This document shows positions 1 to 64,000 of a stretch of DNA of 64,000 nucleotides, piece by piece. Below the pieces are notes generated by a model. The model was given only the letters and a program-made list of their open reading frames with translations, made no database searches and was not told the origin of the DNA. Both the position numbers and the translations under genes were made by a program. The stretch's first letter is position 1; each line of letters begins with the position of its first letter. The stretch is taken from NCBI GenBank assembly GCA_013239625.1, contig MU053304.1, positions 2,976,001 to 3,040,000 of the forward strand. The letters are read 5' to 3'. Source of the DNA: Lama guanicoe. Taxonomy: Eukaryota.

Positions 1-197
1 CAATAGAAATGATAGTAACAGCCTTCCAAGTAGAATCTAGGAGACACATTGTTAAACTACTCTGGTTACATTCATCAGTATCGTGATGCCATCAAGAGAT
101 AAAACAAATTTAAAATAACCAGTGACATTTGCCAGAGTGTATATTCGTTTTTGTCATCTCCATCAAATAATATCAAGACATGATGTAACTTCACTGC

Positions 198-203
198 TTT
201 AAT
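198..203 (-). terminator. Candidate DAW1 polyadenylation signal ATTAAA
   Basis: Only AATAAA/ATTAAA hexamer I found on the minus strand after the stop codon (~145 nt 3'), followed by a U/GU-rich tract. Confidence 0.55.
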
Positions 204-348
204 GGTCATATCTGTGAAACTAAGGACAGTGTATAAATGGTTGACTTGTGGAAAAAGAGAAAATATAGAAAATATCAAAACAGCTTGCTGGCCGTCGGTG
301 AAGCCCAGCTCTTGAAGACCGTGGTTCCTCACCCCAGGCTGTCCTCAG

Positions 349-383
349 TCAGCGCCATATCCTGCAGGTATTATCCTTGCTGC
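349..383 (-). CDS. DAW1: DAW1 exon 13 coding part ([11 protein letters not shown])
   Basis: ttattag| acceptor; TGA at 351..349. Confidence 0.96.
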
Positions 384-3300
384 CTAATAAGGCAAATTTC
401 ACAAAGTTATTTCTTCTTTATCATTTAACTCCCTCTCTTTTTACAGGATGACATTTTCTAGGTCATTGTCGATGATCAATGCACTTAATGGGCTAGATTC
501 TCAGCACCCAGCTACAGAGCCCCTCAGCACCTCAGGCATTTGGAGAGCATGAATCTTTCTTTTTTCTTTTTTCTTTTTTTTTTTTTTTTGTACCTCAGTT
601 ATAAATTGGGCAAGTTCACCTTCTACTCACAACAGCAAGATTCATGCCATCTTGGAATGGGAGAATGGGAGAAGACCTAAGAATGCAACCACGCTAGCCA
701 TCCTTCTGCTCACTGCTGTCCCCTCAACCTCAGACATCACCACCAAGTGGAAATACACTGACTTTGAGCACCTTCTGGCTTGAGTGATTGGCTTATGAGT
801 AGGCAGCATAGTTCACTTTGCAATATTCAAAATGTCAGTAGAGTTTTCTTGTCGTCAGTCAAATGTGAGTTTTGCATCCTCCTCCCCATGCCTGTGACAG
901 ACACTCTTCCAAAGCAGCCGTGGTACCCTCCTCCCCTAGGGGACACCACTCACACTGCCTGTGGAAATGACAGCCCTGGCAGGGAGCGGTGCTGGGCGCT
1001 GCTGGTTCTCGCAGCTGCAGGGGCCAGGCACGCAACAGCCACACAAGAAGTGTGGGGGCTGCACAAAGTCCGTGAAAACCGCACATTCCTCCCAAAGGCA
1101 CCGCGTATTTTTGAAAATGTGAGGACCGCACCAGACAGTTTTCCTCCATTTTGTGATGCTAAAGCCTCAGGCAATCCACTGAAAAATGCATGCAGCTCAT
1201 CACACTGGGGTCCGCCAAGAAAATAGGGCAGATCAATGCAGACAGGGCTCTCTGCTGATGGCAAGGCAGAAGTGTCACCCCCCCCCCAGAAGCGCTGTCG
1301 TCTAGTGGGCCAGTATGCAGCGCTTTGGTGCTTTGGGATGAACTAAATAAATCAACAATATCTTAAAAGAGCCCAGGAATCTAAGGGCCGGCACTAAAAC
1401 AAGGCACAAACAACTAACACTGCCTCCCTAAACTCCCCAGGGTCTTCCGTGGCTGCAGAGCCGGCCTGGCTTAGCGTGAACCGTGCGCACTAGGACAGGC
1501 TGGTCCTCTGACAGACCAGCCCCAGCTTCTGTGGTTCCTGTCACAGCCTCCCACCTCTCTCCCCATCATGGGGAGGGATCTGACACTATTAATTGTGGCG
1601 TTGCCTCCGGAGTAGCTACATTTTAGTGATGCTTGTAGATAGTAAAATCCAAAGAAAGTAATCTGCAATTTTAGAAATTATCCACAATTAGGTAGAAAGG
1701 GGAGGTGTTTTAGAAAAAAGGAGAAGATGATTCTCAATACTTCTTAAGTTATGTGACCAGGAAGCTACCGAATCAACCAACCTATAAGCCAACCTCGTGG
1801 ATGTGACGTTTACCTTATTAGACCAGTTAAGCAATTTAAAAATTCTCTCAATGAGAATCACTGAGAGCGAGGCGGATTCTCTCCTCCGCGCCCTCTGAGG
1901 GCATCCCCACCCCACGCCGTTGTGGCTCCCCACTCCCTCCAGGCTTTCCTCCAGAGGCACCGCCCTATCATTATACCACATTCCTTCATTTTCTTCTCTT
2001 TCCACAACCTAAATTAGCCTAATCTCAATCTAATTCTTATAAAATGTTTCTAAATTAGTTAACTCACCATAAATTAACAGTTGAAAAAACGCTCAATATG
2101 TGTTCTCTTCCCCAAATATTAATATGTTATGAGGGGACATCCAAGGAAGAAACAATTTTGCTTAAAGAATAAGTCTCTACGGGGCTGTAAATCCCACCGC
2201 GGAGAACTCAGGTCCTGGCTTATTTTAGTTATTAACGCTGACCACCATCAACTGGATGTTAACCATTGGATCGATGGTGCCAGAGGAAATGTAGCAAACC
2301 TAAGGTAGGTACCAAATTCTTACTTTGTCTGGAGCAACTGAGATTCAGAATTCACAGAGCCTTGCAGTCGGCGGCAGAGTTCGCTCCTGTGGGTCTGCAA
2401 TGCAACTAAAATTAACTAGTGGATGTGGAAGACACTGGATGAGCCAGGGACCCTGGAAGAGGGGTGGGGGTGGGGCTGGACTCCTTTAGGTACTCAGCTT
2501 AGGAACTCTAACAGCCAATTTAAAAGGGAAACTGAGTAGACGGTATTTATTTCTCTCCTACCTGTAACGATTATGTCGCCTTTATAGTTGAAAGCGCATG
2601 AAAAAATCTCATCAGTGTGCCCCCCAAGAACCTGGAGGCACTGCCCAGTCTGAGCATCCCAGATTCTGGCCGTTTTGTCAGAGCTGCCAGTGAGAAGAAG
2701 GCTCCCTTGGGGGTTAAAAGAGATCTAACAGTAAAGAAACAGTAAAGAAAAAATAATTATCACAGGTTGGTACACCTTGATTTCCAGTATATTTTTAATC
2801 AGCGAAAAGAGGATGTTACTAAGTACCTGTCAGCTTCCCAGCCTGGTGTTTATTCTTACCGAGAACGGTTCCTTCAGGATGGGAAAAATAAATTGCAGGG
2901 ACTAATACATGAAAATTAAAATCTAGATGGTAAAGGTTGATTGCCTACCCCTCACACAAGATCCTAAGGTTAAAGCCAAAGCTCCCTTATAATTTGAGTG
3001 TTCCCCACCCGGCTTCTTTCCAAAGACTCTTGATGCAAATCTCTCCAGGCAGACAAAGAGGCGGGGCCCTTGTGCGGATGAGAGCACAAGGGGTCAAGCA
3101 TCTTCATACTCAAACTTCGATGCCACTCCTGCACCCCAGCTTTCTGTAATCAAAAGCACAGTGGTCTTCTTTCAGTCTACCCCACAGAATGTCGGGGTCT
3201 CTAAGAGAGGCCTTTTGGTCTATTGCTGCTTGCAGTACAGCACTTTCCATAAATGTGTCCCCCCTGGCCAGGCGTTGCCACATGGTGTCTGCGCAGCAAA

Positions 3301-6300
3301 GGAAACTGTCAGTCCTCAGTCCCTCTGGTCATCACGCTTATAACCTTTTCTAAGTCATCAAGGACAACAATTTGGGCCATTTCCTCTGACTGAAAGTCTG
3401 ATGAGGGCAGGGCACAAGCTACATCTTTTTCATCACAGAGTCACCTGGGCCTAGCACAATGCCTAGCACAGTGGAAGCTCTCAAAAAGCATTGGCTGAAT
3501 GAATGAATGAATGAATGAATGCCTTAGCCTGGCACCCCACAGAAATGCCACTACAGGATGGCACCTTCAATAAGTAACATATCATTAACAAGCATAAAAT
3601 GCAATCACAATGGAGTTAGAGAACTGTTTCTCTTTATACACACCCGACAACATGTGCACGTGCTGAGTGTGACATGTCAGACTCTTAGAATCATGGCCCC
3701 AGTTCTCTCCTCCGCCTGTCTCCCGCGTCCACACACCCCATCCCTCTTCCCGCCAGTCCCCCTGGCCTCCCAGCCTGTGAAGATGATGTGCTCTGCCCCA
3801 GAGACCAACCCTGATGGGCATGAGGGCAACGGCTGCTAACAGCAGGTGTGAGGCAGGAGGTGGGGAGAGGGCACAACAGGGGATGGTCCCAGGGTCCAGG
3901 GGGAGCTTGCAGAGACCTGAAACCATCAAGCTTATGTTTTCCAAGGAAGGAGCAAATCTGATCTCAGGTACAAGACCAAGGAATTGGGCTGAGCTGGGAA
4001 GTGAGAGTCACCGGTCCAGCCTTCTCTACAGTGTTCTGAGGACACTCGAAACCTTCAGTCACTTACTGGACAGCTCTGCTCTGTGGATAAGCTTTTGGGA
4101 GGAGCTTATATAAAATCCTAAACTACAGCTTCCAGCTCAGAATAGGTCATTTTTAACTTTGGGAAGGGTTAAGTCTGTCCAGGAAACGCTTCCTCATTTG
4201 CATCTAATCTAAAGGACTCTTGATATCTGCCGCACAGCATACTGTTTGCATAGCATAAACTTGCGTGTTCACCTGAACCAGGGCAAGCATCAGCTTCTTA
4301 ATGACTTGCATAAGCATCTTCAGCTAACTGAACCTTTTGCTTATGGCTGAGGAGAATGGTGTTTTATACTTTATAAAAGGTTTCAGAAATCATTTCTTAC
4401 GCGGAGTTTGAGGACACATTTAAAAAACAAAGTCCTTAAGTAACTGATTTTAGAAAGAATGAGATAACTGAACAAACCTTGGTACCCTCGGTGCCAGAAG
4501 ACCTATTTATACTAAGCACGCTGCCTATTTTTCGAAAACAAAACAAATGGCTCCAAATGAAAAAACAACTCACCTTTGAAATTTCGCCTTCATGGCCTTC
4601 CAATTTGGTAATGCATTTTCTTGTGGCTACACTGAATACTCTTGCTGTTCCTTTTTGAGAGGAGCAGAGATATATATAAATTCATCTGAAATACAGAACT
4701 TTGAGCCACATGCCTTGAATTACCTAAATATCTATCCCTCTGACACACAAACGCAGGGCTAAGTTTGTCTTCTTGCCTGCGGCGAGAGCCAGTCCCTGAA
4801 TACCAGAAATGCAAGCTGGCTTCACTGCAGAAGAGGGTAAAGAGGAGCATCTTGTTAGCCTCGAGGTTATTAGAAGAGATACTGGGTTCCAAGGTAGGCA
4901 GAGGCAGGGAGGACAGGAATCCAGAAAGAAGAAAATTTTGAAGACAAAAAAAGGAAATTAAAACAAGTTTTGAGAGGCCAATGATGAGATAAGCAAGACT
5001 AACATCATACACTAAATATGAGTCTAGGGTCACAGAAGATCTGAGAGGCCTTCCTCAGAAGGAACGGCAGGCACCACTCAATGAACAAAGAGCAAGCACT
5101 TTTCAACAGAAAGGGTTAATATAACGGTTTGCTCCCTGTTATATCTCCAGTGCCCAGAAGTGCCAAGCTCATAGTATACACTTAATAAACAGATGTAAGA
5201 TGGATGGATGGAAGAATGGATGGATGGACAGACGGACGGATGGATGGATGGATGGATGGGTGAACAGGTGGATGAAGTAGTATATACATTTTCTTAGAAT
5301 TAAGGAATAGATGAGTTAAATAAGCATAGAAGGAGAAAAACAGAAGTAGTGAAATCGTTGTCAGGAAAAAAAATTAAAATATATCTGGCCAGGTGAAGGA
5401 TGACTTCTCATCACAAATTACAGCATCACATCAAGGTAAAATTAGTAAGGACAGGGAGTTTTGGTTACTTAATTTTCATTTGGAGAAAAGCAATATATCT
5501 TAATAAAATTTTTTACTTACCTTTCTGACAATGTCAGCTTCATGGGGAAGTAGACAAAAATTGCTTTCTAGAATTAGCATGACTAAAAATATAAGACTTT
5601 CTACTTAGTTGGATTCCAAAAGTTTTAAAGGAAAGTGACCCACTCGTTTTAAGAGTTTGTCAATAAGACAAAAATGTCCAGCATAGATTAATACTTTAAA
5701 TTTTACAAAAGCCCAGAAAACACAAAAATAAGATAGCCTGAAGTTGTGACTTTTATAAGATAGAAATAGGAATAAGACACCAAAAAAAAAAATTCAGCCT
5801 TGGGAGTAATTCCAACGAGGATGAAAACGAGACACATATTTTAAAGAAACAGATGTGTAGCTGCACAGGCTACTAATTCCAGTAAATGAGATCAAATTTT
5901 AAGAAGAGAATGAGGAGCAAAGACCAGAGATGAAGAAAAAAAGGTTGCTCCAAACATCAGGACTTCTTAAGAGGCACAGAATGAGGAGAGGGTTACAAAA
6001 CAAACCAAAAGAAAGAAAGATTTTGGTGGGGAAGTAATGTGTTACCGAATGAGGGAAGAACAGAATCACGACTCGGGGAAATAACAAACAACAGAGAAGA
6101 CAAAACTAGAACTGGACTTATGCTTTATTCTCATCCATCCCTCAGCATTCTGAGCCTCGAGCCTGCTTGCTCCTCCCAGCAAAGCACTGGCCAACTCCTA
6201 ATATTCCATATACTTAGTCCATATAATCCAGCATTCTATAGCATCTAGTACTCTGTATAAAACACACGTGTGTGATTGTTCATTGTCTCCCCCTCCACCA

Positions 6301-9300
6301 TGAGAGAAGAGAGTCCTGTCTCTTTTGTTCATTGATGTATCCTATGTTCCTAAAACAATTCCTGGCACAAAGCAGGCACTCCATATATATTTAGTGAATA
6401 GGTTTTTTTGTGTAAATAATAACGGTTTTAAAATGAAAAGGGCAGATTAACTACGGTTGAAGGATGATTTTGAAAAGCCAAGATCTGTGAGAAGATGAAA
6501 AAGCAAGTGGCTACTTTAAAAAATAAAATTCTCCAGATTCAGGGTGTTTATGTTGCAGGATATAAAAAGAACATGTATGTGTGATCAAAGGATTAACTCT
6601 GAAAAGTCCTAGTGAGTAAGAGAACAAGCATGAGAATATAATTTTTAAAGGGGAGACAATTAAATAAAGACCATGTAATTAAAATGAATCACTGGCAAAA
6701 TTCAAAAACTGGTTGGAACATGAAGGGTGTGTAACTACTTAGAAGTACGTTGGTCACAAGGAGCAAAAACCGGCAAAGAACAAGTGAACAAGTCATGCCT
6801 GGAAACAGCATCCCATTTTTCCCAGAATTTCTTAAACAGCTGTTAAGGAATTTACCAAAGCACAATGTAGAGTCACATATGGTCATCAAGAGAGTTAAAC
6901 ATATGTGCAGCATCATATGTGATTACCAGAGGGATGACTTAGACTCTGAGTAAGAGCGGAGGCTTACTCATGGTGCCAGGGCCATGACTCAGTCATAGAG
7001 TAGAATGATATGCATTCGTGGTGGGGGCCACAGATATAGTGTCGTGTGTGGTCATCACACAGATGATGTGGACAGAGGGTGGCATCATGCATGGTCATGA
7101 GGGAGAAGACACAGACACAGTATAGGGTCAAATGTGGTCATCAGGAAGGTGATGCAGACAGAGTGTGGCCTCATATGTGTTCATCAGGGAGATGATCTAG
7201 ACACAGTATAGTGTCATACATTATTGATAAGAAGATGACATAGACATGGTTTAGAATCAAGGAGATGACACAGGCCTAGTTTAGCATCATACATGGCCAT
7301 CAATAAGATGATCCAGATGTAATATAGGATCATACAAGGGAGTCAGAATGTTGATGTAGACACAGTGTGCATTGTGTGCGGATTTCAAAGAGATAATGCA
7401 GCCACTATGATGTGTGGTTCTCAAGGAGATGAAAAGACATAGTGTAGCATCACATATGCCATCAAGGAGACAATGGAGACAGTGTATAGTCATCTGTGGA
7501 CTAGAGGGAGACAGCCCATACACAGTGCAGCAACATATGTGGTCATCAACAGATATATTGCAGCACCACGCATGGCCATCATGGATATGAAACAGACTAT
7601 ATAATCATACTCAGTTGTCTAGGAGATGATGCAAAATAGGATAGCACTCCACGTGGTTGTCAAGGAAATGATATAGACACAGTATAGAGCATTACACTTA
7701 GTTTTCAAGGAGATAACATGCACATTCATAATGTGGGATTATCAAAGAGAAAAAAACCCTTAATTTAAATATCATACATAGGTATCAGAGAGATAATGCA
7801 GTCATAACATAGCATCCCATGTGCTTGCCAAGCAGATTGTGCATATACAGCATTGCACTGTATATGGTTGTCAAGGTGACAACAGACATCTTGTGGCATC
7901 ATATAGTGTCATCAGTGAGGTAACTCACAGAACAGCAGCATACATAGTTATAGAAAATGATGTACACATAGTATAACTTCATATGTTATTATCAAGAAAA
8001 TGATGGAAAGTATACAACCAGACATTGTTGTCAAGGAGATGATTAGACATACTGTGGCATCAGATTCGGTTTTTATAGTGATGACACAGATACAGCACAG
8101 CATCACACATGGTCACCAGTGGGCTAAGGAAAACATACTGTTGTGTCGTACATGGTCATCGAGGTGATGACAAAGCTATTTAAATGTCACATGTATTCAT
8201 CAGAAATGTGACTGACATTGTGGAACATCAAGAATAGTTGGACACTAATGCAGAAGTAGTATATCATAATATGTAATTTTTCAAGAAGATGACACAGACA
8301 TAGTACAGTGTCATAAACTGTCCTCAGTGAAGTGAACTCTAGCATAATATCATAAAGCATGTTCAAGGACACGATGCAGATGGTATTATGCAGATGCATA
8401 ATGTAATGTGGTTATCAGAGGAGGAAGTAGTCACAATGTAGCATTTATGTGCTTATCAAGTATATGGCACATTGTGAAGCACAATGTGTCAACCCGATGG
8501 TTGACAGAAGTGATTATACCACGTCGTGATTAATGGGTGTAAGAAGCTGAGACATAGTATAGCTTCATACACAGTTATCAAGAAGCTGACTCAAACCAAG
8601 AAAGAGTAGGTGTTTACTCTGGAAATGACATATCCTATAGCATCATTTAACATTCTCAAGGAGATGGTGTCAACATATGATATGGAATCTTATGTAGATT
8701 TCAAAGCAGTAAGAGATATAGTATAGATTCTTGCACTGCATCATTAAATAATGGGGAAAAAGTGCAGCAGCATGAGAGGGTTCAGGGAGATGCCACAGTG
8801 TATCATCGTTCAAAGCCTTCAAGGATATGACACAGACATAGTGTAGCACTACACATGATCATTAGGAAGAAAACACAGTCACTCTGTAGAATCATACATG
8901 GTTGTTATGTGATGACACAGACATAGCATATCTTCATACATGGATTCCTTGGAGGTGAGGCATTGTGTATGATCATGCAGAGTAAAGAGGAAGATGAGGT
9001 TCACATCTATGGCATCATGTACATTTTGAAGAGAGGACACAACACAGTGAAGAATCAAACATGTCTTGAAAGGACACAGACACAGTGTAGCAGCATACAG
9101 GTCATCATAATGATGACTCAGACACTGACGTGTCACTCATGGTTGTCAGAGATGGTATAGATTTAGTGTAGCATTACACATAGGACACAGGTAAATATAG
9201 CATCTTCTCATAAAAGGGCTTTAAGATAGTGTAATAAATGAGGTCATCAGAGACATGATGCATATTATCATGCACGGTTATTAAAGATATTAATTATACA

Positions 9301-12300
9301 GACAAGAGATAGCATTACACATGGTTGTAAAGGGATGACACATACATAGCGTAACATTGTGTTTATTCGAGAACAAGATTAGGCAGGTGTAGAGTCCTAT
9401 CATACATGGTGAGCAAGAGGATGACACATACATAACGAAGCACCACGCCCAGTCAAAGAGATGCTACATACGTGGTGTGATATTACCAATGGTCAGGAGG
9501 TGGTGTAGATATGGTGTAGCAGAATACACTGTTACCAAAGGTACAACAAAATGTACTTGAGCATTGAGTGGTCATCAAGCAGATTAGACAGATATGGTTT
9601 AGCATCAAACGTTGTTTTCAAAGAGATGATAAAACATATTGCAGCATCATAGGTCGCTCCCTAGGTGATGAGTCCTAGGGAGCATGATGGTAATCAGGAG
9701 GACATGAAGTATTATCATGCACAGTCATCAGGAAAACAAGGCAGACATAATTCCATGCCACACGTGATCATCAGGAAGATAATACAGATGTGGTATAGCA
9801 ACATAGGTGATCTCTACAGAGATGAGGTACACATAGTACATCGTATGTGGTTATAAAGGACGTGACACGGTATCGTAGAAGAGATGGTTATCAAACAGTC
9901 AATACAGACATAGTGCAGCATCATAAGTGGTAATAAGAGATGATGCTGCACTCATCATACTAGAGCATCACACATGGATATCAAGAAAATTACATAAACA
10001 GATACAATGTAGCATAAGATATGTTCTTCTTGGAGATAATCCATATACTACCATAAACAGTTATGGGGGGAGGGTATAGCTCACTGGTAGAGGGCATGCC
10101 TAGCATGCACGAGCTCCTGGGTTCAAACTCCAGTAACTTCATTAAGAAAACACACCAACAAACAAATCTAATTACCTCCCCCCAACAAAGAAAATAAATT
10201 TTTAAAAAACAATTATGAAGGAGAAGATACATAAACAATTCAGAATTATGTGGTTATCAAGGAGATAAAGCAGACATAGTAATGCATCATACGAGACGTT
10301 CATTGGAATTGAGCAAACTTATAATAACATCACAGTAAATTATTGGTGGTTATTAAGGAGACGAAGTACACATAGTATAGCATCATGAACTTATCGAGGA
10401 AGGAGGAAGCTATATTGTAGCATCATGCACAGGAATAGGGAGGTGACACAGTGAGTAGAGTTGCACATAGTCATCAGGGTGATGACTCAGCACATAACAT
10501 CATACACTGTGGTTAAGGAGATTAGTAAATGAACAGCATTATACATAGTTATCAAGGAGATCAGGCACTGTAGATACTCAGAGGTTACTGTCCAGCAAGT
10601 AACCTTGAAATAGCACAACATTACACATGGTTATAAGAAAAAGATACAATCATAGTCCTGCATCCCACACAGTGTTCGAAGAGATGATGCTGACATCTGA
10701 CACTATAAACATGGTGACCAGGAAACTGACCCATAATATAGCATACTTTATGGTTACCAAGAAGAAGGAAATGTAGTGTAGCATTATACATCAACCCCCC
10801 CATCTGTGGTTTCACTTTCTGCAGTAACTGAGTTACCAGTTGAGTTAACTGGACCACCACAGTTGTGGTCCAAACATAGTAAATGGAAATTTTCAGAAAT
10901 AAACAATTCATAAGTTTTAAATTGCATGCTGTTCTGAGTGGCATGATGAAATCTTGCACTGCCCCACTCTGTCTTGCCAGAGAGGATGACGTAAGTGTGA
11001 GGTAGCATTATCTGCGGTCTTCAGGAAGATAACACATAGTGCAGCATGATACTTTATTACCAAGATAATGACTCATGGAAAAGCATCACACATGGTTGTG
11101 TGTTTTCACATGATGGCATAGACTTAGCATAATATCACAAATGCTTGCCAAGGGGATGATACAGATGGAGTGCAGCATCATATGTGGTTGTCAAAGAGAA
11201 AAGGCAGACATTGTATAGTATCACACATGGTTATCAAGGATATGATACAGACATATTGTAGTGTATTACAGGGTTGTCAGGAAATGATGCAAATATTGTG
11301 TAGTGTCTTACATGCTTGTCAGGAATAGTTACCATGAGCATGACCCATTGTTCAGTATCATAAATTGACATCCCAGACATGATGTATACATAATATTCCA
11401 ATACAGATGGTTGTCAATGAGATGATATAATCATATAGTATTACATGTGACTTTTAATGAGATGATGCAGTCCCGGGGCAGCATCATCCATATTTGTCAG
11501 CAAGATGAGTCCTAGTATTGCATCATACATGGTTATCCAGGAGATGATGCTGACATAGTTATACATCACAGGCAGCAGTCAAGGAGATAATGCAGGTGGA
11601 GTGTAACATCACACATGGTTTTTAAGGAGATGATGTGAATATAGTGTATTATCATGCATGGTCATCAGGAAGATGGCATTGTGGCCACCTGTTCATCGGG
11701 AAGACAATGCATGCAAAATGCAGTATCTGACTTGACCAGGAAGTGGAATAGACATAGTACAGTGTGATGTATTGTCATCAAAGAAATAACACAGCTATTG
11801 TAATGTCTTCATAAGTAGTTATCAAGGATATAATGCAAATATGACAGCATCAAACATGGTTTTAAAGGAGTGGATGAAAATACAGCACAGCATAATACAT
11901 CCCTTTCAAGGAGATGATGCAGATATAATGTAGTATTTGTCCTGGAGGGATGAGACAGACACGATATAACAGCACATGTGGTCAACAGGGAAATGATACA
12001 GATGTGTTGTAGCATCATTTGTGGACCTCATGGAATTGAGGTACACACAGTGTGGCACCAGCCCGTGGTTATCAATGAGACGACACACAGTGCAGAATCG
12101 TGACAACCAAGAAGGTGATACATAGCATAGAATCATGTATGTTCATGGTGAAGATTTGCTTGACATGGTAAAGCCGCACATGTGATTATAAAGGAGAAAA
12201 TGCAGATTTATTATAGCACCATCAATGGCGGTCAAGCTGATGAGAACAACCTAGGGCAGCATAATGCATGATCATCAGGGAGGCGACCCAAGACACACCG

Positions 12301-15300
12301 TTATATACAGTCATAAAGGAGATGATAAGAGCTGGTTTAGCACCATGTGCGGCTGTCAAGGAGGCGATGCAGACATTCAATAGCATCTCATGTGAGTATC
12401 AAGAATATGACCCAGACAATAGACTGACAGACATAGAAAACAAACTATGGTTACAAAAGGGGAGAGGGGTGAGGGGAGGGATAAATTAGGAGTTTGGGAT
12501 TAACATATACACACTACTATATGCAAAACAGATAAATAACAAAAACCTACTGTATTGCACAGGGAACTATATTAAATATCTTGTAATAACCCATAATGGA
12601 AAAGACTCTGAAAAAGAACACACATATGTGTATATGTATAATTGAATCACTTTGCTGTACACCTGAAACTAACACAACATTGTAAATCAACTACACTTCA
12701 ATAAGAATATGATATAGGCATAGTCCTGACATAGACTGACAGCACAAAGATGAGGCACATGCAGTTTCTAACATAGCTGGTCAGCAGGGAGATGCCCTGT
12801 AGTGTAGAACGTCACCTATTTATCAAGCAAAACATCGATCTCTCCATAAATTAAATGTACAAACAGATTACTTGCCATCAGCTGAAGCAGTTGCAATAAG
12901 CTTTCCAGTGTAGTCAAAACAGCTGTCTAGTATTTCATCATCATGGCCTGTTAATGTTGCCACACACTTTCCATTTGTAGCATCCCACAGCTACAGTTTA
13001 AAAAAAAAAAAAGAAGAAGACAAAGACTATGACTTCCTATCTAAAGTGCAAAGATGATCAGAAGTAGTCTTTATGACATGTTTATGGCTGGTAAAATACA
13101 CGTGGCCAAAATCACATTTGTAATTTTCACTTGTTGGTTCATTTTACCTTGATTCAGAACCAGAGACCAGAGCCAACCATCTAACAAGGCACACTCTGGA
13201 CATGGAGAAGACCAAAGATAGACATTTAGAATGAGTGGGGCAAATCTGCCACTATATTAGGAAAAAAATCTCAAAATGCATGCTTCACTGATTGGATTGG
13301 AAATGTCTTCTTTTCACATGAAGATCATCAAATGATCAAGAGCTTGATCTGAAACTACACTGTTAGAAAATGAAAAGTACATTAAGCTTATAATACATTT
13401 GCTATATAATCTATAGATCAAATAATAATTCTAAAGCACAAGCTGTTAGCAGCAGGAGCTTAAAGACAGGGAAACACTGTGGTGAGACTCGTTGAGGTTC
13501 ATGGTAATCAAAGTTTAATAAATGAACAGAGGGACATTAAACAAAAATAATGTGCCTTTTTAAAAAAGAAGGTATCTTAATACATTTGAATCAATTAAAA
13601 CTGTTTTACATCATAATTCCTTCAAATTTGGAGGATCAGAAACTTGAAATTTAAAAATTACCAATTATTGTTGATAAATTACCTTCATTTTAAAGCAACT
13701 TTAAAATGTGTTCTTGTCGCAGTGAATACCTGACACGGGGTGAAGTACAGCCACATGACTTATCAAGCAAAGAGATTTCTTGAGCTCACCATGCAGGTTT
13801 TGTCCATAGAGCCAGTTAAGATCAGAGAGCAATCCCAGTTGAATAAGGCGCTGCTGATCTCAGCACAATGCCCGATTAAGGTGTACACCTTCCTATAAAA
13901 ATGGAAATGGTTCAGAGTGGTGAAAAACGTCTCACTTCAGGATACATGCCCAAAGAATGATGTCAAACCCATTGGTGTGAGAGTCTGAATTTTAGTTTTT
14001 ATGAAATAATATCTGTGATGAACAAACAAAGATGGCTTTACTATAGCTCAAAAAGAGGCACCTAGGCTCCTAACTTCATTTCAACAGAAATACACTTAAA
14101 TTTTAAATAAACCGAGATAACAATATTACTTAATACAACACTTGAGAAAGGCATGGATAAAAAATAATAAGTGTAATCTGAAATTCTGGAAGTATTTTCA
14201 CGCCAGATGAGCAGACCCCTTCACAGCTCAGAAGCTATCCATCAGTCATCTGAGGACCCTTCCTCTCTCCCATTTCTTCTATCTCGATCAGCACCCCTGA
14301 TAATTAGCCCCTCTATCAAGTTGCAGACAAGTCCAAGAGTGGAGTTTTACAACACAAGTAAGCTAATTTAGTTAACTGCTTAGCAACTAGAACCAAAAAT
14401 AATAGGAAGGAAATTGAAGTTCTTGGACTAAATTAAATTTGGATCATTAACCGTGATTTTTTTTTATTCATGATACCCATGCCTACCGTAATGACAAACC
14501 ATTGAAATTTGATTATATAGTACACGGGATAAATAATAGCTATATAACCAGGCCATTGCTGGCCTCCCCTTTTTATGTTGTTGTTTGGCATTGATTGCTC
14601 AGAATTTCAAGGAAGCACATATTTTTGGTGGATCAGAAATATCATTAAAGAATGAATTAATTTGCTTTCAACGTGTCTTATTCCTATGGAATCTAAAGCA
14701 AAGTTCATAGATTTAACATTAAACTAATAAATAACAAAGATTATCTTCCTAACCTTCTGATTCAAGTTGAAAAACTCTTAAAAACTAGAATACCTTCCAC
14801 TATCAGCCTCCCACACTATCACTGTGTGATCAAAAGACCCCGTGATGATCCTGTTTCCCAAGGTGTTAAAGGACAAGGAGATAATTTCAGCTGAATGTCC
14901 CTAGAAAAAGAGCAGATGTCATCATGTGTACCTGCAGATAAAACAACTTCTACAAATGCATAACATGATAGTCTAACAGGAAATGCTTTAAAAAAAAAAA
15001 GACAAAGCTATTCTATAGGGAGAAAAGAGACTAGCAGTTGGCTGGGGGTGGGAATAGGGAGGGACTGCAAATAATGAGCAACACAGTTTCTTCTAGGGGA
15101 GGGGTAACAGAAATGTTCTAAAACTTGATTTGGGTGATGGTCGCACAATTCTGTAAATTTACTAGAAATTGACTTAGACACTTGGAACAAGTCTAACTCT
15201 ATAAAGCTGTTTTTAAAGAAAGGAAAAGGACGTGTCAGGAAATCAAAAGGCTTCCTACATACTGTCTTGGAAACGCTCAGAAGGGCTGTATGCTTTATGG

Positions 15301-18300
15301 GCTAATGATTGGTGATGGGCAAAGACAAAACGCTACTGAAATAAAGTTACTAACTTTTTTAAAAAAGAGAATTCTTATGATAATTTAATAAACATCTGGC
15401 CTTTGGCCTGACTTTCACTGGGATACAGTCTGGGGCTGATGAACCAAACCGCATGGGGCCACGGGTGGAGCGAGCCCATCGCAGGAGATCCTGCTTGGAT
15501 ACGGCCCTTGTTTTCCCACCTCTTCTAGTAAATTCACGGAACTACTTTTCTTCACAGCACAGAAGTTCATTTACAAATTAAATTTCTGGTGGACGCCAAA
15601 TGACAAAAGTTAAATGGAGCTGAACATTAAAGTTCTGAGCACCCAAATGTATTCCCTGGTGTCAGGCAGGTGTGCAGAGCAGGACGCGTGATTTCCTAGG
15701 CTCTTAGACATCTGTCCAAAAGAAGGGCGGTGAAGAAGCAACAACCCACACTAATTGACGAGAACTAAGATCAGAGAAAGCACACTTACATTAACAAAGC
15801 CAGGCACTCCAGTTCAAGGGAGAAAAACTCTTGGTGTTAGCTTAAAACACTGCTTTCCCTCTCTTCTTCTAGTTTATTTTTTAACTTTCTCATGAAAAGC
15901 TCTCCTAGAAAATGGGTCCTGTTTTTAAAATCAATTTATAATTCTAAAGGCTAAGATAACATGATTTCCCATCCTACTGTTCCCACTGATTGAAGCAGAG
16001 AATCACCCTTTTCTGTTTGGTAGTTAGGGCTGGGGTGGGAAGAAGTGCAGGGCAGCAGTCATACGAAGGTGCTGGATGTGCGTTGCTGGTGGCAGATGGG
16101 GACCCCGCCAAGATACACCACCAGCATCCACTCTGCGGGCAGTGCCCTTTGGTCTTGTCACCTCCTGCCACTTGCCCCTTGTATTTCAGACTTCGTAATA
16201 CAGGAGGCTTCTAAGACTGGAGGTTAGAGAGGAAGAGAGTTAACAGCATCCCTTTAGGAAATCTTAGAGCCAGTTTCTTCAGTCTTGCCGCTTCCAAAAA
16301 TACCAATTTCTACCTACTTTGCTTTCAGTCAGGTAGGTGATGATAGGTTTTAAGCAATAGTTGGTATGGCTTATAGACTGAAGCTAGTCGAAATAAGAAG
16401 CCCACCTGGTCTCCCCAGGACGCCTGTTGAAATCTTTTGGGATAGCCAGTAAACCAGCTGGAACCCTCTCCCTACATTCTGAAAACCATCTCAAGCTCAA
16501 AAACATCTTCTAACTTAGAGCTCACTTTGCAATAAAAATACAAATAAAAACAAACACAAGTAATAGGCTTATCCTAAGGAACAGCTAATGAAGATGTTAT
16601 TAACATTATTAACATACTGTCAAAGTGAACAGTTCCTCTCCATTCTGAATGTCCCACAGTTTGGCTGTTCTGTCCATACTTCCAGTAGCCACCAATGTAC
16701 TTTGAGGATTAAATGATAAACACACCTGAATTACATGAAATGGGAGAGACGTTAGAAAGTAAGAGTTTTAACTTGGTAATTTTAATACAGACAAGCTTGA
16801 AGATGCAACTACCTTCACAGATTCAACCTTATTCTTTGTACAAATATGCAGCAAATGACAAATACAAGTAGCCGTCTGTCTGCATCCTATCTGAAGCATC
16901 CTTTTCTTGAGAAGAGGCAGCTGTTCTCCCACGTCACCCAGCTCGGGCTTCGAGGAGCACTGGCCGCCCTCAGTCGCTGCCAGACCACAGAAGAACGAGA
17001 GCAAAAGCAAAGCCCATCTCCTTGGGGATTCCTGCTGTCTGGCTCCCACTTTCCCTGTTGCTGTCTTCACAGTCCTGTCAATCACACCCCTTCACTTGCC
17101 GAGGGCTTTGGCTGTTGGCTCACAGTCCCCTTTCTGGGTCCCAGGTGGCCTTTGTGTGGGCCATCCCTCCAGCTCCCCCAGACCCACCATCCTGGATTCC
17201 TTTCCATAATCACTCCCGTGGCCACACCCTGACCTTGCTGTCACCTTCTCTAGAAGATTCACCACCAATACACCAATCTCTTGCTACAATTTCCCAATAC
17301 TTTCGCTTCCTCCCCTCCTTACCAAGCCGCCACCGCAAGACAGCTTCCATCTCATGTCGACCCCTCTCTTTTCTCCTGGTCCATCAACCCCCATTCACCG
17401 GACGCCTGGGAGCATCACTCCTGCCAGCATCCCCAGTAATCTCAGTCTCTGTCTTTCAACTGTACCCTTCTTAAAGCTCCCAACAACCTGCATCAGTCTA
17501 GGATCTTATCCAAGGCAGCTTAAGAAGACAGCACAGCAGATTACTAGTGTTACTCATTCATGCCTTCTGTCCTTAATTGTGGCCTCCATACCATTCTCTA
17601 CCTCATTTAACACACCTCTGACTCAACACCTTCTCCTACTCCCCATTCCTGCCCCCACTCCCATCCTCACACCTCCTCAGTCAATAACCTGACCTCCTAA
17701 CACTTCCCTGGAAACACTGACCTGTCAGGTGGGAGCTTCCTCCCCTGCCCCTCACTTCCTTTCCTTCAGTCTCACATTCAGAGGCATCCCTTTGCCATTT
17801 TAGACACTGATTTTTCTGCACTCTGAGTGGACATGTGCCCACCGATGTTTCCTTCCCTCTGGACTAGATCCTTCCCAATGGCCTGAAAATATGCTTCAGC
17901 TTCTCCCACAGAAAAGTCAAATTCTCCCTTGACTCTATGTGCCCCCTTTTTAACTAACTTTCTTTCCCTTCACAACCAAATTCCTTGGGAAAATAGTTTA
18001 TCATCACATGCTGTTTGCCCATCTTCCACTCTGACTCGACTGGAGCCACTCTGGATAAATGTCCAGTCGAGAAGCTTGGTCGGTCACCTCAACCTCCATG
18101 AGATTCTCGATATTTTCTTCCTTCTGGACTCCTTTGACTGTACTCTGCTTTTCCTCTCTTCTTATTTATTTTTTGTACTTTTAGAAGTTTCTCTCCTCTC
18201 ATCCTCCGTCTCCTCCCCATATTCTACCTTTTCCTTTGGGAAATTTCAATTGTTCAGTGGTTTCTATTGCCACCCAGATGCCGTGACCCACACATCCATG

Positions 18301-21300
18301 TCTTCTCCCCACACCTCACTGCTCAGTTCAGCCCCAAAGAGCCAACTGCCAAATGGATGCCTCTGCCTGGACATCACACAGGGAGATTTTATCACTCTGT
18401 CTCAGACACATGAGTCACGTGAAGAAACCTGCTTCTCTTTTCTGTACAGACTTGGTGAAGGGCACTGTCAGTTGCCCGAGTCTGGAATCAGGGAATCATC
18501 CTAAATACCTTCTATTTCTGACCTGCCTCACATCTACTCCTCCAAACCCACTAAACTCTCTCGCATTCTCCTCACCAGCCTCACGACGGGCTTTCGCCAT
18601 CTTTGCTTGGACGGCTACAGGATTTCCAGGGGCCCATGCTTCTGATATTACCCACCCACCCATTTCTCCTTCACACTGCCAAAAGAATGGTCTTCCCAAA
18701 GAGCAAGACTGGCCACGCCACCTTCCAGCTGAAAAGTTTCAACAGTATGTCAGTATCTCCAGGATAGAGTCCAAATTCCTTAGCGCAGCATTCAAGACCA
18801 GCCATAAATCTACAATATGGCTTCTCCTGCCTCCCCCACTTCAGTCACACAAAGGCTGCGATCTAGCTTCGAAGGGTGACAGGTGTGCCAAGGCACTGAC
18901 ACGTTTAGCCCAGTCAGCTGGGCAGCACCGGGGATCCCTGCTGCCTGTCAGCTCTGACTGTGGGCAGGCAGCTCTCCCCAGTGTTTGCATGTCTGTATTA
19001 GCACCTTCTGTGCGCATCAACACAGGGAGGGTTGGGAAGCACTGCTCTGGGCACCCAGAGCCACTTGGCTTCTGAAGCATCTACCATGGTTACACACCTT
19101 TTCCGGGCATCTGCTGGTGCAGCTCCCTATGCCTGGAATGCACGAGCCACCTCTGTGCAGAGTCTTTCCTGAACACTCCTCCTGGCCAAGAAGGCTTGGT
19201 TGCGCCCTCTGCGCCCTCACTGAACTCCCCACCAACTTCCGACCCACCTACAACATATCTTTGCGCTAACTCACGGACACCTCTACTCCCGCAAAACCGC
19301 ACAACTCCTGGAGGCCGAGAACTACTTCTGACTCGATTTGGCACCGCACGCACGTAGGTCAGGGCTTCACACAGTCAACACCCAGAAAGTAATCACTGGA
19401 GTGATGCTGTGTTCTACGAAAAATACGGGCGCCTCTTCCTAGGAACTATAAATAAAGAAAATCTTTTCAAACTTCCAAGGCAGCACAGAAACGTGGCCAC
19501 GCTATGAGTATAAGGATTATGTCTTTCTTACGACCTTGTGCAAGTCACTATGCTCTCTATGCCTCAGCATCCCCAGCTGTAAAATGGGGAAATATCCACC
19601 CCTTTGGGCTGTTATGAGAAACAACTAAATAACTCTATGTAGAGGGCTTAGGGCAGTGCCCCGTGCATGTTGAGCTCCACTAAAGGGTGAGTTACGATTT
19701 CTCACTGCAGTATCCCCAGTGTCTAGCAAAGTACCTTGAACATACCATGAATATGAAATGAATCTGAAGGATAAAAATACATTTTTATAATAAACAGACT
19801 GTTTATTTTTAAAAGCTATCGCTTGTTCCATAGGGTGCCAATTATCTCCCTAATTGTTAGAAGATGGAACAGATAATCGGCCGAGGGCTTCCCAATAGTG
19901 AGAGCTATTCCTTATGCAAATTTGAGTTTTAATCACATCCAGAAAACAATCAGCTTAATATTTTATATGATATAAAAGAGTTATTTTAAAAGCTATCTTA
20001 AGAACATCATCAACCCTCATCAAGTCAGTTCTCTAAAGACAAGTCCATGAGAAAGAAGAGGTCTGGCTGGATACTCACTGACTTATCGCATTATTTGTCT
20101 GCTTAGTGCAGATATGGGTCTTTGACAGTATCTGCAAGATATCAAAACTAGAGTAGTTTGTAAATTATAACAATACATAAGATATAGACGCTAAAATACT
20201 AGATAGATTTTAAAATTAATTATAAAGGTATAGCCTCTACTTTGACAATGGAATCTTAAAAAGAAATAGCAACGATGTGCCAATGTAGCCTCATCCCCTG
20301 GTGCGGATGCTGACAATGGGGCATCAGGGGAGGGGTGGGGAATATACAGGAAATCTTTGTATGTTTTGCTCAGTTTTGCTATGAACCTAAAACTGCTCTT
20401 AAAAAAGTAAGGTGTATGGAAAAAATAAAAGAAAAAGTAAAACAAAACAAAAACCAAAGGAATGGCAACATAAAAATTTAATAAAATATACTCACTATTT
20501 CTGCTGTATGACCCCTAAAGGTGTGATAGCATTTTCCCGTCTCTACACTCCATAGTTTACAAGTCTTATCGAAGGACCCAGTGGCAATTTTGTCACTAAG
20601 ATTTAAAAATACATGCACAGGATTTGAAAATACATTCAATCACAGTATTTGATGCACAGAATAAAGATAAGAGATATTAATACATGGATCTCTATCTACT
20701 CAGAAATTTACTTTTTAAATAATAAGCAATCCTATATTTGTTTCACTGGATAACAAAATAAAGTTCTAATTTTTGAACAGTATCAGTTTATATGTTTAAT
20801 TTTTAACATTTTCCATTAAATGTACAAATTATGTTTAAGATTATAATAATTTTAATTAGCACAATGAATGTGGTAAAAGATTTAGTTTAGAACATCACTA
20901 ACAAATGGAAATTAACCATGTGTAATATACTAGAGTTGCAGGAACATGGAAAAATTCTGTTAGTAGATCTACTGAAGAGGATAATATCCAATTTAAAAGA
21001 AGGAAAATGGAAAGATATGAATCCAGTTAAACATATGGTTAGATAAGGTTTTGAGAAGTTAGACAGTGCATATCTCCTTGAGAAAATAATACCTATATTA
21101 TTTCCATTGTAAGGTCTTTGAAGAAGAAAGAGGGCTTAGAGAGGAAGTGTGAGAAAAACTCAGTCCCTTTCAGACAGGAGGCTTCCAGTGTTTACCGTGG
21201 AGCAGGGCCACTGTCAACACCCAACAAGTAAGAGATTAGCCTGTTCCACCTTTGATCACAGAACTAAAATCTTTTCCTTTACCCCGACCGCTGTCTGTCT

Positions 21301-24300
21301 TCTGTAGCAAGCCATCAGAATTTCATGCAGTCGGGTCATATTTACAGTGCAAGCTCACTGCCTGAAAGTGTGAGGGGTCTTACAGCCCAAAATTTAAATC
21401 TCAAAGCAAAGCATAAGTGCTCAGCACAGCTGCAGAATTTATAATGACCCAGACCGCACCTAACACCTTGTGTCACTCCTCTGTTCTCAGTCCCCCCGCG
21501 TAGTTTTCTGTGGTCTCTAACACTAGAGGAAAGAAGGGCCCTTTCTGCAATGCTTTCTCTAATTTTTATAATGGTCGCATCTACAACTCCACTTAGTAAC
21601 AATTTTTTTTTCAAATATGTACCTTAATTATGCTCTTGTAGAAGACAGCAGCTTTATTTTCACACTCATATTTCATTAGTTTAAGCAATAGTTAATTAAG
21701 TTAGATAATTAGACATTGAAAGCACGACCAACATAAGCAGGTTTGTGGACAAATAGAACTAACTTTCACAAGTTTAGAACCTCACCAGTGGGAAGAGTGG
21801 TAAAGTATACTGGTGGGTAGTCTAGTTGCTGCAAGCATTCAGGCAGCCGTGGGTACCAGTGGTGTGTCATTCAGAAAGACAGAGAAACTTGGTTAACCTA
21901 CTGAATGGGTTAACCAGAAGTTAGTTTAAAAATACTTCTGTATTTTGTGCTATTATTTAGTGTGTTCCTACACACATTTTTTTCTGCCTGGTAAGACTAT
22001 AAATTGACAGAAGTAAACCATGTTATGCATACAGGTCACATCCTCCAGCACCATCAGTCCAGCACTATTAACAGGGCAGGAGCTGCCTGTCAGAGAACTC
22101 CCAGGGGTAGAGAGTCAGCCTGCCTGAGCCTGGACTCCTGCTCAATTCTCTACTGCTGTGCGATCCTGGGAAAGGTACCTGAACTTTACATACTTTCTAT
22201 GAGGACAGTAATATCTATCCCAAAGCTCCGTTAAGCCCTGAAGATGGTTTTCAAAGCACGTCAGATATTCAGGAAATTTTAATTCTCTGTTTCCTCCTTT
22301 CTTCCTCCAATAGATGGAGGGAGAGAAGAACAAATGGATTAGTGGATTAATAAGGAGTAAGTGAGTGAGTGAATGTTTTTTTACCCGTAAGGATTGTTGA
22401 ATGCTATGGCATAAACCACATTCCTGTGACCCTCCAGGGTGTGAAGCTCCTCTCCAGATGCCGTGTCCCAGAGTTTGCATGTCCGATCATAGCTCCCTGT
22501 GATAAAGCTAACACAAGTAGCATAAACACATCACAAGGTGGGAATAGCAACAGTGTGTCAAAAGAGACCTCACTTTTTGCCTGCAACATTATAATTCCAT
22601 TTATTCCACTTTCTACAATGGAAATTGTGTGTATGCAGAACAGTTAAATTGGGAACAATATCTAAATCCTTTGACTTAGAAATTTTCCAACTTTACCCCA
22701 AACCCAAACTAAATAAAGAGTCATTCTACCAATAATCATTCCTAAAATATAAGTAAGTGTATCTAAGTGATGTTAGTAATCAGAAACCTTTTCTGAAACT
22801 CTAATACATCTCAACAAGCAGCATCATTCTTCCAGCTGATCAAACCATGAAATCTTAGCATCGTCTTTGATTCCGCTCTTTCCCTCACATCCCACACAAA
22901 ATCTATTAGCAAATTCTGTTACTTCAGCCTCACAATACATCCCTAGTATGGCCACTTCTCACCAGCTCCATTGCTTCCATCTCTTGCCTAAACAAATGAA
23001 AACACTTTTTAATAGGTCTCGGCTCACACGTAGTCTTTATAGATCTATTTTCCTCACTGAAACTGGAGTTACCATTTTTAACCTCCCTTAAATGGGCTCC
23101 TAGCAATCTAAAGGAAAATTCAAAGTCTGCTCAGGGCCCACAAGGCTGGAAGCCTTGGCTATCTCTGGGACCCCAACGTCCCCCCAAAACACACCCTGAT
23201 CAGCCACATTCACCTCCCCGCTAGTCTCTGAAGAACTGGATTGTTTCTTTCACACCTGTTAGTCCTTCTACCCATCTGGTTTACCACCCTCTATGGTTAC
23301 CCAGGTCCTGGAATACGACTGGGATACTGAGAAGTGTTCAATAAATAGGTGTTTAATATTTAACAATCCTTTAATGCGACTTCTACTACAGGAGTTCCTA
23401 GTATATTGACCTCTAATAGTTTAAAGTAAAACAGCAGTATCTTAGTTATTCCTTAAATACTCCATGAGGAAAGATATTTCCCAAACACAGGGGAAAAATG
23501 CACATTTTTGAAAAGCCAGTCTTAATGTGAAGTGGTAAAAATAAAAGGTGGTAAATTCTGGTCTCTAAATCCAACTAAACAGGAAGGTTGACAAGGCAGC
23601 GTATCTTTGGTTCTCTACTAAGCATTTCCTCCTAGCTTCTTGGGGAATATAAATTGGTACAATCATTACGGAACACGGCATGGTGGTTATCAAAAAATTA
23701 AAAACGGAATTACCACATGACCCAGCAAGACCATTTCTGGGAATATATCCAAAGGAAATGAAATCAGGACCTCACAGAGACACCTGCATTCCCCTGTTCA
23801 TTGCAGCATTATTCACTATACTCAAGGTATGGAAACCACCAGAGTATCTGTCAAAGGATGGACAGATGAAGAAAATATGATATATACATGTATATAATGA
23901 AATATTATTTGGCCATGAGGAAGAAGGACATCCTCCCATTTGCTACTACATGGATAAGCCTGAAGGACACTATGCTCAGTGAAACAAGCCAGACACAGAA
24001 GGACAAATACCATATGATCTCACTTAAACATGGAATCTAAACAAATAAATAAATAAAGTTAAACTCACAGAAGCAGCAGTAGTTACCAGGGGCTGGAGGG
24101 GTGGGAAATGGGGAGATGTTGGTCAACGGGTACAAAGTTGCAGTTATGTAAAAATAAGTCTAGAGATCGAATGTACCGGCACGATGACTATGGTTAATAA
24201 TACTGTACTGAATACTGGAAATCCGCTGAGAGAATAGACTTCAGATGCTCTCATCACATGCATAGAAATTGGTCATGTAAGGAGATGATGTGCTAATTAG

Positions 24301-27300
24301 CTCGATGTAGTAATCATTTTTCTGTGTATGTGTATATCAGAACATCATGTTGTATACCTTGCATGTACACAATTTAAAAAAGAAGTATCCTATGATTATT
24401 AAAAATTAGAAACCAAGAAGAGAAATAGACATACACATAGAAATAAATAAGTAGAGCACAGGGGATTTTAGGGCAGCAAAACTGCTCTGAGTGGCACCAT
24501 AATGGTGGATAGATGTCGTTAAACATTTGCCAACCCAGAGAATGTACAAAACCCGTGAGAATCCTAATGTAAACTATGAACTTTCCATGATAGTGATGTG
24601 TCAGTATAGGTTCGACAACTGTAGCAAATGCAGGTCTCTGTGGACATGTTGATAGTGGGGGAAGCTATGTGTGGGGCACAAGGCAGAGGGCACGCAGGAA
24701 ATCTCTTTACCTTCTGCTCAATTTTACTGCGAACCTTAAACAGCTCTAAAAAATAAAGCCTAATAAATTCTTTTAATAAATAAACACAGAACCTTACCAT
24801 GAGCCTGATTTATTAAGTGCAACATTTGTCAATGGCAGTATATGGGCTCTGAGAACCTTCAATGAGAGAAAACATTTATTTTAAACTCACAGTTGTTTGA
24901 TCCATTCATTTTAACTTCAAACCAATGAAAACATTCAAGTTTATCTTAATCATATGTAATAAATGGACAATATACAGCATCTGAACAAATGAGAAAAAAT
25001 ATATTTTAGTTTCTATTATTAAGACCAACAACACGTTTGGTAGTTACAAATAATTACAGAAACATAGTTGGATCTGTGTTTTCCACCAATTTGCCTTTAG
25101 ATAAATTATGGCTATAAGATACCAAATAGCACTAACTTACATTGTCTTTTACATATTGCTCATGGTTTTGTATATTTGCATAAACAGTGCTTATAGGAAA
25201 TAAACTCAATACATCTCAAGTACAGATTTACAATGCGTTATTCCTTTTTGAATCCTAAAGCTCCCTTGGAGTCAAGATATGTCTTGTTACTTATCTTTCC
25301 ATACCCATGTCTAGCACATAGGGGATGCTTAATATTTATTGAATAAATATACTTAAATCGGATAGTCTGTTTACAGACAGAGTAATTGGCTAGACTGGGA
25401 AAGCCCCAGTTTTTCTATTGCCTGAGTATAACTATTAATAGTGTTCCCTTCCACTATCAAAAATGTTCCCTTTGGAGGATAAAGTACAATATCATGCTAG
25501 TTATAGAGCTCACATTTGAAGTTAAATAGTGCCACCAGCTGGAAAAAGAAATAGTACAATAACCATCATCCCCAGAGTAAATTGAATGAATACAGAAAAT
25601 TGCTTTGATATTTTATATCAGACAGAATATGCTAAGTACATAAATAATAAGTACATTTAAGTCATAAAAAAGAAAATCCATGATGCAATTCTAGAATAAA
25701 TCATTAAATGTTAAATAACAAAGAAAAAAGGGGTTCTTGAAGTAATAAACACTTCTTATATTTTTTAAAATAATAAAATAAAATATATATTACATATAAA
25801 TAATGTAATATGATAATAATATAAAATACATTAAGTTTTAAAAATACTTGTTATATTTTAATTTAGTCACCAAAATTACAGAGAAAATAAGTTTTACATT
25901 GAATTTAAATTATTACTTAATCTATATCAATAAATAATTTACTTAAATATATTGTAGTTCACATGGAAGCAGAAAATTTGAAATATTGGTATATCACAAA
26001 ATAAGTCTTAATATTACTCTAACTGGAAAAAAATTTTACGTATTCAATAACTTAGAACTACTTTTATGGTTATCCTTTAGATTTATCATATAAAAAAGAG
26101 TTAATAGTACAAATCTTTATTGAGCCTCTCAACAAATAAATTTTGAATTTCATTCATTCATTCAATAAGCATTTATTAAGACTTAGTCTCAGCAAAAATG
26201 TGTGACGCACTGAGGTAAAGAGAAGACATGAACAGTATTTTACCTCAGATCAGTAAAGCAGTAAGTTATTCACTGAAGTTCCTCTAGTTAGTATTTTTAA
26301 AGCATGCTTTACCTTAAATAGGTAGAATTTGTGGTTGCTGTGCTGTTTGAGTTTACTCTGTAATCTCTGTATTAAAAGTTTGACTTGGTCTGATCGTGAA
26401 GCTGTGATTAGAGGTTCTGCTTTCTGTATCTCTTCTACTAAGGCGTTGACATCTGTACTGAAATGCACCAAAAGGAAAAGGTTTTTTTTTTCTGTGCCAA
26501 AAATTGCCTACACATTCATTACATGAAAGATTGCATTCCTTTACGAAACGCAATGTTTATAAAATGTCAACACCACCATCATCGTTACCAAGAGATTTCT
26601 GGGGAGAAAAATCACAGAAATCAAAAAGCACTGTGGCCCCGAAAAGCTGCCTGGTTTCCCTTGAAAGCCTTGCCATTCACTGAGACCTCTCCCAGGGGAG
26701 GTGTGCAAAGATTCTAATTTGCTTACCCGGGAAGGCCAAGTGCACACTGCTTCTGAACACGAGCTTTTTTTATCTGTATTTTCCTGTTTCTTTTTTCTTT
26801 AAATGAACATATATTAAGTGTGCCTGGTCCTACTGTATTTTTCACCTGATAGATGCTCTCTTATTTAATCCTGTAACAACCCTGTAATTTAATGCTTTTA
26901 TCATAACTATTTTGGGAATGAAGAAACTGAGGTTCAGAAAGGTTAGGTTTTCAGTGCTTTTAAAGAAAGAAACAGTACCTAACCAAAAATAAATATTCAA
27001 AGTATTATTATTATTATTATTATTAGCATTAGCATTAGCATTATTATTATTATGATTAATTTCTTCTGGGCTGTAACATTATTTCCCTGAAAGAGAACTG
27101 GTTTGAAAAGCACAGATGCAAGTTTTCCCCAGTATTCAGATAATCTACGGCAATTCTGGTAAATTGTGCTAGACTGATATATTAACTCAAGATAAATAAT
27201 GTCTGTATAGAGCAAATAATCCAAAATAGGTCATTTTGCAAAACACGTCACAAATTGAGAAAGAACTCGTGGCCCAGCTGGCTGACAGCCTCCAGATGCA

Positions 27301-30300
27301 GCTCCTTTGGGACCCAGCTCAGCACCTGCGCCCAGGGCTTGCTCTTGTCCAGGACCCTCAGCCCGGAGCTGAGCAAGGGGACCTCAGAGCCTGGCCCTTT
27401 CTGCCCCACAAGGGACCCGGCAAACCAGCCAGCTTCGTTGCGGAGCGTGGCTTTGGGCGGGCAGGGACTCTGCTGTCAAATCTACGTGGTCTTCACGGTT
27501 GACGGCTGCTCCTGCCTAACCCTGCCTCGTCCTTGGATCTGTCATGGGTGTCACTTCCCTATCACCATGGACCCACCTACTTCTGTCTCAGCATCTGCTT
27601 CCCAGAAACTCAAAGTCTGATAAGCGTCCTCCTCCTCTTCATGAACACACGTTCTCTGAGCTCCCGTTTTGTGCAAGGCGCTGAGCTAGGAGACCACTCA
27701 TGCAACTAGCATTTATTACCTGCCCTAGGTTAGGCCCTGGCCCCAGCTCTCAAGAAACACGGTCTATCGGAGTAACAGTGAATATTGGGAATGGAAACAA
27801 ATCAGACATAGTTCATAATGATGACTCTGATAAACACTGAGAGTCAATTGTCAGAAAGGTTTTAGCTTCATAAGAATTAGAAAGATAATAATGCCCCTTG
27901 GAAAGGTTTCCAACAAATGTTATGAATCAAAATAGATTTACTGGTTGTACCACAGCACAGGGAACTTTACTCAATATCTTGTAGTAACCTATAACTAAAA
28001 AGAATATGAAAATAAATACATGTATGTATATGCATAACTGAATCACTATGCTGTACACCAGAAATTGACACAACACTGTAAACTGACTATATTTCAATTT
28101 AAAAAAAATTCCTAGCAAGAGCCAAATTAACCAGATATTTAATCCACGCTAATCCTGCCTTACTCTGTTATTTTCCAATACAGTAATTCCGCATGTTATA
28201 TATAATACAAGAGTTTTTTTTTTCTTTTGGCAAAATACTTTTGGATTCTTGGCCAGAACTAGAAATAAGATCCATCCGTTGAGACTTTTTTTTTTCAACT
28301 TTAAGACATTTATTCACTGCACAGGATGCCTATGGCATCAAACTTTGGTCACAGTGTTAATTGCTCCTGATTTCCCAGCCCCACAAGCCCACTTTGAAGT
28401 GACTGAAGGATCCATACTTTGTAAGTAAAAAAATTCTGTGTTTTTGAAAGTCATACTTTCATACCGAAGTCTATCTGTGCCACTCATATGATGTTCTACT
28501 CTGTACAAGTTGTTTCTCAAAGACAGTAAGCCCACTGAGGCACGATATACGATTGGTATCTTTATAGCCTCTCATAGACTCTAACCTAGAGATTTCCATG
28601 CCAAGTACATCACTGCTGACTACATAAATGAATGTCTAACAAAGGAACTTTCTGCACGCTGGCATAATCACACAAGTCAGTAATGTGTTCTATTTATAAA
28701 AATAACAAAAAGATTGATTGGCTCTCAGGTCTTGCCTTCCTTGAAAACTGCTCAAATAAGAAATGGTGTAGATAAAACTCAAAGATATTATCTATGCCAC
28801 TATATTTTCTTTGATTTAAAAAAAATGCCTATTGAGGACCTTTTTCTACACCAGGCATCTGGAATAAGCCTTGGACTCTAACTAAGCCATCACCTTCGAG
28901 CCATCCTTTGTCCCCCCCTAAGACAAGTGTTCCCCTTAAACTCCAAGCCTCCTGAGTGGCAGCAGATCTCACCAGCCATCAGGCACCAGAGAGCAGCCCA
29001 TGTTTAATTTTGGTTACGTGAGAGGTCCCTTTGCTGATGGTCTCCGTTCCCCTTCCTACGAATCATGACAAAGTAAAAGGACAGTCACGGTGGAAAATTG
29101 CCAGTGCCTCTGGGCCACACTCTGAAACACATATCGCAATATTTTTACTGTTATTGTTCCTCACCCACTGAGAATAGCTTCACCTTATCTGAACTTGAGC
29201 TCAGATATAATCTAGAACAGGTAAAATCAGTCTCACTCTGTCTCTTTATGTGAAGTTTTGCATAAGTTTTTCTAAAGGGAGTGAATTCGGAACAACATGA
29301 TCTCACAAGGAGATTTCTTCTGGGTGCACACCAAGCTTCGGAGACAAAGATTTGGTCGCCCCAACTCTGCTCCCTGACAATTAATGTGGAAGATCGGATG
29401 CGGTCAGCCTTGTGAAATGTTTATCTACTAAGAAAATAGTAGGCTTGGGAATGTTCTTAAAATTCAATAACCAGGACTTTTCAAAAGTGTTAGTCATCAA
29501 AAATAAGGAACGTCCGAGAAAGTCACAACCACAGGGAGCCTAAGGAGACTCATGACTAAGTGTTACGTGGTATCCTGGTTAGGATCTTGGGAGAGAAAAA
29601 GAATGGGGAAAAAACTAAGGAAAACTGCATACAATACTGTCTTTTGCTAACAATAATAGATCAATACTGGTTCATTAATTGTGACAAGTGTACCGTCCTA
29701 ATTAAGATGTTAATAATAAGGGAAACTGTCTACGGGGTACATGGGCACTCTTTCTTCACAACTTTCCTAAAATTATTCTAAACTAATAGGTTTATTTTTG
29801 TAAATAAGGTTGGTTTGGGAAGAAGAAAAGAAAGATTAATGATCCTTTTTCCACCTCCTCCTCATTCAGCAAGATACTCAAGTAAAGGTCACTGAAACAA
29901 ATAGGAAGTAATACACCATGGACCAATATTTTTTTCTTTTCTTTTTTGTTTTCAGTAAATGTGTTGTCTTCAGATTACACAGCTTGTCCATACATCATCC
30001 TGTGTCAGGGTTTCCCAGCAACGATCTTGGATAGGAAGTACATGTTGCATCTACAGCCAGCTTACCTGGGATCAAGATCAAGCAGATCTATGGATTTGGT
30101 CTTTAATTCTCCACTGTTTTCATATTCCAACATAATTCCTAAGAAACAAACAAATATGTTATAAAACACTTATGATGGCAGCCTGTGCCTAAAGTTAGCC
30201 TACTTTGACAGATTTTTCATTCTCTTTTTTCCAGTTTTTTAAATTTTTCAACCTAAAACACATGCAGGGACGTCTGATTTCAAAACAAGATTGCGGAGAC

Positions 30301-33300
30301 CTATTATCCCTTGATCCGTCCTCTAAGTACAACTAAAAACACGTGACATTATTCTATAATGCCAGAGTAACTGCAAGTTGAACAGAAGACGGTGGATGGC
30401 TAGAGGCCTCAGTATTTGAGCAATGACAACATGGTGAGCTCCCCAAATTATCTTATTTCCCATCCACCCCCAACACTGGGGGCCAGAAGGACTTGCAGCC
30501 TAGAACCACCAAAAAGTGTAGATAACAAAATCAAAAACAACAACAAAAAGCTTGCTCTCTGTGGCCAAAGGATCAGGAAAATAGAAGTCAAACAAAGTGC
30601 TAGTGGGGAGCCCTCAACTCTGCTCCACCATGGGGGCCCCTGCTGGCAGTCCCAACCACCCGTGGAAGCCCTGGGCTGCCCCAGTCCCCACTGCAAAGCT
30701 GGGCCCCAGCGCGGTCTCATCTGCCCGCAGCAGCCACAGCAGCAAAGCCCCACACCATCTCAACTCCTGCTCCTGTGTCCCGGGGGGCCATCTCATCTGC
30801 CTGTGGCAGCAGCAGCGAAGTCCCAGGACCTCCCAGACCCCATTCCACAACAAGGTACCAAAGCAGTGGCTCCCTGACTTTCAACCAGCAGCAAACCAAG
30901 CCCCGGGCTTGTCCTCCACCCCTGAAAGGTCACAAAGTGAGAGCAGGCACACTGGGGACATACCTTCTGCCCCTGCAGATGGCACCAGCAAAGACTAAGC
31001 CAGAGACTTGCTAAGACAAAGCAAAGCAGGAGTCAGACCAGGAAAACAAACCAGACCAGAACAACACTGCAAAGGCTCAGAAAACTCAAGTGTCACTGTA
31101 ACTAAAGCCCACAAAAGCAGAACAACACTATGTGCTAAATCTAAACATAGTAAAATATAAAATAAAATGTTTATATAAAAAATTAAATGTTTATATAAAA
31201 CAAACATGCCAAAATAGATTTAGGTAGAGTCAAGGGTCTCCAGGATACAATAAAAAGTCACTCATTATTTCAACAACTGTGAAAAGATAGTTAATAAACC
31301 CCCAAACCCAAGATACAATAAAAAAATTAAATTACCCATCACACCAAGAACCAGAGAAAGACAATCAATAAATGCCAATATGGAGATGAATCAGATCCTG
31401 GAATTATCTGGCAAGGATTTTAAAGGCAGTATCATGAAAATGCTCCAGCAGTCATTGACAAATTCACTTGAAACAAACGAAAAATCTTAGAAAACAAATA
31501 GAAGATATTAAAACAAATTATGGGAATTATGGAATTACAAAAAATACAGTAACTAAAATGAGAAACTTGCTGAGAAGGTTCAATAGTAGAGTGAAGATGA
31601 TGAAGGACAGAATCGGTGAACTTGAAAACAAATTAATAGAATATATTCAGTCTGAACAACAGAGAGATAATAGACTGAAAAAAATTGAACAGAGCCTTTA
31701 TTGTAACACATCTAGGGATATGCTCTGGGCTCTCCCAGTCCCCAACACAAAGCTGGAAAGTGGAACTGAAATGTTTTGGCCTCAGGACCACTTTATATTT
31801 TTTAAATTATTGAGAATTTTGATTTTTCTAACATTTTCCACATTAAAATTGAGAAATTTTAAAAAACAATTATTAAAATGTTTTAAATAGCAATAGTAAA
31901 TTCATAGCATGTTAACACAAATAGCATATTTTATAGAAATAACTATATTCCCACCACCAAGAAAAGGGTGAAGGGTAACACTTTTGTAAATCTCTTTAAT
32001 ATCTGACTTAACTAAAGACAGCTGGATTCTCATCTCCACTCCTGCATTTAAGCTGCTGCTGTAGGATGTTTTAAATTAAGTATAAGAAAAAATCTGGGCA
32101 TACACAGATAAGTTGTTAGAAAATGGAGGAATATTTAAATTGGCTTTTTGTGTAAATTAGGATATTCTTCTCTGATACTACATTACAACTCAACAAATGG
32201 TAATTTTATAAAGATTGGTTGCAATTCAGAATCTAAAACCACATCAATGAACTGTTACATTAAAATCTATCGGTCTGTCTCACACTTCAATTGATCTTTT
32301 ACCACGTGCGATTCACAACATCATGCTTGATACTTGAAAAATACTAGTTTATTGAGTTCTAAATGTGGACGTATTTCATCACACAGTCTCAAAAAATCAC
32401 ATTTGTTAATATCTCTGTCAATAGCTATCATCAGAAAACTGTTTTGCTGTTGATAAGCTGTTAAGCTTATGATGTTAGATACAAATTTTCTGAAGTTCTA
32501 ATTTTTGCTTTGAAAGGTCAAATTTTATCACTGGCAAGAAACAGTGACAGTTTTGCTTGGACATTTCAGGCTCACTTTGTTCATTTTCAAGAAAATGTCT
32601 GCCTAATGTCCAAGTCTGAAAGCCATGTTTGTTTCTCAGTCTTTCAGGTGAAAATGATGTTCCGGGAAAGGAGAAATGGCGAGCTCATCTTTCAGCTCAA
32701 ACAGCTGCACGAGCACTTTGCTCAAGTTAACGCTTGTACATCACTGTGCAGCAAGAGTGCTTGTAAGGACTTTTCTACTTCATCACCCAGAACACGAGTA
32801 CTCACATGTCAGTGGTTCAGTACATTAATAATTTGTATTGCTCCACCAAGGACATTCTTAAGTAAAACTGAGGATCTAGGGGGGAGGGGGTTGTTTGTTT
32901 GTTTGATTTTCCTACTGCAAGTGTGTCAGTGAAGAATACAGTGGCCACTGTTAGAGTTTGGTGCCATTGCTTTATTTATACGAAGGTACCAGCAGTTTCA
33001 CCTTCCATTGCTTTTGCACCACTAGTGCAAATACCTATACAGTGAAAAAAGCAAATATCTAGTGTTATTATAAAAAGAGATTTGACAATGAAAGAGATCC
33101 TCTTACACTTTGAGAATCACCGTAACTGACCATAATTTGACCTAACAGATATGATTCCAGCAGCAATACAGATGGAGGGTGAATAGGAAATTCTATCTAA
33201 ACACTGTATTTACTTTTCAAAAGCATTGAAACATTGAGACAGAATGTAGCAGAGTCAAAAAGGCATGTACTTGGCATCAAACAGATCCAAGTCCAGTTCC

Positions 33301-36300
33301 AGCTCAATTTCTTACTAATTTCATGATACTAGTAAAGCAATCTCTTTATGTCTCAGTTTTCTCATCTGTGAATCACACCTTCAGTTCACTGGTTAGGATT
33401 AAATAACATGTATATAAAGCACTTGGCATACAGTATGTCTTACTGAATAGTGCTTATTATACAGTATCAAATACTACCTTGTCACGTCATCTACATGGCT
33501 ACCTTGTATTACCTAAATTGCATTGATGCCTTTTCTCCCCAGTGAGATTGTAACATATTTGGGAGAAGAAAACATGTTTATTTAATACTCCTAGGAGGAA
33601 CTTCCTCAGAACGAGTCATGATGATTTATGCATGTAGTAGGGACATGATTTGGCCAAGTTCAAGTACCAAACAGTACTGTCAAATGGATGAGACTTACAC
33701 CTTCCCCTCTCTGGCTTCCATTTCTCCTTCAATTTTCTCTCCTAGCAATAACTGATTCATTAGACTGTGTGTTCCTGAGTCTGTCTTCTCCTTATCCCTA
33801 GGGTCTACCACAAAATACGGTACCCGGGAAATGTTCAGATAGTGTTCACTGACTACACAAACTAACTGGCAGATGATCTGATGAGTGTCCCCAGGCTGGT
33901 GCAGTTGACATTGCTTGGTGCGGTTGACAATCCCCATCTTGATAGCACATGTCCTTTCAGAAAAAATCAACACCGTGAACAACTCCCTCCTTCCTCAGAC
34001 ACTACCTGCAATAGGCTTTAGTGAAATTTCTGTCTTTTTCTCCACTTTGTTACTTTTCATTCTCCTTTACTGGTGCCTCCTCTTCTGCCTGATCTTTAAA
34101 TACTGATGGTCTTTAGGGCTCAGATCTAGGAATTCTTCTCTTCTTACTTTCCTTTTTGTCTATATAAATTCACCCAAACCCATGGCTTTAACTGTCATCG
34201 ATGTACCAACAATGACCAATTGTTAACTCTTTAGTCTGGACTTCCAGTTCCAGTCATGTAGATGTCTCTCTTGCACTTCAATCCGGTTCCAGATCTGATC
34301 CCTTCAGTCCTGCTTCTCCTCTAGTTTCTTTCTCAGTGTGCAAGTGAAGAAAAGGTCACATTTATAATTGATTTATAAATATAAAATGAACAATAAATGT
34401 GTAAGACCTAGATATACTATTGGATATAAGAGAAAATTGTGGTAAGTGCAGAGACACACTTCTGGATGAGAAAATTCAACATTGTGAAGATGGCAAATTA
34501 ATCTATGGAATTAGAGTCATTACAATGATTTTCTTTTTGGGAATTTGAAAATTTACCAAATATTATAAAAAGTCAAAAACAATAAAGTGTGACCCTGATA
34601 CAAAATTAGATCAATATAATAGAATCACTTATGTATGGAAAATTTAAAATAAAGTGAAGATAAAATTTCAAATTAATGGGGAAATAATGAATTTTTCAAT
34701 AAATAACAATGTAAAAATTAGTTGGATTTTAGAAATATTAATAAGATTGGATTTCTACCATACAATGAACAAAAATATATTCCAGGTTGATTAGACATTT
34801 TTATATTTAAAATAAAATATAAAATGGTCTAAATAATAGAAGATATTTAAATCTTAGTGTCTATAATTGGCCTTTTAAGCATGATATGAAACTCAACAGC
34901 TAAAAAAGACAAAATTGATGAATTTCCCTGAAATAAATTTTAAGCTTCTACACAGTGAAAGATACCACAAAGTTAAAGATAAATGATAATCAGCAAAAAA
35001 AGTCAACTATAAATACAAAGCTTAAAGAACTTAATATTTTAAAAACACTAAAAATGATTTTAAGAAAATGAACAATGAACAAAAGGCATGAATAGTCAAT
35101 TTGCAAAGAAAGAAAGACAAGGATCAATAAACAGACTAAAACAAAGTGTTCCCAATGTTATCAATAAGAAATACAAAATAAAATAACAGGTACGGATTTT
35201 ACCCATTAGATTAGCAAAAGTTACAAAGGCAGATAACACTCAATATTAGCAAGGCTGAGCAAACGGGCATTCTCAAATACTGCTGGTGGATACATTGGGG
35301 GAGGGTCCTTCCAAGGGGCACTCACACCGTCAGTGGGCTGAGGGTGATCTTAGGTATCCCTTGATGAATTTTTCAAAATTTGGTTATAAGTAGACACTAT
35401 TTCTATAATAAAAAAGTAAGAGGAAAAAAAGAACATGGAGGAAATGGAGGAAAGGATAAGAGACCAACATTCTTAGACTATAAACTCTTGAAGATCAAGA
35501 GCCCCATAAGGTTACTTGAAAACTCAAGAACTTTCATGTACTTTTTCAGTGCCTTGAAACATACAAAGTTTCTATCAATTCAAGATAGTGTTATCATCAA
35601 GCTCTATTTCTTTCCTGTTCTGGAGTTTTAGGGGTTTTGCATTTTATATAAGGATGCTCATGGACTGCATATTATTGAGAAAAGTAGACATTCAATGTAT
35701 AGTTGAGTAAATAAATAATGTAGACATTAAGTAATATTATCATAATCCTTAACTCAGGGAAAGGTTGGAAAGAATTAGTGACAGCTCACACAGCATAATC
35801 TAATTTCCTGAACACATGCATTTTGAAAATCAGCAAACAGAGTTAACAAAATTCTGCTTTCCTTATTCACAATTATCTTGTTTTTAATAAAATGAAAAAT
35901 GTTAAAACCCCTATGGTCAACTGCTAAAAATTGGTGGGGTTGCTGTACAAACAGATCTAGAAAATAAAGCACAAAATCTGAAACATGAACATTTACTTGA
36001 CTGCTTCATGGTGACCAGACGTGGAGGCAATATACTCACCGAGCTCCAAGATGAACAAGAGGCTGTGACGTGTGCAGTGAGGAACACAAGCAGAAAACAG
36101 ACAGAGATGCTCCCAGGAATGCATGTTGCTTTTCAGTGATTGCTTCCCACAGTATCTTAATATTCTTGACCTACCCCTGGCTGTGAACTATTATGCAACA
36201 GGTGTGATTCCCAGAACACGTAAGTAAGAAGCCACTACCCCAAACATTTTGCAATGTACTAAGAGGCTAAGCTTCAAAAGATAGTTGTATTCCTTATCCA

Positions 36301-38980
36301 GATCGTATTCAATCAACAGAAACTATTAATGTCTTCAGAATACCAACCAGTTCAACGAATACTTATTTAGTTCCTTCTTCCAGACAAACAACTAGGAGCC
36401 TACATGCAATCAATAAAAGACAAAGATTGTCGTAACTGAGTCGGTTGAAAAGCATATATTCAACACCTACACTTCACAAAGTGAAGAGCTTCGTTCTTAG
36501 TGAATGTCATCGAGATAAAAAGGGAATGTCCCATGTTTGATTTGCCAAATTATTGCTACATTCCCTAGTTGTCAGGAATTTAGGTAGGGAGAGGAATAAT
36601 TCAGTGGAAGCCAACAAATGAATGCTCCCAACCTATCTGTGAGTCAAAGAAAGTGGGAGGACTGAAATGAAAGGATTAGGAGGTAAACGTAATTGCTTTA
36701 TCGGCAAAAAGGATAAAAGTACCATGAGGATGATTCAGTGGTGAGTGACTTTTTTCCTAGTCGATAAGGTTACTGCAACACCCATATGCTATTCAGTAGT
36801 GTCTTGGAAACCTGCATCTCCTTACCAAAGATTAGAATTCAGAAATTAAGCATGCAGCATGCTGAATGGCATGACCTTATTATAAGACAATCATTAAGAC
36901 AACAGTCACAACTATGAGTCTGAAGCTTTACTTGAGTTTAAGATTGCTATTAAAACCCTGGACTTTAGAGCCAGCATGGACCTTGGAGATCACCTCTCTG
37001 ACCCACTCATATTTCAAGACAAATTCTGCTTAACAAACAGCATCTCATTAAACCTGTTCATTTATTTAACAAATATGTGAGCGCATCCACAGAGGCCCCA
37101 CTCACCTAGAGGCTCTACTCCAGGTGCCAGAGACACTGTAATAAATGAAATTAACAAAGCCTCTGCCCTCATGGAGCTTTTATTCCAGTGGCGGAGACTA
37201 AGCAAGATAATTAACTAAAATTATGGTAGGCTGCATTGAGATGATGCGAAGAAAAGACAAAGCAAGGAAAGGGGCTCTCAAATATCTTGAAAAGAAGTTG
37301 TAAATTCTAGAAAGGGGGCTTTCACTTTACTCACTTTACTTACTTTTAAGAAAAGAGCTGAAAAAAATGCAAAAGTGCCAGCTTACGCAGATGTCCAGGG
37401 GAAGATTATTCCAGGCAAAAAGGCCAGCCACTGCAGAGACCCTGAGTGGGGCATCCCTGGTCATCTAAGGAACACTGGGAAGAGAAGTGCTGCGGCGGGT
37501 GGTGGGGGGACAGGTGAGGTCAGGGGGCAAAAGGGGGGCAGGTCCTATACGGCCTTGGACACCATAGGCCTTTCAGTTTAAGTGAAATGAAAAGCCACTG
37601 AAGGGCTGAAGCAGCAGAGTGGCATGATCAGATCTGTGCTCTTAATAGAGTCACGCCACTAAAGTGGGGCAAGTGTGAGGCTCCCTCCAGCAATAATGAG
37701 ACTGGTGGCCAAAGTGGTGGAGAGAAGTTGTTGAACTCTTGTCTGTATTTTGAAGGTGAGCTGGCAGGGTGTTTGTTCCTGGACCAAATGTGGAATGAGC
37801 AGGAGAGGAGAAAAGGATGAGCCCAAAGTTTTCACATAAGCAAGTGGGGGAGTGGAGCCTCCACTGACTGAGATGAGGGAGACCATCAGAAGCTGCGTGT
37901 GAGATGCACCCTGGACATCCGAACGAAGAACCAGGCAGGCAGTTGGGTACTCAGGACTACTCAGGATGGTTTTTAAGCCTTGCGAATAGATGAGGTCGCC
38001 TAGCGAATGAGTACAGTTAGACAAGTCCAAGGACAGAGAGTGGGAACCCTCCAACGTTAAGATCAGAAAGCGGACAAGGTAAAAAGATGGATGGAGAAAG
38101 AATGATGAAGCAGGAAAAAAAAAAGTGTGTGTCCTGGAAGCCACAGGAGGGCACAGTGATCAAATGGTTTGAATGCTGCTGCCTGATCAAGAAAGACAAG
38201 GACTGAAATGTGATACGGCCAGAGGATTTAGCAACGAACATTGCAGGTAGTCATTTGGTCTTTTGGAATTGTGGGATATTTACCTATAAAACCAGAGGAC
38301 TAGGCACAGCTGTCCTGCTCTAAATCTATAGCATTCTAGCTTTCTCTGGGTTTATTTCATAATCCCTTAACTCACTGGAAACTCTGTAAGCCCCATGTCA
38401 AGGAGCACAAAGGCGTAGGGAGTAGGCCCACAATAAATGTGTGGATTGATAGATGTGTAGTCTGGAATGCAGCCACTAACATAACATGCTTTTTAAGTAT
38501 GCATTTTTCTTTGCATACTCAGCACACCTTGACTTGATCATTCTGGTGCTTTAGGGGGAAAAAAAGAAAAGAAAAGAAAAAAGCAATTTGGTGCTTATCA
38601 GTGTCTTCACTTCCAGAAACCAATATCCTATGACATACCTAATCACCATCTCTCCCTCCCTGTCCACTTCCTTCCTAAGTAACCAGGAAGCATCGTAACT
38701 CAGCAATTTAAAAGTTTAAAGACTTCCTAAAGCAGCCTTTTTTAAAGTTTTAAGGAACAGAGTCCAGCATGCCAAGGAGTGAGGGGCCCAGTCTGGGAGG
38801 CGCCAGGCTTCCCTTCGCACATGGGTCACCCACTCCGGACCCGCCTTTCCCTCAGGTCCCCACACCCGCCTCCCCTCGCAGACCCTCTCGGTGCCAGAGG
38901 CCAGGACCCCACGTGAGGGCAGAGGTGGCTCGGCCCGTACCTGGTGGGTAATACCGGAGCAGGAGGCTCTTGAGCTTCAT
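349..38980 (-). CDS. DAW1: Dynein assembly factor with WD repeats 1 (WDR69/ODA16 orthologue), complete 13-exon CDS, 415 aa
   Basis: Manual splicing of 13 exons (40+73+145+59+123+100+108+107+103+115+77+163+35 = 1248 nt) gives an uninterrupted [23 protein letters not shown]...[11 protein letters not shown] with GH...WD repeats, matching the DAW1 protein I recall. All exon phases are compatible; all introns are GT-AG except intron 10 (GC-AG). Confidence 0.98.
2562..2724 (-). CDS. DAW1: DAW1 exon 12 ([55 protein letters not shown])
   Basis: actgttag| acceptor, G|gtagga donor, 163 nt. Confidence 0.97.
3400..3522 (+). mobile_element. L2 3' end with (GAAT)n tail
   Basis: gcctagcacaatgcctagcacag...gaatgaatgaatg. 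Confidence 0.7.
4574..4650 (-). CDS. DAW1: DAW1 exon 11 ([26 protein letters not shown])
   Basis: ctcaaaaag| acceptor, AAG|gtgagt donor, 77 nt. Confidence 0.96.
5130..5275 (+). repeat. L2 3' end with (GGAT)n microsatellite
   Basis: atctccagtgcccagaagtgcc...aataaac followed by ggatggatgg repeats. Confidence 0.65.
10065..10206 (+). mobile_element. tRNA-derived SINE (camelid Vic-1 type) inserted in the array
   Basis: GGGGAGGGTATAGCTCA...GGTTCAAA A/B boxes, A-rich tail, TSD aaacagttat (10055-10064) / aaacaattat (10207-10216). Confidence 0.88.
10789..10990 (+). mobile_element. MER44/Tigger7-type DNA transposon fragment inserted in the array
   Basis: Follows TA; aaatggaaattttcagaaataaacaattcataagttttaaattgcatgctgttctgagt resembles the MER44A consensus as recalled. 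Confidence 0.8.
12419..12702 (+). mobile_element. 5'-truncated L1 3' end (cetartiodactyl type) inserted in the array
   Basis: Typical L1 3'UTR (gcacagggaactat...aatcactttgctgtacacctgaaac); TSD aagaatatga at 12401-12410 and 12703-12712. Confidence 0.88.
12876..12990 (-). CDS. DAW1: DAW1 exon 10 ([39 protein letters not shown]), GC donor
   Basis: ctgtag| acceptor; frame with exon 11 requires donor G|gcaagt at 12875; 115 nt. Confidence 0.95.
13790..13892 (-). CDS. DAW1: DAW1 exon 9 ([34 protein letters not shown])
   Basis: ttttatag| acceptor, ATG|gtgagc donor, 103 nt. Confidence 0.97.
14794..14900 (-). CDS. DAW1: DAW1 exon 8 ([36 protein letters not shown])
   Basis: ttttctag| acceptor, AG|gtattc donor, 107 nt. 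Confidence 0.97.
16618..16725 (-). CDS. DAW1: DAW1 exon 7 ([36 protein letters not shown])
   Basis: aattcag| acceptor, ACA|gtatgt donor, 108 nt. Confidence 0.97.
17180..18840 (+). mobile_element. Old L2 LINE fragment
   Basis: Pyrimidine-rich L2-like motifs (ggccacaccctgacctt, ctggacatc, ggatagagtccaaattccttagc). Confidence 0.65.
20496..20595 (-). CDS. DAW1: DAW1 exon 6 ([33 protein letters not shown])
   Basis: tcttag| acceptor, ATA|gtgagt donor, 100 nt. Confidence 0.97.
22385..22507 (-). CDS. DAW1: DAW1 exon 5 ([41 protein letters not shown])
   Basis: gtgttag| acceptor, GG|gtaaaa donor, 123 nt, WD40 motif. Confidence 0.97.
23640..24385 (+). mobile_element. L1M (L1MA/MB-type) 3' fragment
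   Basis: ORF2 C-terminal remnant ([20 protein letters not shown]...FIAALFTI) plus 3'UTR and A-tail. Confidence 0.85.
24400..24760 (+). mobile_element. Old L1M 3'UTR fragment
   Basis: cctaatgtaaactatgaacttt...aatctctttaccttctgctcaattttactgcgaacc...aaaaataaag. Confidence 0.7.
24798..24856 (-). CDS. DAW1: DAW1 exon 4 ([20 protein letters not shown])
   Basis: ttgaag| acceptor, TG|gtaag donor, 59 nt. Confidence 0.96.
26313..26457 (-). CDS. DAW1: DAW1 exon 3 ([15 protein letters not shown]...KFYLFK)
   Basis: atttcag| acceptor, AAG|gtaaag donor, 145 nt; contained in ORF 26250..26471. Confidence 0.97.
27003..27055. repeat. Compound (TAT)n(TAGCAT)n microsatellite
   Basis: Directly visible. Confidence 0.85.
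27913..28108 (+). mobile_element. Short L1 3' end (cetartiodactyl type)
   Basis: Same 3'UTR motifs as 12419-12702; A-tail. Confidence 0.8.
30066..30138 (-). CDS. DAW1: DAW1 exon 2 ([25 protein letters not shown])
   Basis: ttcttag| acceptor, AG|gtaag donor, 73 nt, in phase. Confidence 0.97.
30270..31695 (+). mobile_element. Old L1M 5'UTR/ORF1 fragment
   Basis: ORF 31468.. shows L1 ORF1p-like coiled coil ([35 protein letters not shown]). Confidence 0.7.
31765..33122. mobile_element. hAT-Charlie1-type DNA transposon
   Basis: ggcctcaggaccacttta... start, ...cactttgagaatcaccg end and internal motifs resemble Charlie1a as recalled. Confidence 0.7.
34400..35415 (+). mobile_element. Highly decayed L1ME-type ORF2 3' fragment
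   Basis: A-rich L1-like motifs (ttcaacattgtgaagatggca, ttttacccattagattagcaaaa). Confidence 0.6.
37060..38240 (-). mobile_element. L2 LINE fragment
   Basis: ttcatttatttaacaaatat... ctctgccctcatggagctt... typical of antisense L2. Confidence 0.7.
38941..38980 (-). CDS. DAW1: DAW1 coding exon 1 ([14 protein letters not shown])
   Basis: ATG at 38980 in context gagaagATGA; donor G|gtacgg at 38940. Confidence 0.96.
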
Positions 38981-39014
38981 CTTCTCTCTCGGGGACCACC
39001 CGGCGACCGACTTG

Positions 39015-39028
39015 GTCGCCATAGAAAC
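39015..39028. promoter_or_regulatory. RFX X-box GTCGCCATAGAAAC
   Basis: Fits the X-box pattern GTYNCC-AT-RGNAAC; 35 nt upstream of the ATG of a motile-cilia gene, a known RFX target class. Confidence 0.8.
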
Positions 39029-39051
39029 GGCCAAACAGCGGACAGCGGCGG

Positions 39052-39063
39052 CGCGCATGCGCG
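39052..39063. promoter_or_regulatory. NRF1-type palindrome CGCGCATGCGCG
   Basis: Perfect palindrome with GCGCATGCGC core inside the CpG island. Confidence 0.6.
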
Positions 39064-40138
39064 GGCGCCACAGCGTGCTCCCAGGGAGCCGGTCGTGGAG
39101 CAAGAGCTCCTGGGGCGCATCCTGCGGGGCCGGCGGCCCGGGACCCGCGCCGGGGTCCCGGAGATGCGCGGGCGCAGAGCGCGCCCTGCCCCCGCCGCGG
39201 CCCGCGTCTGTCTGGGTTTCCCGGGGGCGGGCGGGGGCGCCAGGGCGCGGCGCGGGGAGGACGCGCCCTCCCGCGCCGCCGCCACCCAGCTCTGCCTGCA
39301 CCCCTTGGTATCTGGGTGGACGAGACAAGGCCCCCTCGTGTGTTCCCTCGCCCTCACAAGGGGCGAGGCGCGGCCGGGGACCGCGCGCATTTTAGCCCAC
39401 TGGGTTTCCAATTTAGTGCATTAGGCTTACAAAACGGAGGGATGGGAGGAGGAAAATCCCTCTCCGGGCTGCCGCTGCCCTGCTCTCAGGCCCTGTTCCT
39501 GTCCCCGCAAAAGAAGAACGACCTCAGCGCAATAGCCTACATTTCCTATCGCTGAACCATGCACTGCACTAAGCGCTCTATGCATTATACTCGGAGTCCT
39601 AACAAAGGTATGAGTTATGCACCGTTTATTACCACCCGCATCTCAAGGATGAGACAGAATTAGAGAAAAGTGCTGAACTACCCAAGGTCACAGTGAGCGG
39701 TGGAGGCGGGATGGGAAGGCAGGCGTGTCGGAAGCCTGTGCCTGGAATCCTATACCTGTGCTCCCAACCCAGGGTTTAAGGCCTCGGAGGCCTTCTTTTG
39801 TCCCGTTCTGTTTCCTGCCAGCATGGGTCCTTTGCCTGCCAAGTCGAGTTCGCTTCAGAAGACTGTGGACAGGAAGAGTCAGCTAGCTAGATTGTCAGTT
39901 TCGTGTAAGAAATTTGGCCAAAGTTCCGAAGTTGGAATTTCCCAAACTTGAGCAATTGCTGTGTTATCGGCACAGCCATCGGCCACATCTCCTTTTCCAA
40001 CTTCGTACTTGGCTTCTTTAAGTTCTTGCAACTCTCTTAACTGACTCACTTGTTCTACTTCACCTTTTTAAATGTAATTTAAAAGAAAATCGTGGTTAAT
40101 ACTGTGAATTACAATTTCCTATAATTTTCAGTGAAGAA

Positions 40139-40262
40139 GGGGAGGAAAATAGCTCAGAGGTAGCACGCTTACCATGCCCAAGGTCCTCGGTTCAATCTCA
40201 GTACCTCCATTATAAATAAATAAATAAAATAAAATTTTAAAAATTAAAAAATTAAAAATTTC
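40139..40262 (+). mobile_element. tRNA-derived SINE (Vic-1 type), diverged
   Basis: ggggagg..tagctcag..ggttcaatctcagtacctcc plus A-rich tail; similar to 10065 and 49310 copies. Confidence 0.8.
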
Positions 40263-40756
40263 CACCAAGAGCAGCAGGTTTTTTTTAATGCTGTTGCATT
40301 ACTCCGTACTATTGCCTGCCGAAGACTGCAAAACAGAGGCCTTCCCTTTCTTTCCTTTTTTTTAAGAGAAAAAAATATCAAAAATCTACTTGAAATTTTC
40401 AAGACAGGCTAGCGACCAACTGAACATTTTTACTTCATTTACTCAGAAGTTTGCAGAAATCGTTGACAGAGGAACGATTAGCCTTTGCTGCTAAGTGATA
40501 CCGTTAAACCTAAAACAAACAGGCGGCACATGAAAATCATCGCCCACCTGCAGGAAGCATCCCGCACTTGGGAAACAGGGATCTAGGTGAAATCTCAGAC
40601 ACCTTCTAGCTCACTCCCCTCGTGATTAAGACTCTAGAAAGGAGAGTTTAAGCAGGGAGGGGCAAGGGGCTCCTCTGTAGAAATGAGGGATTCTTGAATA
40701 GCTTTTTCTCACCCATGTTGTTGCTTATTGCTCATGCCACTTAAAATGAGGCCTTT

Positions 40757-41080
40757 GGCTCATTTACAAAACAGAAGCAGGTTGTAGTAAACAATCTTAC
40801 GGTTACCAGGGTAAGGGGGTAGGAGGGGATAAATTTGGGAGTTTGATATTTACAAATGTTAGCCACTTTATATAAAAATAGATTTAACAAAAGTTTCTTT
40901 TGTATAGCACAGAGAACTATGCTCAATACCTTGTAATAATCTTTAATAGAAAAAAATATGAAAACAAATATATGTGTGTATATGCAATACTGGGTCATTG
41001 TGCTGTACACCAGAAATTGACACATTGTAATTGACTGTACTTTAATTAAAAAATAAATAAATGAAATGAAATGAAATGAA
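40757..41080 (+). mobile_element. 5'-truncated L1 3' end with 14-bp TSD
   Basis: TSD aaaatgaggccttt (40743-40756) / aaaacgaggccttt (41081-41094); L1 3'UTR; (AAATG)n tail. Confidence 0.88.
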
Positions 41081-41099
41081 AAAACGAGGCCTTTTAAAA

Positions 41100-41687
41100 A
41101 ATAACAACTTTTTACCGTGGAGAAATCTGGTAGACACCATTTAACTGTGTGATCAAAGTTAACATCACCAATATTGGGACAGAGTGACATCCATGCCTCC
41201 TGTTACAATGCAATGAAAAGGACACAGTAGTTCTCTGGAATTCCTACCCAGGTTGCATTATCTGCCTCTAATGATGAGGAAAGATCAGAACAACCAAAAT
41301 TTGAAGAAACTGTGCAAAATAACTGTTGAATTCAAGAAAGAAAGAGACTGAGAAACTACTCCAGGTTAATGGACACTAAAGAAATTGAACAAATAAATGC
41401 ACTGAGTAGTCCTGGCTCCTGGAGCAGAAAAAAAAAAATCTGTAAAGGACATGATTGGGTTAATTGGATGAAATTTGAACAAGGATTGAGGTTTAGACTA
41501 TATTATATTAATATTACATAAATATTCTTTCCTGATTTTGATTATTGTTCTATGGTTATGTAAGAGAATGTCCTTGTTCTTAGGAAAAACTCACTGGCTT
41601 ATTTAGGGATAAAGTGATATTATAACTGCCATCAACTCTCAAATGTTTTTGAAAAAAGCTCTGTATGAGAGAGAGAGAGAGAGAGAG

Positions 41688-41721
<34 letters not shown>

Positions 41722-41830
41722 GATAAAGCCAATGAGCAATATGTTGAATCTAAGCAAGGGGTTCCTTTCGGGGAGTTTCTTGACTACTCTTGCAACTTCT
41801 CTGTAAGTTTGAAGTTATTACAAAATAAAA
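41100..41830 (+). mobile_element. Old L1MC-type 3'UTR containing a (GA)n(GT)n microsatellite at 41667-41720
   Basis: gtggagaaatctggtagacacc...gatcaaagttaacatcacca; ends ttacaaaataaaa. Confidence 0.7.
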
Positions 41831-43109
41831 AGAGGCCTTTGTTTCCCACAGGCCAAGCCAGCTTCAGAGTATGCCAGGACATCAGTGACAATTGCGGAAC
41901 TATTTGGCTCCACTCTTGTTTTGTTAAGAGAGCCCCAAGTCCAAATTCACTTCCTGTTTCACATCTAATTCCACCTCCATCTTCCTCTGATTATGGGGCC
42001 AAAATCATCTGTCATTGTCGCCTACCCTTCTCCACTCCCTCGGTTTCCCTGAGCCCCTGTCCTCTCTAAGTGGGCCCTTTTCTTCCTGTTCCAGGTGAAG
42101 AATTCCCCCTACTTCTCTGAACCAAGCTTTTAAGGGTTGTCCTTTTCCTTCTGAAAAAGGAATCCCAGATCTGCTGCTCTCGACATCTCTGCTTTGGCTC
42201 CAGGAGCATAACCCAGTTCTCCCACATAAGAGGTTAGAGAACTTCTTTACCACCCTTCTTCACAGACGAGCCCTTTTTACCACCCCTGGGGCACAGGCCC
42301 TTGGAGGTGAGGTCCAGTCTTCCCACAGCCCATGCCCACCAGGGGTCAGCAGCCCTCACCTCCATCTTTGCTTGAGAGTCATTTATCGGGACATCCAGCC
42401 ACCCTGACTGTGCGTTCAGTTCCCGAAGTTCTTCTCACAATTTCTCCCAGGGACCTCTCTGCTAGTAAGACTCCTAATGTTGTGACTTGGCAGCCCAGAA
42501 TCCTTGTCACAAGTACCCAATATGTCTCCCACCTCCCTTTCTAGGAAGGCAGTAGGGTTGTATGCAAATGAAGTGGTGACCCAAAGAGAAGGCAGCAGAG
42601 CTCATGAGCGCAGGCAGATTTCTCTTTTGGCTTTGGCTGAAGAGTTAAAGCTGGGCTTAACTGATTCACCTTCTACTCACTCCTGGAAGCTGTTCCATGA
42701 ATCTCTCAGCCTGAGAAAATGACTATTTTACTTTAAATCACCCTCAGTGCTGGGCCACTATAGTCTTGAATGATGCACAGAAATTTGCATAGACACAACT
42801 CCTGCATTGTCCTGGTGACGGTCACTCATCCCAGTGTGCAGGGGGCTTGGTATGACTTTCTCACAGGGCTGCCATAGAGACCTTCCTAAAAGTTGTAGAA
42901 TACTTTCAGTCAATTCATGGCATCCTGTACTGACTTGACCATTGACTGGCTAGATCAGTAATTGTCATTCATATGGATTTGTACATAGAAGTGTCATAGT
43001 TGACGCTGAGTTTCTTCCCACTGACACCTGCCTTGAACAATCAGAAACTGAAAAGTTAATAGCATTCCCAAATCAGTTCAGTCCAGTGCATTGAAGCCAC
43101 TCTGAACTT

Positions 43110-43299
43110 CAGTTCTCACACTGTGTCCCTGGACCAGCCAAGGCAGCATCACCTGGGAACTTGTTAGAAACGCAGATTCTTGCCCTGTCCTACACTATCT
43201 ACAGAATCAGAAGTGCTGGTGGTGAGGCTAACACAACAATTTGTGTTTGGATAACTTTTCCTGGTGATGCTGATAAATGATGGAGTTTGGAAACCACTG
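43110..43299. mobile_element. MER5A-type hAT MITE
   Basis: gcagcatcacctgggaacttgttagaaacgcagattct...tttggaaaccactg. Confidence 0.8.
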
Positions 43300-45999
43300 C
43301 ATTAGTGTGGTAAGTTACATTGGTCTGGCCCGGCCACAGTGAAATTGGACATCCACCCCCTGCAATCAGACCTTTTGTGTATTCTGGACAATCTTCCCTA
43401 ATTGTCAGGGACAGTAAAGTGTTTGCTCCATGATATGAGTAAGACCTAGAAACAATGTGGGGAGAAACTGGGATTCTTAGCATTTTGGGGTTTCAGATGC
43501 TCCAGTTCACTGAGAGAGACCAACGGATGTCGACTGAGGGCAGACGAGGGCCCCTGGGAAGGAAGGTAAGGGCAGGAGAGGGAGAGAAGCAAGGGGAGAA
43601 GATGATGGGAGGGAGGCAGGAGTCATCCTGGGGATCCAGCTTCAGCTTTGACGAGGGACAGTGGGGCAGGGGGGCTTCTGGCTACGGCAGGGCTTGCTGG
43701 TTCCCACTTGACCCAGCTCCTCCTGGAGAGAGCCGTGGCACCAGTGAACCATGTCACTAGTCCTTCAGGCCTTCCCTGAGTGTAGTAGGCAGAAAAGAAG
43801 TGCAGTTCCCTCCTGGAAAGAGAGACAGTAAGTGATTGCTGTTCAGAGCCTGGCAGTAGAGGTCAGCTGTGCAGCCCAGTTAACAGTGGCCCCACCCCAA
43901 CAGGCCCCCAAGCCGGGAGCTGCATCAGGGCAGAAGCACCCTGATGACTTATCCCTTTTTATTTTCTTCCCATGCCGACCCGAATCCCATGGGAGAACTC
44001 TCAAGACATCGGATTTTACCTGGAACCAGAGAACTGGCAGGGCCAAGGTCTACTCATTGAATCATTCGATAAGTACCTGTTGAGGACCTATGAGTTCCAG
44101 GCACACTCCAAGTACAAGGGATCTAATTCTGAAAAAAGAAATATTTCAAGGGACTCATTCACAGAAAGAATCAGACTTCAGGTGGGTTTGAAAGTATTGC
44201 CTGTATGGAGAGGCAGCACATCTCTGGGTGAGACCACATTTACCTTCCCAGATGGGCTCCTTCTGAGACAAGCAGGTCACTCCAGCAGGACTGATCAACA
44301 TAGCTGTGCCCCTTGCTGTAATTCCTTAGAGCAGACTACCTGGCTGGAAGCCTGTCTACCACCTGCGGGCTGTGTGCCCTTGACAAGGTCCGTAACCCCT
44401 GTGGCTTCAGTTTCCTCATTGGAAGCATAGGAGTGATCACAGTATCCAAAGCTTGGTTATTTTCCCTGGCTCTGGCTCAGTCAGAAACACTCCATAAGTA
44501 TCAAGGATGGTCATGATAAAAATAAGCATTTATTATCCTACGATTGTCATCTTTGAAATTAGGGAAAGAGTGTCCACGTTTTTCCTATTTAAACTGAAAA
44601 TCCAGATCAACAGTTACTCTGATTATCACATACGTTCAATTTGGAGTCCTTTGTATGATGCTTAACAACAGGTGTACCTTACTGCTTATGTACGTCTTAG
44701 TACATTAGTATAAATATTAAAACTAGCTTATATTCCTTAAGGCATTACTTTCTCTGTAGATACAAATAGATTGTTTTCTTTTTTAAAAAGCTGGTGAAGA
44801 TTCAGAAGTGGGGAGAGGGTTCTGTACCTTAACAAGTCTAGAGAGCGTCCAGAAAAGAACAACGAAGATGGGAAAGGACCTGAGAAAGCCCGGAGCAGGA
44901 ACAAGGAGACCTGCGGTGGGCTTGACGCAGCCTTCCCTGCGTGACACAGGGAGCATCCTCCACTAACACTTAATGCTCAAGAATTTGGAGGATGCATTTG
45001 GTAGAAGCTACAACTGATTATATGGAGGAATAGTGCAGGGCTAGGAGAGCCGGATGGACAGAGACAGATTTCAGTTCAATATAAAGAACTTTGTGCCAAT
45101 GTGTCCAGTAATGTCTCAAAAAGTGCGAGAATTTCCCAGCATGGGGAGTGTGCTAGCTGAGGCAGTTTGACCAGCTACCAGGAATTACTGCAGAACACAG
45201 GGCTAAATTGGCTGAGGGACAGGACTAGATAAAAGAGGCCTGATTTCCCTTTTGATGCAATGATTCCGTGATTTTGCGCTGTCTGCGTGTTTTCACGAGA
45301 GAGCAGATGTGGAGACGTGAACAACAGGGGATTGCTAGTTGAAAGACAGAAGTTCCCATCAAGGTCCTCTCATCAGTGACCTTTAGGCAGGCCATTTGTC
45401 CTTCTAACCCTCGGTTACTGATCTGTAAGTCATTCCCTTTCCTTCCAGGCAGCTCTAGCATACTGCGACTAGCTTATTCATGCTCTGAGCTTTTATTCTT
45501 GTCACTCTTTCCACCTGGTAAGCCCCCGACTTCATCTGCTCTAAAGTCTTACCAGGCTAGAATCGCCTTCTCTACAGGCTCAATTCAGTTTCATACAGTG
45601 GCATGTGGTGGGCGTGGGTTTCACAGCACAGACTCTGAATTTTTCCGACCAGGCAATTCCTGCCTCAAACCCCCATTCGGAAGATGGCATCTGGCCACTT
45701 TCGGGTAAATTCATGTGAACCCAGTGATTTCTCAGTCATTTCATGTTTAAAACCCCATGACTTTCAGAGCTGTTATTTGTTTTTGCTTCCTCCAGTGGAG
45801 TTTATTCTAAACTCCTGAGGGAGCTTACACAGTAAATGGCCGCTTCTTATGGATGGATGGGAGAAAGGCCTGAAATTCTGAGTCCTGATTGTCCTCAGTC
45901 CTGGGCTCCTGGTTGTAGCCCCTCCTCCCGTTTGTCAGTATGCTCTCTGCCATCTTGATGCAGCCATTGCCACAATGTGACTACGTCCTACTTTGGGTC

Positions 46000-46503
46000 T
46001 GCTGACTGAAATAAAATGCACAACCTAAAAGCTGAGAAGTATGTTTTATTCGGTGGACTTTCTGAGGACTCGAGCCCGGGACATGGCCTCTCATGTCACT
46101 GTAAGAGGCTGTTCCAAAGTGGCAAGGTAGAAGCCAGGCATAGGAGTTTTTGCAACAAAGACCAAGTAGTCAGAACATCAAAAGATTACTGTTAATAAAA
46201 GAAAGCCAGCTATCTCAAGTTAAGGAATTTAGTGCTTTTCTATGTACGGGAAAGTGCAAAAGTCTGTGCATTGAAATCATTCCTTTGATATGCACCTAGC
46301 TATCTAGGGCCGGTATCCTGTTCTTTCACATCCTGAGTCCCCTCAGGGTGCACTGCTGTGGGTGGCTGCAGAGGCCGGACTGCCTGCTTGTCAGCATTCT
46401 GAGTCCCCTCCACTTACTGTCAGTGGGTAGCAGTATCGGCTGATGACTTGATGGTCATAGCAGTCTTTGTTTACTGATGTGCTGGCAATATTTTTCATTC
46501 ACG
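46000..46503 (-). mobile_element. Solo LTR, probably ERV1 class
   Basis: ~504 bp, TG...CG (decayed CA) ends, 4-bp TSD GGTC (45996-45999 / 46504-46507), minus-strand AATAAA near 46046. Confidence 0.75.
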
Positions 46504-49309
46504 GGTCCCAGGTGGACAGTCCATTGCACAACACCTCTGCATTTCCTCCTTTTGGCCGGAGGGCTCGGAAGGCCTTCTAGCTCTTTGTTAACTTCCATGC
46601 CTCACTGGGGGATCTAAACTCACCAGTATGACCAGGAGAAACTAGGGGACTCTCTCCAGTCTGCATCATAAGGCCATTTCTACCCAATTTTTGCCCACTT
46701 CTGTGATGCATGAAGGCTCTGTTGTGAGGCTTGTTAGATTCCAGTCACATGTCAGAGCTTGATATATTTTCTTCATTATTCTCGGATCCCGAAACTTCAA
46801 AGAAGCTCTCCCTGACCTTCCCACATATCACCACAATGAGCTCTCCCTGTCCATCCTCTCTCTACCCAGATAAAAGGGGTCATTTGTTAAATATGCTGGT
46901 GGTAGGAGTGCTGAGAGTGGAGGTGGGATTGGTTTAAAATCAGTTTGCTGCTGCTCTCTGCCTTCCTGAGAAGAAGTCTTGTGAATTACAGGCAGGCAAG
47001 GGAACACGTCGACCAGGGCTTCATCTAGTGCCACCACCAGCCAAAGCCATGTCTTTGGACAAATTATAAAATGGTGTCACCTCTGGGTAGGAGGGTTACA
47101 AAGGTATCTCTTCACCCCCCGGGCTTCCAAGGCCAGGCTTAACAGGGCACTTCCACAGCTGGCCGACCAAACTGAGCAGGAGCCAGATTCCCCCCGACTC
47201 GTCCTCCCTGGCAGGGCTTGTGGGCTGCCCAGACTGCCTGCTGAACCCATCAGCAGCCGCAGTCCTCCTCTGGTGCCCAGGGCATTGTTGATCCTCACAG
47301 TCGTGCTCACACAAAAGCCTTGAACCCTCTGAACCGCCTATCTGGTGCCTGCTCTACCGTAATGCATTTGTTCTCAAGCTCCTTTTCACTGCAAAAGAAA
47401 GTAGGAGGAAAGAGTCTGTTAGACATGCCAGGAGTCAGACTTTGATGCTATTGGTGACTAGGTTCTCTTTGGGGAGACATCGTGGCCTAGAAATGATGCA
47501 GACAGGAGTCAGAGGAGTTTGAAGTCTGACCGGCAGTCCTGCCACTTACTAGCAGAGTAACTTTTGGAACCTTGGTTTCCTCCACTTACAGTGGGGATGG
47601 TAACAGTGCCTTCCTCATGGGATTCTTGTAGCCATTAAAGGGTGTAAAATATGCAGTGTACTGTGTACCCCTTTAAATTTGCAGGCACCTAAACTGTTTT
47701 CTTCAAACATTATCATGCTGCAGTTATCTGCCTCTATAACTGCATTATCTAGCTCTGAAATACATACATGCACAATGTGTCTAACCATCGGTTCAAGGTA
47801 GAATATCACTTTGAAAGATTTTTTTACAATCTGGTTATGGTTATTTAGCTGCTAAGCAACCCATTGTCAGTAGGGGGCAGCAGTGTACATATGTTATAGA
47901 TGAACGGTAACACGTGTTTCAAAGCCCAGAGCTCGGGTCAAGAGAGTCAAGTGTATGCCAAGAACAGGACTTTCTTCTGGCTTCCCGAAACCTACCGTTG
48001 AGGGTCATTCCTTGGATATACCAAAGCAGTACATAAGACAGATTCTCATTTCTTTTATCTTTTCCTAATTTTGATTTATTTTTTAAGGTTTGTAATTTGA
48101 AAGTGTTCTCTCTGCTTTGAAAAAATATTCAGAAGTGGTGAGCTAGGTATTTTTGTTGTTAGCTATTGCATTTAACTTTCCTTATGTGTTACTGCTGTAT
48201 TCTTAACCATAATTGACTATATTTGAGAGAGAAAAAAATCAGTTTGTGAGTGGATAATAAAATAATGATAATTATAAGTGACCTAGCTATAAGAAATCAA
48301 AAAGTGTGATTGGAATAGCCCTGCGAATGATATGCAAATGTGCCAGCAATGGCAGCAATAATAATTAACAGTTACTGAGTGCCTACTTAGTGCCAGGCAC
48401 TGGGTTAAGTGCATTGCACAAATTATTACCCAATTTGATCTTCCCAAAACCTCTGTTAAGTAAGGATCACCCCCATTTTACAGATGAGAAACTGAGGCCC
48501 TGAGAGGATAAGCTAGCTCGAGCTTCTTTCTCCCTATTTCTGGCCTTTTTAAATAGTTCTTTTATTTAACCAAATTTTTGTTTGCCTGTTGGTCTAAAAT
48601 TTGTATTAAAAAAAAAAACTAAAATTCTGCTTTGTCCTCCCTTGGTTTAATGGGGAGCTTTTACCACCAATGAGGAGCTGCTTATCATACTGCTTTCCTG
48701 AGGTGAGCCCGTGCCGACTCAAGAACCACGGGCCCTGAGGGACTCCCCGTATGATGTCTCGCAGACTCCAAGACCGTGGTAGCTTGGCTGCCTCTCTGCC
48801 AAGTTTGTGACTTCACGTGTGCCTACTGAACTGAATACATGGTTACTACAGGTTAATATTTCTAAATGGAAAAAAAATAAACTGCTCTTATTATGTTTTG
48901 TTTTCCGTGGGAAAATATACAAAAACACTTTAAAAAATAAGACCTTTGAGACCTATAGTACTGTTATGATTATTATTGTCATTGCTGTCTTTATCCTTCC
49001 TCCCAGGACTTACCTCCCCAGAACTTCCTGGCATCTCAGAGCAGCGATAATTGTGGGTAATTGCAGGAAGACAGCTATCTTGGCTGGTCTACTGCAGGAG
49101 GGGGTCCACATCTTTTCTTCCTCACTTCTCTTTCTCTGACCCCATTGGCACCCTTTTTCCTTCTCGAAGCCTCTTTGGTTTCCTCCTGCCTTTCTGATCT
49201 ATTTCCATCTTCCTCGTGTTTCAATCCCATGTTACCATCTTCAACTTTACCTACGTAACAGCATCCTTTTTCCAAACCAGCTCCTCTTCAGAGACTTTAA
49301 AGACTTCCT

Positions 49310-49449
49310 GGGGGGGGGGTATAGCTCAGTGGTGGAGTGCATGCCTCGCGTGCACGAGGTCCTGCGTTTCATCCCCACTACTTCCATTGAAATAAATTAA
49401 TTAATTAAACCTAATTACCTCCCCCCCCAAAAAAATTATCTAAAAAAAG
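49310..49449 (+). mobile_element. tRNA-derived SINE (Vic-1 type)
   Basis: gggggtatagctcagtggtggagtgcatg...; TSD aagacttcc at 49300-49308 and 49450-49458. Confidence 0.9.
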
Positions 49450-51020
49450 AAGACTTCCCACTTTTTTTTCCTCATATTTGGTCAGCTGATAAGTCCTTTT
49501 GTTTCCAAAATTCTTGTATGGCCGCTTTGGCAGAGCTGAAAGCTTGGCTCACTCAACTCTGTTTCCCCCTGGCAGGTGTCCCAGGAGACTACAGACTTTC
49601 TCAGAGCCCAGGTTCCACCTGTCCTGACTTCCGTCAAATCGGTGATGCCCATGCCATCTGAAAGTAGAAGCAATCTCAGGAGGCAGAGAAAAATAAAATA
49701 CTGTGTTGCGCACCCTATCCAGTTAGGAGGCAAAAAATTGGCTGGAATGTAGGACACTTTGAATTGAAAGCTTTAGCTCATTTACTGAGTGACCAGGAAT
49801 GTAACTAACTTTGAGCGGGATTGAATATTAAGAGGGTTTTCAATTCTTCCAGGCCACAGTGAAAGCATTGGCCCTTATGAGTCAAAGGATACGGGAGCAT
49901 TAAAGGAAGAATCACAACTCAGGTCCCTAAGTTTTGAAGCCAACCATGCCCCTTTCTTCAAGTGAGTCTTCTGGAAAATACTTCTTGGCTTGTTATAGGA
50001 CCCTGGTAGAGACAAAACCCCTCACCAAAGGACAAGTTGGCTTCGTAAACAGAGGTGCTGGGTTTTGTCCGGCTTGATGGGCTGTAAAGTCAGGCATAAC
50101 CAGCAGCACACTGTCAGCAAGAAGATAAGCTGCAGGCCCTGAAGGCTCAAGTCTGCTGTATAAAGAAAGCATACACCCACAGCGTGACTGCCCCTCTGAG
50201 CCAGTGTCTTTTCTCACACCCTTGGCCACATAGGGAGCTCCCACTAGTGGACTGAAGAAGAAGAAAAAAAAAATCAAACAGTTTACACGTGGCCTCCCAA
50301 GTTGGAAGTGGACTGCTGTGAAATTACAGTCCCAGCCAGAAATGGCCCTTAAGGACAGTGGGGAATGGAAAATCACGCCCGGGGACAGAGCCCATCTCAA
50401 AGTCCGCTTGGCATGGAGTCAGAGAATGGTTTGGTGTTTGAGCAATTTTTATAATTTATACAAATATTCAGGGCATTGGAAGGAAATTTTTGTAATTTGG
50501 TGAGAAGGAAGTTTAGAGAAGAAGGGTGGAGGAGTTTCTTAGAATGGGGCCATTGTGACACTATTTATGTCCCACATGAATGCTTTCCAAAGACCCCACC
50601 CCCGCCAGAGTAGAGGTTCTAAATGATCAAGGGAAAACACCAAACCTGCACAGGAGCTGTCAGTCAGCCTCCTCCCCACATACCCCACTTTTGCCTCAAT
50701 GAATTCATGCTTCAGGTGACCGTGGAGGCAGAAATGAAGGTAAGGCACGGCTCAGGGAGGGCTTCTTCTCACCAAGGCTGTCACCTGTCTTTTGCCCCTG
50801 CCGAGTGTCTGAATCACTCTCAGCAGCACCCTACCTGGGAGCCCACTGTACTGCACCCTGAGGACCGGGCTGACACCATCAGAAGGCTGATGGCACCGGA
50901 GCTGCTCCGTCATGGAGGGAACAGAAAATTGCCTCCAGCAGACAAGACCTTGATGCTGGATAAGAATCTTCCTTCTCTGCTTAGCATGCTCCCTCCTGCC
51001 ACACAGTGTGCCTCATGCAT

Positions 51021-51358
51021 GGCTGTAGGTTGAATACATGTGTCCCCTCCAAATTCATATGTTCAAATTCCAATGCCAAGGGTGACGGCGTAAGGAGGTG
51101 GGAACTGTGGGAGTTGATTAGGTCATGAGAGTGGATGAATGCCCTTTTAAAAAGACGTCAGAGACAGGAATCCCCAGCCCCTTGTCCCATGTGAGGACAC
51201 AGCAAGACGTCCGCAACCTGGAAGACGACCTCCACTCGACCTTGCTGCACCCTAGTCTCAGACTTCCGGTCTGCAGCTCTCTCTGAGATAAATTTCTGTT
51301 GTTTAGAAGCTGCCCAGTCTGTGATGTTTCGGTACAGCAGCCCCAACAGACCAAGACG
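51021..51358 (+). mobile_element. MaLR LTR (MLT1A-like)
   Basis: tgtgtcccctccaaattcatatgtt...tgagataaatttctgttgtttagaagc...gaccaagac. Confidence 0.8.
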
Positions 51359-51549
51359 TGCATCATGGTGATACCCAAACAACGCTGCTCCTGAACAAGG
51401 ACTCGCAGCCATGCTCAAGAATTAAGACAGACAGAGGGTTCCCCGTTCTTACCACAGCCTGACCGCCTGGAAGCACCTGGCCTGCAGAGCACGCAGTTCC
51501 AGGGCCGGGGGCAAGGCCACACTAGTTTAGATTGTAGGTCCCAATGTGC

Positions 51550-52720
51550 TTATTTGCACCAAGCCAGCAACCATATTGGGTGCCAGTTTCCCCATAGATT
51601 TTTCTGGGATCTTAAGGATGGAAATGAGAGTGGCATCTCTTAACATCCCACCTCATAGTTCGGTCACGAAAGTTGGATTACTGTCTTGTCAGCTGTGGCT
51701 CTGCTGGTTTAGAAATCTGAATTTCCAGGACAAAACTATTCCATGAGACACAACCACGTTCCCATAGCTGAGAACTGCCCTTTGGCCACTTCAGGTTCCT
51801 GTGTTCCTAGATAAACAGGCTGAAAAAAGGAAGGTGACCACAATGATGGGGGGTGGTTAGACCGGTTATCAGGCGGAAATAGAATTCCTGTTAAATTAGG
51901 CAGACAATGGGAGACTATCCCTGAAACCAAGAAGCCCTGCGGGTGGCCCCGCATTGTGCCAAGTCAAGTGGTAAAAGTCAATGGAAGACCCCGAGGACCA
52001 ACATGACAAGGACCTCCCTAAGATTCATGCCCTTCAGGGGTGAGGGCTGGGTTACCCACCCCCCACCCCCGACGTAAAGAACCCCAGCATGCTGAAGGGC
52101 TGGCTGAAGACAAAGGCGACACAGAACAGGCAGTGGAGTAAAAAGATACAAATGCCAGTTACCAAATAAAGCCTCACGATCAGTTGCAGAAATGAACATC
52201 ACTGTAGCTAATGTAGCTAACAGTTCTTCCCTCTGTGCTGTGTCATATTTTTATCCTTTCTCTCCTTTTTCTCTACTGGCTCACACAGGGCTTCATCTTC
52301 TCCACATGCTATGGTAGAACAATCAAGACTGTGATTAAACTAAAAGGGGGAAGACCAGCTCCCAGGGGTGAATGCTGCAGCTGATGGATGACATGTGGGG
52401 TCTCTGCTTTGGTGGGAGAAGTTGAATGTGTTCTCATTCGCATGAGGGATGGTTTCATTACAATAATGAGTGCTCCCCCCGCCCCCGGTGTTGTTACGGT
52501 TTGGAAGTTTGAGTGAGGGCAGGGAATTCATGGGTATCAAGTAGCCAAAGTTGTGGTCTGTGGCAAGAATCAGATATTGGCTCCAGCAAGGGCACTCGAA
52601 CCCCCTTGCATTGCATCAGGCCCTACTGCAAGCTGGAGGCTGAGAAACCGAGACTGCATTTCCCAGACACCCTTCTAGCACAGGTTTCCCAACTGACCTT
52701 GCCACCAGCCCTCTGGAAAA
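51550..52720 (+). mobile_element. Decayed ERVL internal 3' region plus LTR16-like LTR start
   Basis: ERVL-like motifs (ggtaaaagtcaatggaaga; gtagccaaagttgtggtctgtgg junction; ctgcatttcccagacaccctt). Confidence 0.55.
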
Positions 52721-53822
52721 AAGCACGGGGGAAGAGGTGCTCAGACCCAGGTTTGGGCTACATTCTCAGCTACAACAGAAAATTCAGAGTCAGAAGGATG
52801 GGAGTTTGAATCCCTACTCTGCTACCAAATCCTATGAGGACGTGGGCGATTTCCTGACCTTCTCAGAAATCCATGGGTAAAATGATAGCCCCTCCCTTGG
52901 AAAATTATCCTGAAAAATAAGAGAGATCGTGAGTGTAAACCACCTAGTAGAGTACCTGGCACACATCGCCGAATGTTGGTTCCTTATCCCTTAACAATTG
53001 ACAGATCTGTTTGGCAGTTTGGCAACTGGTCATATGTTTTCCCAAGATACAATGAGTAGAAAATGTGCAACATTGCACGAATGATAAGAAAAGCATTTAT
53101 GATATTATCTAACTGGGCATAAAGCCGGGGGAAATATCACTCCAACAAGGATCTGGTTTCTTTTTACAAGTAGAACATTATCTGGACAAAAAGCCCCCAT
53201 TAGAATGTAGGGCCAACATCACATTAATACGCTGGACCTCATCACTCTTTAACCAGATGTTAGTTAAGCAGTTTGCCAGTGATGGAACTGTGTTTTGTGC
53301 AGCCCCCTGACTCCTCTATCACCTTGATTTGTTTCTCCCTTGGAGCAGAAAGTTCTATTTAATACAAAGCAACTGCCTACAGTGAATACTAAGCAATTGC
53401 CTTAAGTTCCTAAAATAGGTTGTTACATGTTCTCCACTTTCATGTTAAAGCAGAACTACTTGAAATGCTTGTTCTCAGAATTAAATTGCAGAGGTGAAAA
53501 GGATAAAAATTCAGACGGAGTTTCTTTACAGTGGAAACCACCACTTTTGAAACAATAAAGCGAAGTTAGCTTTCTAGGCTGGCTGTCTTGTGGAGGCTAT
53601 TGTTCCGTAAGTGTTTGGTATCTGATAATCCAGAGCTGCACAGAAAAGCTATTCACTAGCAAGTAACAAAATATACAATGCGTGATGCATGTTCTATTAT
53701 AAACTACTCAGTACTTTCCGTGCCCAAGGTGAAGGGAGGAAGCTCACCTTTGAGAACTCACTTAGAGGAGAGAAGGAATCTATTTTCTCTTTTATTTTCT
53801 CTGAAAGTTGTGTGCCATTCTT

Positions 53823-54048
53823 TTTTTTTTGAACATTTTTTATTGAGTTATAATCATTTTACAATGTTGTGTCAAATTCCAATGTAGAGCACAATTTTTC
53901 AGTTATACATGAACATACCTATTTTCATTGTCACATTTTTTTTCGCTGTGAGCTACGACAAGATCTTGTATACATTTCCCTGTGCTATACAGTATATTCT
54001 TATTTATCTATTCTACATTTTGAAATCCCAGTCTGTCCCTTCCCACCC
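53823..54048 (-). mobile_element. Young 5'-truncated L1 3' end with perfect 17-bp TSD
   Basis: TSD agttgtgtgccattctt at 53806-53822 and 54049-54065; poly-T head with minus-strand AATAAA. Confidence 0.92.
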
Positions 54049-55709
54049 AGTTGTGTGCCATTCTTAAATATTTCCAGACTATATTTATCTGATTCTTTTA
54101 ATATAACCAGAAATATTAAAACAATGACCTGATATTTAGGTATATACTTAAGATATTGCTTGATACATGTATTAATTACACCCATTTGTTAATGGTGATA
54201 GGAAGGCGGTAAAGAAAGAAGGCAGATGGTTAAAGAGAAAGAAAACAGAGGCATTAAAAGTAGACAAGCAAGAAGAGAAAAATATAGGAGATACACAAAG
54301 CCAGAGGGAGAGAGAAACTCCAAAATATAATCAGAACACAGTGCTAAGTAATCTGAATTCCAATTCAAGATTTTGGGAGTAAGTGATGATAAGTGTAGGA
54401 GTGAAGGTGTTTATTCCTCTTTCCTCCCTGTTTGCCGAGAGTGTGTGTTCACCACCATGTATCCCTGTGCTTAACCCAAGGACAACAAGCCCTGTTCAAT
54501 AATTGGACGAGGATGAGGAGGCATCCGAGAACCACAGAAGTTCACTTGCAAAGATGTTGAAAGGTGTCCCCCTCCACAGCCATTGTTCAGTCTACCTTGG
54601 TTCCTTCCAGGAACAAAGAATACACCTCTCAAGACAGTTAGGGATAGTGTCCTTCTAGTAGGCTAAATTCTCAGCCTACATCCACCACCAGTTCAGCCCT
54701 TGACATTGGACCCAGCAAATTGAATCTGTCTTCTGCAGGTCAGCCCAGCAGAAGCTGGCCATATGTGTCCTTTAAGACCACCTTGACACCCCACTGCTTC
54801 CTCACACCGGTGTCCTTTCCCTCTTCATGATGACCTGCCCTCTGAAAAGGTTTTTCTCCTCTTCTTCTTTTCATTCTGGTTCATTCTCTTGGTGTGGTCT
54901 GAATAGCACAAAGGAAAGGGGCTGCTACCTTCCCCATTCTAGAGGCCACGAATCTACTGCTGTGTCTGCCATTCAGATGACTTTTCTTTGGGAGGCCACG
55001 TGGGATTAGGGAGGGCTCACCACTGAGGAGCAGTTTACAGATTACATGCCTCACACTAAAAACAGTTTCCTTCCCCTTCTCTGCACACAAAGTTCTGGGA
55101 AGTTGTTGAAACCGGACAAGGATATTTGTCTTTGGCTCAGTCTCAGCTCTCTCCGTGGGCCAGGTCTCCTAGGATGTTCCCAGTGCTTTGTTCCTTTAGC
55201 ATCTGCCATTTGCAAGGGTCTTTCTGGGACTCACTCCAATAGCCAGTGCGGTGCCAGTCTCTACATTAGCTGCCTTCCTCGACAATCTTCTTCCAAACCT
55301 TCTCCCAGCCAGACGACTTCCTCCCGCACAGTACTATGGTGAAGAGGGCTAGTGCTGAGCTAGGCTGCATTAAGACTCAACTGCAGGAATCCAGGCAACC
55401 ACGTTAACCTCCGTTCTCTCTCCTGCAAAATAAGGATAATAATAGTGCCAACTTCCTGGTATCCTCATGAGACGCAGCATCACATATGAACCCCTAGAGC
55501 AGCGCCAGGCTCTCAGCCAGGGCTCGGGAAGCATTAGGTACTGTTGCAATGCTTGCTCTGGCTCTGCCTCCTAAGAAAGCCCATGTGATTTATAAAGTCA
55601 CACCAAAGAGGGGGACCGCTGGCTCTAAAGTGTTGAGTGCAGGTTTCCTCAGTATCAGGCTCCTGCGATGGCATGCTGAATGACATGGTTACAAATATTT
55701 TTTTCCCTT

Positions 55710-55865
55710 AAATTCTCAACCTTGGCTACATACTGTAGAATCACCTTCAAAGCTAATGCCCAGGCTGGCCCCCTCTTCTAGATATTCTGATATAGGTAGC
55801 CTGGGTGGGGCTCAGGCATAGCTCCCCAAATGAGTATAATGGGCACCCATGGATGCGAGCCACTG
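55710..55865. mobile_element. MER5-type hAT MITE (left arm of inverted pair)
   Basis: ttctcaaccttggctaca..agaatcacc..agatattctgat..gagccactg. Confidence 0.7.
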
Positions 55866-56872
55866 ATGCATTGCAAGTTTATATATAAATAACACTTGCC
55901 ACGGCACCCCTCCCAGAAACACTAATCTCACAGATGTGAAGGGGGACCAAGTACCTCTACGTTTCTAAGGCTTTGCAGTTGATTGCAATGTGCTTTGGAA
56001 AACCACTGGCCAGTGAATCTCCATCACCTCTCCAAAGATGATGAAGAATGGTTAGCTCCCGAACCGCAATCTGAGATGTGGTATCTGTCGGGGATGATGC
56101 TGTCCCCAGTCCACACTCTTCTAATCTGGACCCAGATGCTCACACTGAATCCCCGGCGGGGGGAGGTGGGCGGGCGGGCAGCCCTGGGTAGAAGTGCTAC
56201 CAGGAAGGCAGGGAGCTCTCCAGCCCCCGGCTCTTTCCTTCCCAATCAGGAAACTCACGACGCAGAGCAGCTTCTGTCACTGCTAATGAGAAAACAGGGA
56301 GAAATGTTTGGAGCCATGAGACCTCGCTCTGTGTTCAGTTTGAACATTTTAGATTGAGTGACATAGCCTTAGGAAAGCTGTGTCTATTTCTGTCAACATA
56401 TGCATGTGAGAACAGATTTTCAACAATAACTGATGAAGATTAAATCCAGGAAGAAGAAGAATATTATCACTTCATTTCACAGCACACCAAATATAGATGT
56501 GCAAACTGACAAGCTTGTATAAAGCAAAGTAACTCAGAAAAAGTAGGAGAAACTGGTGTGTTGTTATTTAGTTGTGTCCATCTAAGTTCTTTAGTACATT
56601 TTTTTAAAAAAGAAGTATGACATTTGGGAATCAACATAACTTTAGTTACTATGCTTCTTAAGATAATTTCCCATTATTCTGAAATTACTCTTCCCATATT
56701 TACAGTGTGAAATAGCCTTTCTTTAATGAAATGATGGTATATTTAATTAAATGATGGTTGAAAGCAAAGACAAAGGCAAAGTTTCTGGGAGGGATTCCTT
56801 GGCATGTGTATATACATTTAAAACCACATGAGTGATCTGAGTCTCACCCTCATTAAGAAACGTGCAATGCAT

Positions 56873-57031
56873 CAGTGGTTCCCACTCATGGGTGCCCATT
56901 CTACTCATTTGGGGAGCTATGCCAGGGCCCCACCCCAGGCTACTTATATCAGAATATCTGGTAGAGGGGTCAGTGTGGGCATTAGTAGTTTTTGAAAGCT
57001 TTGAAAATGATTCTCCTGTGTACATTTAGCC
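56873..57031. mobile_element. MER5-type hAT MITE (right arm, opposite orientation)
   Basis: Reverse complement aligns to 55724-55865. Confidence 0.7.
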
Positions 57032-57196
57032 TTACTTGTTCATTGTTTTTAATGACCCCACTTTGAACAAATAAAGGGTTGGTAACTCTGTTAGTCAACC
57101 TTCCTTCACACTGAATCCTCCACACCTTTTTGAAAACCGATCCATGAAATCCCAGATCTGGAAATAAGCAGCTTCTGCAAATTGCTTTTCAAAGTA

Positions 57197-57702
57197 CAGA
57201 TCACCCTCAACTCATGATGGGATCATGTCCCAGTAAAGCCACTGTAAGCTGAAAATATCAGAAGTTGAAAATGCTTTGAATATACCTAAATTACTGAAGA
57301 TCACAGCCTGCCCTCGCCCACCTTAAACGTGCTCAGAACACTTACATTAGCCTACAGTTGGCCACAATTATCTAACACAGAGCCTCTTTCATAATAAAGT
57401 GTTGAATATTTCACATAGTTGATGGAATGCTCTACTGAGAGTGAAAAGCAGATTGGTTGTCTGGAGCCAGAAAGGTCATAAGTGTGTTGGTTGTCACCCT
57501 CATGATCATGTGGCTGATGGGAAGCTGTGGCTCGAGGCCACTGCCCAGCATCACAAGAGAGTTTTGCACCACATATCACCACCCCAGGAAGAGATCAACA
57601 TTCAAAATTCGAAATATAGTTTCTACTGAATGTGTATTGCTTTTGCACCATTGTGAAATCGAAAAAAAAATCTCAAACTGTCGTTAAGTCATGAACCCTC
57701 GG
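57197..57702. mobile_element. MER47/Tigger5-type DNA transposon
   Basis: TA-flanked; ccttaaacgtgctcagaacacttacattagcctacagttgg matches MER47 as recalled. Confidence 0.85.
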
Positions 57703-58574
57703 TATTTAAACAATATTCAAACACACAAAGTATTTAAACAAAAATGTATGTGTACAAAATTAGTATCTCTGAAATAGTGGCATTGTAACAAATGTCCCAG
57801 TTGTTTCTTCCATTTAAAAACCTGAAAATGAAACTAGAGATATTGAATTTTTAAAAATGAAGTTTCTTTACTCAAATGGATCCATAACTACTGACAAGAT
57901 AATGAGAGAAGGAACAAAATGAATAGGTATTTGGGAGAATCAGAGATTAGTTGATTTGGAATAATGAACAAGCAGGGAAGAAGATATTGGATGGATGGAT
58001 GGATGGATGGAAGGATGGAGTCTGGATAAATGATGAAGAAAAGGAAGGGGGATAGAAATAGGAAGACTAAAAAGAATTGGGAAGAGAGAGAGAATAAAAA
58101 GAACTGGAAGAGGAGGAGAAAAAGGAAATAAAGTATAAGGAATGTGTAGAAGCATCAAGGGAAAAATGTGCTGAGAGTTATTCTCCAAGTGGATTAAATG
58201 AAGACCATGGACTGTTTACTCCTCTGAAAACAAGCGAGTTGATTTTGATGATCTCCAATATTCAGCTGTGCCATTCTGTGTGTGTATGGGGTACACAAAG
58301 AAGGAGAAAAAGGAAAAAGGAGAGGAAAGGAGGTTGAGTAATTCCAAGGTATTAGGCCATGAATTCACTTACTGTGGTCACTGTAACGAGTTACCGCAAC
58401 CTTCCTGGCTTAAAGCACAATTTTACTCTCCTACAGTTCTAGAGATTGGAAGTCCTAAAACCTAGGCAGCCCTCCTGTGCGATTGTCACGCAGGCTTTGA
58501 TTCAGAGGCCCAGGCTCCTTCCATCTTTGGACTGTGTCTTCTTCTACTTGTGCCTCCCAAGACTGCCTTAAGGA

Positions 58575-58770
58575 TACAATTGTCATATTTAGCCAGTGAA
58601 AATACAGGACACTTCATCAACTCTGAATATCAGATAGACAGCACATAATATTTTTAGTATAAGTATGCTCCAAGTATCACGTGGGGCATAATAATGCTAA
58701 AAAAAATTATGTTGCTTATCTGAAATTTAAAATTAACTGGGCATCCTCTATTTTATCTGGCAAACTTCCT
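58575..58770. mobile_element. MER53-type palindromic MITE within a MaLR-like LTR remnant
   Basis: aaaatacaggaca...tttttagtataagtatg...tatctgaaatttaaaattaactgggcatcctctattttatctggcaa. Confidence 0.75.
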
Positions 58771-60517
58771 TGGGGATCACACCCATTCCAACCAGCCAGA
58801 TGGGGAAAGAGCATAGATAATCATGCTCTAAGGGGCATTTATGGCCCAGACAAGGATGCACATTTGCTCATCAGTTATCCCATACCAGCTCTACACTCAG
58901 GATAATTTCTCCCCCATCACTGAGCAGCCACTCTAGTCCCTTCCTTATCTGCTTTAAATGCTAATCTGTGCTTATTGCTACTCTTTTTGTAAGCCTCCCA
59001 AACTCCTTAATATTGCCTAGGAATCCCTGTTCCTAACCTATTTCTGCAGCCTTCTTTATAACTCACTCCTCGCTTCCCAACTCCTGCCACACTGTCTCCC
59101 TTCAGCACCTCATATAAATCCTTGAACCCAAGCAGAGTTCATCTGTGCTTCCATAATTGCTCAGAGGAGAAATGTCAAGACCCAAATGAGCTGAATGTCA
59201 TTTAGGTCAACATCTAGGGCCATACCAGGAGGGGCTGCAAGTAAGTCTTCCTTCTATTTTGTGAAGTCTCAGGTTTCTTTCCAGTTCTCTTTGGATTCAG
59301 AGTCCAGAGTCTTTAACTGGCTCAAGCAGCTTTTGTTAGTATACCCCAAAAGGTAAAAAAGAAACTGAATATAGAAAACAGTGCAAAATGTGAATTTGTT
59401 TAAGGGAGGGTGGTTTTTAGTCTTCCGTTTAAAAAAAAAAAAAAAAAAGGTCTGACCCAGTTTTCAACTAGGTCAAGATGTGGTAGACTGACTGAGTTAA
59501 ATCATGAAAGGCACAAATTACTCCAGAGCAGAGGAGGGTTTTCATGAAGTCACTTGCTAGCCGCTCCCTCAGCTTGAGTGCAACTTGACTTTCCACTTGA
59601 GAGAGTGCCATGCCTCCAAGGAAAAGTGAACTCATGATTTTGACATCCCTCTACTTTTATTTTCCCATCTTCCTCCCAACTTTCACCGTGTTCCCCATAC
59701 CTTCAAGCAATGGTTGGTTTTCCCCTGCTTTAATGACTTGGAGTGACTCAAAATGCATGGCTATGCGGTGCTTTTCATGTTTTCTTTCCTTTTTTCTCTT
59801 TCTTTTAGTAAAGTAAGATGAAAAGAGACCTGAAATTTAGAAAATCTAATAGTTTCATTCTTTTTCTATTCTTCTATATTTTTACCTGCATCATAACTCA
59901 AACATTTTTTGCTCTTTTGGCCCAATTATTTCCCTTAACATCTTTAAATGATTCAACTGCTAGGGTTTTTCTTTTATGCCATTCTTGTTTCTTTTCTAAA
60001 GGTTTTTCTATTACTTGGTTTCGTCAGTCTTTAAAATGTGGGCCTTCTTGGCTTTCTATAAATGTTTGTCTTTTTTAAAATGAGCCTCATTTTATTCTTT
60101 TTTTTTAACAATATAACATTTCATTTTATTCTTGCTTCATGAAATTTTAATTTTCACATTCCCATTAGACATTTCTGATCAACTTCTCTTTTTTTCTGTT
60201 AACACTTTGTTTCTCACATCTCTTTCATTTATTCTTCCCCTTCCTTCCCCTGAGAGGGAAATGGTCTTAACAACTCAGCTTCTAAGATCTTGTTTGTTTT
60301 TTCCTTTCCTTTTTCACTCTAGCTTTTACCTAGAAGCTTAATTTTTAAATCTTTACTGTCTTCCCTCTCTGTCTCTCTCCTGGCTCATTCCCTATCTGGT
60401 CTTCTTCTTTGTGCCTGTGCCTAAGTTTTCCCTTCTAAGTTTTCCTTAGATCACGCTCTCTTGTCCTCCTTCACTAAATGCTATGTTTAAGATTCCAGGA
60501 TACTTTCCAGATATCCA

Positions 60518-60826
60518 TAAAAATGATACAAATTCTACTTACAAGTCAAAAACAGACTCAAAGGCATAGAAAACAAACTATGGTTACCAAAGGGGAAAGA
60601 GCAGGGAGGGATAAATTAGGGGTTGGGGATTAACAGGCACATTACTGTATACAAAACAGATAAACAACAAGGACCTACTGTATAGCACAGGGAACTATAT
60701 TCAATTTTTTTTGTAATAACATATAAAGGAAAAGAAAAAAATACATATGCATGTATATATATAACTGAATCACTTTGCTGTACACCTGAAAATAACAATG
60801 TAAATCAAATACACTTTGATAAAAAA
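60518..60826 (+). mobile_element. L1 3' end (cetartiodactyl type)
   Basis: Highly similar to 12419-12702. Confidence 0.85.
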
Positions 60827-62659
60827 GGCAAAATTAAAAATGATTTCAAGCTATTGTTGCATTTAGCTGTAGTTTGTTTATTTTCCCTGCTATCTAGATT
60901 TCCATTGCATGCTATATTCTGCAACTTATCCATTCTAAAGTGGGTGAGGCAGTTTGGAACTACTGTAAACAGTGCTGCTGAAAAACATTCCTGTTCAAGA
61001 ATCTTGGCACACGAGTACCCGCATTTCTCCAGGGTATGAATGGGAGAGAACTGCTGAGTCACAGTGTCTGCTTATGTTCGGGTTTTATGGAAAATGCCAA
61101 AGTGTTTTCCAAAGAGTTAGTAACGATCTACCTTCCCACCGGCAGTCCACGGGAATTCCTTTTGCTCCATAGCCTGACCAATCTTGGCCTATCCGAGGGG
61201 CAGGGATGGGCATTTTCACCTCTGTATTCCCAGAACCTCCCAGCTGACTAGCTTTTAAAAGATATTCCCAAACATTTGTTAATTCATAACTTTCCCTTAT
61301 GCTTATGAATCACTACAGATGTATTCCACGTCTAAAAATTTTCCAAGGAACTACCTTAGGAGGACTTGTGGTCAAGTGTGGATGGACAACATCTACTCTG
61401 AAAATTTCTTTTTCTTTAATATATAAAAAGATTTGCTCCACTAGTATTGCTGGTGTGTAGGGCAAAGTTTGTACAGAGCAGAGTGAGGGAGGCTGCAGCA
61501 CGTGGTCCAGCCAATGCCTTCCACCCTAAAGGAGGATGGAGGGTCCCCACTGAGTCTCCATATTCCCAAGAGCAGGAGGCACCTTTCCATCCCTGCCTCA
61601 CAAAGACATTCTGGATTCAAGGAATATGAATTTACCAGGGACTTCTGTGGAGTTCTGCTGCCTCTGAGGCAGGACGCAAAAGGGATACGGCATTCCCACG
61701 TCACGGAACTCCGCCTTAAGCTCTCACTCTGATTTATTAATAGATGCCCACCAGTAAATTTTTCCAAAATTACAAGTCTTTACAGATCGATTTTTTTTTA
61801 TTAAAAGATATGAAAAAGAAAGTTTTGGACACACCTAACACTGGGTCCTCATACTTCTCTGGAGTTCATTTCCTAGAGTGTTTGTAATAGAGATATGGAG
61901 TAAAGCTATAAAGCATAAAAGAGCCGCCACTTATAAACACATGTTCAAGGATTTTTTTAAATACCAGTGAAGTATTGCTAATAAAAATTTCCCCACCTAC
62001 AAACAGTTTCCCTTAATTCAGATGTTAACTGAATGTAGGAGTTAACACTCTATAAACTTTTTATGTGCCTTTTGGTTAGGGTCTCTGAGATAAATTGGTT
62101 TAAAATTCTCATCTTTAACTTTCTTTGACCTTTAATAGTTTCTTTTTTAGACAATGTGTATTTGAAAGGGTTCTTCAAAGTGAATGTTAATTGCATGCTT
62201 ATCAGAGAAGTTATTCCCTTTAGGAAGAAATTCCTCAAAGGTTGATAGGAAAAGAGAATATTTGTCATCAGAACATTTTTGTAAATTGTTCTAATACCCT
62301 CAAAAAATAAGGTTTGAGATATGAGAAAAGAAAGACCCTCCAGACTTTAGTCTCTCCGGTTATCAGCCCCCTACAAACCTCATCAAATTATTTCCTAATT
62401 GATGAATGAATCCTTCTTAGTGAATTATAGTTATGAGTCAATGGAACAAAAATGAGATTAAAACTTCATTCAAAATGAACACATTTGCGTTCCTGGTCAG
62501 CCATGCTATTTTTCAAAAGTCAGGAATCAGCAACTTTTTGCCAGAAGAGAATGTCATCACTAAGGGGAAAAAGAAAACATGATCAAATGGCAGGAACTTT
62601 GTAGAACAGACAAAGCGTGGGGCTGGGGTTCTGAGGGTACACATTCTAGACAGTGTAAG

Positions 62660-63960
62660 AAGATGAGATCAAAATCCAAGAGATTTGAGTAAAAATTCTA
62701 TAGTATTACATTTCAATTTGACCTATCAATATGAACTCATACATCTTTAGAAATACATTTCCCACTTCTTCCCTAGAAGGTGTTAGAAGCAGTGTACCTT
62801 GTCCTTATAATCAGTACCTTGTAGAATGAAGATCTTGATCTCTCTGTGCCGTACTTGGCCCCAGAACGTAACTGTGGCTTCTTAGAGAAGTAACTGATTC
62901 CAGGTCTGAGGCAGAAAAAAAAGCAAGCTTGGAACATCTTGTTACAGAAAGCAAGGAACGCTCCAAGACGAGTGGGCATGTATTAAGACAATACAGTCTC
63001 CACAAAAACTAAGGGATTGTGACACACTGACTAGATAAAAATGTGTACTACTGCTCAAAGAAAGAGAAAAGGAGCATTTGCTACCACTGGCAGCGTCTAT
63101 TGAACCAAATCCTTGCTCTGAATATTAGTACTTTGGGGGAAGGACTATACGTCATACCAGGTGCTGAGGGAAAGCTCTTTACAGCAGAATTCCAGCTAAT
63201 ACTACATAGAAAGAATAATAAGACACTTATGACCACAAAAGAAATAGTTAATTCATGCAAGGATCATCAGCGGATATAAAACTACCAGGCAAGTTACATT
63301 GGGGATATTGATATGAGGTCAAAGTATTACCACACAGATTGTTCACTGTTTTCTAAAGTAAATACCTCCTTACAATAGAGAGGCTTCTGTCATCATCTCA
63401 GCTAAGTGACCAAATTAGTATCACTCGTTGTGGGACAAACCGGCATTCTGTGCTTTGTGAAGGGAAGCATATAACGTAAACTTCATCCACGAAATTCTGT
63501 CGGAAAACGTTACCTGAATCTAATCAACTTATAGACTTAACTTTCCGTTTGATGGAAATAGAGAAGACAGAGAGCAAGTGAAACTAAAAGAAAAAACAAT
63601 CATCAAATGCAGAATGTGCAATTTGATAAAAACAAATAATTATTCAATGTGATAAAAAAAATAAGTGGAGAAGATCTGGCACAATTTCTCAACCAAAAAG
63701 AGACATCAGTCAAAAAGCGTGATGTGTAAACCTTTGTCAAAAATTAATTTGGAAACAATAGCCAAAAAATACTTACGGAGCACAATTTGGGGAAGTATAA
63801 TGTGTATTAGGTACTAGATATATTAGGAAGTGATTGTGAGTTTTATTAGGTGTAATATTGACCTGTTCTTTATGGAGGAGAATTTCATTGTTCTAAGAGA
63901 TGCTTGCTGAATTCTTAGGGTGAAGTAGCATCATGTTTGCAAATTACTTGGAATCATTCA
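62660..63960 (+). mobile_element. Old L1MC-type 3' region
   Basis: ggcttcttagagaagtaactgattccaggtctgaggcag; later part resembles 41100-41830. Confidence 0.6.
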
Positions 63961-64000
63961 TTGAATGAATTCAGAGAAAGAGAGAGAAGCGCACAAGAGA

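Follow-up and report, generated by a model that had tools for sequence, protein, structure and literature searches.

A decayed 43-bp tandem array in intron 10 of DAW1 as a probable fossil minisatellite

A ~6-kb array of degenerate 43-bp units in intron 10 of DAW1 is probably a fossil minisatellite, the product of one burst of amplification before the mammalian orders concerned had split, followed by independent and near-neutral decay. The 43-bp unit would have been amplified head to tail in a single burst within the intron, likely by replication slippage or unequal exchange, earlier than the last ancestor shared by camelids, carnivores, and bats. Homogenisation would then have ceased, and each unit would have decayed alone at an approximately neutral rate, fastest at CpG sites. 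Three insertions of retroelements or other interspersed repeats would have arrived later and been tolerated. The array would now be transcribed only within the DAW1 pre-mRNA and be excised together with its intron. Its sole visible effect may be that decayed units occasionally provide cryptic splice sites, which gene predictions in some species would take as alternative terminal exons, yielding a truncated DAW1.

The period was determined by autocorrelation within the 64-kb window (the whole stretch of DNA analysed). Over 6841-12830 the match fraction at lag 43 was 0.329, compared with a mean of 0.268 (sd 0.0105) for lags 1-300, and 0.301 at lag 86; the lag-43 signal was absent from three control stretches of the window. 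A dimer HMM was built from 84 adjacent unit pairs. With nhmmer at E ≤ 1e-3 all 80 of its matches were on the plus strand between 6860 and 12825, with none elsewhere in the 64 kb, and a single-seed nhmmer search at E ≤ 10 gave 54 matches, again all on the plus strand, within 6888-12390. The HMM matches, the autocorrelation, and a profile parse together place the whole array at 6860..12825 (+, unit as written). The unit is given on the plus strand, and DAW1 is transcribed from the minus strand. The wraparound profile parse aligned 5118 bases (~119 units) in 147 pieces, 106 of which covered at least 35 of the 43 columns, and (5966 - ~625)/43 gives an alternative estimate of ~124. The 43-bp period over ~6 kb, the ~120-130 copies (about 119-124 unit equivalents here), and the ~0.63 kb of insertions (three dispersed repeats) of the original prediction were all confirmed. 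Indels were sparse: against 5098 matched columns, 20 bases were inserted and 141 columns deleted. Since the parse maximises matches, its per-column statistics are biased towards the consensus, which was GGAGATGATGCAGACATAGTATAGCATCATACATGGTTATCAA. This agrees with the consensus proposed earlier but differs from it at three transition sites. The ancestral unit has a short internal palindrome and several CpGs.

With a 10-100-bp unit repeated head to tail over hundreds to thousands of bases, the array is a minisatellite. Tandem Repeats Finder, which had been named as a check, did see the repeat, but under default-like settings it called only 7047-7218 (170 bp of 6 kb). Standard tandem-repeat finders overlook ~97% of such an array. 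Twelve stop-to-stop frames of at least 70 codons were present in the array and no long ORF was found. Because 43 is not a multiple of 3 and the longest frame has only 128 codons and runs across an inserted repeat, the array is counted as non-coding, as had been claimed. The part of the ULTRA paper considered here (Bioinform Adv 2024, PMC11580682) handles highly decayed tandem repeats as a problem of annotation and masking, by model-based labelling. The DAW1 array is like such repeats in that it is arranged head to tail, too diverged for score-threshold tools, non-coding, and without higher-order structure. It is unlike those of that part of the paper, where the locus is not described, in being long (~120 units), single-locus, and datable via gene models of other species.

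DAW1 was mapped to the minus strand of the window by tblastn of DAW1 proteins. The WD-repeat exon at 12876..12987 (-), 92-100% identical to named DAW1 proteins, is the 10th coding exon mapped in this way and lies directly upstream of the array in the transcript. Coding exon 11 was located at 4574..4650 (-) by tblastn of many DAW1 proteins and from sequence and frame, and the acceptor AG of intron 10 was read from the sequence at 4652-4651 (-). The donor is GC, not GT (GCAAGT, 12874..12875, -). It is the sole junction that keeps the frame into exon 11 (...ASADG|TARVF...), and the GT four bases downstream leads to a stop. Two camel gene models appear to have gone wrong at this GC donor. Intron 10 (12875..4651) is 8225 nt long and the array span covers 73% of it, in line with the claim that the array fills most of the intron. 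The array does adjoin the exon-10 donor as described, but at a distance of 49 nt and not ~45.

Three insertions interrupt the array. A tRNA-derived SINE at 10066..10210 (+) was recognised from an Rfam tRNA match at 10070-10141 (+; 36.8 bits, E 6.9e-5), from its genome copies, and from the broken array phase. An 11-base duplication differing at one base flanks it, and its 3998 first-look candidates in the genome included 39 other scored copies of 79-85% identity. The second, a fragment of an older interspersed repeat at 10792..10984 (strand not assigned), was identified from genome copies (696 first-look candidates; 39 other copies scored, 76-91% identical), and the HMM found no units between 10791 and 10985. 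The third is an L1-type 3' end at 12419..12705 (+), located from genome copies and the phase table, with 12061 first-look candidates and 39 full-length copies scored at 85-89% identity; unit phase is equal on both of its sides (columns 41-16). The 460 bp adjoining the left array edge are unique in the genome, and an old repeat lies farther left, at 6293-6400.

Two degenerate unit patterns were searched in the 2.05-Gb genome with up to three mismatches. They gave 8 and 7 matches, every one inside the array, and the reversed control patterns gave none in the same scans; these scans score the best candidates only, so that solo units or very short arrays may escape them. The full 43-letter consensus at ≤3 mismatches had zero matches in the genome, its own array included, the units having diverged too far from it. 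The L1 insertion dominated a BLAST search with the whole array. When TE-free stretches of 3.2 kb and 1.5 kb were used instead, BLAST recovered the array itself and, beyond it, only 23 matches, all of them on the end of the inserted repeat at 10792-10984. The two pattern scans and the BLAST of TE-free parts thus bear out the locus-specific nature claimed for the array, and support its confinement to one genomic locus, solo units or tiny arrays aside. Many unrelated genomic copies, as a satellite or transposon would have, were not found for the unit; the three insertions gave 696-12061 candidates. An origin as an internal tandem repeat of an old transposable element, or as one locus of a dispersed satellite family, is extremely unlikely. 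Many TEs carry internal minisatellites, and solo units or very short arrays could have been missed, but the absence of pattern matches outside the array, the BLAST result, and the unique 460 bp at the left edge all speak against it. At least 118 metagenome loci with the unit pattern were put down to chance; the dimer HMM matched the pattern site alone (E 0.015-1) with no array, and these loci are uninformative on other mammals. Titles and abstract openings of the literature on DAW1 intronic tandem repeats, WDR69 minisatellites, and ancient or degenerate minisatellites held nothing relevant.

The 106 near-complete units were 70.6% identical to the consensus, and unit divergence from the consensus corresponded to a K2P of 0.30-0.39. 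Pairwise identity between units was 0.55-0.57 at each lag from 1 to 12 and 0.56 across all pairs. The spatial autocorrelation of variants along the array had a mean z of 0.10 over the 43 columns, and no neighbour similarity or variant clustering was found among the units. Unit decay is star-like. The high unit identity and greater likeness of neighbours that mark an active hypervariable VNTR were not observed. Classical locus-specific minisatellites, or VNTRs, have 10-100-bp units in kilobase arrays, and the DAW1 array is like them in unit length, array length, and single locus, with a probable origin by slippage or unequal exchange. Active minisatellites combine highly similar units with neighbour similarity and copy-number polymorphism, whereas between DAW1 units identity is 56% whatever the spacing. 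Of 31-letter words sampled from the array, a fraction of 0.93-1.00 was present in sequencing runs of organisms A-E, which speaks to word content only. With identity the same at every spacing and 93-100% of these words present in close relatives, the array may be frozen. Its significance is small as it stands, that of a datable example of a large minisatellite dying, with the stages of burst, loss of homogenisation, CpG-led neutral decay, and TE insertion.

The four column pairs with the highest mutual information were all adjacent (32-33, 9-10, 25-26, and 15-16), with CG replaced by TG, CA, and TA, and the strongest couplings are thus CpG-decay pairs. CpG observed/expected was 0.23-0.25 in the array versus 0.29 in the flanks, and the CpG depletion matches that of bulk DNA. 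Outside 16 CpG-like columns, chi-square tests of conservation within base classes gave p=0.17 for G, p=0.77 for T, and p=0.03 for C; for A, p=0.22 was obtained after column 43 had been dropped. Homogeneity is imperfect at column 43 and at the C columns. Conservation by base followed the order A>T>C~G, as expected from the known GC-to-AT mutation bias. Co-variation of columns 38 and 43 (MI 0.218), together with the unevenness of column 43 and the C columns, sits less well with the fossil reading.

The age of the array was assessed from DAW1 isoforms predicted in other mammals. Alternative C-terminal tails of such isoforms in mink, grey seal, and the horseshoe bat Rhinolophus correspond to translations of the minus (transcribed) strand of the array. 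Residues 333-379 of mink isoform X2 (P0036) aligned with 12079-11939 at 53% identity (E 1.7e-9), and by the tail alignment 11921..12094 (-) is the array segment whose position is orthologous to that isoform's alternative terminal exon. The local score was 132; the two remaining frames reached 47 and 46 at best, and the highest of 200 shuffles reached 65. The mink tail reached 51 bits at 12094-11921 versus 24.6 and 23.5 bits at other units. As it fits one place far better than the others, much of the divergence between units predates the camel-mink split. For grey seal isoform X6 and Rhinolophus isoform X3, the tails scored 57 and 55, above every one of 200 shuffles in each case (maxima 49 and 53), and matched best two neighbouring units at 11168..11264 (-). 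Where in the array they belong is uncertain, the next best score being 44. The three tails begin at different array positions. Two unnamed ORFs among 1.84 billion proteins also matched the array translation (E 4e-7 and 1.9e-6). In a simulation, the camel-mink amino-acid identity of 53% corresponded to ~25% raw nucleotide difference, about as much as neutral sequence differs between these orders. Divergence of the array between orders would therefore be about that of unconstrained DNA.

These comparisons of predicted proteins support an array older than the shared ancestor of camelids, carnivores, and bats. The original prediction had called it old, and the K2P values, the three later insertions, and the presence in carnivores and a bat agree with this. 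We give very little credence to a younger array that only looks old, through fast tandem mutation or through assembly from already heterogeneous units. Its points are the co-variation of columns 38 and 43 (types TCATCAG and TTATCAA), a hint that the ancestral units came in two variants, and the roughness of consensus-based dating of tandem repeats. It is opposed by unit-specific differences common to orders, as in the placement of the mink tail, by the occurrence of the array in Carnivora and Chiroptera, by the lack of neighbour similarity among the units, and by inserted SINE and L1 copies that are 79-89% identical to their best relatives.

Under the fossil reading, the array accounts for odd C-terminal tails of predicted DAW1 isoforms in several mammals. 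Intronic repeats such as Alu or L1 yield cryptic exons by exonisation, and the decayed DAW1 units likewise supply alternative terminal exons in the predicted isoforms of mink, grey seal, and Rhinolophus. Here, unlike in Alu or L1 exonisation, the source is a tandem array and not a transposon, and exon starts differ by species. Recurrence of such exons in the predictions of three species weighs somewhat on the other side, as use rather than noise is possible. The tail of a vole isoform (P0077) was rejected as array-derived, with 45 of 200 shuffles reaching its score, as were those of pig (P0021) and camel (P0009); the P0099 tail was borderline (1/200 shuffles). In human isoform P0038 the last nine residues before the stop resemble the array consensus peptide, a stretch too short for statistics. 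P0122 (1037 aa), with 14 weak stretches in phmmer, is an unrelated near-perfect tandem-repeat protein and was discarded as a spurious match. A protein-word search with the mink tail retrieved only the tail itself (1 of 11 candidates), and a profile of the array ORFs scored none of 3190 candidates among longer proteins.

The original prediction had further suggested a cis-regulatory or RNA-structural module, and this part gained no support from the tests made. Weak constraint may still act on the array. The only consistent stem of the unit pairs columns 6-11 with 24-29 (6 bp in the ancestral unit). Watson-Crick pairs observed/expected were 65/66.4, 49/54.4, 75/73.3, 52/46.3, 43/41.7, and 47/46.8, so that neither the six stem pairs nor three boundary pairs showed covariation beyond independence. 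When 150-nt windows of the array (n=5-11) were folded and compared with shuffles, the mean z was -1.17 and -0.71 for the minus strand, with plus-strand values of -0.70 and -0.77; the flanking intron gave 0.05 and -0.12. This slightly better folding is a point against the fossil reading, as is the long preservation of ~6 kb and of the 43-bp phase beside a weak GC donor. The fold excess is found on both strands, as leftover palindromy of the DNA would give, and is not strand-specific as in a structured RNA. No Rfam family matched the array units. Signs of regulatory DNA, namely CpG retention or motif columns better conserved than their base class, were not found, and conservation across units was uniform within base classes outside the CpG-like columns, an outcome that the original prediction itself had named as speaking against function. 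What we take to be SMAD-type CAGAC and E-box-like motifs are present in the unit; they were rejected as conserved sites, being no better conserved than their base classes.

A working intronic module kept by selection, that is an array of RNA hairpins, protein-binding sites, or enhancer-like elements tuning DAW1 splicing or expression, is thus highly unlikely. The 49-nt distance to the weak donor, persistence since before the camelid/carnivore/bat split, the mildly negative fold z-scores, and the terminal exons predicted in three species would suit it. They are countered by a stem without covariation, a fold signal equal on both strands, the missing Rfam match, uniform conservation within base classes, CpG decay as in bulk DNA, three tolerated TE insertions, near-neutral divergence between orders, and tails that start at different array positions, as noise would. 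Functional intronic VNTRs of human genes and the repeat domains of Xist and FIRRE have conserved motifs or conserved pairing. The DAW1 array is like them in consisting of short repeated units in a transcribed non-coding region, but neither conserved motifs nor pairing were found in it. If constrained, the array would be one of the rare ancient intronic repeats with a function, here in a ciliopathy-related gene. In a very unlikely variant, the array would be a conserved "premature-termination nursery" 49 nt behind the GC donor, whose decayed units provide cryptic acceptors and terminal exons again and again, so that a share of DAW1 transcription ends in truncated products and the amount of this dynein-arm assembly factor is thereby set in ciliated and reproductive tissues. 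On that reading it could go back to all placentals, since its age by decay seems about double that of the camelid-carnivore split. In two RNA runs with the label reproductive system, 0.24 of the words of 6830-10048 were present, which is no evidence of expression above that of pre-mRNA.

The array was detected as an excess of base matches at a spacing of 43 bp. Across 6841-12830, the lag-43 match fraction was 0.329, compared with a mean of 0.268 (sd 0.0105) for lags 1-300, and the lag-86 fraction was 0.301. No lag-43 peak was present in three control stretches of the window. A search with nhmmer using an 86-nt seed derived from the window gave 54 matches at E ≤ 10, all on the plus strand and all inside 6888-12390. 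To parse the units, a wraparound profile parser of our own was applied in which entry was charged 20 bits and a gap 5 bits, as laxer penalties over-called everywhere. Within 6830-12794 it placed 5118 bases in the alignment, equivalent to ~119 units, and converged on the unit consensus GGAGATGATGCAGACATAGTATAGCATCATACATGGTTATCAA. A dimer HMM made from 84 adjacent unit pairs yielded 80 matches at E ≤ 1e-3 over the 64-kb window, all on the plus strand and spanning 6860 to 12825, with none outside the array. The array is a head-to-tail 43-bp repetition in one block on one strand, and the longest open frame in the region has 128 codons. Tandem Repeats Finder (TRF) reported only 7047-7218 of it (period 43, 3.0 copies, 73% matches; also period 86), which places the array well under the usual detection thresholds. 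The original prediction, made from the sequence alone, had described ~120-130 degenerate 43-bp units at 6841..12830. Its coordinates, period, consensus and copy number hold on the lag-43 signal, the profile parse and the dimer HMM, and the observation was confirmed in almost all details.

The distribution of the unit was investigated in the same assembly (2.05 Gb, 55231 contigs). In BLAST-type searches, the transposon-free segment 6830-10048 returned a single candidate, itself. Segment 10921-12418 returned itself and 23 matches, all within its first 66 bases, which are part of an inserted repeat. A 601-base piece of the array also found only itself. When as many as 3 mismatches were allowed, the pattern AGCATCAYRYRTGGTYRTCARGGAGATGA had 8 forward matches genome-wide, all within the array; no reverse matches and no matches to the reversed control were found in the 2.05-Gb genome. 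The pattern RTGGTYRTCARGGAGATGAYRCAGAYAYAGTR had 7 genome-wide matches, again all within the array, and none for its controls. Solo units or tiny arrays might slip past both kinds of search. A dispersed satellite or the interior of a multicopy element is ruled out for the guanaco genome by these self-only matches, and the predicted locus specificity is borne out. A spaced pattern of 17 bases, for which each half of the array served to validate the other, was also run on metagenomes, where at least 118 loci matched; none among the matches listed has an array. The 1.56-kb left flank is unique in the genome apart from an old interspersed repeat at 6293-6400, 460 bp left of the array, which has 12 genome matches of 74-89% identity and is unrelated to the 43-bp unit.

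The array is interrupted at three places. Once located and summed, the interruptions came to ~0.63 kb, the total claimed for them. A tRNA-derived SINE lies at ~10066-10210, bordered by AAACAGTTATG and AAACAATTATG. Its head matched the Rfam tRNA model at 10070-10141 (36.8 bits, E 6.9e-5), and no tRNA gene was called in the SINE by ARAGORN. The genome gave 3998 first-look candidates for further copies, and the 39 others scored were 79-85% identical. An interspersed repeat at ~10792-10984 had 696 genome candidates, with scored copies 76-91% identical. The segment ~12419-12705, which we take to be an L1 3' end from its appearance, had 12061 candidates; 39 full-length copies were scored at 85-89% identity. 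Unit phase is identical to the left and right of this insert (columns 41-16, where columns are positions 1-43 of the unit consensus). All three elements landed in a pre-existing array.

The parse consisted of 147 pieces, 106 of which span 35 or more of the 43 columns. For these near-complete units, identity to the consensus was 70.6% (sd 6.9%, lowest 50%, highest 88%). Identity between units was 0.55-0.57 for each spacing from 1 to 12 and 0.56 across all pairs. No spatial clustering of variant bases was found over the 43 columns (mean z 0.10), only column 22 differed between the array halves (p=0.006), and the array had no higher-order repeat structure. The flat identity and the unclustered variants indicate a single amplification, after which each unit decayed alone. 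Indels were scarce: for 5098 matched columns, the units had gained 20 bases by insertion and lost 141 columns by deletion. The Kimura distance to the consensus was 0.30 in the 27 non-CpG-like columns and 0.39 in all 43, both lower bounds because the parse maximizes matches. Columns 38 and 43 covary, with C38 accompanied by G43 in 15 units and T38 by A43 in 40 units (mutual information 0.218). Two ancestral forms of the unit (TCATCAG and TTATCAA) may have existed, both now strewn along the array.

The transition:transversion ratio among units was 1.6. TG, CA and TA dominated several adjacent column pairs in which CG was nearly gone, most clearly at 9-10, 30-31, 32-33 and 38-39. The top four mutual informations of the 903 column pairs (mean 0.065) all belonged to adjacent columns: 32-33 (0.309), 9-10 (0.265), 25-26 (0.251) and 15-16 (0.234). 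This is the expected product of CpG decay by either C>T or G>A. Conservation was 62% in the 16 CpG-like columns and 76% in the remaining 27. Homogeneity was tested within each base class with the CpG-like columns set aside, giving p=0.17 for G (9 columns), p=0.77 for T (5 columns) and p=0.03 for C (4 columns). For A, the value was p=1.5e-6 with 9 columns and p=0.22 with the 8 left without column 43, an A/G mix. Conservation ranked A (0.85) over T (0.78) over C and G (0.70 and 0.69), which agrees in direction with the common GC-to-AT mutation bias. The CpG observed/expected ratio was 0.23-0.25 in the array and 0.29 elsewhere in the intron and window; the corresponding GC contents were 0.39-0.40 and 0.41. 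No protected block was found among the 43 columns. By the per-column class tests, rates outside CpG sites are essentially uniform and neutral-looking, an outcome that the original prediction had itself named as refuting and that speaks against a functional reading.

In the consensus, TGATGC at columns 6-11 and GCATCA at columns 24-29 form a 6-bp dyad that could pair, and the unit boundary is spanned by a shorter dyad. Watson-Crick pairs were counted against the independence expectation, giving 65 observed and 66.4 expected for 6-29, 49 and 54.4 for 7-28, 75 and 73.3 for 8-27, 52 and 46.3 for 9-26, 43 and 41.7 for 10-25, and 47 and 46.8 for 11-24. The boundary pairs gave 61/58.4, 41/43.3 and 57/57.9. 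The counts equal the expectation, and no covariation was found in the 6-bp stem or the boundary pairs. When 150-nt windows were folded and compared with dinucleotide shuffles, mean z values for the array were -1.17 (n=11) and -0.71 (n=5) on the minus strand and -0.70 and -0.77 on the plus strand; the flanking intron gave 0.05 and -0.12 (n=13). The weak excess, equal across strands, is as left by a decaying DNA palindrome. Rfam had no match at E ≤ 1 over 2500-13100 except the tRNA head of the SINE. The proposed regulatory or RNA-structural module gained no support from stem covariation, Rfam, strand-equal folding or per-column conservation.

The host gene was defined with the translated exon at 12987-12876 (minus), which matched 156 of 235 candidate proteins at E ≤ 0.001. 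Those named as mammalian were nearly all DAW1/WDR69, with 90-100% identity and Camelus among the best. By tblastn of DAW1 proteins on the window, coding exons 1 to 11 were placed on the minus strand at 39022-38939, 30139-30068, 26459-26310, 24880-24800, 22509-22366, 20633-20496, 16725-16618, 14900-14793, 13894-13787, 12987-12876 and 4650-4574, with later coding exons at ~2724-2551 and 2284-2228. Counted in coding exons, the numbering of exon 10 and intron 10 was right. Intron 10 (12875..4651, 8225 nt) has its acceptor at 4652-4651 and a GC donor (GCAAGT, 12875-12874 minus), assigned because only the GC-donor junction preserves the frame ...ASADG/TARVFS.... A GT 4 bases past the GC donor leads to a stop codon. 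The array spans 5966 nt, 73% of the intron, and stops 49 nt away from the donor; in the DAW1 pre-mRNA, the unit given here appears as its reverse complement. A (GATG)n/16-bp microsatellite lies in the same intron at 5192-5259 (TRF, 15 copies, 85% matches). Two camel gene models (P0009 and P0086) run on as ...ASADGK, as in read-through or splicing at the nearby GT, and are probably mis-predicted at the exon-10 junction.

Predicted protein isoforms of other species were read as fossils of the array. Several DAW1 isoforms depart from the normal sequence at the exon-10 donor, directly behind ...ASADG. Residues 333-379 of mink isoform X2 (P0036) were 53% identical to the minus-strand translation of 12079-11939 (E 1.7e-9). 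The local alignment of this tail reached 12094-11921 with a score of 132, against 47 and 46 in the other two frames, 32 on the plus strand, 39 in a control region and 65 for the best of 200 shuffles. The tail of grey seal isoform X6 (P0028) scored 57 against 49 for its best shuffle, and that of Rhinolophus sinicus isoform X3 (P0035) scored 55 against 53. Each score was reached by 0 of 200 shuffles, and the two tails fitted best to neighbouring units at 11264-11168. Tails from vole (P0077), pig (P0021) and camel (P0009) were rejected as array-derived, since 45, 99 and 44 of 200 shuffles, respectively, reached their scores. The 78-residue open frame 12142-11909 was compared by phmmer with 1.84 billion representative proteins, 3 of which matched at E ≤ 0.001. 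Two were ORFs of 144-145 residues (E 4.0e-7 and 1.9e-6; 55% and 44% identical), which matched the mink tail at 47% over 73 residues and 52% over 52 residues. The third (P0122) was judged spurious, an unrelated near-perfect repeat protein matching in 14 weak stretches. This 1037-residue protein comes from a 121-kb contig and consists of near-identical ~58-residue repeats, which makes it a striking example of a tandem repeat in coding frame.

The matching tails of mink, seal and Rhinolophus place the array in Carnivora and Chiroptera besides the camelid. The age assigned to the minisatellite is thereby supported, as it predates the camelid/carnivore/bat ancestor. The mink tail scored 51 bits at one place in the array versus 24.6 and 23.5 bits at other units, so much of the divergence between units already existed at the camelid/mink split. 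In a simulation on the camelid segment, 53% amino acid identity corresponded to a raw difference of ~25% at the nucleotide level (5-95% range about 0.18-0.32), or about 0.13-0.14 substitutions per lineage. This is about half the distance of the units from the consensus and roughly the neutral divergence between such orders. From these values we infer that the burst would be about twice as old as the camelid-carnivore split, and it may predate the placental radiation. In human isoform P0038, the tail after ...ASAD presumably derives from an antisense-Alu exon, judging by the look of such peptides. Its last nine residues before the stop resemble the array consensus peptide, a stretch too short for a test, and hint that the human intron also holds the array.

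The three array-derived tails, cryptic terminal exons in the predicted isoforms, start at differing positions, 781 nt and ~1.6 kb from the donor, and the window sequence has no AG at the position of the mink exon start. The simplest reading of the predicted tails is sporadic, lineage-specific exonization of decayed units within a long intron and behind a weak GC donor. Such exonization would yield truncated DAW1 products without the last WD repeats. In the parts of the literature on intronic tandem repeats and minisatellites that were consulted, no description of a DAW1/WDR69 intronic array was found. The ULTRA paper (PMC11580682) treats "highly decayed tandem repeats" as an already recognized difficulty for annotation, and the array belongs among them. 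It is a fossil minisatellite, a fresh example of an already known class, and its general significance is low. The old locus-specific minisatellite of the original prediction stands, and the regulatory or RNA-structural role suggested for it gained no support from any of the tests applied. There is a small residual chance that the position next to the GC donor and the recurrent predicted exonization matter biologically. Two RNA-seq runs labelled reproductive system (X16 and X17) contain 0.24 of the words sampled from 6830-10048, possibly from plain pre-mRNA.
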